Positions 1 through 64,000 of a stretch of 64,000 nucleotides of DNA are shown piece by piece. Source of the DNA: an uncultured Candidatus Rokubacteria bacterium (GTDB lineage Bacteria > Methylomirabilota > Methylomirabilia > Rokubacteriales > DASRDR01); contig CAVPSB010000032.1 in the NCBI GenBank assembly GCA_963708025.1, positions 64,001 to 128,000 of the forward strand, written 5' to 3'. The notes under the pieces are model-generated. The model made no database searches and had not been told where the DNA came from. It saw only the letters and a list, made by a program, of their open reading frames with translations. The position numbers and the translations under genes were made by a program. Each line of letters starts with the position of its first letter. Position 1 is the first letter of the stretch.

Positions 1-315
1 CGTGTAGCTCGACAGGAGCAGCACCAGCGTGTTGATCGCGGTGGCGGCGACCGGCAGCCGTGGCTGGGCCGGGGGGGGCCACACGGCCGCGCTCAGGCGC
101 AGCACGAGGAAGGCGCCGACCAGCGCGCCGAAGAACATCGTCTCGGTGGCGAGCAGCATCCACATCCCGAGCCGCGCGTTCGAGACGGGTGGCCAGGAAC
201 CCCGCCCTTCGCCGCCGTCGCCCGTGTCCGGCGGCGCCGGCGGCAGCCAGCCGACCGCCGACCCCGGTCCGCCCGGGCCCTCGGCCCTGAGGTCCGGCTC
301 TTCCAGCCGGCTCAT
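1..315 (-). CDS. ctaE: Cytochrome c oxidase subunit III, 5' part (runs off the window)
   Basis: Manual translation MSRLEE...NARLGMWMLLATETMFFGALVGAFLVLR...INTLVLLLSSYT matches the COX3 pattern; lies downstream of ctaCDAB. Confidence 0.9.
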   Translation of the reverse strand, partial: MSRLEEPDLRAEGPGGPGSAVGWLPPAPPDTGDGGEGRGSWPPVSNARLGMWMLLATETMFFGALVGAFLVLRLSAAVWPPPAQPRLPVAATAINTLVLLLSSYT

Positions 316-449
316 CAGTTACGGACCCAGATGACCGCGATCGACACGGCCACGAGGAAGGCGATCCAGGCGACGAGCCACCAGGCCGTGCGGCGGTTCC
401 GCGCCGCCAGCGCCCGCTCCTCAACATGCCGCTCCAGCACTCCCGCCAC
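315..449 (-). CDS. Small single-TM protein (44 aa) in the cox operon
   Basis: GTG start gives MAGVLERHVEERALAARNRRTAWWLVAWIAFLVAVSIAVIWVRN; TGA overlaps the ctaE ATG (TGATG); not in the ORF track. Confidence 0.65.
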   Translation of the reverse strand: MAGVLERHVEERALAARNRRTAWWLVAWIAFLVAVSIAVIWVRN

Positions 450-506
450 CGCCTAGCTTCCTCGAAGCGCCGAACCCATGGCAGATGAGTCGAACTCCCG
501 GGCGCC

Positions 507-695
507 GGGCCGAGGAGCGAGCAGCGCCCACAGGCCGAAGGCCGTCCAATGGACGCAGGGAGTCGCCGACCGCAGGCGTATGCCGCATACGCCGAGGATG
601 GGCGACGACCGAGGACGACCATAGGTCGGGACGGACGCGAGGCCGCAGGCCGAGCGCGTCACGACCGAGATCGAAGTTGCGACGCTCATCGGCCC
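507..695 (+). repeat. Family A palindromic dispersed element, copy 1
   Basis: GGGCCGAgGAGCG...CGCTCaTCGGCCC terminal stem; internal GGCGTATG-CCG-CATACGCC hairpin; similar to copies at 19015, 22003, 31021, 32823 and 61983. Confidence 0.9.
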
Positions 696-701
696 CGCCC
701 C

Positions 702-1682
702 CTACGCCTTGTCCAGCGCCATGAGGATCAGCAAGAGCGGCAGGTAGGCCACCGAGGCCAGCAGCAGCCGCCGGGCCGACGCCGGGGAGGGCGTGAGCGC
801 CTGGGCCAGCCCGCACGCCAGGAACGCCGCGCCGAGCACGAAGGCGCCAGCGAAGTACACGGGACCCGCCAGCCCGATCAGCGTCGGCAGGAGTCCCACC
901 GCCAGCAGGGCCAGACAGCCGGCCACGATCTGTCGCTCGGTGCTGGCACCGTCCGGATCGACGACGGGCAGGACCCGGATCCCGGCCTGCGCGTAATCGT
1001 CGCGATAGAGACGGGCGATGGCGAGCGTGTGCGGGAGCTGCCACAGGAACAGGATGGCGAACAGCACGGCCGCGCCCACGCCGACCTCGCCCCGGGCCGC
1101 CACCCACCCCGTCACCGGCGGGAGCGCTCCCGGAACCGCACCGATCACCATGGCCAGCGGGGTCACCAGCTTGAGCGGCGTGTAGGCGAACAGGTAGAGG
1201 ATCACCGTGGACCCGGTCACAGCCCCGGTCGGAAAATCCACCGCGAGGACAAGATAGGCCAGCCCGGCGGCGGTGGTGGCCGCGCCGAAGACGAGCGCCT
1301 CCACGGCGCCCAGGCGGCCGTCGGGGAGCGGGCGGCCGCGCGTGCGCCGCATCCGGCCGTCCACCTCGCGCTCGAGGAACTGATTGAGGGCGAGGGTCCC
1401 CCCCGCCGCCAGCGCCGTCCCGATCAGGACGTGGACGAGGCGGAGGTAGTCCGGGGCCCCGGTCGAGCCGACGTAGAAGCCGACGCACGTCGTCACCAGC
1501 ACCATGACGACCACGCGCGGCTTCGTGAGCGAGAGGAAGTCGAGCAGCCGCTGGCGCTCGGCCACCAGCGCGACCCTCGCCGGGGCCCCCGACGGCGCCG
1601 GCCGGGCCGGGGACAGCGGCGCCAGCGGCGGCGGGCCCGGCACCGGCGCGGCCTGCTCCAGGGTCGGGGTCCGCGAGATCAT
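702..1682 (-). CDS. ctaB: Protoheme IX farnesyltransferase (heme O synthase)
   Basis: LTKPRVV, D.RMRRT.GRPLP, FLWQLPH motifs; start set at MISRTP, overlapping the ctaA stop. Confidence 0.93.
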   Translation of the reverse strand: MISRTPTLEQAAPVPGPPPLAPLSPARPAPSGAPARVALVAERQRLLDFLSLTKPRVVVMVLVTTCVGFYVGSTGAPDYLRLVHVLIGTALAAGGTLALNQFLEREVDGRMRRTRGRPLPDGRLGAVEALVFGAATTAAGLAYLVLAVDFPTGAVTGSTVILYLFAYTPLKLVTPLAMVIGAVPGALPPVTGWVAARGEVGVGAAVLFAILFLWQLPHTLAIARLYRDDYAQAGIRVLPVVDPDGASTERQIVAGCLALLAVGLLPTLIGLAGPVYFAGAFVLGAAFLACGLAQALTPSPASARRLLLASVAYLPLLLILMALDKA

Positions 1683-2635
1683 GCCGGCACCCGGCGGGCC
1701 CGAAGCGGCGTCGCGGCACCCGACGGCTCCTCGGCGGGGAGGCCACGGAGCCGCCAGGCGCCGAGGGTCAGCGTGATCGCGGCGCCCAGAAGCAGCGCGG
1801 CCGTGAGGCGGTGGGCGACCGGCAACGCCAGCCCCGTCAGCCCGCCACCCGGCAGGGCCAAGCCCGTGAAGCGGGCGACGTACGCGCCGAGTCCGAGCGC
1901 GATCTGGAGGGCCAGGAGGGCGCCGAGGGCTCGGGCGGGCCGGGCCAGCGCCCCGGGGCTCTCGGGCCAGGCGAGGACGCGGAACGCCGCGGCGCCGGAA
2001 AGGAGGGCCGCCGGCAGCGCCCCGGCCAGGTGGAGGCTCACCCAACCGGCGTGGGTCGTGAGCGCGCCGAGGACGATCTGGAGGTACAGCATCGCGGTCG
2101 CCACCACCCCCAGCCAGGCGAGGCCGCGCCCCTGGTCGGCGTGAAGCGACGGCGCCGGGGCCGTCCACCCCGGCGACGTGACGACCGCCAGCGTCACCGT
2201 GAGCGCGAAGAACGCCTGGGCCAGGCAGCCGTGGACGATGGCCAAGGCGTCACGCAGCCACAGCACCCGCAAGCCGCCCAGGAGGCCCTGAGTGGAGACC
2301 AGGACGACCGCCAGCAGGCCGAAGCCGCGCAGCCAGCCCCGGCGCTCGGTCAGCCACAAGGTCGCCCCAAGCCCGAGGGTCAGGAGTCCTACCAGCGCCC
2401 CGAGGAGCCGGTGGCTGTGCTCGTAGAAGACCCCGCCCACCATCCGGGACCAGGGATAGAGGAACATGTTGTGGCCGAACGTCGTCGGCCAGTCGGGGAC
2501 GGCCAGCGCCGCGCCGGTGTTGGTCACCAGCCCGCCGGCGACGATGAGCACCAGCGTCGCCCCCGCGGTGACGAGCGCCAGCCCATGCGCCCAGCGGAGC
2601 GGGCCGATGCCCGTCGCCCCGGGTCGTCCGTTCAT
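1679..2635 (-). CDS. ctaA: Heme A synthase (COX15/CtaA family)
   Basis: GGLVT..GAALAVPDWP, FYEHSHRL, IVHG motifs; start at MNGRPG, because the upstream ORF extension is repeat-derived. Confidence 0.88.
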   Translation of the reverse strand: MNGRPGATGIGPLRWAHGLALVTAGATLVLIVAGGLVTNTGAALAVPDWPTTFGHNMFLYPWSRMVGGVFYEHSHRLLGALVGLLTLGLGATLWLTERRGWLRGFGLLAVVLVSTQGLLGGLRVLWLRDALAIVHGCLAQAFFALTVTLAVVTSPGWTAPAPSLHADQGRGLAWLGVVATAMLYLQIVLGALTTHAGWVSLHLAGALPAALLSGAAAFRVLAWPESPGALARPARALGALLALQIALGLGAYVARFTGLALPGGGLTGLALPVAHRLTAALLLGAAITLTLGAWRLRGLPAEEPSGAATPLRARRVPA

Positions 2636-2640
2636 CCCGT

Positions 2641-2810
2641 CCGGGCCGCGGACGTCCCGGCCTCTGGGGTCGTCGGCGGGCCTCCCAGCAGCGAGCGACG
2701 TCCCGAGGGCCGCAGGACCGAGGCGTCGCGACCAGATGGTCAATGGCGGCATACGCCTCGGCCCGCCTCCTCCCTGCGTCCTACCGGGGCTCGGGCCTCG
2801 CCCCGCTCCG
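2641..2810 (-). repeat. Family A element (reverse orientation) carrying a nested family E hairpin (2697-2739)
   Basis: Reverse complement reads GGACGCAGGGAGGA-GGCGGGCC...GGCCCGCC-GACGACC; the insert resembles 61216-61258. Confidence 0.8.
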
Positions 2811-2831
2811 CGCTTGCCGCACTCCCCATCG

Positions 2832-4589
2832 TCAGTGAGACCGGGACGAGCCGGCCTTGGCCAACCGCCGGTCCTGGGGCAGCCAGTCCTCGCTCACCTC
2901 GGGCGAGCTGTACTCGTAGGGGCCGCGATAGACCACGGGCAGCGTGGCGCCCCAGTTCCCATGGGGCGGCGGCGAGGGGGCGGTCCACTCCAGCGTGTTC
3001 GCCTGCCAGGGGTTGACGGGCGCCTTGGCCCCGCCGAACAGGCTCGCGATGAAGTTGATGATGAACGGGATCTGGAACAGTCCGAGCGCGAACACGCTCA
3101 GGCTGATGACGACGTTCCAGGGCTCCGTCCACTTCAGGAAGTCGTACTGGAGCGGGTTGTAGATCCGGCGCATGTGACCGCCCACCCCGATGATGTGCAT
3201 CGGGAAGAAGGCGGCGTTGAAGAACACGAACGTCCCCCAGAAGTGGATCTTGCCGAGGGTGTCGTTCATCAGGCGCCCGAACATCTTGGGGAACCAGTAG
3301 TAGATCCCGGCGAAGGCGCCGAAGATCGAGCCGCCGAAGACGACGTAGTGGATGTGGGCGACAATGAAGTAGGTGTCCTGGATGAAGATGTCGACCGGCG
3401 TGGAGGCCATGAAGATCCCCGACAGCCCGCCGATCACGAACATCGAGACGAAGGCCAGCGCGTTGAGCATGGGGACCGTGAACCGGATGTTCCCGCCCCA
3501 CAGGGTCCCCAGCCAGTTGAACGTCTTGATGGCCGAGGGCACCGCGATCACCATGGTGGTGATCATGAACGAGGTCCCCAGCGCCGGGTTCATCCCGCTG
3601 ACGAACATGTGGTGGCCGTACACGATCCAGGACAGGAACGCGATCCCGATCATCGAGAACGCCATCGCCCGGTAACCGAAAATGGGCTTGCGGGAGAACA
3701 CCGACAGCACGTCGGAGGCGATGCCCATGGCGGGCAGGATCAGGATGTAGACCTCCGGGTGGCCGAAGAACCAGAAGAGGTGCTGCCAGAGCAGCGGCTC
3801 GCCGCCGCCGGTCGGCGCGAACCAGTGGGTCCCCAGCGTCCGATCGAACAGCAGCATCGCCACCGCCGAGGTCAGCACGGGCAAGGCCAGCAGCAGGAGA
3901 ATGGCGGTGACGAACATGGCCCAGATCACCAGCGGCATCCGGAACAGCGTCATGCCGGGGGCGCGCATGTTGACGATCGTCGTGATGTAGTTGATGGAGC
4001 CCATCATCGACGAGACGCCGAGGACGAACAGGCTCATGCACCAGAGGTTCTGGCCCCAGTTGACCCCCGAGTACGAGGGGACCGCCGAGAGCGGCGCGTA
4101 GGAAGTCCAGCCGGCGGCGGCGTGGCCGCCCTCGACGAAGAAGCCGGCCAGCATGAGCACGCCGGCGATGAAGCCGGCCCAGAACGAGAGCATGTTGAGC
4201 TTGGGGAACGCCATGTCGCGCGCCCCGATCATCAGCGGGATCAGGAAGTTGCCGAACGAGCCGGCCAGGATCGGCATGATCACGAAGAAGATCATGATGG
4301 TCGCGTGCATCGTGAACATCATGTTGTAGACGGCCGGGGAGATGACGCCCTCGTTGTCCGGCCAGAAGAACCGCCCGACGCCGGGGACCGGGGTCTCCGG
4401 CCACGCCAGCTGCCAGCGCATGAAGATCGCCAGGCCGCCCCCGATCAGCATCATGAACAGCCCGAGGAAGAGGAACTGCCGGGCGATCATCTTGTGGTCG
4501 GTGGAGAAGATGTAGGTCCGCACGAAGCCCAGCTCGTGGTGAGCGTGGAGGTCGTGGGCCGTTGCCGTCGCCGTGCTCGGATGCGCCAT
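2832..4589 (-). CDS. ctaD: Cytochrome c oxidase subunit I, A1-type
   Basis: STDHK, WFFGHPEVYI, GHHM, VAHIHY motifs. Confidence 0.97.
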   Translation of the reverse strand: MAHPSTATATAHDLHAHHELGFVRTYIFSTDHKMIARQFLFLGLFMMLIGGGLAIFMRWQLAWPETPVPGVGRFFWPDNEGVISPAVYNMMFTMHATIMIFFVIMPILAGSFGNFLIPLMIGARDMAFPKLNMLSFWAGFIAGVLMLAGFFVEGGHAAAGWTSYAPLSAVPSYSGVNWGQNLWCMSLFVLGVSSMMGSINYITTIVNMRAPGMTLFRMPLVIWAMFVTAILLLLALPVLTSAVAMLLFDRTLGTHWFAPTGGGEPLLWQHLFWFFGHPEVYILILPAMGIASDVLSVFSRKPIFGYRAMAFSMIGIAFLSWIVYGHHMFVSGMNPALGTSFMITTMVIAVPSAIKTFNWLGTLWGGNIRFTVPMLNALAFVSMFVIGGLSGIFMASTPVDIFIQDTYFIVAHIHYVVFGGSIFGAFAGIYYWFPKMFGRLMNDTLGKIHFWGTFVFFNAAFFPMHIIGVGGHMRRIYNPLQYDFLKWTEPWNVVISLSVFALGLFQIPFIINFIASLFGGAKAPVNPWQANTLEWTAPSPPPHGNWGATLPVVYRGPYEYSSPEVSEDWLPQDRRLAKAGSSRSH

Positions 4590-4623
4590 CGTCGGTGATC
4601 TCCTCGGGTTCGGTGCCGCCGCG

Positions 4624-5280
4624 TCAGGAGGCCCACGCCTCCTTCTTCCACTGCTCGAACTCGTCGGGCGTGTGGACGAAGAGGAAGCCCTTCATGCCGG
4701 AGTGCCCGAAGCCGCACAGCTCCGCGCACGGGATCTCGTACTTGCCCGGCTTGGTCGCCTGGACCCACCTGACGATCTCGCGGCCGGGGACCGCGTCCTG
4801 CTTGAACCGGAGGTGGGGCATGAAGACGCTGTGGATGACGTCCTTCGAGGCCAGGTGGAGGATGATCGGCTTGCCGACCGGCACGTGGACCTCGTTGTCG
4901 AACGTCTTGTCGTCCTCGGTGTCGAACTTCCCGTCCGGCCCGGGGTAGGCGACCTCCCAGTTGAACTGCTTGGCGGTGATCCGGATGTGGAGGTCGGAGG
5001 CCGGCAGCTGCTGCTGGATCCGGCCCCAGGTCGGCACCGACAGGAAGGTCAGGATGACGAGGATGAGGGCCGGCACCACCGTCCAGACGATCTCCAGCGT
5101 CGCGTTCCCGTGGGTGTAGGTCGCGCGCCGCCCCTCACGATGGCGATAGAGGACGAGGAAGGCAATCATCGCCGCGGCCACCAGGACGAACGTCGCGCCG
5201 GTGATGTAGTAGATGAGGTAGAAGAGCCAGTCGATGTCCTGGCCGTAGCTGCTGACGTTCTCCGGGAGCCAGCTCATCAT
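4624..5280 (-). CDS. ctaC: Cytochrome c oxidase subunit II
   Basis: LEIVWT, DVIHS, CuA motif CAELCGFGHSGM. Confidence 0.96.
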   Translation of the reverse strand: MMSWLPENVSSYGQDIDWLFYLIYYITGATFVLVAAAMIAFLVLYRHREGRRATYTHGNATLEIVWTVVPALILVILTFLSVPTWGRIQQQLPASDLHIRITAKQFNWEVAYPGPDGKFDTEDDKTFDNEVHVPVGKPIILHLASKDVIHSVFMPHLRFKQDAVPGREIVRWVQATKPGKYEIPCAELCGFGHSGMKGFLFVHTPDEFEQWKKEAWAS

Positions 5281-5369
5281 GGCGACGTTGTCCTCGGCGT
5301 GAGGGCCCTTGTCTCGTGATTCACAACCGCGAGACTTCTCTGAAAAAACCGCAAGTTGGAGCGCCTCCC

Positions 5370-5397
5370 ATTATCGTCGGGAGACCCCTCCTGTCAA
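5370..5397 (-). promoter_or_regulatory. Putative sigma70 promoter for ctaC operon
   Basis: TTGACA-16 nt-GATAAT on the minus strand. Confidence 0.55.
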
Positions 5398-5398
5398 G

Positions 5399-5460
5399 AG
5401 GGTCAGGCCTTTCAACCTTTCAGTCGGCGCCGGATTGTCAAGATTGAAAGGCCTGACTCC
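5399..5460. repeat. Family C inverted-repeat (REP-like) element
   Basis: GGGTCAGGCCTTTCA...TGAAAGGCCTGACTCC; second copy at 17055-17133. Confidence 0.85.
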
Positions 5461-5461
5461 G

Positions 5462-6166
5462 TTACTTCTTCGCGGCCAGCTCGAAGCTGACCTTGGCGTC
5501 CTGGCCCGCCTTGACCTCGACCTCCTTGGACTGCTTGCCCAGCACCGGGTGCCAGACCTCGACCTTGTGCTTCCCGGGAGGCACGTTCTCGATCTTGAAG
5601 CTGCCCTTGTCGTCGGTGGTCGCCGCCGGGTTCTCGGTCACCAGGATCCAGCCGTGCATCCAGCTGTGGGCGTCGCACTGGACCTTGATGGCCTCGGGCT
5701 TGTCGAACTTCTCGGTCATGGTCTTCTTGAACTTCGGCTGCGCCTTGTTGATCGGCGGGTTCGCGGTCGAGAAGGTGTGGATGTTGTGGAGCACGCCGTC
5801 CGAGTTGAGGATGTCGACCTCACCCGGCGACATCACCAGCACCTCGGGATGGAACTCGCAGCCCTTCTGGTCCAGCGTCGCCTTCTTCGCCGCCTTGGCG
5901 CCCTTGGCGTCGGAGACCGAGACGACCGCGTTGGCCAGCCCGTTGCCGGCGCCGACCGCGACGTCGGCGATCTTCTTCTCCTGGCCGCAGACCTCCACGT
6001 CCTTGTTCACCTTCACGGTCTTCGGCGCCGGGGGAGTCCCGCTCACCTTGACCTCGCCGGAGATGGTGCCGCCGCCCTGCGCGCTCGCCTGCAGGCTCCA
6101 GGCGAACAGGGCGGCCGCCGCCACCAGGGCGACCATCAGCAGACTGACGACTGCACGCATACGCAT
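5462..6166 (-). CDS. Exported cupredoxin-like / carboxypeptidase-regulatory-like domain protein
   Basis: Signal peptide; LDQKGC.F.P, HNIH and CDAHSWM (putative Cu ligands). Confidence 0.75.
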   Translation of the reverse strand: MRMRAVVSLLMVALVAAAALFAWSLQASAQGGGTISGEVKVSGTPPAPKTVKVNKDVEVCGQEKKIADVAVGAGNGLANAVVSVSDAKGAKAAKKATLDQKGCEFHPEVLVMSPGEVDILNSDGVLHNIHTFSTANPPINKAQPKFKKTMTEKFDKPEAIKVQCDAHSWMHGWILVTENPAATTDDKGSFKIENVPPGKHKVEVWHPVLGKQSKEVEVKAGQDAKVSFELAAKK

Positions 6167-6204
6167 ACCGCGTTGTCCTCCTTGCTGGACGGATCGATCG
6201 GATT

Positions 6205-8472
6205 TCAGGGTTGCCGCCGGTCCTGTCGTCGCTTCGCCCATCGCGTGAGCCCCAGCTCGAGCCCGACGGTGACGAGGACCGCACCGAACGGGATGACGAG
6301 ATGCCGGTTCGACGCCGGGGCCTCCAAGCGCACATAGTACCACGTGGAAATGGCCGCTTTCGCGCCCTCGTCTCCCTCGGAGCCATCCCAGACCCAGAGC
6401 GCGATCGGAAAGAACTGCCCGACCGGGAAGACGAAGTCGGCCTTGTCGCCCGTCTTGAGGGGGCGCCGGATCACCGCCCGGTACTGGCCGGCGTCGTACA
6501 CCGCCTGACCCTTCGCCTGCATGGCCTCGCCGGCCTGGGGCGTGATCTTCCCGATGCCAGCCGCCGTGGCCTCGCCCACGCCGGGGCCAGCCTGCCAGGT
6601 GAGCAGGTAGACCGGCTTGGCGCTGTCCCCCATCAGGAAATAGGGCCGCTCGCCCTCACCGGTGCCCGTCGGGAACTGGAGGGCGATCATGTCCGGCTTG
6701 GGTGCACCCTGGCCGGGATCCGAGGCGGTCGGGTCGTCCCAGGTCAGGTGGAACGCCACCTCCTGGTCGCTGTGGACGGCCCTGACCGTCACCATGTCCG
6801 CCGTGGGGTTGAAGCTCCGCGGGTCCAGGATCACCTGCCCGACCATCGGGAAATTGGCGGCCGGGACCTTCCGCCAGAACTCGTGGTTCGGATCCGCCGG
6901 GATCTCGGCCCCGGTGACCGCCGAGACCTGGAGGATGCTCGCCCAGCTGGGCCGCTCCACGCCGCCGAGGGAGACGACGTAGTTGGCGACGTGCCAGATG
7001 TCCTCGGGCTTCTCCACCGAGTCGATGAAGGTGGGCATCGGGGAGCCCATGAGCCCGGTCGAGAGCCGCATCGCGACGGCTTTCCGGTCGGGGCCGCCGC
7101 GGAACGTCCAGGGCTTGTGGAGGTTCGCCGGCCGCACCGGATGGCCCCAGTCGTCCTTGAGGTCCGAGCCCGGCGCGGGGTCGCCCCGCCCGGCCAGGCC
7201 GTGGCACTTGTTGCACTCGATGGCCTCGAACATCTCCTTGCCGCGCTTGATCGACGCCTCGGACGACGCGACCTCGGGCGGAACCTTCACCAGCTCCGGC
7301 TTGGCGGTCTTGAAGGCCTCGGCGAAGCCCTTGACGTACCCGACGAGGGCCTGCATGTCCTTGGTGTCGGTGATCACCTTCCCCCAGGCCGGCATCGAGG
7401 TGCCGGGCATGCCGTCGCGGATGACCTTCACCAGGTCGTCGTCGGTCGGCAGCTGCCCGGAGGCCGTGCTGCGGATCTTGTACTTGCCGGCGGTGAAGTC
7501 GCGGGGCCTCGGCAGGAGCCGCTCGGCAGCCGGCCCGTCGCCCTTGCCCGACGCCCCGTGACAGAGCGCGCACTTCGCCTCGTAGAGCTGCTTGCCGCGG
7601 CCGCCGTCGCCGGCCGGCTGGGCCCCGGCCTCCCGGGGTCCGAAGACCGGCGCGCCGTGCGCGAGGAACGAGGCCACGCCGCCGGCCGGGAGGGACCCGG
7701 GCAGGGCCGCGTGACCTTCGGTCATGACGCGCGGCGGATAGCCGGTCGTCTCGTAGAGGTAGAAGATCACCTGCCAGATCTCCTCCTCGGTCAGCCGGTC
7801 CTCCCAGGCGGGCATCGCCGAGTTCCAGGGCGTCGACTCCTTGGGCAGCCCCGGGCCCCCTTTGGCGATCCGCCAGAACAGGAAGCCCTCGGAAAGCTGG
7901 GCGATCGTCCCGGAGTCGGTGAAGTCGGCCGGGGTCGGATTGAACCCGTGGGCGAAGTGGCCGTGCCCGTCGAGGTTGTCCCCGTGGCAGTACATGCAGT
8001 TGCGGATGTAGATGGCGCCGCCCGCGGCCAAGTGCTTGGCCTTGTTCCCCGGGTTGGCGGAGATGTCCTTCCGGATCGGCGTGGGGTTGGCCTGGAGGTC
8101 GATGGGCTTGCCCCGGAACGAGATCGAGGCCGGCGGCGCGGGGTGGATCGCCCGCAGCTCGAGGGGCGCCTCGGCCTTGGCCGCCGCCTGCGAGTAGGCG
8201 TAGTAGCCGACCAGGAGCGGCAGCGCCACGCCCAGGCCGAGCCGCAGCCGCCGCCGGCCGGGGTCGGTCAGGGTGGCCCAGATCGGCCGCACGAAGGCCG
8301 CCCACGACGCCGAGTCGGACGAGACGTAGACGAGCACGGCCAGCAGCGTGATCGCCATGTACTCGGCGAGCACGCTGAACGGCATCGGCGGCCGGATGCC
8401 GTACTTGAAGATCAGGTATGCGACGACGAGGACGAGGACGGCCTGGAGAAACTTGCCGCGGGGCTGAGCCAT
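6205..8472 (-). CDS. Membrane-anchored triheme cytochrome c with C-terminal ethylbenzene-dehydrogenase-gamma/DOMON-like domain
   Basis: 3 N-terminal TMs; CMYCH, CALCH, CNKCH; C-terminal V.VRA.H...F.L.W.D...D.IALQFP...A.WVWDG pattern plus TM. Confidence 0.8.
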   Translation of the reverse strand: MAQPRGKFLQAVLVLVVAYLIFKYGIRPPMPFSVLAEYMAITLLAVLVYVSSDSASWAAFVRPIWATLTDPGRRRLRLGLGVALPLLVGYYAYSQAAAKAEAPLELRAIHPAPPASISFRGKPIDLQANPTPIRKDISANPGNKAKHLAAGGAIYIRNCMYCHGDNLDGHGHFAHGFNPTPADFTDSGTIAQLSEGFLFWRIAKGGPGLPKESTPWNSAMPAWEDRLTEEEIWQVIFYLYETTGYPPRVMTEGHAALPGSLPAGGVASFLAHGAPVFGPREAGAQPAGDGGRGKQLYEAKCALCHGASGKGDGPAAERLLPRPRDFTAGKYKIRSTASGQLPTDDDLVKVIRDGMPGTSMPAWGKVITDTKDMQALVGYVKGFAEAFKTAKPELVKVPPEVASSEASIKRGKEMFEAIECNKCHGLAGRGDPAPGSDLKDDWGHPVRPANLHKPWTFRGGPDRKAVAMRLSTGLMGSPMPTFIDSVEKPEDIWHVANYVVSLGGVERPSWASILQVSAVTGAEIPADPNHEFWRKVPAANFPMVGQVILDPRSFNPTADMVTVRAVHSDQEVAFHLTWDDPTASDPGQGAPKPDMIALQFPTGTGEGERPYFLMGDSAKPVYLLTWQAGPGVGEATAAGIGKITPQAGEAMQAKGQAVYDAGQYRAVIRRPLKTGDKADFVFPVGQFFPIALWVWDGSEGDEGAKAAISTWYYVRLEAPASNRHLVIPFGAVLVTVGLELGLTRWAKRRQDRRQP

Positions 8473-8476
8473 CGCG

Positions 8477-9340
8477 TCAGGACTTCGGAGCGGCCGCTGG
8501 CGCCGGGGCCGGCGCCCCGGCAGCCGGCGCCGCTCCGCCCCCCTTGAGGGTCATCATGAAGGCGACCAGGTCGATGTATTCCTTCGCCGTGAGCACCTGC
8601 CCGAACGTCGGCGGCATGACCCCGGCCGGGTACCCCGAGACGGTGCCCTTGGACTTCGGGTCGAGGATCTTCCCCATGATGTACTCGATGGTCTGGGTGG
8701 CCCCGATGTTCGACAGATCGGGGCCGAGCGGGCTCGCCCCGATGCTCCCCGCCTTGTGGCACGCGATGCACGTGCCCTTGCCCTTGAACACGGCCTCGCC
8801 GGCCTTGGGATCGCCCGGCAGCTCGATGGACGCCGCCGCCTGGGCGCCCCCGGCCGTTGCGCCGGCGGTGGCGGGGATGTCGTCGAGCTTCACGTCGACG
8901 CTCGCCCCCTGGCTCTCCAGGAAGGCGACCGTCGCCCACAGCTCACTCCGGTTGAGCCCGATGGGCGGTCGGTCCACCTTCGGCATGATGGGCGGATAGG
9001 GGGGAACGAGGAAGGCCCCGGGATCGATCAGCGACTCGATCAGATAGGCCTTGGCGCTCGTCCCCGGCTTGCGCGTGGCCGCCCGGCTGCCTACGCCGGC
9101 CAGGTCCGGCCCCCGGCCGCCGGGGGCGCCGAGAGTGTGACACGTGGCGCACTGCCCCTTCTCGCGGTAAATCTTCTCCCCGGCCGCGACGAGCTGCTCG
9201 GGCGTCACGTTGCCGCCCTCCAGGGACAGCTCCTCGGGCGGCTTCGACTCGAGCTGGGGAATCGAGTTGGCGTACCAGGTGTAGGCGCCCATCACCACCA
9301 GGGCGAACGCGCTGACCTTCAGGGTGACCGGGGCCGCCAC
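8477..9340 (-). CDS. Diheme cytochrome c
   Basis: N-terminal TM; CATCH and CIACH, each followed by GPDL and a distal MP. Confidence 0.9.
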   Translation of the reverse strand: MAAPVTLKVSAFALVVMGAYTWYANSIPQLESKPPEELSLEGGNVTPEQLVAAGEKIYREKGQCATCHTLGAPGGRGPDLAGVGSRAATRKPGTSAKAYLIESLIDPGAFLVPPYPPIMPKVDRPPIGLNRSELWATVAFLESQGASVDVKLDDIPATAGATAGGAQAAASIELPGDPKAGEAVFKGKGTCIACHKAGSIGASPLGPDLSNIGATQTIEYIMGKILDPKSKGTVSGYPAGVMPPTFGQVLTAKEYIDLVAFMMTLKGGGAAPAAGAPAPAPAAAPKS

Positions 9341-9343
9341 GGC

Positions 9344-11218
9344 TCAGTTCCGGGGTTCGGCGCCGCCGGCGATCGGCACCGGCCGGGGCGCGCCGGCCGT
9401 CATGGGCTCGACGGCGTGTGCCTCCTCGTGCCCCCGGCTGCCCAGCCCACCCAGCCAGAAGATGAACATCACCATCCCCAGGAAGAGCGCCGTCGTGACC
9501 GTGATGACGTTGGCCGCGTAGCCGAGGGCCGGCGTCACCGCGTCCGGCGAGGTGTCGCGCATCACCCCGTAGATGTGCCAGTGCTGGCGGATCCCCGAGC
9601 GGGCGAAGCCCATGAGGCCCATGAGCCAGGTGAACGTGACGGCCAGGAGGACCAGGACGTACTGGGAGCGGGGCGCGATGCTCCCCCAGCGGATGGCGCC
9701 GGTGGCCCGGGCGCCCTTGAACATCGGGATGTCGATCGCCATCACGATGGCGATGGTGGCCAGGACGGTCGAGACCTGGAGCGGTGAGAACTGCCGGATC
9801 CGCTTGAGCGGGTCGACGAAGTAGCCGCCGACGCCCAGCCCCACCACGATGGCCGCCGCCACCCCGAGCACCGCCCACTGGGCGATCATCCCGGACCGCA
9901 CCCACGACGTGGTCGCGATCTTGTTCGCGCGCCGGTAGAGCAGGTACGACAGGAAGGTCGTCAGGATCATCAGGTTCACGGCGGTGTTCTTGGCCGACAT
10001 GACGCCGAACACGCCGAGCATCTTGTGGTGGGTGCCGCCCATCCGGCGCACCTCGTCCACGGACGCGATCAGCGTGTGCGGCGTGGCCCACACCATGAAC
10101 CCGAGCACGATGACCAGGAGCAGGTACTTGATGTACGGGCGGTAGCGCTCGGAGCCGGGGATCCGCTCCATGCCGAGCCAGAGATAGTAGTTCGACCCCA
10201 TGAAGAGCACGCCGATGAGAATGGCCTGGACGATCCAGAGCCAGGACATGAAGCCGCCCATCATGGTGATGCCCATCGTCTGGTCGAAGGCGTAGATCTC
10301 GAAGCCGAGCCAGTAGCCGGCGAACGGGAGCACCATCAGGGCGGAGACCGCCACGAAGTTCCCGATGTAGCCCATCCAGTCGTACTGGGCTCGCTCCTCG
10401 TCGGTCTTGGCGCCCAGGAAGCGGAAGGCGGCGTAGGCGGCCGCCACCGTCCCCCCGAAGACGATGTTGGCGATCAGGCGATGGATGTTGATCGGCATCC
10501 ACGTGAAGTTGTTGACCGCCTGCCACAGCGTGCCGATGAACTTGCCGGCCGGGTCGATGAACTCCTTGGGTGGCGAGACCATGAACGTCACCCAGGAGTT
10601 GGACACGACGAGGATCGCGGTCCCGAAGAGGTTGGAGAGGATCCCCAGCGCAAGGTGAATGCCCTTCCGCGGTCCCGACAGCCAGTCCCAGCCGTAGTAC
10701 CAGAGGTAGACGGTGAAGGTCTCGAGGAAGAACAGGGCGGCGTAGAGCCACATGGTGGGCGCGAAGACGGCGCTCATGTAGGCCCAGAACTTGGGGTAGA
10801 GCGTGATCAGAAGGAAGAGGAGGCCCCCGCCCAGGAGCGCCGTCGTGGAGAATGCCGCGAAGGTCAGCTTGACGAACTCGTGGGCCAGCCAGTCGAAGCG
10901 CCGGCCCTCGGGGGTCGGGCCGTTCCGCCAGCCCATGAACTCGATGATGACCGCGAAGATCGGGACCCCGAGAATGAAGGCCGCGAAGTTCAGGTGGATC
11001 TGGGAGATGATCCAGACGGCCAGCCGCGAGCCGACGTAGGGGAAGGCCCGGTAGGCGGGCTCGGTCGTCGGGGCCGGCTGGCCCCAGGCCGGGGCGGCAA
11101 GGAGGCTCAGCACGCCGAGGGCCAGGACGAGCACCGGAAGGAGAGAACCGGCGAGGGAGCGGCGGGCGCGCCTCACCTGGCCGCCATGCGGTCCGACCAC
11201 CTTCGCCACGTGGCGCAC
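9344..11218 (-). CDS. Cytochrome bd-like (CydA-like) integral membrane protein
   Basis: Many TMs; QIHLNFAAF, LFFLETFTVYLW, NSWVTFMVSP, NIHRLIAN, MGFARSG.RQHW.IYGVMR motifs; no cydB adjacent; start uncertain. Confidence 0.8.
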   Translation of the reverse strand: MRHVAKVVGPHGGQVRRARRSLAGSLLPVLVLALGVLSLLAAPAWGQPAPTTEPAYRAFPYVGSRLAVWIISQIHLNFAAFILGVPIFAVIIEFMGWRNGPTPEGRRFDWLAHEFVKLTFAAFSTTALLGGGLLFLLITLYPKFWAYMSAVFAPTMWLYAALFFLETFTVYLWYYGWDWLSGPRKGIHLALGILSNLFGTAILVVSNSWVTFMVSPPKEFIDPAGKFIGTLWQAVNNFTWMPINIHRLIANIVFGGTVAAAYAAFRFLGAKTDEERAQYDWMGYIGNFVAVSALMVLPFAGYWLGFEIYAFDQTMGITMMGGFMSWLWIVQAILIGVLFMGSNYYLWLGMERIPGSERYRPYIKYLLLVIVLGFMVWATPHTLIASVDEVRRMGGTHHKMLGVFGVMSAKNTAVNLMILTTFLSYLLYRRANKIATTSWVRSGMIAQWAVLGVAAAIVVGLGVGGYFVDPLKRIRQFSPLQVSTVLATIAIVMAIDIPMFKGARATGAIRWGSIAPRSQYVLVLLAVTFTWLMGLMGFARSGIRQHWHIYGVMRDTSPDAVTPALGYAANVITVTTALFLGMVMFIFWLGGLGSRGHEEAHAVEPMTAGAPRPVPIAGGAEPRN

Positions 11219-11318
11219 TTGGATCGCGCTGAGGGCTCCGTGGGGGGTTTCGCCACGGGGGACGGAGCGGCCAACCGAGTCCGCCCCCCCTTGTACCGGC
11301 GGTCACAAGAACGCTTCC

Positions 11319-11347
11319 TTTGTAGTGTAGCGACCCCGGCCTGTCAA
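11319..11347 (-). promoter_or_regulatory. Possible promoter for bd-like cluster
   Basis: TTGACA-17 nt-TACAAA (weak -10). Confidence 0.3.
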
Positions 11348-11509
11348 GGGGAAAAGGCCGCGACCACGCGCGCGTCCGCATCGGGACGAGCGGGGAGCGT
11401 GGGGCTCCGGAGCTCCGGCGGCGGCGCCTGGTTGCCCGGCGCCAAAGGCGCTTGCTACGATCCCCCCGACACGCCTGAGAGGCGTCACCGCACCGCCCAC
11501 CCCAGACAC

Positions 11510-11896
11510 GTGACCGTCGAGATCGTCGCCCAGAGCCTGGTGTCCGGTCTCCTCAAACAGGATCGTGATGCCCTGCTCCCGGTTGAGCCGCCGCAGCACC
11601 TCCAGGATCTCGGTGACGACGCGGGGCGCCAGTCCCAGGGTCGGCTCGTCGACCATGAGGAAGCGGGGGCGCGACATCAAGCCCCGGGCAATCGCGACCA
11701 TCTGTTGCTCGCCGCCCGAGAGCGTGTGGGCCAGCTGGTTCAGCGCGACCAGCGGATCGAGACCCCCAGCGCCCAGACCCAGAACGTGGCGAAACATCGC
11801 GAACATCAGGAACTCGCCGTGGGCGAAGTTGACGATCTCCATCAGCCCGAAGATGAGCGAGAGACCGGCCGCGATCAGGGCGTAGACGAAGCCCAT
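11510..11896. pseudogene. Rearranged remnant of branched-chain amino acid ABC transporter (livH + livF fragments)
   Basis: Plus strand 11510-11554 gives VTVEIVAQSLVSGLL; minus strand 11896-11555 gives MGFVYALIAAGLSLIFG..NFAHGE fused to LSGGEQQMVAIARGLM..DEPTLGLAP. Confidence 0.85.
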
Positions 11897-12122
11897 GCGC
11901 CGGAACCGCCGGCAAGCTGCTCGCGTCCGACGAGGTGAAGAAGGTGTTTGGGGGCCTGTAGGGCAGCCGGGGAGTTTGCGGGCAGGCGCGAGCTGTGCTA
12001 AGGTAATCCGCGTACCGCTCGCGACGTACCCGCATGGACAGCAGCGACACATACCGCTCGATGGCAGCGGGCGCGCCGGTGCCGGCGCAGCTCTGACCCT
12101 GACCCCCGACCGGAGGATCCCA

Positions 12123-12452
12123 ATGGCAAGCACGACCATCCTTCATCTCACCGAGGCCTCCTTCGATACGACGCTGGCCGAGCACGCGGAGGCCGTGGTC
12201 GTCAACTTCTGGGCCGAGTGGTGCGGTCCCTGCAAGGCTATCGCTCCGCTGCTGGAGGATCTCGCCCAGGAGTACGCGGGGAAGGTCACGATCGCCAAGG
12301 TGAACGTGGACGAGCAGCCGGCGGTGGCCGCGCGCTTCCAGGTCCGCTCGATCCCCACGCTCCTCTTCTTCAAGGGAGGCCAGGTGGTGGACCAGGTGAT
12401 CGGGGCGGTGCCGAAGGCGCAGATCAAGAAACGCCTGGACACGGTGGCCTGA
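12123..12452 (+). CDS. trxA: Thioredoxin
   Basis: FWAEWCGPCK, SIPTLL; GGAGG SD upstream. Confidence 0.96.
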   Translation: MASTTILHLTEASFDTTLAEHAEAVVVNFWAEWCGPCKAIAPLLEDLAQEYAGKVTIAKVNVDEQPAVAARFQVRSIPTLLFFKGGQVVDQVIGAVPKAQIKKRLDTVA

Positions 12453-12465
12453 CCGCGGCGTCGCC

Positions 12466-13512
12466 ATGGCCCGCGAGGACCCCGCCTCTCCCGGGGGCCC
12501 CGCCGGGCCCCTCCTCCGCGATCTCGGGGAGCGCGGACTCATCGAGCGGGTCCGGCGACGGGTGGGCCCGGCCGGCGGCGAGGTCCTCGTCGGGATCGGG
12601 GACGACGCCGCCGCGATCGCCTGGCCGCCGGGCCAGGTCCTGCTGCTGACCACCGACACCCTGGTCGAGGACGTCCACTTCCGCCGGGCCACCGCGACCC
12701 TCCGCGAGGTCGGCGGCAAGGCTCTCGCCGTCAACCTGTCGGACATCGCCGCCATGGGCGGGGAGCCCCGCTTCGCCCTCCTCGCGCTCGTCCTGCCCCC
12801 GCGCTGCACGGTCGCCGACGTGGACGAGCTGTACACCGGCCTCCTCGACATGGCGGCGCGGTACGAGGTCCGGCTGATCGGCGGGGACACCTGCACGGCG
12901 CCGGACCGGATGGTCCTCACGGTCACCCTCGTCGGCCAGACCGACGGCCCGCCGGTCCGCCGGAGCGGAGCGCAGCCCGGGGATACCATCCTCGTGACCG
13001 GCACGCTGGGCGCGGCCGCCGCCGGTCTGGCGGCCCTGGAGCGCGGCCCGCTGCCGGTGCCCGAGGAGGTGGCGGAGCCAGTGCGCCGGGCCCACCGATT
13101 GCCGACGCCACGCGTCGCGGAAGGGCGGCTCGTGCGCGCCTCGGGTCTGGCGACCTCGATGATCGACCTCTCGGACGGCCTCGCCACCGACCTCGGCCAC
13201 ATCGCGGAGGAGAGCGGCGTCGGCGCCCGTGTCCGCCTGACCGCCCTGCCCGTGAGCGAGCCGACGCGGGAGGTGGCTCGCCTCCTCCACGAGACGCCGT
13301 GGGCGTGGGCGGTGAGCGGCGGTGAGGACTACGAGCTGCTGTTCACGGCACCGGCCGGGCGCGCGGCGGCGCTGGCCCGCCGGGTGACGGACGCCACCGG
13401 CACGCCAGTCAGCCTGATCGGAGAGATCCGGCCAGCCGGGGAAGGCGTGTCCTTCGTCGACGCGGACGGAGCGGCTGTCGATGTGCGGCCGGGCTTCGAA
13501 CACTTCAGGTGA
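12466..13512 (+). CDS. thiL: Thiamine-monophosphate kinase
   Basis: GIGDDAA, VNLSDIAAMGG, IDLSDGL, GGEDYEL. Confidence 0.96.
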   Translation: MAREDPASPGGPAGPLLRDLGERGLIERVRRRVGPAGGEVLVGIGDDAAAIAWPPGQVLLLTTDTLVEDVHFRRATATLREVGGKALAVNLSDIAAMGGEPRFALLALVLPPRCTVADVDELYTGLLDMAARYEVRLIGGDTCTAPDRMVLTVTLVGQTDGPPVRRSGAQPGDTILVTGTLGAAAAGLAALERGPLPVPEEVAEPVRRAHRLPTPRVAEGRLVRASGLATSMIDLSDGLATDLGHIAEESGVGARVRLTALPVSEPTREVARLLHETPWAWAVSGGEDYELLFTAPAGRAAALARRVTDATGTPVSLIGEIRPAGEGVSFVDADGAAVDVRPGFEHFR

Positions 13513-13649
13513 GGGCGTGTGAAGCAGTCAGGTCGTCCGGCCCCCCCCTTCCCCCCGGCCACAGGCCGAAGGCCGTCCATCGATGGGGGAGGGGCGCCAA
13601 AGGCCGAAGGCCGTCGAAGAATCGGGTGGGCGGGAGGTCCCGAACTGAG
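13510..13649 (+). repeat. Family B element (C-rich/G-rich stem with two GGCCGAAGGCC modules)
   Basis: Begins at thiL TGA; similar to 16222-16335 and 55111-55248. Confidence 0.9.
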
Positions 13650-13684
13650 AGGCCGGGGCCCGTGAGGCCCGCGGAACGGACGCC

Positions 13685-14968
13685 GTGGACGTCAACCGAC
13701 TGATCCTCGACCTGCTCCTCCTGGTGGGCTTCCTGGCCGCCTCGGCGCTGCTGGCCGGGGCGGAGGCGGCCTACTTCTCGCTGAGCCGTCACGGGACGGT
13801 CCGGCTGGAGGGCGGGGAGGGCGCCGATCGCTCGCCGCTGGCGCGCCTCCTCGAGAAGCCGCACGAGCTCTTGATCACGATCCTGGTCGGCATCACGCTC
13901 GTCAACATCGCGAGCTCGGCCCTCGCCACCACGGTCGCCACGGCGCTTTTCGGCCCACGGGGCGTCGCGATCGCCATCCCGGCGATGATCTTCCTCATCG
14001 TCGTCTTCGGCGAGGTCCTGCCGATGACGATCGCGGTCGATGCGCCCCAGCGGTTCGGCCGGCTCGCCGCCCGGCCGGTGCTGCTCCTCGCCTACGTGCT
14101 CACGCCGGTGCGGGCGATGCTGGGCGCCTTCACCGCGCTCGTCTCGCGGGCGGTGGCCCGCGAGGAGACGCCGCAGACCGCGATCACCGAGGCCGAGCTG
14201 CGGACGCTGGTCGAGGTGGGGCACCGCGAGGGCGTCGTCGAGCGCAGCGAGCGGGAGATGATCCACGGCGTGTTCGAGCTGGGGGACACGACCGTGTGGG
14301 ACATCATGACGCCCCGCACTGACATCTTCGGCGTCGACCTCACGACGCCGCCGGCCCGGCTCCTCGACGAGCTGCGGACCCATCTGCACCACCGGGTCCC
14401 GGTCTACGAAGACAGCCTCGACCACATCGTGGGCATCCTCTTCACGCGGGACCTCTTGCCGTACTACCGCGGCTTGCCGTCCGATTTTGACCTCCGCCGC
14501 CACCTCGTCCCTCCGTACTTCGTCCCCCAGACCAAGCGGGCGGACGCGCTGCTGCGGGAGTTCCAGGCCAAGAAGCTGCGGATGGCGATCGTGGTCGACG
14601 AGTACGGGGGGACCGCCGGGCTGGTCACGCTGGAGGACATCCTGGAGGAGGTGGTAGGCGAGATCCGGGACGAGTTCGAGGCCGAGGAGCGGCTCGCCCA
14701 GCGGGTGGACGAGCGGACCTGGCGGGTGGCGGCCAAGATGGCGATCGCCGACTTCAACCGGCTCACCGGGCTCGCCATCCCGGACGACAACTTCGACACC
14801 GTGGGCGGGTGGGTCCTCGACCTCTTCGGCCGCGTCCCCCACCGGGGCGAGAGCGTGGAGGCCGGCGGGGTCCGGGTGACCGTCGAGAAGGTGCACCGGA
14901 CCCGCATCCTGGAGGTGCTGGTCCGCTTGTCGGCCTCGCCGCCGGCGCCGCCGGAGCCGCCCGAGTGA
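13685..14968 (+). CDS. CNNM/DUF21-CBS-CorC (TlyC/CorB family) membrane protein
   Basis: FGEVLP, IMTPRTDI, VVDEYGGTAGLVTLEDILEEVVGEIRDE. Confidence 0.93.
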   Translation: MDVNRLILDLLLLVGFLAASALLAGAEAAYFSLSRHGTVRLEGGEGADRSPLARLLEKPHELLITILVGITLVNIASSALATTVATALFGPRGVAIAIPAMIFLIVVFGEVLPMTIAVDAPQRFGRLAARPVLLLAYVLTPVRAMLGAFTALVSRAVAREETPQTAITEAELRTLVEVGHREGVVERSEREMIHGVFELGDTTVWDIMTPRTDIFGVDLTTPPARLLDELRTHLHHRVPVYEDSLDHIVGILFTRDLLPYYRGLPSDFDLRRHLVPPYFVPQTKRADALLREFQAKKLRMAIVVDEYGGTAGLVTLEDILEEVVGEIRDEFEAEERLAQRVDERTWRVAAKMAIADFNRLTGLAIPDDNFDTVGGWVLDLFGRVPHRGESVEAGGVRVTVEKVHRTRILEVLVRLSASPPAPPEPPE

Positions 14969-16224
14969 GCGCCCTGCTGGTCGTGGTCCTCTGCCTGCTC
15001 GCGTCGGCGTTCTTCTCCGCCGCCGAGATGGCGTTCATCGCCGCCAACCGCATCAAGCTGCGCCACCTCGCCGAGCAGGGCTCGCGGGTGGCCCGCAGGT
15101 ACGTGGAGGCCTTCGAGCGGCCGGAGCGCCTCCTCTCCACGGCCATGATGGGCGTCACCATCGCCCACGTCTCGGCCGCGGCGCTGACGACAGCCCTGCT
15201 CCTGCCGTGGCTGGATCGAAAGGCGGCCTTGTGGGCCACCGTCATCCTCACCCCGGTCATGCTGGTCTTCGGCGAGATCCTGCCGAAGAGCCTCACCCAG
15301 CAGCGGGCCACCGCGGTGGCCCTCCGGACCTTCCATGCGCTGCGCGTCGCCGCCTGGCTGCTCGCCCCGCTGGTGTGGGCGGCCAACGCGCTCGTCGGCG
15401 CCATCCTCCGGGGCCTGGGCTACCGGGAGCGCCACGACCCGTTCGTCTCCCGGGACGACCTTCGCCTGCTCTTCCAGGTCGAGCCGACCGGCGCGACCGA
15501 CGTGAAGGAGGAAGAGCGGGAGATGATCGACGGGATCTTCCACCTCGGCGAGACGACCGTTCGCGAGATCATGGTGCCGCTGGTCGACGTGCTGGCGGTC
15601 CCCGAGGAGGCGACGGTCGAGGAGGCGGTCGCCCGGATCGGCGAGAGCGGCCACTCCCGCCTGCCGGTGTACCGGGAGCGCATCGACCACGTGATCGGCG
15701 TCGTGGCGGCGCTGGACATCCTGCAGCGGGGGGCGACCGAGGAGGGCGTGAAGGCGCTGCTCCGGCCCGCCTACTACGTCCCCGAGACCAAGCGCATCGA
15801 CGACCTCCTGCGCGAGATGCAGCGCCAGCGCATCCAGCTCGCCGTGGTGGTCGACGAGTACGGCGGGAGCGAAGGCATCGTGAGCGTGGAGGACATCGTC
15901 GAGCAGATCGTGGGCGAGATCGAGGACGAGCACACCCGCACGCCCTCCACGCTGACTTCGCTTCCCGACGGGAGCTACCTGGTCGCGGCCCGGCTGGGCA
16001 TCGACGAGCTGAACGAGACGCTGGAGTGGGATCTCCCGAAGAAGGACTACGAGACGGTGGGCGGGCTCATCCTCTCTGCCCTCGGCCGGATCCCCCGGCC
16101 GGGCGAGCAGGTCGTCCTGGATCGGTACGAGCTGTCCGTGGTGGACGCCGACGAGCGCCGCATCCTGAAGGTCAAGGTGAAGGCCCGCGACCGGGGCCCG
16201 ATGAGCGACCAGCCCCGGATGTGA
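14965..16224 (+). CDS. CNNM/DUF21-CBS-CorC membrane protein, paralog 2
   Basis: [35 protein letters not shown] overlap with the upstream stop. Confidence 0.93.
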
Positions 16225-16335
16225 GAGCGTGTGAAGGAATGGGTCGTCCGACTCCCCCCTCCCCTCGGCCACAGGCCGAAGGCCGTCGAACGATGGGGGA
16301 GGGGGGCCTGGGGGGGTGGGCGGGAGGTCCCGAAC
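16222..16335 (+). repeat. Family B element (one module)
   Basis: TGAGAGCGTGTGAAG...GGGTGGGCGGGAGGTCCCGAAC. Confidence 0.9.
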
Positions 16336-16381
16336 CATGCACGGCCGCCCGTCGGGCGCGCCGACACGAGGAGGTCAGCGA

Positions 16382-17053
16382 ATGGCTGGAACGATGGTGG
16401 AGTTCCCGGCGAACGGCACGACCACGGCGGGGTACCTGGCCACGCCCGCCACCGGGAAGGGTCCCGGCGTGCTCGTCATCCAGGAGTGGTGGGGGCTGGT
16501 CGGCCACATCAAGAGCGTGTGCGACCGCTTCGCCGCCGAGGGCTTCAGCGCGCTGGCGCCGGACATGTATCACGGCCAGACGGCCAGCGAGCCCGACGGG
16601 GCGGGCAAGCTCTTCATGGCGCTCAACATCGGCCAGGCTGAGAAGGACCTGAGGGGCGCGGCGAGGTACCTCGCCCAGCACTCCTCGACCGCCAAGCTGG
16701 GCGCGGTCGGCTTCTGCATGGGCGGGCAGCTCGCGCTCTTCGCCGCCACCCTCAACCCGTCGATCGGGGCCTGCGTGAACTTCTACGGGATCCACCCCAA
16801 CGTCAAGCCGGACTACGCCAGGCTGGCCGGCCCGGTCCTCGGGCTCTATGCCGAGAAGGACGGGTTCGTGACGCCCCAGGTGGCCCGGGACGTGGACGCG
16901 GCGATCAGGAAGGCCGGCAAGCAGTCGGAGATCCACGTCTATCCCGGGGTGGACCACGCCTTCTTCAACGACGAGCGCGCCGACGTCTACGACCGGGCGG
17001 CGGCCGACGACGCGTGGCGGCGGACGCTGGCCTTCTTCCGCCAGCATCTGTAA
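16382..17053 (+). CDS. Dienelactone hydrolase family protein
   Basis: QEWWGL, GFCMGG, HAFFN motifs; GAGGAGG SD. Confidence 0.93.
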   Translation: MAGTMVEFPANGTTTAGYLATPATGKGPGVLVIQEWWGLVGHIKSVCDRFAAEGFSALAPDMYHGQTASEPDGAGKLFMALNIGQAEKDLRGAARYLAQHSSTAKLGAVGFCMGGQLALFAATLNPSIGACVNFYGIHPNVKPDYARLAGPVLGLYAEKDGFVTPQVARDVDAAIRKAGKQSEIHVYPGVDHAFFNDERADVYDRAAADDAWRRTLAFFRQHL

Positions 17054-17054
17054 A

Positions 17055-17133
17055 GGGGTCAGGCCTTTCATTCTTGACAATCCAGCGCGGCCGCATCGCC
17101 GCCCCAGATTGATAAGAATGGAAGGCCTGACCC
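17055..17133. repeat. Family C element between convergent genes (possible bidirectional terminator)
   Basis: GGGGTCAGGCCTTTCATTCTT...AAGAATGGAAGGCCTGACCC fills the gap between the two stop codons. Confidence 0.85.
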
Positions 17134-17597
17134 TAGCCGGCGCCGGCGGCGGCCGCCACCTTCCGCTGCTTCTTGGCTTCCTTGCCCCTCGGCTCGGCGG
17201 CCTTCCCCTTGCCCTTGTCCTTCTTCTCCTTCGGAGCTTCCGGCCGATCCACGAATTCCAGGATGGCCATCGGGGCGCCGTCACCGTGCCGGTTCCCGGT
17301 CTGGATGATCCGCGTGTAACCACCCCGCCGGTCCGCGTACCGCGCGGCCACGGAATCGAAGAGCTTCCGGACCGCCACCACGTCGGCGACGAGCTGCAGG
17401 GCCTGGCGTCGCGCGTGGAGGTTCTCGCGCTTGGAGAGCGTCACCAGGTGGTCGGCCAGCGGTCGCAGCGCCTTGGCCTTGGCCACGGTGGTGGTGATCC
17501 GCTCGTGCTGCACGAGCGAGGTGAGCTGGTTCCGGAACAGCGCCCAGCGGTGGGCGGTGACCCGGCCGAGCTTGGTGCCGGCTTTCCGGTGTCTCAT
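17133..17597 (-). CDS. rplQ: 50S ribosomal protein L17
   Basis: MRHRKAGTKLGR...HERITTT...GGYTRI; Lys-rich tail. Confidence 0.97.
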   Translation of the reverse strand: MRHRKAGTKLGRVTAHRWALFRNQLTSLVQHERITTTVAKAKALRPLADHLVTLSKRENLHARRQALQLVADVVAVRKLFDSVAARYADRRGGYTRIIQTGNRHGDGAPMAILEFVDRPEAPKEKKDKGKGKAAEPRGKEAKKQRKVAAAAGAG

Positions 17598-18343
17598 GAC
17601 GATGCCTTGGCCTCGCCGGGCACCACCCGCTCGACGGGCGTCTCCTCGTCCTCCTCCTCGGCGCCGGCCGGGGTGAAGAGGTCGAAGTGGTCCCGCAGGA
17701 GCCGGGAGGCCCGGAGGAGCGACTGGTCCGGCGTGATGGTGCCGTTGGTCCAAACCTCGACCACGAGCTTCTCGTAGTCGGTGATCTTCCCCAGCCGGGA
17801 CATCTCGACCGTGTAGTTGACGCGCTGGATGGGGGAGAACGCCGAATCCACGGCGATGGCGCCGGCCGGTGCGGCCTCCGCGTGGCCATCCGCCGACACG
17901 TAGCCGCGGCCGATCCGGATTCCCAGCTCGAGGGTGATCTGGCTCCCCGCCTCCACGGCGAAGAGCGGCAGGTCCGGGTTGATCACCTCGACGCCCATCC
18001 CGCCCAGCTCGCCGGCGGTGACGGTCTTCGGGCCCCTCACCTCGAGCCGGGCGGTGGCCGGCTTGTCCTCGGCGACCCGCACGACGATCTTCTTGACGTT
18101 GAGGAGCAGCGAGGCGAGGTCTTCCTGGACGCCCTTCACGCGGCTGTCGTTGGCCGACACCCCCGGGAACTTCGCCCACACCACCGCGGCCCCCGGAATG
18201 ACGGACAGCAGCACCCGCCGCAGCGAGTTCCCCACCGTCAGCGCGTACCCCTTCTCGAACGGCTCGGCGACCATCCGGCCGAACCGGGGGCCGAGATCCT
18301 CCCACTCGATCCGCCGTGGTCGCTGGAACATCAATCGAGGCAT
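17594..18343 (-). CDS. rpoA: RNA polymerase alpha subunit, N-terminal domain only (249 aa)
   Basis: EPFEKGY..TVGNSLRRVLLS, GRGYV, DSAFSPI.RVNY.VE, DYEKL..EVWTNG; canonical position between rpsD and rplQ. Confidence 0.93.
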   Translation of the reverse strand: MPRLMFQRPRRIEWEDLGPRFGRMVAEPFEKGYALTVGNSLRRVLLSVIPGAAVVWAKFPGVSANDSRVKGVQEDLASLLLNVKKIVVRVAEDKPATARLEVRGPKTVTAGELGGMGVEVINPDLPLFAVEAGSQITLELGIRIGRGYVSADGHAEAAPAGAIAVDSAFSPIQRVNYTVEMSRLGKITDYEKLVVEVWTNGTITPDQSLLRASRLLRDHFDLFTPAGAEEEDEETPVERVVPGEAKASS

Positions 18344-18353
18344 CGGACCACCC

Positions 18354-18977
18354 CTACTTCGAGTACAGCTCGACGATGAGCTGCTCCTGCACCGGGATCT
18401 GGATGTCGTCGCGGAGCGGCAGGCTTCGCACCACCGCCCGCTTCTCGGCCGGCGCCAGCTCCATCCACTGGGGCACCTGGCCCCGGCCGGCCGACAGGTT
18501 CTCGGCCACGCGCTCCTGGAGGCTCGAGCTCGGCCGGAGCTGGACCTGGTCGCCGACCTTGATGAGGAACGAGGGCAGCGACACCTTGCGCCCGTTCACC
18601 TGGATGTGGCCGTGGCGGACGATCTGTCGCGACTCGGCTCGGGAGGCGCCGAAGCCCAGCCGGAAGACGACGTTGTCGAGCCGCCGCTCGAGGAGGCGCA
18701 GCAGGTTCTCGCCGGTCACGCCGCGCTCGCGCTCCGCCCGCTCGAAGTAGCGGCGGAACTGGCCCTCGAGCAGCCCGTAGATGCGCTTGGCCTTCTGCTT
18801 CTCCCGGAGCTGCTCGCCGTAAGCCGACCGCTTGGAGCGGCCCAGGCCGTGCTGGCCGGGCGGATAGTTCCGCCGCTCGATCGCGCACTTCTCCGTGAAG
18901 CAGCGCGATCCCTTCAAGAAGAGCTTCAGACCTTCCCGCCGGCACAGCCGGCACACCGACCCTGTATACCTAGCCAA
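18354..18977 (-). CDS. rpsD: 30S ribosomal protein S4
   Basis: TTG start after [35 protein letters not shown]. Confidence 0.97.
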
Positions 18978-19014
18978 AATAGATCCTCCTGAACATCGCG
19001 ATAACTTGCGGGCT

Positions 19015-19220
19015 GCGCCGGGCCGAGAACCGAGCAGCCCCCTCAGGCCGAAGGTTGTCCGCTGGACGCAGGCCCGCGCCCCCTGGTACACCGAGGATGG
19101 GCGCGGGCCGAGGACGACCATAGGCCGGGACGGCCGCCCTGAGGCCGAAGGCCGTCCGAAAAGCGCAGGCCGAGCGCGTCCCGGCCGAGATGGAACTCGC
19201 GAAGGTTATCGGCACGGCGC
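19015..19220 (+). repeat. Family A element between rpsK and rpsD
   Basis: GCGCCGgGCCGAgAACC...GGTTaTCGGCaCGGCGC terminal stem. Confidence 0.9.
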
Positions 19221-19636
19221 TACACCCTGCGTCGCTTCGGGGGTCGGCAGCCGTCGTGCGGGATCGGCGTGACGTCGCGGATCGACGTGATCTCGAGGCC
19301 GACGGCCTGCAGGGACCGGATCGCCGCCTCGCGGCCCGCGCCCGGCCCCTTCACGAACACCTCGACCTGCTTGAGGCCGATCTCCATCGCCTTGCGGGCC
19401 GCGTTCTCCGCCGCCATCTGGGCGGCGAAGGGCGTGCTCTTGCGCGAGCCCTTGAAGCCCACGCTCCCGGCGCTGGCCCAGGTCACGACCCCCCCCATCT
19501 TGTCGGTGATCGTCACGATCGTGTTGTTGAAGGTGGCCTGCACGTGAGCGATCCCCGTGCGGACCTCCTTCCGCTCCTTCTTCTTGCCGCCCTTCTTCCG
19601 CGGCTTGCCTGCTGACGGTGTCGGCTGCTCGGCCAT
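19220..19636 (-). CDS. rpsK: 30S ribosomal protein S11
   Basis: [30 protein letters not shown]. Confidence 0.98.
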
Positions 19637-19659
19637 GTCTTCCTGCCTTCCTATGAACT

Positions 19660-19680
19660 GGATGCGACGGTTATCGGCAC
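19660..19680 (+). repeat. Family A terminal remnant
   Basis: GGATGCGACGGTTATCGGCAC closely matches the right end of the 31021 copy (GGATGCGACGGGTATCGGCAC). Confidence 0.6.
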
Positions 19681-19684
19681 CGCG

Positions 19685-20086
19685 TCACGACTTGCCGGTC
19701 GTCGGGTTCTTCGACGTCGCCTTTCGCCGGATACCGACACCGCGGCGGGGCCCCTTGCGGGTCCGGGCGTTCGTATGCGTGCGCTGCCCCCGCACCGGCA
19801 ACCCCTTGCGGTGCCGGATTCCGCGATAGGAGCTGATGTCCATCAGGCGCTTGATGTTCATCGAGACCTCGCGGCGGAGGTCCCCCTCGACCCGATACTC
19901 GCGCTCGATGATCTCGCGAAGCCGCCCCACCTCGTCGTCGGACCACTCCTTCACCCGCCGGTTCAGGTCGATCGCGGCCGTGCCGAGGATCCGGCGGGCC
20001 GAGGACCGCCCCAGACCGTAGATGTAGGTGAGCGCCACCTCGCCCCGCTTGTCCCGCGGCAGATCGACACCGGCGATTCGTGCCAT
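19685..20086 (-). CDS. rpsM: 30S ribosomal protein S13
   Basis: [28 protein letters not shown]. Confidence 0.98.
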
Positions 20087-20132
20087 GCTGGTTCTCCTAA
20101 TTGTTCATCTTGGCCGCGACGCTCACGGCCTG

Positions 20133-20187
20133 CGGACCGATCGGACGGCATTCGGCGGACCGATTGGACGGCCTTCGGCCTTTGGGG
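20133..20187 (-). repeat. Tandem pair of GGCC-GAA-GGCC modules (one degenerate)
   Basis: CGGACCGATCGGACGGCATTCGG followed by CGGACCGATTGGACGGCCTTCGGCC. Confidence 0.75.
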
Positions 20188-20202
20188 ACCGTCGCGACCT
20201 AC

Positions 20203-20316
20203 TCATCCTTGCCGTTGCTTGTGGCGCGGGTTCGTGCAGATGATCCGCACCACGCCCTTCCGGCGGATCACCTTGCACTTCTCGCACCGCGCCTTGATCG
20301 ATGGACGGACTTTCAT
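20203..20316 (-). CDS. rpmJ: 50S ribosomal protein L36
   Basis: Manual translation [37 protein letters not shown]. Confidence 0.97.
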
Positions 20317-20332
20317 GACTCGTCGATCTCCA

Positions 20333-20572
20333 CTACTTGAACCGATACGTGATCCGGCCCCGCGTCAGATCGTAGGCGGACAGCTCGACCTTCACCCGAT
20401 CGCCGGGCAGGATCCGGATGAAGTTCATCCGCATCTTGCCGGAGACGTGGGCCAGCACCCGGTGACCGTTCTCCAGCTCGACTCGGAACATCGCGTTGGG
20501 CAAGGGCTCGACCACCGTCCCCTCGACCTCGATCGCGTCGTCCTTCGGCTTCTTCGGCTGCCGATCTTCCAT
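20333..20572 (-). CDS. infA: Translation initiation factor IF-1
   Basis: [32 protein letters not shown]; start uncertain. Confidence 0.96.
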
Positions 20573-20592
20573 CTGGCCCCGTCTGCGTCCCA

Positions 20593-21348
20593 TCAGGCAG
20601 CCTCCCGTGTCAGAACGTCGGGTCCGGACTCCGTCACCGCCACCGTGTCCTCGAAATGGGCCGCCAGGCTGCCGTCCTCGGTGACGGCCGTCCAGCGGTC
20701 GGCCAGCACCCGCACGCCCCAGTGCCCCATCGTCACCATCGGCTCGATCGCCAACACCATGCCGGATCGCAGGATGGGGCCCTTGCCGGGCTCGCCGAAG
20801 TTCGGGATCTGGGGATCCTCGTGGAGGGCGCGCCCGATGCCGTGACCGACGAAGGCCCGCACGACACCGAGCCCGGCGGCCTCCACGTGCCGCTGCACCG
20901 CGGCCGAGACGTCGCCGAGCCGCTGGCCGGGGCGGACCTGGGCAATGGCCAGGTCCAGCGACTCCCGCGTCACCTCGAGCAGCCGCTGGACGTCCGGCGG
21001 CACCTCGCCGACCGGCAGCGTGACGGCGGCGTCCGCGTAGTAGCCGTCCACGATCGCGCCGAGGTCGAGCCCCACGATGTCCCCCTCCTTCAACCGCCGG
21101 TGGGCGGCCGGGATCCCGTGGACCACCTCCTCGTTGATCGACGCGCAGATCGTCGCGGGGAACCCCCGATAGCCCTTGAACGCCGGCTTCGCTCCCGCTT
21201 GCCGGATGAGGCCCTCCACCTCGGCGTCGATCTCCAGGGTCGACACACCGGGCTTCGTCATCTCCCGGCAGAGCCGGAGGGCCGCCACCAGCACCTGGCC
21301 GGCCTCCCGCATGCGGGCGAGCTCCTGGGCCGACTTCCGCTCGATCAT
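20593..21348 (-). CDS. map: Methionine aminopeptidase type I
   Basis: [30 protein letters not shown]. Confidence 0.96.
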
Positions 21349-21995
21349 CGCCCGCGCTCCGTCGCCCGCAGCATGCCCTCGAACACGTGGTCGACCGGGC
21401 CCTCCCCGGTGATCTCCTCCAGCAACCCGAGGCCCCGGTAGTGCTCCACGACCGGCCGGGTGTCCTGCTCGTAGACCGACAGGCGCCGCCGGACGGTGGC
21501 CTCCTCGTCGTCGCTCCGCTGGTGGAGCGGCCCCCCGCAGGTATCGCAGATCCCGGGCTTCGCCGGCGCCGAGGACGCCAGGTGGTAGTTCCGCCCGCAC
21601 TGCCCGCAGACCCGCCGACCGGTGATCCGCCGCAACAGCTCGGCCTCCGGCGTGCGGAACAGCACCACGCGGTCCAGCCCCAGGCCCCGCTCCTCCAGGA
21701 GGCGATCCAGCGCCTCGGCCTGGGGCAATGTCCGCGGGAACCCGTCCAGGACGAAGCCCTTGCGGGCTCCGGGCCGGGCCAGGGCCTCGCCGACGAGGCC
21801 GATGATCACGGTGTCCGGCACCAGCCCCCCGGAGTCCATGTAGGACTTGGCCTGGCGTCCCAGCTCGGTCCCGGCCGCCACCGCCTCCCGGAGCATGTCG
21901 CCGGTCGAGATCTGGGGCACGCCCCAGCGGGCGGCCGCCCGCCGCGCCTGGGTGCCCTTGCCGGCTCCCGGGGGCCCGAGGAAGATCACGCGCAT
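21345..21995 (-). CDS. adk: Adenylate kinase
   Basis: [18 protein letters not shown], Zn lid CGQC..CDTC. Confidence 0.97.
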
Positions 21996-22002
21996 CGGCG
22001 TT

Positions 22003-22224
22003 TGACCAGGGCCGAGCCCCGAGCACCGGCCAAAGGCCGAAGGCCGTCCGAAGGACGCAGGGAGGAGGCGTCCCCAAGCGTATGCCGCATACGTTGAGGG
22101 GCGCCGACGACCCCCGAGGTCGGGACGGACGCCCACAGGCCGAAGGCCGTCCGATCGCCACAGGCCGAGCGCGTCCCGGTCGGGATGGAGGACGACCCGG
22201 AGCGACGGGTATCGTCCCTGGTCA
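22003..22224 (+). repeat. Family A element between secY and adk
   Basis: TGACCAGGG...CCCTGGTCA outer stem includes the secY stop; two modules. Confidence 0.9.
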
Positions 22225-23547
22225 TGCCCGGACTTTCTGCCGTCGCCGGAGGAAGCCCTCGTAGTGGCGCATGAGCAGATGGGACTCCATCTGCCGCACC
22301 GTGTCGAGGGCCACGCCGACCACGATCAGGAGGCTGGTACCGCCGAAGTAGAACGGGACGCTGAACGAGCGGATCAGGAAGTCTGGCAGCACCGAGATGA
22401 GGGCCAGGAAGACGGCGCCCGGCAGCGTGATGCGGGTCAGCGTTCGGTCGATGAACTCCGCGGTCTTCTTCCCCGGCCGCACCCCCGGGATGAACCCCCC
22501 GTACTTCTTCATGTTGTCGGCCAGGTCGTTCGGATTGAACACGATGGCCGTGTAGAAGTACGTGAAGAAGACGATGAAGCCCATGTAGAGGAGGTAGTAG
22601 AGCCCGTGGCGGGGCAGCGGCCCCGGCGACAGCGCGTCCGAGATCGCCTGCATCCACCAGGTGGGGACGAACCGGGCCAGTGTCGCCGGGAACAGGATGA
22701 TCGACGAGGCGAAGATGACCGGAATGACGCCGGCCGTGTTGATCCGGAGCGGGATGTGGGTCGACTGCCCGCCGTACACCCGCCGGCCGACCACGCGCTT
22801 GGCGTACTGGACCGGGATCTTCCGCTGCCCCTCCTGCATGATCACGACCGCCGCGGTGACGGCGACCATCAGGAGGAGGACGCCGAGCAGGACGAACAGG
22901 CTCAGCTCGCCGGTGGACAGGAGCGTGTAGGTGGCGACCAGCGCCGAGGGAATTCGGACGACGATCCCCGCGAAGATGATGAGCGAGATCCCGTTGCCGA
23001 TCCCCTTTTCCGAGATCTGCTCGCCGAGCCACATGATCAGCGCCGTCCCCGCGGTCAGCGTCATCATCGTGAGGAGGCGGAAGCCCCAGCCCGGGTTGGG
23101 CACCAGGATCCCGCCCGACGGGTCGTTCATGCTCTCCAGCCCGATGGCGATGAAGAGCGACTGGAACGCCGAGAGCACGATCGTCCCGTAGCGGGTGTAC
23201 TGGGTGATCTTCTTCCGCCCGGCCTCCCCTTCCTTGGCCAGCCGCTCGAGCGCCGGGACGACGACCGTGAGGAGCTGCAGGATGATCGACGCCGAGATGT
23301 ACGGCATGATCCCGAGCGCGAAGACCGTCAGCCGGCGGAGGTTCCCGCCCGAGAAGAGATCGACCAGCCCCAGCAGCGTGCCCTGGACCGAGTCGAAGAA
23401 CCGCGACAGCGCCTCGCCGTCGACACCCGGGGTGGGCACGTGCGCGCCCAGCCGGTAGGCCGCCAGCAGCCCGAAGGTCACCAGCAGCCGGCGCTTCAGC
23501 TCCGGGATCTTGGTGACGTTCTGGAGGTTCTGCAGGACCTCGATCAC
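22222..23547 (-). CDS. secY: Preprotein translocase SecY
   Basis: FALGIMPYISASII, GIGNGISLIIF, GGTSLLIVVGV. Confidence 0.98.
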   Translation of the reverse strand: MIEVLQNLQNVTKIPELKRRLLVTFGLLAAYRLGAHVPTPGVDGEALSRFFDSVQGTLLGLVDLFSGGNLRRLTVFALGIMPYISASIILQLLTVVVPALERLAKEGEAGRKKITQYTRYGTIVLSAFQSLFIAIGLESMNDPSGGILVPNPGWGFRLLTMMTLTAGTALIMWLGEQISEKGIGNGISLIIFAGIVVRIPSALVATYTLLSTGELSLFVLLGVLLLMVAVTAAVVIMQEGQRKIPVQYAKRVVGRRVYGGQSTHIPLRINTAGVIPVIFASSIILFPATLARFVPTWWMQAISDALSPGPLPRHGLYYLLYMGFIVFFTYFYTAIVFNPNDLADNMKKYGGFIPGVRPGKKTAEFIDRTLTRITLPGAVFLALISVLPDFLIRSFSVPFYFGGTSLLIVVGVALDTVRQMESHLLMRHYEGFLRRRQKVRA

Positions 23548-24002
23548 GCCGAGACCACCTCGGCCCGCCCGCCGGTCGCCTGGATCTTGTCGGCGGCGGC
23601 CTTCGAGAAGGCATGGGCGTGGACCACGAACGCGTGACCAGCGGGCAACTGGCCCTCGGCCAGCACCTTGACCAGAGGGTCCTGGCCCGGCTTGATCAGC
23701 CCCCCCGTCGCCAGCGCCTCCAGCGTCACCTCGCCACCGGCCGGGAACACTCGCGCCAGGTCTCGCAGGTTCACGGGGGTGAACTCCCGGCGGGCCGGGT
23801 TGTGGAAGCCGCGCTTGGGAATCCGGCGGTAGAGCGGCATCTGGCCGCCCTCGAACCCGCCCCGCTTCCCGCCGCCCGAGCGCGCCTTGTGCCCCTTGTG
23901 GCCGCGGGTCGAGGTCTTCCCGTGACCCGAGCCGGGACCGCGGCCGATGCGCTTCCGCTTCTTCCGGGAGCCGGCGGCCGGCCGGAGGTCGCCCAGGTTC
24001 AT
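23544..24002 (-). CDS. rplO: 50S ribosomal protein L15
   Basis: GRGPGSG.GKT..RGHKG, FEGGQMPL. Confidence 0.97.
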   Translation of the reverse strand: MNLGDLRPAAGSRKKRKRIGRGPGSGHGKTSTRGHKGHKARSGGGKRGGFEGGQMPLYRRIPKRGFHNPARREFTPVNLRDLARVFPAGGEVTLEALATGGLIKPGQDPLVKVLAEGQLPAGHAFVVHAHAFSKAAADKIQATGGRAEVVSA

Positions 24003-24268
24003 GCCGATGTCTCCTCTTCGACGCGCACCGCGTACGGAACGCGGGCCACCATCCCTCGGATCGACGGCGTGTCGTCGTGCTCGACCGTCGCCCGGATCTT
24101 CCGGAGGCCCAGGGCCTGGAGCGTCTTCACGTGATTGGGCTTGAGCCCGATCAGGCTCCGCAGGAGCGTGATCTTCAATCTGCTCACGGCGGCTCCGGCC
24201 TGCGGATCCTTCGACGGCCTTCGGCCATTGGGCGACGCCGCTCCTTTCTTAGGCTTCTTGCTTGGCAA
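23999..24268 (-). CDS. rpmD: 50S ribosomal protein L30 (start TTG 24268 or GTG 24187)
   Basis: [25 protein letters not shown]. Confidence 0.92.
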
Positions 24269-24779
24269 GGACCGCCTCCTCCCCCTCCTGCAGCGGCTTG
24301 CGACGGAGCGTGTGGAGGTCCTGCAGCCTCCGCATTCGCTGGAGCGCGTCGATCGTGGCCTTCAGCACGTTGTGCGGATTGTGCGAGCCGATCGTCTTGG
24401 TCAGGACGTCCTGCACGCCCGCCGCCTCCAGGACCGCCCGCACCGAGCCGCCCGCGATCAGCCCCGTCCCCTGCGACGCCGGCTTGAGGAACACCCGCCC
24501 GGACCCGTACCGGCCGGTGATCTCGCACGGCACCGTGGTGTCACGGAGCGGGACGAGGATCAGCTCCTTCTTGGCGTGCTCGACCGCCTTCCGGATCGCC
24601 TCCGGGACCTCCTTCGCTTTGCCGAGCCCGATCCCGACGTGGCCGCCTCCATCGCCCACGACGACCAGCGCGGTGAAGGAGAAGCGCCGGCCTCCCTTCA
24701 CCACCTTGGCCACTCGGTTGATGGCCACCACCCGGTCCTTCAGCTCGAGCGAGCCCGGATCTATGCGCGCTTCGGCCAT
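24249..24779 (-). CDS. rpsE: 30S ribosomal protein S5
   Basis: [27 protein letters not shown]. Confidence 0.98.
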
Positions 24780-24793
24780 ATGCTCTCCAGTCC

Positions 24794-25159
24794 CTAGAAT
24801 GCCAGTCCCGCGGCCCTGGCCGCGTCCGCCAGTGCCTTCACCCGCCCGTGATACTTGTATCCGGCTCGGTCGAACACGACCACCCCGATCCCCTTCTCTT
24901 TGGCCTTCCGGGCGATCAGCTCCCCGACGGCCTTGGCCGCGGTGATGTTGCCCCCGGACGGAGACTGCCCGCGCAGCTCGGGAGAGAGACTCCCGGTCGT
25001 GATCAACGTGGCGCCGCGCTCGTCGTCCACGATCTGGGCGTAGATGTGCTTCAGGCTGCGGAACACCACCAGGCGCGGACGCCCGGTCGTTCCGCGGACC
25101 ACCTGCCGGATCCGCCGATGACGGACGGCCCGGCCCTCTTCTCGCGTCTTGACGCTCAT
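24794..25159 (-). CDS. rplR: 50S ribosomal protein L18
   Basis: [26 protein letters not shown]. Confidence 0.98.
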
Positions 25160-25175
25160 CGTCGATGTTCCTCGG

Positions 25176-25715
25176 TTACTTCGCCCCGGTCTTGCCCACC
25201 TTCTTGCGGACCACCTCGTCGGAGTAGCGGACGCCCTTGCCCTTGTAGGAGTCCGGTGGGCGCAGCGCGCGGATCTGGGCCGCCGTCTGCCCCACCAGGT
25301 GCTTGTCCACGCCCCGCAGGGTGATCAGCGTCTGCTTGTCCAGCTCGGCCTGCACCCCCTCCGGCAACGGGAACACGATCGGGTGCGAGTAGCCCAGGCT
25401 GAACGTCAGGGCCCGGCCGGCGAGCTGGGCCCGGTAGCCGATGCCGACGATCTCCAGCTTGCGCTCGAAGCCGTCCGTCACGCCCCGGACCATGTTCGCC
25501 ACCAGGGCCCGGGTCAGCCCGTGGAGCGCCTTGGCCGTCCGGTGGTCGCCGGCCCGGTGCACGACGATGGTCCCGTCGGACACCTGCACCGAGCAGAGCG
25601 CGTGGACGGTGAGCGCGAGCTTCCCCTTGGGTCCCTGGACCTCGACGTGGTCGCCCGTGACGGCGACCTGCACACCCTTCGGAATCGCGATCGGCTTCTT
25701 CCCTATCCTCGACAT
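25176..25715 (-). CDS. rplF: 50S ribosomal protein L6
   Basis: [17 protein letters not shown]. Confidence 0.98.
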
Positions 25716-25734
25716 GGCGGTCGTCTCCAGCCCA

Positions 25735-26136
25735 TCACCAGACGAAACAGAGCACCTCACCGCCGATCCGCTGGCGCCGGGCTTCCCGGTCGGGCAGCAC
25801 CCCGCGCGGCGTTGACAGGACGGCCACTCCCATCCCGCCCAGGACGCTCGGGATCTTGTCGGCGGCAACGTAGCGCCGGCGGCCCGGCTTCGACACCCGC
25901 CGCAGCCCGGTGATGACGCGCTCCTGGCCCGGGCCATACTTGAGATAGACTCGGAGGATCCCCTGCTTGCGGTCCTCGATGAGGCGGAAGTTCTTGATGA
26001 AGCCTTCCTCTTTCAAGAGCTCCGCGATGCGCACCTTCAGCTTCGACGAGGGGATGTCGACCTTCTCGTGCTCCGCCGTGCTGCCGTTGCGGATCCTCGT
26101 CAACATGTCCCCGATCGGGTCCGTCACCATCGCCAT
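25735..26136 (-). CDS. rpsH: 30S ribosomal protein S8
   Basis: [28 protein letters not shown]. Confidence 0.98.
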
Positions 26137-26158
26137 CAGTCGCTCCCTCCGTGGCGCC

Positions 26159-26344
26159 TCACCAGGAGGCCTTGACCACGCCCGGGACCTCGCCCCGGAG
26201 CGCCAGGGCGCGGAAACAAATCCGGCAGAGCTGGAACTTCCGGAGGTAGCCTCGCGGTCGTCCGCACAGCCGGCAGCGTGTGTACGCGCGGACTTTGAAC
26301 TTCGGCGTCCGCTGCTGCTTCATGATCAAGGACGTCTTGGCCAT
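26159..26344 (-). CDS. rpsN: 30S ribosomal protein S14 (zinc type)
   Basis: RCRLCGR...[14 protein letters not shown]. Confidence 0.97.
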
Positions 26345-26347
26345 ACG

Positions 26348-27097
26348 CTACTCCCTGAACGGGACGCCGAGGTGCACCAGCAACGCCTTCGCCTCCTCGT
26401 CGCTCCGCGCCGTGGTGCACACGATCACGTCCATCCCGCGGACCTTGTCGATCTTGTCGTACAGGATCTCGGGAAAGATGACCTGCTCCCGGAGCCCGAG
26501 GGCGAAGTTTCCGCGCCCGTCGAAGGACTTCGGCGAGACGCCCCTGAAGTCCCGGACGCGGGGCAGCGCCGCGTTGACGAGGCGGTCCAGGAACTCGTAC
26601 ATGCGCGCCCCCCGGAGGGTCACCTTGGCCCCGATCGGCATCCCGCTCCGGAGCTTGAAGTTCGCGATCGACTTCTTGGCCTTCGTGACCACCGGCTTCT
26701 GTCCGGTGATGGCCTGGAGATCGGCGACCGCCGAGTCCAGGATCTTGACGTTGTCCCGCGCTTCCCCGAGCCCCATGTTGACGACGATCTTCTCGAGGCG
26801 CGGCACCTCGAGCGGGTTCCGGTAGCCCCGCTCCGTCATGAGCGCGGCGACGATCGCCGTGCGGAACCGCTCCCGGAGCCGGGGCGGGATCGTCCCCGTG
26901 CTCCGCGCGCGGGTCGGGGGCGCCTGCTCCTCGGGCTTCGTCTTCGCCGCCGCCTGGCCCTTGCCCCCCGGCTGGCCCTTGCCGGCGGCCTGGCCCTTGG
27001 CGCCCGGCGCCCCGGGCTTCCCGCCGGCAGGACCCCCCTTCCCGCCACCCGGCTTGGCCGGAGCGGGCGCCGCTTGAGGCTTCTCAGGCTTCGCCAT
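26348..27097 (-). CDS. rplE: 50S ribosomal protein L5 with low-complexity N-terminal extension
   Basis: [25 protein letters not shown]. Confidence 0.96.
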
Positions 27098-27129
27098 GAT
27101 CTATGCTCCCGGGCCGGGGCGAGCCCCAG

Positions 27130-27468
27130 CTACGACTTGTCGACGATCTCGTTGCACTTCTTGCACGCCCGCACCCGGCGGCCGTCGGCCAGGGTCTGGG
27201 TCCCCGTTCGGGTCGGCTTGCCGCACTTGCCGCAGACCAGCATCACGTTCGAGATGTGCAGCGAGCCTTCGCGCTCGATGATGCCGCCCTGGCGGATCTT
27301 CTGCGTCGGCCGCTGATGCCGCTTGATGAAGTTCACCCGCTCGACGATGACCCGCTGCTTCTCCGCCAGCACGATGAGCACCTTGCCCCGCTTGCCCTTC
27401 TCCTTGCCGGCGATCACCTCGACCGTGTCGTTTCGCTTGATCGAGCGCCTCGTGGGAGCGTCAGCCAT
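27130..27468 (-). CDS. rplX: 50S ribosomal protein L24
   Basis: KOW motif VIAGKEKGKRG; HISNV. Confidence 0.97.
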   Translation of the reverse strand: MADAPTRRSIKRNDTVEVIAGKEKGKRGKVLIVLAEKQRVIVERVNFIKRHQRPTQKIRQGGIIEREGSLHISNVMLVCGKCGKPTRTGTQTLADGRRVRACKKCNEIVDKS

Positions 27469-27476
27469 GGTCGTCC

Positions 27477-27845
27477 TCAGATCACTTCCGGAGCCAGCGA
27501 GATGATCTTCATGAACTGCCGATCCCGCAGCTCCCGCGCGATCGGGCCGAAGATCCGGGTCCCGATCGGGTTGTTCTGGGGATTCAACAGCACCGCCGCA
27601 TTCCGATCGAACTTGATGTGCGATCCGTCCGGCCGCCGGATCTCCTTGGCCGTCCGGACGACCACCGCCCGGGCCACCTCACCCTTTTTCACCGAGCCTT
27701 CCGGGGTGGCCTCCTTGATCGCCACGATGATCGTGTCGCCGATCGTCGCGTACTTCTTGTTCGAGCCCCCCATGACCCGGATACACTGCACCTTCTTGGC
27801 GCCGGAGTTGTCCGCGACCTCGAGCATCGTCCGTGGCTGAATCAT
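27477..27845 (-). CDS. rplN: 50S ribosomal protein L14
   Basis: [23 protein letters not shown]. Confidence 0.98.
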
Positions 27846-27867
27846 CGCCCATGCATCCCCTCGCGGG

Positions 27868-28110
27868 CTACGAGGCCCGCTGGAGGATCTCCTTGATGCG
27901 CCACCGCTTGTCCTTCGACAGGGGGCGGGTTTCGATGATGAGCACCCGGTCCCCGACGTGCGCCTCGTTCCGCTCGTCGTGCGCCTTGAAGCGGCTCGTC
28001 CGCTTGATGACCCGCTCGTAGCGGGCGTGCCGGAACGTCCGCTCCACGGCCACCACGCGTGTCTTGTTCATCTTGTCGCTGACCACCAACCCGATCCGGG
28101 TCTTCTGCAC
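27868..28110 (-). CDS. rpsQ: 30S ribosomal protein S17
   Basis: [25 protein letters not shown]. Confidence 0.97.
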
Positions 28111-28126
28111 GCCGTGCCTCCCGATC

Positions 28127-28336
28127 TCACCCGCGCTGGAGCCCGAGAACGCGCTCCCGCAAGATCGTCTTGATCCGGGCGATGTCCCGCCGCACCTGGC
28201 CGATCCGGGCCGGGTTCTTCGCCATCGACATCGACACCTGGAACCGCAGATTGAACAGCTCTTCCGTCAGCTCCCGGGAGCGCTGCTCGAGCTCGCCCTC
28301 GCTCAGGTCGCGGAAGTTGACCTTGTTCTTCGCCAT
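28127..28336 (-). CDS. rpmC: 50S ribosomal protein L29
   Basis: [18 protein letters not shown]. Confidence 0.96.
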
Positions 28337-28340
28337 TTCC

Positions 28341-28754
28341 TCATTCCTTGGAGCGCATGACGAACTTCGTCTTGATCGGCAGCTTGGCACTCGCCAGCGT
28401 GAACGCCTCGCGGGCGACGGCCTCCGCCATCCCCTCCATCTCGTAGAGGATGCGCCCCGGCTTCACGACCGCCACCCAGTACTCCGGGTTCCCCTTGCCC
28501 TTCCCCATCCGCGTCTCGGCGGGCTTCTTGGTGAAGGGCTTGTCCGGGAAGACGCGGATCCAGATCTTGCCGCCCCGCTTGACGGCCCGGGTCAGCGCCA
28601 CCCGGCCCGCCTCCAACTGGCGATTGGTGATCCACGCCGGCTCCATCGCCTTCAGGCCGAAGTCCCCAAAGGCGAGGCTCGATCCCCGGAGGGCGATTCC
28701 CTTCATGCGCCCCCGCTGCTGCTTGCGGTACTTGACGCGCTTGGGCTGCAACAT
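28341..28754 (-). CDS. rplP: 50S ribosomal protein L16
   Basis: [20 protein letters not shown]. Confidence 0.98.
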
Positions 28755-28763
28755 GACGCGGGA

Positions 28764-29414
28764 CTAGCCGAGCTCGGCGGCGCGGGCGCTGGGGAGCACC
28801 TCGCCCTTGAAGATCCAGACCTTTACGCCGATCGTCCCGTAAGTGGTATGGGCGGTGGCGACCCCGAACTCGATGTCGGCCCGCAGCGTCTGGAGCGGCA
28901 CCCGTCCGTCGCGGTACCACTCCCGCCGCGCGATCTCGGCGCCGCCCAGCCGCCCGGCACAGGCGATCCGGATGCCGTCGGCCCCGAGCCGGAGCGCGCT
29001 CTGCACGGCCTTCTTCATCGCCCGCCGGAACGCCACCCGCTTCTGGAGCTGGAGGGCGACGTTCTCGGCGACGAGCTGAGCGTCCAGCTCCGGGTGGACC
29101 ACCTCCTCGATGTTCAGGTGGACCTCCTTGCCCGTGCGCGCCTGCAGCTCGTTCTTGAGCTTCTCGACCTCCGACCCCTTGCGTCCGATGATGATGCCCG
29201 GCCGGGCGGTGTTGATCGTGATCTTGACCCGGTTGGCCGACCGCTCGATGTCGATCCGCGAGATCCCGGCGTGGTAGAGGGCTTCCTTGATGTAGCGCCG
29301 GATCTTCGTGTCCTCGTGGAGGAGGTTCGCGTAGTCCTTCTTCGCGAACCACCGCGAGCTCCATGTCCGGGTCGTGCCCAGCCGGAACCCGATCGGGTGG
29401 ACCTTCTGTCCCAT
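28764..29414 (-). CDS. rpsC: 30S ribosomal protein S3
   Basis: [23 protein letters not shown]. Confidence 0.98.
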
Positions 29415-29887
29415 TAGGCGCTCCTCGTCGAGCCGGTTTTCGTTCCGGCTCCCTTGCCCGGCTGTCCCGACCCGGTGCCCCGGCCCCTCTCGGGAGCCCG
29501 GCCGCCGCTCCGCCGCCCGGCGGCGGAGGCAGCGTGGGCTCGGGACCGGCCCTCGGGCGGCGGGGTCAGCGTGACCGTGATGTGGCTCGTCCGGTGCTTG
29601 ATGTGGAAGGCCCGCCCCATGGCCCGGGGCTGGATCCGCTTGAGCGACGGACCGCCGTCGATGAACGCCCCCACCCGAAGGTCCTCGGGGCTCCGCACCT
29701 GGTGGTTGTGCTCGGCGTTGGCGATCGCCGAGCGCAGCACCTTCTCGATGAGCCGGGCGGCGGCCTGCGGCGAGAATTGTAAAATGGACAGCGCTTCCGC
29801 GACCGACTTGCCCCGGATCAGGTCCGCGATCAGGCGGGCCTTGGTCGGCGACACCCGGATGTAGTAGGCGACGGCCTTGGTCAGCAT
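29414..29887 (-). CDS. rplV: 50S ribosomal protein L22 with C-terminal extension
   Basis: [22 protein letters not shown]. Confidence 0.97.
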
Positions 29888-29890
29888 GGG

Positions 29891-30175
29891 CTATTTCAGC
29901 GCGGTGGACCGCTCGGTGTGCGAGCCGTGAGCCCGGAAGGTCCGGGTCGGCGCGAACTCGCCGAGCTTGTGTCCGACCATGCTCTCGGTGATGTAGACGG
30001 GAATGAATTTCCGGCCGTTGTGCACGGCCAGGGTGTGGCCGACGAACTCCGGCGAGATGGTGGAGCGCCGGGACCAGGTCTTGACCACCTTCTTCTGCCG
30101 CGAGTTGTTCAGCTCCTCCACCTTGTCCAGGAGGTGCTGGTCGATGAACGGCCCCTTCTTCAGCGAGCGCCCCAT
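29891..30175 (-). CDS. rpsS: 30S ribosomal protein S19
   Basis: [21 protein letters not shown]. Confidence 0.98.
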
Positions 30176-30177
30176 GC

Positions 30178-30999
30178 CTACTTCCTCCGCCGCGAGACGA
30201 TGTAGCGATCGGATGGCTTGCGCCGTCGCGTCTTGGCGCCCTTGGTCGGCTTCCCCCACGGTGTCATCGGGTGGTTGCCCTTGCCCCGGCCCTCGCCGCC
30301 GCCCATCGGGTGGTCGACCGGGTTCATCGCCACACCGCGAACGGTCGGCCGGATCCCGAGCCAGCGCGAGCGGCCGGCCTTGCCGATGGTGACGTTTTCG
30401 TGATCGAGGTTCCCGACCTGGCCGATCGTCGCCATGCACCTCATGTGGATGAGCCGGATCTCGCTGGAGGGGAGCTTGATGTGGGCCATCTCCCCTTCCT
30501 TCGCGACGAGCTGGGCGCCGGTCCCGGCGCTCCGGCAGAGCTGCGCGCCCTTGCCCGGTTGAAGCTCGATGTTGTGGATGGTGGTGCCGGCCGGAATGTT
30601 TCGGAGCGGCAGCGCGTTGCCGGGCAGGATGTCCGCGCTCGGGCCCGACACCACGGTGTCGCCCACCTTCAGGCCCACCGGGTGGATGATGTACCGCTTC
30701 TCCCCGTCGCGATAGTAGAGCAACGCGAGCCGGGCCGATCGGTTGGGGTCGTACTCGATCGCCGCCACCTTGGCCGGGATCCCCGCCTTGTCCCGCCGGA
30801 AATCGACGAGGCGGATCTTCCGTTTGTGGCCGCCCCCGATGTGCCGGGTCGTGATGCGGCCGTACGAGTTCCGGCCGCCGCTCCGCTTCTTCGTCACGGT
30901 GAGCCGCTTCTCGGGCTCGGTCTTCGTGATCTCGTCGAAGCTGAGAATGGTCATGAACCGCCGGCCGGGCGACGTTGGCCTCAGACTCTTCACTGCCAT
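30178..30999 (-). CDS. rplB: 50S ribosomal protein L2
   Basis: [25 protein letters not shown]. Confidence 0.98.
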
Positions 31000-31020
31000 G
31001 GCGTTATGCTTTCTCTCGGC

Positions 31021-31196
31021 GGGGCCGAGGAGCGAGCAGCGCCCCCAGGCCGAAGGCCGTCCGCCACAGGCCGGAGGCCGTCCGATGGACGCAGGGAGTC
31101 GCCGACCGCAGGCGTACTCCCAGTACGCCGAGGATCGGCGACGACCCCGAAGGCCGAAGGCCGTCCGAACGACGATGGGATGCGACGGGTATCGGC
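31021..31196 (+). repeat. Family A element between rplW and rplB (three modules)
   Basis: Near-identical to the reverse copy at 61983; hairpin GGCGTACT-CCC-AGTACGCC. Confidence 0.9.
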
Positions 31197-31200
31197 ACGG

Positions 31201-31488
31201 CTAGCTCTCGAACAGCTCGATCTTGCTGCCTTGACCCAGCGTCACGATCGCCTTCTTCCACGATGGCCGGCGCCCGACGTATCGGCCCATCCGCTTCTCC
31301 TTGCCGAAGACGACCTGGGTCCGGACGCCGGTCACCTTGACCTTGAAGATCGCCTCCACCGCGTGGCGGATCTCGATCTTGTTCGCGTCCGTGGCGACCT
31401 GGAAGCTGATCTGGTTGTGCTCGTCCTTGAGCGTCGTCGCCTTCTCGGTCACCAGCGGGCGCAGGACGATCTGTCGGGGGTCTCTCAT
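31201..31488 (-). CDS. rplW: 50S ribosomal protein L23
   Basis: [21 protein letters not shown]. Confidence 0.97.
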
Positions 31489-32117
31489 GACTGCAGCCAC
31501 TCCTGGACCCGCAGCAGCGCCTGGCGCTCGAATACGACCCGCGGGTGTCGGAGCACCCCGGCCACCGCGACCTGGTTCGGCCGCGCCACCGACAGCCACG
31601 GGATGTTCCGGCTCCCGCGGTCCAGGGTCTCGTTCAGCTCCGCGACCACCAGGAGCGTCGGCTCCCCGCCGGTCAACCCCAGTCCCCGCAGCAGGCCGAT
31701 CATCGCCTTGGTCTTCGGCTCGGCCAGCGAGAGCCCGTCGATGACGGTGAGCTGGCCAGCGGCCAGCTTGTCCGTCAGCGCCGCCCGCAGCGCCGCCCGC
31801 CGCGCCTGCCGCGGCATGTCCTGGACGTAGCTCCGGGGAGTCGGACCGAAGGGCTTGCCGCCGCCCTTCCACTGCGTGGCCCGGATCGACCCCTGGCGGG
31901 CCCGCCCCGTCCCCTTCTGGCGCCACGGCTTCTTGCCGCCGCCCGACACCTCGCTCCGTCCCTTCGTGTCGTGCGTCCCGGCCCGAGCGCCCGCCCGCTC
32001 GCGGACAACCGCCCGGTGGACGAGTCCAACGTTGACGGGCGCCGCGAACACCTTCGCATCGAGCTCGAGCGTTTCACGAGTCTTCCCGGTCTGATCGATG
32101 ACGGTCACGCTCGGCAT
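31485..32117 (-). CDS. rplD: 50S ribosomal protein L4
   Basis: [15 protein letters not shown]. Confidence 0.97.
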
Positions 32118-32121
32118 GGTC

Positions 32122-32793
32122 TCAGGCCTTCTTGGTGGCTTTCTGCTGGCTCTTCGACAGCTTGACGCTCTTGCGAACGAGGACCAGCCCGCCGGTCGCC
32201 CCGGGGACCGCGCCCCTGACCAGGAGCAGGTTCTGTTCCGCCATCACGCGCACGACCTCCAGGTGGGCGACGGTCCGCCGGACGGCGCCCATCCGCCCCG
32301 GGAGCCGGTGACCCGGGAAGACCCGCGAGGGATCCGACGAGGCGCCGATCGAGCCGGGCGCTCGGTGGAACATCGAGCCGTGGGTGGCGTCGCCGCCGGA
32401 CCAGCCGTGGCGCTTGACACCGCCCTGAAAGCCCTGGCCCTTGGTCACGCCGCTCACGTCCACCAGCTCGCCCGGGTTGAAGACGTCCACCGTCACCGCC
32501 TGCCCGACCTGGTAGCCCTCGGTCGTCTTCAGGCGCACCTCCCGCAGCGTCCGGGTTGCCCCGACGTTGGCCTTCTTGAAGTGCCCGGCCATCGGCTTGT
32601 TGACGTTCTTCTTCTTCGGCTCGAACCCGATCTGGAGCGCCTCGTAGCCGTCGCTGGCCTGGGTCTTCACCTGCACCACCGTGCACGGGCCCGCCTCCAG
32701 GACCGTGACCGGGATGATGTTCCCGTCGTCACCGAATACCTGGGTCATGCCGCGCTTCCGCGCGACGAGCCCCAAGGTCATCGCCTTACCCAT
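32122..32793 (-). CDS. rplC: 50S ribosomal protein L3
   Basis: GMTQVF, KGQGFQG.VKRH, HRAPGSIG. Confidence 0.97.
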   Translation of the reverse strand: MGKAMTLGLVARKRGMTQVFGDDGNIIPVTVLEAGPCTVVQVKTQASDGYEALQIGFEPKKKNVNKPMAGHFKKANVGATRTLREVRLKTTEGYQVGQAVTVDVFNPGELVDVSGVTKGQGFQGGVKRHGWSGGDATHGSMFHRAPGSIGASSDPSRVFPGHRLPGRMGAVRRTVAHLEVVRVMAEQNLLLVRGAVPGATGGLVLVRKSVKLSKSQQKATKKA

Positions 32794-32822
32794 GGTGCGG
32801 CTTCCTCCTAGCGGGCACCGTC

Positions 32823-33001
32823 GTGCCAGGCCGAGAACCGAGCAGCCCTAGGACGCAGGGAGGAGGCCAGCCGAGACGTACGCCCGGGTACGTTGAGGCT
32901 GGCCGACGACCGAGGACGACCATAGGCCGGGACGGCCGCGAGGCCGCCGGCCGAGCGCGTCCCGGCCGAGGTAGAGGTCGCGAAGGTTATCGGCATGGCA
33001 C
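32823..33001 (+). repeat. Family A element between rpsJ and rplC (no GAA module)
   Basis: GTGCCAgGCCGAgAACC...GGTTaTCGGCaTGGCAC terminal stem; inner GGCCAGCC/GGCTGGCC. Confidence 0.9.
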
Positions 33002-33312
33002 TACAGCTTGATCTCGACGTCGACGCCCGACGGCAAGTCCAGCTTCATCAGCGCGTCCACCGTCTGTGGCGTCGGGTCGAGGATGTCCAGCAGTCGCTTG
33101 TGCGTCCGGATCTCGAACTGCTCGCGGGACTTCTTGTCCACGTGCGGGGAACGGAGGACGGTCCAGCGGTTGATCGCGGTCGGCAGCAGGACGGGGCCCG
33201 CCACGCGGGCGCCGGTCCGGCGCACGGTCTCCACGATCTCCTTGACCGACCGGTCCAGCAGGCGATGGTCGTACGCACGGAGCCGGATCCGGATCTTCTG
33301 GTCGACGATCAT
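33001..33312 (-). CDS. rpsJ: 30S ribosomal protein S10
   Basis: [24 protein letters not shown]. Confidence 0.98.
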
Positions 33313-33349
33313 TGCCACGGAAGGTCCCTCCGCCTCGGGGCTGCGCCGT

Positions 33350-34546
<1,197 letters not shown>

Positions 34547-34551
34547 CCCTC

Positions 34552-34692
34552 ACGTCCTCCATCCCGGCCACGACGCGCTCGGCCTCCCGGCCGTCGCGGC
34601 TCTGGGCATCCGGCCGGTGCGCGCTCGGCCCCGACCGTTCGTGCGACCTTCGGCTCGGGGGCGCCCCTCCCGACCTCGGGCTCGACCCGGGT
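34552..34692 (-). repeat. Degenerate family A element between fusA and tufA
   Basis: Reverse complement AGGCCGAGCGCGTCGTGGCCGGGATGGAGGACG resembles 22162-22194; the other end GGGTCGAGCCCGAG resembles 22009. Confidence 0.6.
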
Positions 34693-34693
34693 C

Positions 34694-36799
34694 TCAGCGG
34701 TATCCCGCCCGGGCCGGGGCCCGGCCGGCGACCTTGGCCATGATCTCCTCGGCCAGGGCGGCGGGGATCTCCTCGTAGCGCGCGAACTGCATGGTGTACG
34801 TGGCGCGTCCTTGCGTCATCGAGCGGAGGTCGGTCGAGTAGCCGAACATCGAGGACAGGGGCACCGTCGCCCGGATGACCTGCGAGGAGCCCCGCGCCTC
34901 CATCGAGACGATGCGGCCTCGCCGGGCGGCCAGGTCCCCGTGCACCGCGCCCATGTACTCTTCCGGGGTCACGACCTCGACCTGCATGATCGGCTCGAGC
35001 AGCACCGGGGCCGCCCTCCGGACGGCTTCCTTGAACGCCATGGAGCCGGCGATCTTGAACGCCATCTCGGACGAGTCCACCTCGTGGTAGGAGCCGTCGA
35101 GCAGCGACACCTGGATGTCCACCATCGGGTAGCCCGCCAGGACGCCACTCTCCATCGCTTCCCGGATCCCTTTCTCCACCGCCGGGATGTACTCCCGGGG
35201 AATGGAGCCGCCCACGATCTTGTTCTCGAAGATGAACCCGGTCCCGGCCTCGACCGGCTCGATCTCGATCTCGACGTCGCCGTACTGACCGCGGCCCCCG
35301 GTCTGCCGGACGAACCGGCCCCGGGCTTCGGCCTTCCGCCGGATCGTCTCGCGGTACGCGACCTGGGGCCGGCCCACGTTGGCCTCGACCTTGAACTCCC
35401 GCTGGAGCCGATCGACGATGATCTCCAGGTGCAGCTCGCCCATGCCCGAGATCAGGGTCTGGTTCGTCTCCGGGTCCACCGCGACCTTGAAGGTCGGATC
35501 CTCGAGCGCCAGCCGGCCCAGCGACAGGCCGAGCCGCTCCTCGTCGGCCTTCGTCTTCGGCTCGATGGCGACCGAGATCACCGGCGCGGGGAAGTCCATC
35601 GACTCCAGCACGATCGGATGATCCTCGTCGCAGAGGGTGTCGCCGGTCCGGGCGAACTTGAGCCCGATCGCGGCCGCGATGTCGCCGGCCGCCACCGCCT
35701 CGATGTCCTCGCTCTTCCTGGCGTGCATGCGGAGAAGCCGTCCCACCCGCTCCTTCTTCTGCTGGGACGAGTTGTAGACGTGCGAGCCCGCCTGGAGCGT
35801 GCCGGAGTAGACCCGGACGAAGACCAGCTGCCCGACGAAGGGGTCGTTCATCAGCTTGAAGGCCAGCGCGGCGAACGGCGCGTCGTCGGACGCCGGCCGG
35901 ACCTCGGGCTCGCGGGTCTCCGGATTGAGGCCTTGAATCGGGGGAATGTCGAGCGGCGACGGGAGGTAATCCACGACCCCGTCGAGGAGAGGCTGCACGC
36001 CCTTGTTCTTGAACGAAGCCCCGCAGAACACGGGCACGATCTTCATGGAGAGCGTCCCGGCCCGGATCGCAGCCTGCATCTCCTCGCGGGAGATCTTCTC
36101 GTCGCCGAGGTACTTCTCCATGAGCCGCTCGTCGATCTCGGAGAGCGCGGCGACCATGTGCTCGCGGTACTCCTTCACGATCGGCGCCTGGTCGGCCGGG
36201 ATCGGGAGGCGCTCGAAGCTCTGGCCCTGGCCGTCCTCCGGCCACACCAGCGCGACCTCGTCCACCAGATCGAGGACACCCCGGAAGCCGTCCTCCTTGC
36301 CGAACGGGAGCTGGACCGTCACCGGGGTCGCGCCGAGCCGGCTCTTGATCATCTCGACCGACCGGTAGAAGTCGGCGCCGGTCCGGTCCATCTTGTTGAC
36401 GTAGGCGATCCGCGGCACCCGGTACTTGTCGGCCTGGCGCCAGACGGTCTCCGTCTGCGGCTCGACCCCGGCCACCGCATCCAGGATCGCCACCGCCCCG
36501 TCCAGGACCCGGAGCGAGCGCTCGACTTCCATCGTGAAGTCAACGTGGCCCGGCGTGTCGATGATGTTGATGCGGCAGTCCCCCCAGAAGCAGGTGGTGG
36601 CGGCGGAGGTGATGGTGATGCCCCGCTCCTGCTCCTGCACCATCCAGTCCATCGTCGCCGTCCCCTCGTCCACCTCGCCGATCTTGTAGGACCGGCCGGT
36701 GTAGTAGAGGATGCGCTCGGTGGTCGTGGTCTTCCCGGCATCGATGTGCGCCATGATGCCGATGTTCCGTGTCTTGTCCAGCGGGTACTGCCGTTCCAT
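34694..36799 (-). CDS. fusA: Elongation factor G
   Basis: [28 protein letters not shown]. Confidence 0.99.
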
Positions 36800-36894
36800 C
36801 GAACTTTCCGTTCCTTCCCTTCGTCAGACGCTCCGGCCCCGGGGACAGAGCCACGCGGGGCGCGGTCGGGGTACCGAGGTACCGGTTCTCTGGT

Positions 36895-37365
36895 CTACCA
36901 GCGATAGTGCGCGAAGGCCTTGTTGGCCTCCGCCATCCGGTGGGTGTCCTCCCGCTTCTTCACGGAGGTCCCCCGGTTGTTGGCCGCGTCCAGGAGCTCC
37001 GCGGCCAGGCGTTCCTGCATCGTCTTCTCGGGGCGCTTGCGGGCGAACCCGACGATCCAGCGCATCGATAGGGACGTCCGCCGCTCGGGGCGCACCTCGA
37101 CCGGCACCTGGTAGGTCGAGCCGCCGACCCGCCGCGACTTCACCTCGAGCGCCGGCTTCACGTTGTCCACCGCCTGCTTGAAGAGCTTCAGCGGATCCTG
37201 CTTCGCCCGATCGCCCATCATGTCCAGCGCCCGGTACATCATCCGCTCGGACACGCTCCGCTTGCCGGCCTTCATCATCGAGTTGATGAACTTCGCCACC
37301 AGCCGGCTCCCGTACTTGGGATCCGGCGTCACTTCCCGTTTCCGAATGATCGCCCTGCGCGGCAT
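36895..37365 (-). CDS. rpsG: 30S ribosomal protein S7
   Basis: [25 protein letters not shown]. Confidence 0.98.
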
Positions 37366-37376
37366 CTTGGAACTCC

Positions 37377-37763
<387 letters not shown>

Positions 37764-37819
37764 TCAGGTCCCTCGAGGCTAGTGCCGTGGTGGCGGCAAG
37801 CCCAGTGCAAAACTCACCA

Positions 37820-37848
37820 TTTATAGCAGCCATGGCCTTCTCAGTCAA
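37820..37848 (-). promoter_or_regulatory. Putative sigma70 promoter of str/S10 operon
   Basis: TTGACT-17 nt (ending TGc)-TATAAA. Confidence 0.65.
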
Positions 37849-37869
37849 CCCCTCCACGGCACCGCGCCC

Positions 37870-42117
<4,248 letters not shown>

Positions 42118-42135
42118 TCGCTCTCCTCCTTGGCA

Positions 42136-42196
42136 TCGGGCCGATGTCGAGCGTCTCGCCTCTGGGCGTCCTCGATCTGCTTGGTTCTCGACCCGA
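42136..42196 (-). repeat. Internally deleted mini family A element between rpoB and rpoC
   Basis: Reverse complement TCGGGTCGAGAACCAAGCAG..GGACGC..ATCGGCCCGA retains both ends. Confidence 0.6.
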
Positions 42197-42198
42197 CA

Positions 42199-46218
<4,020 letters not shown>

Positions 46219-46272
46219 CTATTCCCTCATCAGCGCCGGTCCGACAACCGTCGCCTCCCGTCGTCCATCTTC

Positions 46273-46302
46273 CAGCCGTCGGCAGCCGTCGGCAGCCGTC
46301 GG
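46273..46302. repeat. Tandem 10-mer x3 (CAGCCGTCGG)
   Basis: Direct repeats in the rplL-rpoB spacer, followed by a degenerate module (GGACTGCCCTTCGGCC). Confidence 0.8.
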
Positions 46303-46391
46303 ACTGCCCTTCGGCCGGCGGGAGCGACTCGACTCTCGGCCCGACGCGGGTCGGCGGTTCACGCACACTCCAACGACGTGACTCGCCTTCC

Positions 46392-46784
46392 CTATCGGAT
46401 CTCCACGCTGGCGCCGACTTCCTCCAGCTTTTTCTTCATGTCTTCCGCCTCCGCCTTGGACACCTTCTCCTTCACCGGCTTGGGCGCCTCGTCGACGACC
46501 GCCTTGGCCTCCTTGAGGCCCAGCCCGGTCAGCTCCCGGACGACCTTGATCACCTGGATCTTCTTCTCGCCGGCCGCGTTCAGGACCAGGTCGAACTCGG
46601 TCTTCTCCTCTTCGACGGCCGCCGGCGCCGCCCCGTGGCCTCCGGCCCCCGGCATCGCCGCCATCGCCATCGGCGCCGCGGCCGACACGCCCCACTTCTC
46701 CTGCAAGAGCTTGGAGAGCTGGGCCGCCTCCAGTAGCGTCAGGCCGTCCAGCTGCTCCGCGATCTGCTCGACCTTCGTTGCCAT
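46392..46784 (-). CDS. rplL: 50S ribosomal protein L7/L12
   Basis: [27 protein letters not shown]. Confidence 0.98.
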
Positions 46785-47363
46785 CTATCCCTCCTGGGAG
46801 GTTATGTGGACTTCCGTTGCATCCGCGGCGCCGTCGCCGGCCCCGTTCGTGGGCGCCGCCTTGCCACGCTCGGCCAGGATGTACACCAGCTCCCGGTGGG
46901 GCGCGTTGAGGAGCCCCACCAGCTGGGCCAGCGGTCCTTGGACGGCACCCACGATCTGGCCGCGCAGCGCCTCGCGGCTCGGCATGTCGGCCACCGCCCG
47001 CAGCTCCTTCGGCTCCAGGAGCTGGCCGTCGATGACGCCCATCTTGACCGAGAGCGCCGGGTGCGTCCGGGCGAACGCCGTCAGCGCCTTGGCCACCGCC
47101 ACCGGGTCCTTCCGCACGATCACCAGGCCGATGGGCCCCGTGAGGTGCTTCTGGAGGGGCGCCAGCGGCGATCCCTCCATCGCGATGCGGGCCAGCCGGT
47201 TCTTCACGACGCGGTACTCGGCCGCCGCCACCTTGAGCTGCTTGCGCAGCTCCGAGAGCTGCTGCACGGTGAGCCCACGGTACTCGGTCAGCACCGCCGC
47301 CTGGGCGCCGGCCAGCCGCCCTTTCAGCTCGTCGATCATGTCCGCCTTCGCCTGGGTCGGCAC
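46785..47363 (-). CDS. rplJ: 50S ribosomal protein L10
   Basis: EYRGLTV..LSELR, VVKNRL. Confidence 0.97.
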
Positions 47364-47375
47364 GGGGTCCCCTTT

Positions 47376-48083
47376 CTACGTCTTCTTGTACAGGTTCGCG
47401 ACACGCTGGACGTCCACGGAGACGCCGGGACCCATCGTCGTCGACAGGGTGATGCTCCGGAGGTACTGGCCCTTGGCGCCGGGCGGCTTCGCCTTCACCA
47501 GCGCCTCCAGCACCGCGTTCGCATTCTCGGTGAGCCGCTCGGCCGGGAACGACTTCTTGCCGATCGGCACGTGGATGTTGCCGGCCTTGTCCACCTTGAA
47601 CTCGACCTTCCCGGCCTTGACCTCCCGCACCGCCCGGGTGATGTCGAAGGTGACGGTCCCGACCTTCGGGTTCGGCATCAGGCCACGCGGCCCGAGGATC
47701 TTGCCCAGCCGCCCCACCTGCCCCATGAGATCGGGCGTGGCGACGGCGGTGTCGAAGTCGAGCCAGCCGCCCTGGATCTTCTCGACCATGTCCTCGGCCC
47801 CGACGAAGTCGGCGCCGGCGTCCCGGGCCTCCCGCTCCTTCTCGCCCTTGGCGAAGACCAGGACCCGCACCGACTTGCCGGTGCCGTGCGGCAGCACCAC
47901 CGCGCCCCGGACCATCTGATCCGCGTACTTCGGATTGACGCCCAGCCGCACCGCCACCTCGACGGTCTCGTCGAACTTGGCGTAGGCGACCTTTCGCGTC
48001 AGCTCGACCGCGTCCTCGACCGGATACTCCTTCGTCTGGTCGATCTGCTCGAGGGCCTTCGCGAACCGCTTTCCGACGGCCAT
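47376..48083 (-). CDS. rplA: 50S ribosomal protein L1
   Basis: [25 protein letters not shown]. Confidence 0.98.
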
Positions 48084-48092
48084 GGTTCCTCC

Positions 48093-48518
48093 CTACCCGA
48101 CCACTTCGATGCCCATGCTCCGGGCCGTCCCCTCGACGATCCGCATGGCCTGCTCGACGTTGTCGGTGTTCAGATCCGGCAGCTTGGTCTGCGCGATCTC
48201 CCGGACCTGGGTTCGGCTCACCTTCCCGATCTTGTCCTTGAGCGGGTTGGCCGACGCCTTCGCGATGCCGGCCGCCCGCTTGAGCAGGATCGAGGCCGGC
48301 GGCGTCTTCACCACGAAGGTGAAGGACCGGTCGGCGTAGATCGTGACGACCACGGGGAGGATCAGACCCTCCTGGGAGTTCGTCTGGGCGTTGAAGCCCT
48401 TGCAGAACTCCATGATGTTCACGCCGTGCTGGCCCAGCGCCGGCCCCACCGGGGGCGCCGGGTTGGCCTTGCCGGCCGGGATCTGGAGCTTGACCATCGC
48501 CTGGACTTTTTTCGCCAC
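48093..48518 (-). CDS. rplK: 50S ribosomal protein L11
   Basis: [19 protein letters not shown]. Confidence 0.98.
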
Positions 48519-48692
48519 TAGAGTCGCTCCACCTTGGACTCGTCGAGCTCGAGCCGCGTCGGGCGCCCGAACACCCGCACGACGACGCTCACCCGAGCGT
48601 GCTCGGAATCCGCGTCCTGAACCTGTCCCCGGAACCCACGGTACGGACCGGTGATGATGCGGGCCTCGTCGCCACGCTGGAGGGCGACCACC

Positions 48693-49229
48693 CTAGATCC
48701 GCTCCACCTGGTAGTACTCGAGCTCGACGGGGGTCAGCCGCCCGAAGATCGCCACCATGACCTTGAGCTTCCCCCGCTCGGGATTCATGTCCTCGATGAT
48801 CCCGGTGAAGTTCACGAACGGGCCTTCGACCACCCGCACCTTGTCGCTCTTCTGGAAGATGGACTTCGGCTTGGGCTTCTCGGCGCCCGCCTCCATCTGG
48901 CGCAGGATCTCGTCCACCTCTTCGCGCGGGATCGGGGTCGGCCGGGTGCCGGAGCCGACGAAGCCGGTCACTTTGGGCGTGGACTTCACCAGGTGCCAGG
49001 AGTCGTCGGTCATCTCCATCTCGACCAGCACGTAGCCCGGGAAGAACTTCTGCGGGGTGATCCGCTTCTGCCCCTTCCGGACCTCGACGACCTCCTCGGT
49101 CGGGATGACCACCTGGCTGATCTGCTCCTCCTGGCCGAAGATCTTCGCCCGCTGACGGATGGCCTCGGCGACCTTGTTCTCGAACCCGGAGTAAGTGTGC
49201 ACCACGTACCACTGCTTCGGCATGATCAC
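48693..49229 (-). CDS. nusG: Transcription factor NusG
   Basis: [22 protein letters not shown] domain. Confidence 0.98.
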
Positions 49230-49232
49230 GTC

Positions 49233-49439
49233 CTATGCCCGCCCGACGAACCGGAAGAGTTGATACACGATGGCGGACAGCGCCTGATCCACCGCGAACA
49301 GGAACACCGCCAGCACCAGGACCACGATGATGACGACCGTCGTCGAGCCCATGACCTCGCGACGGCTGGGCCAGCTCACCTTCTTGAACTCGACCAGCAC
49401 GTCGTGAAAGAACTCGCGGACCTTGTTCAGCCACTCCAT
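49233..49439 (-). CDS. secE: Preprotein translocase SecE
   Basis: [10 protein letters not shown] followed by a TM. Confidence 0.95.
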
Positions 49440-49447
49440 AGATGTCT

Positions 49448-49520
49448 TCGGAGGGGGTCTCGGAAGACCCCCTCCGAGGCCTCCCCCCCGGATTCGGTTG
49501 CGCGGGCGAAGCCCGCGGCC
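49448..49520. repeat. Family F palindrome downstream of tRNA-Trp
   Basis: CGGAGGGGGTCT-CGGA-AGACCCCCTCCG plus CGCGGGC-GAA-GCCCGCG; a related unit lies at 49648-49683. Confidence 0.75.
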
Positions 49521-49559
49521 TCGCTCGCCTTACTGCTCCGCCCCACTCCGTCTCGCGTC

Positions 49560-49636
49560 TGGCAGGCCAGGAGGGATTCGAACCCCCATCCCCCGGATTT
49601 GGAGTCCGGTGCTCTAGCCGTTAGAGCTACTGGCCT
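49560..49636 (-). tRNA. tRNA-Trp (CCA)
   Basis: Cloverleaf AGGCCAG...CT CCA AA...GTTCGAATC...GCCA. Confidence 0.97.
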
Positions 49637-49647
49637 GATGCCCGTGC

Positions 49648-49683
49648 CGGAAGGGGTGTCGGAACACCCGCTCCGAGACCTCC
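49648..49683. repeat. Family F palindrome upstream of tRNA-Trp
   Basis: CGGAAGGGGTGT-CGGA-ACACCCGCTCCGAGACCTCC; compensatory change relative to the 49448 copy. Confidence 0.7.
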
Positions 49684-49715
49684 ATTCGGTCACGGCGACT
49701 CTGCCGCCGCTCCGC

Positions 49716-49868
49716 CTATTTGGTTTCCTTGTGGGCCGTGTGCTTCCGGCACCAGCGACAGAATTTCTTGAGCTCGAGCCGGTCGGGATGCGTCCGCCGG
49801 TTCTTGGTCTGGGTATAGTTCCGCCGCTGACAATCGCCGCACGCCAGGGTGATGATCTCGCGTGGCAT
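49716..49868 (-). CDS. rpmG: 50S ribosomal protein L33
   Basis: Manual translation [23 protein letters not shown]...[20 protein letters not shown]. Confidence 0.97.
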
Positions 49869-49874
49869 GGTCGG

Positions 49875-51070
<1,196 letters not shown>

Positions 51071-51150
51071 CCTGTCCTCCTAGCGCGGGGCCGGCCCACT
51101 TCGTCCGGCGCCGGCCTCGGTGGTGTCGGCGCGGGGGAGCGCCGAAAAGC

Positions 51151-51226
51151 TGGAGCCCATGACCGGACTTGAACCGGTGACCCCGTCCTTACCAAGGACG
51201 TGCTCTACCGACTGAGCTACATGGGC
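51151..51226 (-). tRNA. tRNA-Thr (GGT)
   Basis: GCCCATG...TT GGT AA...GTTCAAGTC...TCCA. Confidence 0.97.
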
Positions 51227-51287
51227 GCCCGACATCCGTCTGTCCCTGGCATGTGCCCGACCGCGATCGGGCGCTCTCAACCCGATA

Positions 51288-51362
51288 TGGAGCGGGAAAC
51301 GGGATTTGAACCCGCGACCCCCAGCTTGGAAGGCTGGCGCTCTACCCCTGAGCTATTCCCGC
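51288..51362 (-). tRNA. tRNA-Gly (TCC)
   Basis: GCGGGAA...CT TCC AA...GTTCAAATC...TCCA. Confidence 0.97.
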
Positions 51363-51401
51363 CCGCGTGTTCCATTCGTCTCACCCACGTCAGCCGACGG
51401 G

Positions 51402-51487
51402 TGGTGGCGAGGGGAGGATTTGAACCCCCGAAGGCGTTCGCCAGCAGATTTACAGTCTGCCCCCTTTGGCCACTTGGGTACCTCGCC
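51402..51487 (-). tRNA. tRNA-Tyr (GTA)
   Basis: Long variable arm; CT GTA AA; ACCA end. Confidence 0.97.
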
Positions 51488-51571
51488 GTCGATCCGTCTG
51501 CTCGCAGGGTCGGCCTTCTGAGGATCGAGCCGGACTCCGTCTCCGCCGGGGCCCGCCCGTCCCGCAACCGG

Positions 51572-51646
51572 TGGAGCTGGCGAAGGGATTTGAACCCCCG
51601 GCCTGCTGCTTACAAGGCAGCCGCTCTACCCCTGAGCTACGCCAGC
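51572..51646 (-). tRNA. tRNA-Thr (TGT)
   Basis: GCTGGCG...CT TGT AA...GTTCAAATC...TCCA. Confidence 0.97.
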
Positions 51647-51661
51647 AAGCGACAAAACTTC

Positions 51662-51690
51662 ATCCTATGTGTCGGGTCCGCCTCTGTCAA
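51662..51690 (-). promoter_or_regulatory. Putative sigma70 promoter of tRNA-tufB operon
   Basis: TTGACA-17 nt-TAGGAT, 15 nt before tRNA-Thr. Confidence 0.75.
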
Positions 51691-52482
51691 CCGATTTCTC
51701 GCCAACCCCAGCCCCTGGGGCCGGCCGGCCGGCTCCCTTGCTCCCGGCCCCCGACCCGGCCCGCTGCCGGACCACCTCGTAAAGGAGCGCGGCGCCGGCG
51801 GCCGCGACGTTGAGGGAGGCCACCCGACCGGCGAGCGGAATCCGGGTCAGGGCGTCGCAGCGCCGGGCGACGAGCGGCCGGAGTCCCCGCCCCTCGCTGC
51901 CCAGAACCAGCGCCACCGGGCCCCGGAAGTCGATCCGCCAGGGTGGCGGCAGCTCGGCCGGGGTCGCGGAGGCCCCGACCACCCAGCACCGCTCGATCTG
52001 TAAGATCTCGATTGCCTGCACGAGGTTTCCGACTCGGGCGACGGGGAGATATTCGACCGCCCCGGCCGCCGCCTTGACGGCATGTCCGGTCAGCCCCACC
52101 GCCTGGTGGCGCAGCACGATCACCCCGTGCACCCCCAGCGCCTCCGCCGTCCGGAGCAGGTTGCCGAGGTTCCCGGGGTCCTGCACCTGGTCCAGGAGCA
52201 CGAAGAGGCTCGCCTCTCCCCTGGCCCGGGGCACCGCCAGCAGCTCCTCGAGCTCGGCGTAGGGCCGGGCCGCGACGCGGGCCACCACCCCCTGGTGGTG
52301 GGGGGTCCCGGCCAGGGCCGTGAGGGTGCCACGGGGCACCCGGGCCAGGCGGACCCCCGCCTGGCGGGCCAGGGCGACTACGTCGGCGCCCCGCCCCTCC
52401 GCCTCCGCGTCGATCAGGACCTCGTCCACCCTCCGGGCGCCGCCCCGGAGCGCTTCCAGGACGGGGTGGCGACCGTGGAGGA

Positions 52483-52510
<28 letters not shown>
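51665..52510 (-). CDS. rlmB: 23S rRNA Gm2251 methyltransferase (SpoU/TrmH family)
   Basis: HQGVVA, LDQVQDPGNLG, GSEGRGLR, SLNVA. Confidence 0.94.
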
Positions 52511-53901
<1,391 letters not shown>

Positions 53902-53952
53902 CGGCCGCCGCCCAGCGTGTCCATCAGGGTGGCGCCATCCGCGAGCGTCAGG

Positions 53953-54441
53953 CTAGGCACGAGCGACCTCGACCAGCGCCACGGCCATCGCCGCGACCCC
54001 CTCCTGTCGGCCCAGGGCGCCGAGCCGCTCGGCGTGCTTGGCCTTGATACTGATCCGGTCCACGGCCAGATCCAGGGTCTCGCCCAGCCGCTTCCGCATG
54101 GGCTCCAGGTACTCGGCCAGCCGGGGCGCCTCGGCCACCACGGTCGCGTCGACGTTCACGATCCGCCCTCCTTGGGCCCGGACCCGGGCCGCGACCTCGG
54201 CCAGCAGCGCCTGGCTCGAGATCCCCCGATAGCGCGGATCGCTGTCGGGAAAGTGCTGACCCAGGTCCCCCAGCGCGAGCGCGCCCAGGAGCGCGTCCGC
54301 GACCGCGTGGGTGAGGGCGTCGGCGTCGGAGTGCCCCCCGAGCCCACGCTCGGCCGGCACTTCCACTCCGCCCAGGATCAGTGGCCGGCCCCCGATGAAC
54401 GGGTGGACGTCGAAGCCGAAGCCCACCCGCGTCTCCGTCAC
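53953..54441 (-). CDS. ispF: MEcPP synthase
   Basis: G.GFDVH, GHSDAD, DLGQHFPD. Confidence 0.96.
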   Translation of the reverse strand: MTETRVGFGFDVHPFIGGRPLILGGVEVPAERGLGGHSDADALTHAVADALLGALALGDLGQHFPDSDPRYRGISSQALLAEVAARVRAQGGRIVNVDATVVAEAPRLAEYLEPMRKRLGETLDLAVDRISIKAKHAERLGALGRQEGVAAMAVALVEVARA

Positions 54442-55109
54442 CGCGGGCCTCTCCTCGCCAGGAGCGCCTCGGCGAGCGGCAGGTCGTCGGGCCGCGTGAT
54501 CTTCAGGTTGTCCGACCGCCCCGGGACCAGGCGGACCGGAACGCCGAGCCGCTCGACGAGCACGGCGTCGTCGGTCCCGGCGATGCCCTCGGCGACCGCC
54601 CGGCGGTGCGCCTCGCGCAGGACCTCGGCCCGGAACACCTGGGGCGTCTGGACGGCCCAGAGCCCGTCACGCTCCACGGTTTCCTTCACCCAGCCGCCGA
54701 CGCCACGCTTGATCGTCTCGCTGACCGGGAGGGCCGCGATGGCGGCGCCGTGCTGGCTGGCTTCGCCGACCACCCGCTCCACCAGTTCCGCGGTGACGCA
54801 GGGCCGGACCCCGTCGTGGACGAGGACCCACTCCACCTCGTCGGGCACCGCGGCAAGCCCGAGCCGGACCGACTCCTGGCGCTCCGCCCCGCCCGCCAGC
54901 ACCGCCCTGACCTTCGAGCACTCCGCCAGCCGGCGCCGCCAGTCGGCGACGTCCTCCGCCGGCACCGTGACCACGACCGCGTGCACGATCGGCGCGGCTT
55001 CCAGCACCTCGAGGGTCCAGCGCAGGACGGGCTGCCCGGCCAGGAGGAGGGCCTGCTTCTTCTGCCCCATGCGAAGGCCCTGGCCACCCGCCGGCACGAC
55101 CGCCCACAC
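54438..55109 (-). CDS. ispD: MEP cytidylyltransferase
   Basis: PAGGQG.RM, RQESV, VHDGVRP, QTPQVF, NLKIT. Confidence 0.95.
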   Translation of the reverse strand: MWAVVPAGGQGLRMGQKKQALLLAGQPVLRWTLEVLEAAPIVHAVVVTVPAEDVADWRRRLAECSKVRAVLAGGAERQESVRLGLAAVPDEVEWVLVHDGVRPCVTAELVERVVGEASQHGAAIAALPVSETIKRGVGGWVKETVERDGLWAVQTPQVFRAEVLREAHRRAVAEGIAGTDDAVLVERLGVPVRLVPGRSDNLKITRPDDLPLAEALLARRGPR

Positions 55110-55110
55110 G

Positions 55111-55248
55111 CTCAGTTTGGAACCTCCCGCCCACCCGATCTTTCGACGGCCTTCGGCCTTTGGCCCCCCTCCCCCACCGATGGACGGCCTTCGGCCTGTG
55201 GCTGGGGGGAGGGGGGGGCCGGAGCGACCATTCCTTCCCGTGTTCTCA
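55111..55248 (-). repeat. Family B element (two modules)
   Basis: Reverse complement closely resembles 13510-13649; begins at the PIN/TRAM gene TGA. Confidence 0.9.
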
Positions 55249-56322
55249 CCGGCGGCCTCCGTTGTCGTCGGCCGGACGCGTGAAGATCATCCGGCCGGCC
55301 GCGGTCTGGAGCACGGAGGTGACCGCGACGGTCACCGTCTGACCCAGGAACTTCTTGCCCTGGTCGATGACGACCATGGTGCCGTCCTCCAGGTAGCCGA
55401 CCCCCTGCCCGGCCTCCTTCCCTTCCCGAAGCACGTGGACGGACATGAGCTCGCCGGGGAGCACCACCGGCCGCAGCGCGTTCGCCAGCTCGTTGACGTT
55501 CAGGACGCGGACTCCGTGCAGCTCCGCCACCTTGTTCAGGTTGTAGTCGTTGGTGACGATCGTGCCGGATACCGCCCGGGCGGTCTCGATGAGGCGGCGG
55601 TCCACCTCCCGGATGTGGGGGAAATCCAGGTCGTGCAGCTCGACCCGGGCGTTCGGCATCCGCTGGAGCTTCTTCAGCACGTCGAGACCCCGGCGGCCAC
55701 GGTTCCGCTTCAGCGCGTCCGAGGAGTCCGCGATCTGGTGTAGCTCGCGCAGCACGTATTGAGGGATGAGCAACGTGCCCTCCAGGAAGCCCGTCTCGCA
55801 GACGTCCGCGATCCGCCCGTCGATGATGACGCTGGTGTCGAGGACCTTGTACTGCCGCTCGGGGGAGGGGGCCGATCTCGGGAAGATCGCCCGGGTCAGC
55901 CCACCCAGCTCCTCCTCGCGGCGGAGTGCGAAGACGACGCCCAGATAGGCGAGGAGCAGGGCCAGGAAGCCGCGTCCGGCCGTCGTGTCCACTTCCGGGA
56001 TGACGACGACCAGGGCCGGGCCCAGGATCTGGGCCAGCAGCATGCCGGCCACCGCGCCGAGGGCGCCCACGAACAGCCGCGGGAGCGGGATCTGCCGGGC
56101 CGCCTGCTCGAGCGCGAGGACGCCGAAGCCGGTGGCGACCCCGGCGACGAACCCGCCCAGTGCCCACGCCAGCCACGGCCCGCGCGGGTTCAGCGAGGCG
56201 ACGAGGAGATAGCCCCCGTACCCGACCAGCGTGACGAAGATCACGCTCCCGTGGGCGAAGCTCGGCTTCGGCCGCCGCTCGGGCGACTCTGGACGCTCGG
56301 GAGTCCCGGCTTCGGCCGTCAT
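55246..56322 (-). CDS. PIN/TRAM domain membrane protein (YacL-like)
   Basis: LDTSVIIDGRI, RNRGRRGL, TNDYNLNKV, GYLEDGTMVV. Confidence 0.93.
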   Translation of the reverse strand: MTAEAGTPERPESPERRPKPSFAHGSVIFVTLVGYGGYLLVASLNPRGPWLAWALGGFVAGVATGFGVLALEQAARQIPLPRLFVGALGAVAGMLLAQILGPALVVVIPEVDTTAGRGFLALLLAYLGVVFALRREEELGGLTRAIFPRSAPSPERQYKVLDTSVIIDGRIADVCETGFLEGTLLIPQYVLRELHQIADSSDALKRNRGRRGLDVLKKLQRMPNARVELHDLDFPHIREVDRRLIETARAVSGTIVTNDYNLNKVAELHGVRVLNVNELANALRPVVLPGELMSVHVLREGKEAGQGVGYLEDGTMVVIDQGKKFLGQTVTVAVTSVLQTAAGRMIFTRPADDNGGRR

Positions 56323-57705
56323 CCGACCACCAGCCCCAGGGCTTCCTCGAGCGTCGCCACGCCCCGCACCTCCAGCGGGTATCGGGTCCCCGCGACCAGG
56401 CTCGAGCGCGGCACCACCGCGCTCGTGAAGCCGAGCGCCGCCGCCTCGCCGAGACGGGGCTCCAGCCCGCCGATGCCCCGGACCTCGCCGGTCAGCCCGA
56501 CCTCGCCGAGGAGCACCAGGTCGGTCGCCACCGGCCGCTCGGTGTAGCTGGAGGCCGCGGCGACGACGATGCCCAGGTCCGCCGCCGGCTCCTGGCAGCG
56601 CGCGCCGCCCGCCACGTTGACGAAGACGTCCTGGTTCTGGAGCGGGAAGCCGGCCCGCTTCTCCAGGACGGCCAGCAGGAGACAGACCCGGTTGTAGTCG
56701 GCGCCGAGCACGGTTCGCCGGGGGGTCCCGAAGTGGGCCGGACTCACCAGGGCCTGCAGCTCCAGGAGGAGCGGCCGCGTCCCCTCCAGCGCCGCCACGA
56801 TCACGGAGCCCGGCGCCCCCCGGGGGCGCTCGGCCAGGAAGACCGCGGACGGGTTGGCAACCTGGGCCAGGCCCCGACCGGTCATCTCGAAGACGCCGAT
56901 CTCGTTCGTCGAACCGAAGCGGTTCTTCACCGCCCGCAGCACCCGATAGGTCGCGTGCCGCTCGCCCTCGAAGTAGAGCACCGTGTTGAACGAGGTGCTC
57001 GAGCACGCGGGGCCCCGCCAGCGCGCCCTCCTTCGTCACGTGGCCGACCAGGAAGACGGCGAGGCCGCGGGATTTCGCCAGCATCATGAGCCGCGCACCC
57101 GACTCCCGCACCTGGCTCACGCTGCCCGGAGCGGACTCGAGCGTCTCGAGGTAGACAGTCTGGATCGAGTCCACCATCAGGACGCGCGGCGCGAGGGCGT
57201 CCACCTGGGCCTCGATCGCCTCCACCGCCGTCTCGGCCAGGAGGAAGAGGTTCTTCGTTCCCGGCGCCCCGACGCCGAGCCGGTCGGCCCGCAGCTTCAC
57301 CTGCGCCACCGATTCCTCGCCGGAGACGTAGAGCACGGGGCCGGCGACCTCGGCGAGCGCATGGCAGGCCTGTGTGAGCAATGTGCTCTTGCCGATGCCG
57401 GGATCTCCGCCGATGAGGACCAGCGAGCCGGGGACGAGGCCGCCGCCCAGGACGCGGTCCAGCTCGGCGATCCCGGTCCGGATCCGCTCGGCGTCCCCCG
57501 ACGAGACCTCCCCGAGGGGGACCGGGCGGCTGCCGGCCGCGACCCCGCCGGCGGCGCGGGCGCCGCCCCGCCGGAACCCACCTGGCGCGGGCGCGCTCCG
57601 CTCCTCCACCATCGTGTTGAACTCGCCGCAATCGGGGCAGCGACCGTACCACTTCTGGGCCTGAGAGCCGCAGGCCTGGCAGCGGAAGACCGACGTCGCC
57701 TTCAC
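56319..57705 (-). CDS. radA: DNA repair protein RadA/Sms, frameshifted near 56985-56992
   Basis: C4 Zn finger, GDPGIGKST, AGPRVLEHLV then a frame change, then LYFEG..KNRFG. Confidence 0.93.
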
Positions 57706-59399
57706 TTCGGGCTCTCGCCGCGGCCGATGGCGGCCCGGATCAGGGCGCGGAGCAGAACGCTTCGCTGCGCCCCCTCCAGGAACGCCGCCAGGTTCTCGTA
57801 GACCGTCGGATCCTGGATGAGCCCCCCGATCGTCCCCTCGCCCGCCTCGACCTTCCCGGTGATCTCCTTCAGGTTCGCCATCGCCGCCCGGAGGTCGGCA
57901 AGCGCCTCGCCGAGCCGGGCGTCTCCCGCCAGGGAGTCGGCCAGCCGGCCGAGCCCGGCCATCCCCTCGGCGAGCTGTCGGGCCGCCCCTTCGGTGCCGG
58001 GCTGGGTCAGGCCCCCGATGAGCCCCTCGCCGCGCGCCACCCGGCCCGTCACCTCGCGGAAGTGGCGCGCCGTCTCCGCGAGGTCGGCGACGATCTGCTT
58101 GCCGGCCGGGTCGTAGAGGAGCGCCTGGAGAAGGCCGTCCGCGTCGCGCGCCCGCTCCACGGCCTGGGCCAGGCCCTCGGCCGCCGTGGCGACCCGCTTG
58201 ACGGCCCGTGCCGCGTCCGGATCGCGAAGGAGCACGCCCAGCGCCCCGTCTCCGCGCTCGACGGCGGCGAACAGCGAGCCGGCCCGGCCGAGCAGCCCGT
58301 CGAGGTTCTGGACGAGCTTGCTCTCCCCGTAGATCAAGGAGTGGAGCAGGCCCTGCCCCTCCTCCACCTGGCGCACCACCCGGTTCACGCGCTCCATGGC
58401 GCCCCGGGCCTCGGCCGCGGCCTGGCGAGTCTCGTCGACCAGCCCGGCGGTCTTCGGGTCCGCCAGCAGGCCGTCGAAGCGCTTGACGGTCTCGGTCACC
58501 TGGCGGAGAGCCCCGGCCGCATCGGCGACGGCCTCGCCGAGTCGCGGGTCGTAGATCAGCCGGTGCAGGAGGCCCTGCCCCTCCTCCACCTGGCGCACCA
58601 CCCGGTTCACGCGTTCCACGGCGCCCCGAGCCTCGGTCACCGCCTGGCGGGCCTCGTCGACCAGCCCGGCGGTCTTCGGGTCCGCCAACAGGCCGTCGAA
58701 GCGCTTGACGGTCTCGGTCACCTGGCGGAGAGCCCCGGCCGCATCGGCGACGGCCTCGCCGAGTCGCGGGTCGTAGATCAGCCGGTGCAGGAGGCCCTGG
58801 CCCTTCTCGATCTCCGCCGTCAGCGTCCGGACCGACCGGACGGTCTCGACCAGGTCGGGGCCGGCCGTGGTCTCGGTCACCTTGGCAACCGTCGTCTTCA
58901 GCTCGTTCGAGAGATCGACCAAGTTTCGCACGAGCTCCGTACCCTGCTTCATGAGCCGGTTGGTGTCGAACGGCTCCTCGGTCCGGATCTGGGCGCCCTC
59001 CCCGAGCACCCGGGCCTCGGGGCCGCCGAGGGTGACCTCGACGATCTTGTCACCCAGGAGCCCGAGGGTCTCGATCCGGGCCACGGAGTCCTCGCGGACC
59101 CGGTTCTGGACGCGGCGGACGAGGGTCAGCTCGACCTGGACGTTCCGGTCGATGGACTCGGGCAGCCGGATGGCGGTGACGCGCCCGACGGGGACGCCGG
59201 CCAGCCGGACCGTCGCCCCCTCGATCAGCCCGCCGACCTGGGTGAACCCGGCGAGGAGCCGGTACTGGCGCTCGAACATCCCGGACTGGCGGCCAAGGAA
59301 GTAGATGAGGCCGACCAGCACGGCGAGGCCGGCGAGGATGAAGGCCCCGACCCGGAGCTGCAGGAGCGTGCGGCTCGTACCCGACTGGGTCGGCTCCAT
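57702..59399 (-). CDS. MCE/MlaD family protein with long helical repeats
   Basis: N-terminal TM; GL..GATVRLAGVPVG.V, GLLGDK.V; internal 74-aa duplication. Confidence 0.9.
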   Translation of the reverse strand: MEPTQSGTSRTLLQLRVGAFILAGLAVLVGLIYFLGRQSGMFERQYRLLAGFTQVGGLIEGATVRLAGVPVGRVTAIRLPESIDRNVQVELTLVRRVQNRVREDSVARIETLGLLGDKIVEVTLGGPEARVLGEGAQIRTEEPFDTNRLMKQGTELVRNLVDLSNELKTTVAKVTETTAGPDLVETVRSVRTLTAEIEKGQGLLHRLIYDPRLGEAVADAAGALRQVTETVKRFDGLLADPKTAGLVDEARQAVTEARGAVERVNRVVRQVEEGQGLLHRLIYDPRLGEAVADAAGALRQVTETVKRFDGLLADPKTAGLVDETRQAAAEARGAMERVNRVVRQVEEGQGLLHSLIYGESKLVQNLDGLLGRAGSLFAAVERGDGALGVLLRDPDAARAVKRVATAAEGLAQAVERARDADGLLQALLYDPAGKQIVADLAETARHFREVTGRVARGEGLIGGLTQPGTEGAARQLAEGMAGLGRLADSLAGDARLGEALADLRAAMANLKEITGKVEAGEGTIGGLIQDPTVYENLAAFLEGAQRSVLLRALIRAAIGRGESPK

Positions 59400-59404
59400 T
59401 AATC

Positions 59405-59645
59405 GGAACCCCCCCCACCCCCGTCCCCTCCCCACCTGCCGGGGGGAGGGGGGCCGGCCCCTGCGGTCTCCCGGCTTCCCGCGCCAGGCGACTCTATCGC
59501 GGTCCTACGCCCGCCCTCGGAACCCCCACCCCCGTCCCCTCCCGTCTGCTGGACGGCCTCCGGCCTGTGGCCGGGGGGAGGGGGGCCGGCCCCTGCGACT
59601 TCCCAGCTACCCACGCCAGGCGATTGCATCACGGTGTTACGCCTG
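59405..59645. repeat. Family D tandem duplication (about 110-125 bp units) with CCCCTCCC/GGGAGGGG stem
   Basis: Two related units; the second carries a GGCC-TCC-GGCC module in the loop. Confidence 0.85.
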
Positions 59646-60383
59646 CTGGCGCCCGGCGAGGAAGGCCTGCACCTCGCTCTGGCGGGACTCGAAGATGGCC
59701 TCGGGTGAGCCGACCTGGACGATCCGACCTTGGACCAGGATGGCGATCAGGTCGGAGACGCTCCGGGCGAACTCGAGGTCGTGGGTCACGATCATCGAGG
59801 TCTCGGTGACGCCCCGCGCCTTCAGCCCCTCCACCAGCTCCGTGATGAGCCGGGCGTTCGTCGGGTCCAGCCCCGCCGTCGGCTCGTCGTAGAGGACCAG
59901 CTCGGGCTCCAGCACGATGGCCCGGGCGATCCCCACCCGCTTCCGCATCCCGCCCGACAGCTCGGCGGGCAGCTTCCGGTCGATGTCCCGCAGCCCGACC
60001 AGGGCCAGCTTCGCATGGACCCGCTCGGCCATCTCGGTCTCCGCGAGCCGGGTGTGCTCCCGGAGCGGGAAGGCCACGTTCTCGTACACCGTCAGGGAAT
60101 CGAAGAGGGCCGCGCCCTGGAACACGAAGCCCATGCGCCGCCGAAGCGGGAGCAGCGCCTCCTCCCGCAACGGCGTCGTGTCCACGCCGAGCGTCTCGAT
60201 CCGCCCCCGGTCCGGCTTGATGAGGCCAGCGGTCAGCCGCAGTGTCACCGTCTTGCCGGAGCCACTCCCCCCCATGATGGTCAGCGTCGTCCCCCGCGGG
60301 ACCTCGAGGTCGAGGCCCCGTAGCACGGGATGCCCGTCGAACGACTTCCCGACCTGCTCGAACCGGACGGCGGCGTCACCCAT
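59637..60383 (-). CDS. mlaF: MlaF-like ABC ATPase
   Basis: GGSGSGKT, FQGAALFDSL, ELSGGMRKRV, DEPTAGLDP. Confidence 0.92.
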   Translation of the reverse strand: MGDAAVRFEQVGKSFDGHPVLRGLDLEVPRGTTLTIMGGSGSGKTVTLRLTAGLIKPDRGRIETLGVDTTPLREEALLPLRRRMGFVFQGAALFDSLTVYENVAFPLREHTRLAETEMAERVHAKLALVGLRDIDRKLPAELSGGMRKRVGIARAIVLEPELVLYDEPTAGLDPTNARLITELVEGLKARGVTETSMIVTHDLEFARSVSDLIAILVQGRIVQVGSPEAIFESRQSEVQAFLAGRQQA

Positions 60384-60405
60384 GCGCCTCCCACCCGATG
60401 CCCAG

Positions 60406-61183
60406 TCAGAGCAGCAAGAAGATCTTCGTCAGGAAGAAGTCGGCGATGATGACCGCGACCGAGACCTGGACCACGGTCGCGGTCGTGGCCCGCCCGAGCC
60501 CCTCGGTTCCCCCGGTCATGTCCAGGCCGTTGTAGGAGCCGATCAAGGTCACCAGGAGCCCGAAGAAGACGCTCTTCGCGATGCCCGTCATCAGGTCCCG
60601 GATCACCACCCAGTAGAAGATGGTGTTCCAGTAGAGATACATGTCGATCTGGCGCTCGTAGACGGCGATGAGCATGCCGCCGACCAGGCCCACGAAGTCG
60701 GCCAGCGCGGTCAGGAGCGGGAAGGCCAGGAGCGCGGCCCAGACGCGGGGGACGATGAGGCGCTTCACGTAGTTGACGCCGATCGCCCGCAGGGCGTCGA
60801 TCTGCTCGGTCACCTTCATCGAGCCCAGCTCGGCCGTGATTCCCGAGGCCACCTTGCCGCCGACCAGGATCGCGGTCAGCACCGGTCCCAGCTCCCGCAC
60901 GATCGAGAGCGCGACCAGGGGACCGACGTAGAGGTCGGCACCGAACCGGGAGAGGTAGACCGCCGCCTGGAGGGCGAAGACCATCCCGGTGAACATGGCG
61001 GCGGTATTGGCCACCAGGAGCGAGCGGACTCCGATGCTGTCGAACCCGGAGACGACGAGCGGGAGGTACCGGCGCGGGAGCCACGCGTTCCGGCCGACGT
61101 CCCAGGCCAGGAGCCCGAGGCCCCCGTAGTAGGACGCCAGCCGGCGGCCGCGCGCCCCCAGCAGGTCCCAGAGCCTCCGTCAT
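60406..61183 (-). CDS. mlaE: MlaE-like ABC permease (start out of frame or non-canonical)
   Basis: RELGPVLTA, AELGSMKVTEQIDAL, GRATT; frame open to 61179. Confidence 0.9.
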
Positions 61184-61215
61184 GGATTCTCCGGCAGGGG
61201 GGGAGTGCCAAACAT

Positions 61216-61258
61216 CCATCTCGCCGGGACGCCTCGCGCCTGCGGCGCTCGGGACGTC
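61216..61258 (+). repeat. Family E hairpin
   Basis: CCATCTcgcCGgGACGCCTCGcgCCTGCGGCgCTCGGGACGTC resembles the reverse complement of 2697-2739. Confidence 0.7.
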
Positions 61259-61290
61259 CCTTCCTTCCGGCGGCCCCCCCTGGACCCCCC

Positions 61291-61468
61291 CACTTGGCTT
61301 GCTCGTTGCGCGTGGTGCGGGCACTCCATGGGCGGTTCAGCGGTTGCCGCACTCACCGGTGTCCTCCGGTCGGCGCGAAGCGCCGCTTGGCGTGCGCCGG
61401 GCGCGTGGGGTGGGCCGTCCATCGGCGGTTCAGCCGTTGTCGCCTTCACCGGTGTTCCTCGGTCAGCT
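61291..61468. repeat. Diverged tandem duplication (about 93 bp unit) including the 3' end of the lipoprotein gene
   Basis: TCCAT.GGCGGTTCAGC.GTTG.CGC..TCACCGGTGT occurs twice, about 93 bp apart. Confidence 0.75.
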
Positions 61469-61964
61469 GGAAGCTCGCCGTGAAGCGCTCGAAGTCTTCG
61501 GCCACCACCGGCAGCCGCTCCGGTGGCGCCACGACGACCAGGTCGTAGACGCAGCCGCGGCCCTGGAGCGTCACCGCCCCCACCCCGACCGGCAACCCGT
61601 CGAGCCGCGCGGTGAAGCGGCTCCGGACGCCGCGCAGCCCCGCGATCTCGACCGGCGCCTCGTCCACCTTCTGCACCTCGCGGAGCCCGAATCGCAAATG
61701 CCGCGCCAGGACCGGGAGGGTTCGCTGAGGGACCTTTCCCCCGCAGGTGCCGTGGGCCATCAGCCCCGCCTCGGTCGCCGGCTGGCGCAGCGCCACGTCG
61801 GCGTCCGTGTCGATCCGCTCCCAGCCGGGGGGAGGGACCACGCGGTACGCCTTGCCCGAAACCACGATGGGCCGTCCCTCGGTCCCCGGGCGCCCCGCCG
61901 CGCAGCCGATCACGAGGCCGGCCACTCCCGCCACCGCGACCATTCGCCCGAATCCCCCTGCCAT
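61446..61964 (-). CDS. Putative lipoprotein, unknown function
   Basis: Hydrophobic leader ending LVIGC; in operon with mlaEFD; start uncertain. Confidence 0.65.
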   Translation of the reverse strand: MAGGFGRMVAVAGVAGLVIGCAAGRPGTEGRPIVVSGKAYRVVPPPGWERIDTDADVALRQPATEAGLMAHGTCGGKVPQRTLPVLARHLRFGLREVQKVDEAPVEIAGLRGVRSRFTARLDGLPVGVGAVTLQGRGCVYDLVVVAPPERLPVVAEDFERFTASFQLTEEHR

Positions 61965-61982
61965 CCGCCCAGGACCAGCGGC

Positions 61983-62161
61983 GGGGCCGATGAGCGTCGC
62001 ATCGCGTCGTCGTTCGGACGGCCTTCGGCCTGTGGGGTCGTCGCCGATCCTCGGCGTACTCGGAGTACGCCTGCGGTCGGCGACTCCCTGCGTCGATTGG
62101 ACGGCCTTCGGCCTGGGGCGGACGGCCTTCGGCCTTTGGGCGCTGCTCGCTCCTCGGCCCC
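61983..62161 (-). repeat. Family A element (reverse orientation, three modules)
   Basis: GGGGCCGAgGAGCG...CGCTCaTCGGCCCC; shares flanking CATGGCAGATGAGTC with copy 1 (477-491 and 62176-62190). Confidence 0.9.
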
Positions 62162-62300
62162 ATCCCCGAAGACCTGACTCATCTGCCATGAACTGGCGGT
62201 TCCAAGGAACTCGGTCGGGCCGCGGGAGCACAGCGCTCGGCCCCCGGACCCCTCCGGCTCTTCCGTTGCCACTGGTTTCCGGACGCCCGTTCACAGGCTC

Positions 62301-62936
62301 TCACGAGGCGTCGGGCCGGTGGCGCCGCGCCAGCTCGGCGAAGACGCGGCGAACCGGGATGCCGCGCGCGCCCAGCAGGACCAGGGTGTGGAACCAGAGG
62401 TCCGCCACCTCCGCCACCAGCCGGTCCGGGGACTCGGTCGTGGCGGCGACGATGACCTCCGCAGACTCCTCGCCGATCTTCTTCAGAAGGCCGGGGTCGC
62501 CGGCCCCCAGGAGCTTCGAGACATACGAGCCCTCCCGGGGCTCGGCCCGACGTGATTCGATCACCCGCTCCACCGTCTCCAGGATCGCCGGCCCGGCCGT
62601 GGGGGCCGCGGGATCGGGGCCCGTCCCGCCCACCCGGGTGAAGAAGCACGTCCGGCTCCCGGTGTGGCACGCCACGCCCTCCTGGTGGACCAGGACGAGC
62701 AGGGTGTCCCGATCGCAGTCGGCGTAGACCGCCGTCACGTGCTGCCGGTGGCCCGACGTCTCCCCCTTTTCCCAGGGCGCCTGACGGGAGCGTGACCAGA
62801 AGTGCGTGCGCCCGCTCTCCAGCGTCTTCCGCAGGGCCTCCTCGTTCATCCAGGCGACCATCAGCACCTCGCCGGTCTCGGCCTCCTGGACCACGGCCGG
62901 GACGAGGCCGTCGAACCCGAAGGCGACCTGGGTCAC
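62301..62936 (-). CDS. hisI: Bifunctional PR-AMP cyclohydrolase/PR-ATP pyrophosphatase
   Basis: KGETSG, DCDRD, ACHTG..TCF, KKIGEE. Confidence 0.96.
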
Positions 62937-63703
62937 GCCGCCCGCTCCTCCAGCCGGATCGGGACCCCGCGCTCACGCAGGTACGCCTTCGCCTCGGCGA
63001 TCCGGTGCTCACCGAAGTGGAAGATCGAGGCGGCCAGCGCCGCATCGGCCCGACCTGCGGTCAGAACCTCGTGGAGGTGCGCCAGGGTCCCAGCCCCGCC
63101 CGACGCGACGACCGGCACCGGAACCTCCGTCGAGACGGCGGCCGTCAGCTCGAGGTCGTAGCCGTCCCGCGTCCCGTCCCGGTCCATGCTCGTGAGCAGG
63201 ATCTCGCCGGCGCCGAGCGCCGCGGCCTCCCGCGCCCAGGCCACGGCGTCGCGCGCCGCCGGCCGCCGGCCGCCGTGGGTGTAGACCTCGAAGCGCGCGC
63301 CGTGTCGCTTGGCGTCGATCGCCACCACGATGCACTGGCTGCCGAAGCGCTCGGCCGCCTCCCGGATGAGGTCCGGCCGGGCGAGCGCGGCGGTGTTGAC
63401 CGACACCTTGTCGGCTCCGGCGCGGAGCAGCGTGCGGATGTCGTCCAGGCTCCGGACCCCGCCGCCGACGGTCAGGGGCATATAGATGGCCTCCGCCGTC
63501 CGGCGGACGACATCGAGCATGGTGGCCCGCTCCTCGTGGGAGGCGGTGATGTCGAGGAAGACCAGCTCGTCGGCACCCTGCCGGTCGTAGGCGACCGCCG
63601 CCTCCACGGGATCCCCCGCGTCGGCGAGGTCCACGAAGCGGACGCCCTTGACGACGCGGCCCTCCCTGACGTCGAGGCAGGGGATCACGCGCTTGGCCAG
63701 CAT
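62933..63703 (-). CDS. hisF: Imidazole glycerol phosphate synthase cyclase subunit
   Basis: [32 protein letters not shown]. Confidence 0.98.
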
Positions 63704-63713
63704 GACCGCGCCC

Positions 63714-64000
63714 TCAGCTCGCCACCGCGGCCAGCGCCGCTCGCAAGTCCACCGCTCCCGTGTAGAGCGCGCGGCCGACGATGGCGCCGGCGATCCCCGG
63801 GATGGCGGCCAGCCGGACCAGGTCCTCCACCGCCGCCACGCCGCCCGAGGCGATGACGGGCAGCCCAGCGCTCGCCGCGAGCGCCGCGGTCGCCGCGAGA
63901 TTCGGCCCCCGCCCGGTCCCGTCCCGGCGCACGTCGGTGTAGATGACGCCGACCGCCCCCGCCCCCTCTGCGCGGCGGGCGAGGTCGAGGGCAGTCAGCG
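63714..64000 (-). CDS. hisA: HisA, 3' part (truncated by window)
   Basis: [26 protein letters not shown]; upstream of hisF. Confidence 0.92.

Follow-up and report, generated by a model that had tools for sequence, protein, structure and literature searches.

To our knowledge, alpha, the RNA polymerase (RNAP) subunit, is regarded as a homodimer in almost all bacteria, with Francisella as the one exception that has been worked out. In this genus, rpoA1 belongs to the ribosomal operon and rpoA2 is located elsewhere, and their products, alpha1 and alpha2, enter RNAP as an oriented heterodimer (PMC3294249). As far as the account in the same source extends, rpoA is also duplicated in Chloroflexus spp. 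and Streptomyces avermitilis, Psychromonas and Leptospira have recent copies that are identical, and no drastic substitutions at the dimerization or beta/beta' positions are reported for Chloroflexus; moreover, oriented heterodimers have been engineered in E. coli by using one R45A subunit. Alphas devoid of the C-terminal domain (CTD) are described in PMC8321222 for reduced genomes, such as those of Hodgkinia, Tremblaya, Parcubacteria, and microalgal plastids, where the N-terminal domain (NTD) alone makes up the only alpha. Finally, archaea and eukaryotes use alpha-like heterodimers, namely Rpo3/Rpo11, RPB3/RPB11, and AC40/AC19, in which two distinct subunits take fixed, non-equivalent positions and the partner on the beta' side is reduced (PMC3294249, PMC13374769).

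The window analyzed here, a stretch of 64,000 nucleotides from an uncultured Candidatus Rokubacteria bacterium, contains an alpha gene that touches on each of these systems. Like Francisella, this bacterium has two diverged rpoA genes, one in the ribosomal operon (alpha-op) and one elsewhere (alpha-solo). Judged by the parts of PMC3294249 that deal with these features, the two systems also share a lineage-specific duplication, paralogs that both outpace sole alphas in evolution, and substitutions at beta/beta' contact positions, with K200 altered in the presumed beta-side paralog in each case. The differences are that the Rokubacterial pair, known from sequence alone, extends over an entire order of bacteria, uncultured and from soil and groundwater, instead of one genus; that R45, the key beta determinant, is lost in Francisella alpha2 and kept in both Rokubacterial paralogs; that the operon copy probably sits on the beta' side, the reverse of Francisella; and that one paralog lacks the entire CTD in two families, f1 (the family of the window) and f4. 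Unlike the Chloroflexus copies, as far as these are described, each Rokubacterial paralog lacks an otherwise invariant motif, and unlike the reduced genomes, the genome studied here measures 8.2 Mb and also encodes a full-length alpha. In the Rpo3/Rpo11-type pairs, as portrayed in the sources above, the CTD is not involved, extra small assembly subunits are needed, and the split is ancient, whereas the Rokubacterial pair arose within bacteria. The engineered E. coli enzymes likewise have non-identical protomers at defined positions, but they are laboratory constructs, of which a Rokubacterial RNAP would be the natural, fixed version. Within the literature covered (main texts, few of them from subscription journals), no report of an alpha duplication in Rokubacteria or Methylomirabilota was found, the terms rpoA1/rpoA2 led to Francisella, archaeal, and unrelated uses only, and nothing was added on natural single-CTD polymerases.

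The alpha gene of the ribosomal operon

Alpha-op occupies positions 17594..18343 on the minus strand, within a gene order, S13-S11-S4-alpha-L17, that equals the rpsM-rpsK-rpsD-rpoA-rplQ order of E. coli. On the same strand, rpsM (S13) lies at 19685..20086, rpsK (S11) at 19220..19636, and rpsD (S4) at 18354..18980 (start coordinate approximate), directly upstream of alpha-op and with its stop 10 nt from the alpha ATG; rplQ (L17) follows at 17133..17597, and its ATG overlaps the TGA of alpha-op as ATGA at 17594-17597, just as a sequence-only reading of the window had described. That reading had also reported an rpoA of only 249 amino acids without a CTD, and both points hold: the translated open reading frame contains ..GVSANDSRVKGVQED.. 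and ends in ..FDLFTPAGAEEEDEETPVERVVPGEAKASS, it matches the Pfam families RNA_pol_L at residues 27-220 (E 7.9e-22) and RNA_pol_A_bac at residues 67-170 (E 2.4e-20), and it gives no match to RNA_pol_A_CTD (PF03118) even at E <= 1. The protein consists of the whole alpha NTD and a stub of acidic linker, ending 24 residues past the last NTD helix. This stub (residues 226-249, minus strand 17597..17668) begins with AGAEEEDEE, an acidic start conserved in the tails of the 19 f1 op copies and of the single f4 copy, and continues with about 15 variable residues predicted to be disordered.

The NTD had been called divergent, with a usually conserved segment replaced, and this proved correct: by alignment and group profiles, residues 63-70, SANDSRVK (minus strand 18134..18157), take the place of L-H-E-F-S-x at E. 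coli 65-72, so that A-N-D-S is read at H66-E67-F/Y68-S69. A second motif, RLGKITDY at residues 183-190 (minus strand 17774..17797; E. coli 191-198), is retained. In comparisons with PDB sequences, alpha-op gives alpha NTD matches over residues 12-239, down to E 5.5e-53, and chains A and B of 6wmp, the Francisella heterodimer, are among them. The AF2 model has a mean pLDDT of 86.7, with values below 50 only at residues 1-5 and 229-249, and Foldseek aligns it to solved alpha NTDs at TM 0.79-0.86 (target-length normalized). The NTD is divergent yet whole.

A gene of this kind could be the product of misassembly, misbinning, or a sequencing deletion, and the genome itself, with 49 contigs and an estimated contamination of 8.18%, gives some cause for such a suspicion. 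We consider an artifact hardly credible, and as far as sequence data reach it is refuted. The short form occurs in 18 further f1 genomes, 17 of them with 247-255 aa and the remaining one, G018, with the copy fused to L17; moreover, the best 120 public metagenome protein clusters for alpha-op are all 224-268 aa long, 64-96% identical to it, and made of the same two domains only. A deletion around the junction, a concern raised along with the original observation, is not seen: contigs from two further DNA runs, made in different studies and one run perhaps being the source sample itself, span rpoA/rplQ gap-free (X7 record 26, 17200-17788; X2 record 18, 17546-17664). Three low-support joints among the matching contigs, which have sides 22-28 letters long with 90% likeness, were set aside as probably belonging to other organisms. 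The stretch 17580-18270 is matched, with 95-97% identity, by contigs of a single RNA library that was deposited under two entries, X15 and X16; they are a weak sign of expression and are not counted as proof of it, because DNA carry-over is possible.

The full-length paralog and the history of the pair

The sequence-only reading had left three ways out for a bacterium with such a gene: transcription without any alpha-CTD, a free-standing CTD gene, or a second rpoA. The last one applies. Contig C18 of the same genome (G000) encodes, at about 14524-15516 and next to an mltG-like gene, an alpha of 330 aa with a CTD (PF03118, 98.1 bits), which is 39-40% identical to alpha-op in the best local alignments and belongs to a separate transcription unit. 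The first way out is therefore unsupported, since this genome does encode a full-length alpha, and no free-standing CTD gene was found in it, the only extra PF03118 match being insignificant (E 0.73, 12.9 bits). The large subunits are each encoded by a single gene as far as found in this genome: rpoB (42199..46218, minus strand) accounts for the one PF00562 match, at C32:106454-108001 or 42454-44001 of the window, with no second, and rpoC (37870..42117, minus strand) holds all PF00623 matches, which are confined to one open frame of 1442 aa.

Contamination or misbinning as the origin of the second rpoA was considered and rejected, as C18 and C32, the contig of the window, have the same composition (GC 0.714 vs 0.709; tetranucleotide r 0.997) and the paralogs share a contig in six relatives, which also speaks against an artifact in the short gene; in addition, the op tree and the solo tree both put G000 among the same relatives.

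The pair is conserved throughout the order. In the sample of 183 Rokubacteriales genomes, two or more alpha matches are found in 85 of the 97 that are at least 90% complete, vs 2/38 for the sister orders, and two PF01000 matches occur in 36 of 41 genomes, the six with both on one contig being among these. The operon copy is of the op type at every Rokubacteriales operon locus examined, and solo adjoins an mltG-like gene at 26 of 28 solo loci. What differs between the families, of which f3, f4, and f5 are sampled by one genome each, is the CTD of the operon copy. In f1 genomes, PF03118 is found on solo only; an op copy could be recovered from 19 of the 21, 18 of these copies having 247-255 aa, and an op-type copy was not found in one f1 genome of 97% completeness (G006). 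The op copy of f4 is CTD-less as well (237 aa), and those of f2 and f5 reach 323-347 aa, with two or more PF03118 matches in 16 of 17 f2 genomes. The ATGA overlap with rplQ is kept irrespective of this difference, in 18/18 intact genes of f1, 15/16 of f2, and 1/1 of f5, and is ancestral to the order. It is consequently no sign of truncation, as the sequence-only reading had taken it to be, because the CTD-bearing op copies of f2 share it.

Phylogenetic analysis joins op and solo in one clade (SH-aLRT 99 with 95 rows; 100/96 in a more careful tree of 39 rows), whose sister group is formed by the class's remaining orders, with a support of 100/100 for the solo clade and 100/99 for the op clade; the outgroup from other phyla is small, with 16 rows from a pattern scan. 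A horizontal origin of op was entertained and dismissed: the scan returned mostly Planctomycetota after Rokubacteria, yet the trees place op within the phylum, sister to solo. The pair thus derives from a lineage-specific duplication and not from transfer, and the trees support a single duplication of rpoA at the base of Rokubacteriales. The sole alpha of f3 (G022) is compatible with a branching before or after this event; in the 39-row subset, a tree constrained to keep it out of the duplication is worse by 18.3 lnL units (p-AU 0.058).

Both paralogs are under purifying selection. Over 36 pairs from 9 f1 genomes, op has a median dN/dS of 0.233, compared with 0.137 in the NTD and 0.067 in the CTD of solo; the op values range from 0.11 to 0.37 over the whole NTD, and dN is higher in op than in the solo NTD by a median factor of 1.88.

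Reciprocal motif loss and the proposed dimer

Each paralog lacks a different alpha motif that is otherwise invariant. H66-E67-F68-S69 (HEFS) is present in all 16 alphas of other phyla, all 15 of the sister orders, and all 26 solo copies in the group profiles, and missing in each of the 37 op copies, as well as in 11 further op copies of f2, the segment being deleted in the f4 genome (G023). Conversely, R191-x-G193-x-x-T196-D197-Y198 (RVGQxTDY) is kept in 37/37 op copies; in solo it is deleted or replaced (26/26 copies), and the loop beside the beta'-protected segment is 2-4 residues shorter there. Both motifs are kept by the sole alphas of G022 and of G145, a case like those of the reduced genomes above, ~1.0 Mb in size with an alpha of 276 aa and PF03118 absent genome-wide. 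Neither motif falls on the residues listed for the modeled alpha-alpha interface.

Both motifs are within or adjacent to segments of the E. coli footprint, which comprises 65-75 as protected by beta, 195-210 as protected by beta', and the further segments 30-55 and 175-185. The identity of the HEFS segment to sister-order alphas is 0.29 for op vs 0.64 for solo (within each group, 0.41 vs 0.78), and the asymmetry of segment 65-75 is as high in 5 of 218 windows. For the window centered on E. coli 196 the order is inverted, with 0.62 for op vs 0.13 for solo, and the 195-210 segment as defined shows a moderate asymmetry only, 23 of 213 windows being as low. No op/solo asymmetry was found for 30-55 and 175-185, and the dimerization helices (E. 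coli 34-50) are well conserved in both paralogs, with identities to sister orders of 0.68 for solo and 0.66 for op.

In the part of PMC3294249 that names assembly positions, beta' binding is assigned to K86, V173, V180, and K200, beta binding to R45 and L48, and dimerization to F35, T38, L39, I46, S50, and Q227. Solo has four derived changes that are fixed, K86R, I180V, K200R, and deletion of G193, and the first three fall on three of these four beta' positions, K86R and K200R being conservative. Alpha-op of the window has R, L, K, L, I, and K at R45/L48/K86/V173/V180/K200 and Y, T, V, V, V, and H at F35/T38/L39/I46/S50/Q227 (F35Y is fixed in all op), and probably retains what assembly requires. 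R45 is kept in 26/26 solo and 37/37 op copies, and L48 in both paralogs too, so either paralog could in principle bind beta.

These features bear on whether alpha-op is an RNAP subunit at all, since it might be kept for another role, such as that of an assembly or regulatory factor, or only for the translation of rplQ, to which it is coupled by an ATGA conserved order-wide. Its faster evolution and the loss of the CTD and of one conserved motif would suit a protein released from the polymerase. Nevertheless, we hold this to be very unlikely, given the constraint over the entire NTD, a complete fold with a confident model, the conservation of R45, L48, K86, K200, and the RLGKxTDY motif, and the fact that solo itself is without a motif kept by every sole alpha, a loss difficult to account for if solo functions by itself.

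The reading that we favor, at somewhat better than even confidence, is a Francisella-type alpha heterodimer, obligate and oriented, that in this case has only one alpha-CTD per polymerase. After the duplication of rpoA at the base of the order, the solo copy moved beside the mltG-like gene and kept its highly conserved CTD. The op copy, which remained in the operon, changed at roughly double the rate and is without a CTD in f1 and f4. We propose a subfunctionalization by which each paralog has come to take one of the two non-equivalent places in the alpha dimer: solo would act as the beta-associated protomer (alpha-I) and op as its beta'-associated counterpart (alpha-II), giving an alpha-solo/alpha-op/beta/beta' enzyme whose single alpha-CTD, in f1, would be tethered on the beta side. 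An asymmetric dimer had been put forward in the sequence-only reading; the reciprocal motif loss favors it and the structural model is compatible with it, although it is something that we still infer. In that model, op and solo reach a score of 0.75, the best of three controls scoring 0.00, with runs that agree in at least 82% of the contacts and a pLDDT of at least 85 for the partner; among solved complexes 116 of 157 reach the mark passed, and among mismatched pairs 2 of 215 do. Because solved alpha homodimers exist, the pass expresses likeness to solved dimers and is not proof of binding, and the model, made for the op-solo pair only, cannot tell a heterodimer from homodimers.

The heterodimer could also be assembled the other way round, with op on the beta side and solo, carrying the sole CTD, on the beta' side. 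R45 is present in both paralogs, a co-adaptation with beta', instead of relaxation, could underlie what has changed in solo at K86, V180, and K200, and alpha1, the operon copy of Francisella, is the one binding beta according to PMC3294249. This orientation is nonetheless quite improbable: op is without the HEFS segment that beta protects, which is deleted in one genome and variable within op, the solo loop next to the segment protected by beta' is shortened, and the beta'-side alpha-like subunit of archaea and eukaryotes is, in the account of PMC3294249, much the smaller one.

Otherwise, op and solo might each form homodimers, perhaps along with mixed dimers, that assemble with beta and beta' into alternative polymerases, so that an RNAP without alpha-CTDs, insensitive to UP elements and to activators and co-expressed with ribosomal proteins, would exist beside a fully regulatable one. 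The intact R45 and L48, the conserved dimerization helices, and the separate transcription units are in keeping with this arrangement, and several core species have been suggested for Francisella, in whose case, however, homodimers were undetected or weakly detected (PMC3294249, as far as its description goes). A homodimer would lack at both of its positions a motif invariant in all sole alphas examined, HEFS for op and RVGQxTDY for solo. We regard alternative polymerases as unlikely.

Implications for regulation and evolution

Engineered alpha heterodimers have reportedly also been used to put a single CTD on one protomer, and the heterodimer favored above would make the f1 polymerase a natural counterpart. 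UP-element and activator contacts would then be limited to one CTD, and promoter and activator logic would have to differ from the E. coli textbook. If true, the heterodimer would add to Francisella a second case that is independent of it and much broader, spanning an entire order.

The beta'-side alpha-like subunit of archaea and eukaryotes is not known to have an insert domain, which is the site of HEFS. In its widest form, to which we give even chances, our proposal is that the whole order Rokubacteriales, whose members are abundant, uncultured soil bacteria with large genomes, has an obligate, oriented alpha heterodimer, that in one family the beta'-side protomer is without a CTD and its insert domain is eroding, and that this lineage, with its natural single-CTD polymerase, is part-way towards a large and small pair like Rpo3/Rpo11 and RPB3/RPB11. 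The order offers two natural experiments: families that have a CTD, if diverged, on the operon paralog can be set against families that do not, and there is one single-alpha genome that retains both contact motifs. It could be a handle on which alpha protomer's CTD matters, on how the subfunctionalization of a homodimer proceeds, and on how asymmetric pairs of alpha-like subunits may have originated in archaea and eukaryotes.

In metagenome protein records, annotation pipelines name both paralogs simply "RNA polymerase subunit alpha". Pfam families of the alpha domains are among the single-copy markers used for contamination estimates, which are 1-10% for the Rokubacteriales genomes examined, and if they serve as such here, a fixed duplicate would inflate the estimates for this lineage.

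The short operon alpha and its full-length partner

In the ribosomal operon, rpoA (hereafter op) occupies window 17594-18343 on the minus strand as a 249-aa ORF, and its translation contains both strings that a sequence-only reading had quoted from it. Its ATG lies 10 nt past the S4 stop, with a GGGGTGG stretch 5' of it, its TGA shares ATGA with the ATG of rplQ, as that reading had seen, and the local gene order, S13-S11-S4-alpha-L17, is the same in E. coli. Pfam places RNA_pol_L at residues 27-220 and RNA_pol_A_bac (PF01000) at 67-170, i.e., the N-terminal domain (NTD), and finds no alpha C-terminal domain (CTD; PF03118) in the protein, even at E <= 1. Residues 12-239 are matched by PDB alpha subunits (best E 5.5e-53), the AF2 model built on the op alignment (A2) has a mean pLDDT of 86.7 and falls below 50 solely at residues 1-5 and 229-249, and Foldseek relates this model to solved alpha NTDs (TM 0.79-0.86, normalised by target length). 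Because of these results, the predicted op product is a whole NTD with a disordered acidic stub, and the claim that rpoA here lacks the CTD stands. Beside rplQ, on the opposite strand, two ORFs resemble, from their translations alone, a CBS-domain CorC/HlyC-type transporter (14809-16224, plus) and a dienelactone hydrolase (245 aa; 16316-17053, plus).

An artefact as the origin of the short gene has a vanishingly small chance, as judged from short homologs and from contigs of two other DNA runs that span the junction. The best 120 clusters of a 5.8-billion-protein collection (64-96% identity to op) all measure 224-268 aa and hold the two NTD domains and nothing else. The rpoA/rplQ junction, where a check for a deletion had been proposed, is crossed without gaps by record 26 of run X7 (17200-17788, 4 differences) and by record 18 of run X2 (17546-17664, 1 difference), which are DNA runs of different studies, either of which may be the source sample. 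RNA-library contigs span 17580-18270 at 95-97% identity; they hint only weakly at expression, because the runs X15 and X16 are duplicate filings of a single RNA data set, into which DNA may have been carried over.

The source genome (G000; 8.17 Mb, 49 contigs, completeness 99.67, contamination 8.18), in which the window spans C32:64001-128000, has a second alpha gene, hereafter solo, on contig C18. A PF03118 search of this genome gives a single significant match (C18:15235-15429, 98.1 bits) and one further, insignificant one (E 0.73), and PF01000 matches the C18 gene and the window gene. Solo encodes 330 aa with both NTD and CTD, and has ENVLHEFSFLPG at the site where the window's op has PGVSANDSRVKG. 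Thus, of two options raised earlier, a second rpoA elsewhere proved right, and a free-standing CTD gene was not borne out in G000. Solo lies outside any ribosomal cluster, with a divergent MltG/YceG-like gene as neighbour and a ComEC-like metallo-beta-lactamase gene downstream. The composition of C18 vs the window's contig C32 is close (GC 0.714 vs 0.709, tetranucleotide r 0.997), and the beta and beta' genes occur once each in G000, both inside the window.

Two alphas across the order Rokubacteriales

PF01000 matches twice in 36 of 41 genomes (G000 and 40 relatives), on the same contig in six of them (G036, G011, G013, G020, G012, G018); G001, G015, G022 and G038 have one match, and G014, 71% complete, has none. 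The order sample comprised 183 genomes: 21 of the window's family f1 (with G000), 159 of family f2, and one apiece of f3, f4 and f5. Among genomes at least 90% complete, two or more matches occur in 85/97 of the order (13/14 in f1, including G000, and 72/83 in f2) vs 2/38 in the other orders of the class (G061 and G068). With the unpublished G038, G062, G081 and G142 left out, the counts are 84/94 for the order, 2/37 for the other orders and 36/40 for the set of G000 and its relatives.

Paralogs were typed by blastp of all ORFs from the fetched loci. The S4-L17 slot holds the op type in every Rokubacteriales operon locus (53-78% identity to the window protein), and the solo type (64-91% identity to the C18 protein) adjoins an mltG-like gene in 26/28 solo loci (25/27 without G038), the two exceptions being short contig-end loci. 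Within one genome, op and solo share only about 39-40% identity. The comparison of rpoA length in relatives, which had been proposed, separates the families: op is 323-347 aa with a CTD in f2 and f5, 247-255 aa without one in 18/19 f1 copies, and 237 aa without one in f4 (G023). The 19th f1 copy, in G018 (L112:2526-3731, minus), is a 402-aa ORF fused in frame to L17 (RNA_pol_L, RNA_pol_A_bac and Ribosomal_L17, the last at residues 269-365) through a frame change a few codons ahead of the usual ATGA junction, which may reflect either a genuine fusion or one wrongly assembled base. At least two PF03118 matches occur in 16/17 f2 genomes, and two in G024 (f5); the strong ones in f1 belong to solo only. 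Three f1 genomes depart from the pattern. G006 (97% complete) has solo and no detected op-type alpha, and its canonical-looking alpha with a CTD (PF01000 124 bits, L17 adjacent; locus L005) sits on the 1.8-kb contig C358, which is probably mis-binned. In G001, solo is missing, mltG ends one contig and a CTD fragment opens another, and G015 (70% complete) has op alone.

Pairwise dN/dS (Nei-Gojobori, 36 pairs from 9 f1 genomes with both genes complete) has a median of 0.233 for op (range 0.11-0.37), 0.137 for the solo NTD and 0.067 for the solo CTD, non-synonymous change in op being about 1.9 times that in the solo NTD; both are functional genes. The f2 op CTD has an identity of 0.82 within f2 and 0.42 to sister orders (the class's remaining orders) vs 0.68-0.70 for the solo CTD; it retains R265, N268, G296, K298 and S299 and has lost E261 and C269.

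A first tree of 95 alpha rows (quick IQ-TREE, LG+C20, SH-aLRT) omitted the duplicate locus L001, the unpublished L026, the partial or split genes L005, L010, L019, L064, L071, L072, L093 and L117, and the named-record loci L034-L055, which are mostly op-type copies from that same operon setting and of which several duplicate the values of loci already under genome handles. The Rokubacteriales alphas are all united in a single clade (99), to which the other orders' single-copy alphas are the sister group (94). Within it are a solo clade (100), an op clade (99) in which the f3 genome G022 is basal, and the CTD-less f1 and f4 op copies together (87). A careful 39-row tree supports the joint clade (100/96), solo (100/100) and op with G022 (100/99), and does not separate f4 from f1. 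The S13+S11+S4+L17 tree of 51 genomes recovers the order (100) and f1+f4 (92), with no branching order among f3, f2 and (f1+f4). On these trees, the simplest reading would be that rpoA was duplicated once, at the root of the order, and that the CTD was lost once, in the f1+f4 ancestor. The op/rplQ ATGA overlap, seen in 18/18 intact f1 genes, 15/16 in f2 and 1/1 in f5, is ancestral, and f1 therefore lost its op CTD with the ATGA-rplQ junction retained. In f4 the junction is of another form, with TAG and 14 nt of spacer in place of ATGA, so that two independent losses, in f1 and f4, may instead have occurred. The one alpha of G022 (73% complete) is the operon copy, which has a CTD, and the assembled mltG locus of this genome (L131:1-2538, contig C406) reads purA-yqgF-mltG with no rpoA beside it; G022 may be a one-alpha Rokubacterium. 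Uniting solo with op to the exclusion of G022 costs 18.3 lnL units (p-AU 0.058), so that G022 may predate the duplication or may have lost solo afterwards.

Reciprocal motif loss and a candidate heterodimer

In an alignment with E. coli RpoA as reference (L128:4041-5030, minus), the two paralogs lack different motifs. HEFS (H66-E67-F68-S69) is kept in 16/16 alphas of other phyla and 15/15 of sister orders. RVGQxTDY (R191-x-G193-x-x-T196-D197-Y198) is kept in both groups too, save, among the sister orders, in the extra copy of G068. Solo keeps HEFS in 26/26 copies and has RVGQxTDY deleted or replaced in 26/26; op keeps RVGQxTDY in 37/37 and has lost HEFS in 37/37 (variable residues, a deletion in G023), with HEFS also missing from 11 more f2 op copies. 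Sliding-window identity to sister orders has two sharp asymmetries of opposite sense: 0.58-0.66 for solo vs 0.24-0.37 for op around 66-71, and 0.13 vs 0.62 around position 196. Both motifs are retained in sole alphas, namely that of G022 and the CTD-less one of G145, a gammaproteobacterial MAG of ~1.0 Mb whose 276-aa alpha (L069:3983-4810, plus; HEFS and RVGKITDY) sits in an S13-S11-S4-alpha-L17 cluster of a genome with no PF03118 match anywhere; the CTD loss in G145 is of the kind already known from reduced genomes. The long-branch extra alpha of G068 keeps HEF(C) and has lost RVGQxTDY, as in solo, and may be an independent, partial parallel.

A motif kept by all sole alphas would be dispensable in one paralog only if the other provides it where needed. 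Because each paralog has lost a different such motif, we infer that op and solo were subfunctionalised into two non-equivalent protomers of one alpha dimer. The assembly determinants R45 and L48 are present in every op and solo copy; these, and K86, V180 and K200 as three of the four named beta'-binding positions, were taken from PMC3294249. Fixed derived changes are K86R, I180V, the G193 deletion and K200R in solo, and F35Y and F185Y in op; K86R and K200R are conservative and weaken the motif argument. That op serves outside RNA polymerase, to which its faster non-synonymous change could be put down, seems very improbable beside its intact RVGQxTDY, R45 and L48.

A complex model of the solo NTD (A1, the solo alignment) and op (A2), each taken over residues 1-232, scores 0.75, a mark reached by 116/157 solved complexes and 2/215 mismatched pairs, vs 0.00 for the best of three controls; its runs share at least 82% of contacts, with partner pLDDT at least 85. 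Because solved alpha homodimers exist, this pass speaks for likeness to them and is silent on real binding and on hetero- vs homodimer. Separate homodimeric polymerases of op and of solo, compatible with the same score, would each lack a motif that sole alphas keep, and we consider them unlikely. The modelled interface is the canonical helix pair (solo 24-46 and 205-224; op 26-50 and 209-225), and both motif sites fall outside the listed interface residues, unlisted ones being uncertain, which fits a predicted role in contacts to the large subunits, not alpha-alpha.

In E. coli, alpha residues 65-75 are protected by beta and 195-210 by beta', and because of this solo would face beta (alpha-I) and op beta' (alpha-II). 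Within the proposal, this orientation is less secure than the heterodimer itself. The footprint segments in part weaken the motif argument: 5/218 windows are as high as segment 65-75, segment 195-210 as defined is only moderately asymmetric (23/213 windows equally low), and segments 30-55 and 175-185 have no op/solo asymmetry. The heterodimer turned the other way would run against the motif pattern at 65-75 and 195-210 and is improbable. With solo on beta, the f1 and f4 RNA polymerase would carry one alpha-CTD, on the beta-side protomer.

Precedents and related observations

Duplicated alpha and the heterodimer principle are already known. PMC3294249 reports the Francisella pair alpha1/alpha2 along with some further rpoA duplicates, and argues for subfunctionalised protomers in Francisella; the engineered "oriented alpha" enzymes described there would have a natural version in the f1/f4 single-CTD polymerase. 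Sole alphas without a CTD are recorded in PMC8321222 for Hodgkinia, Tremblaya, Parcubacteria and microalgal plastids, and archaeal and eukaryotic alpha-like heterodimers are reviewed in PMC13374769, where Francisella is absent from the main text. No paper linking Rokubacteria or Methylomirabilota to rpoA paralogs or CTD-less alpha was found in a search that lay mostly outside subscription journals. What is new is the scale, a whole order, the clean reciprocal motif loss between op and solo, CTD loss by one of two paralogs in free-living bacteria with large genomes, and a built-in family-to-family comparison.

Some genomes carry other copies. The two alphas of G068 (family f10; L094:7018-8025 and L094:3049-4101, both minus) are separated by 3 kb in a stretch with S13, S4, L17 and S11, and measure 336 and 351 aa, each with a CTD; G061 (f8) also has two PF01000 matches. 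In G141 (f2), a third alpha-like copy (L093:2870-3905) has NTD and CTD in separate frames, a frameshift or pseudogene, and three to four alpha matches occur in the f2 genomes G083, G094, G095, G156, G161 and G162. Estimated contamination is 1-10% across Rokubacteriales genomes. Such estimates draw on single-copy markers that include RpoA-domain families, and a fixed rpoA duplicate would raise them wherever these families serve as markers.
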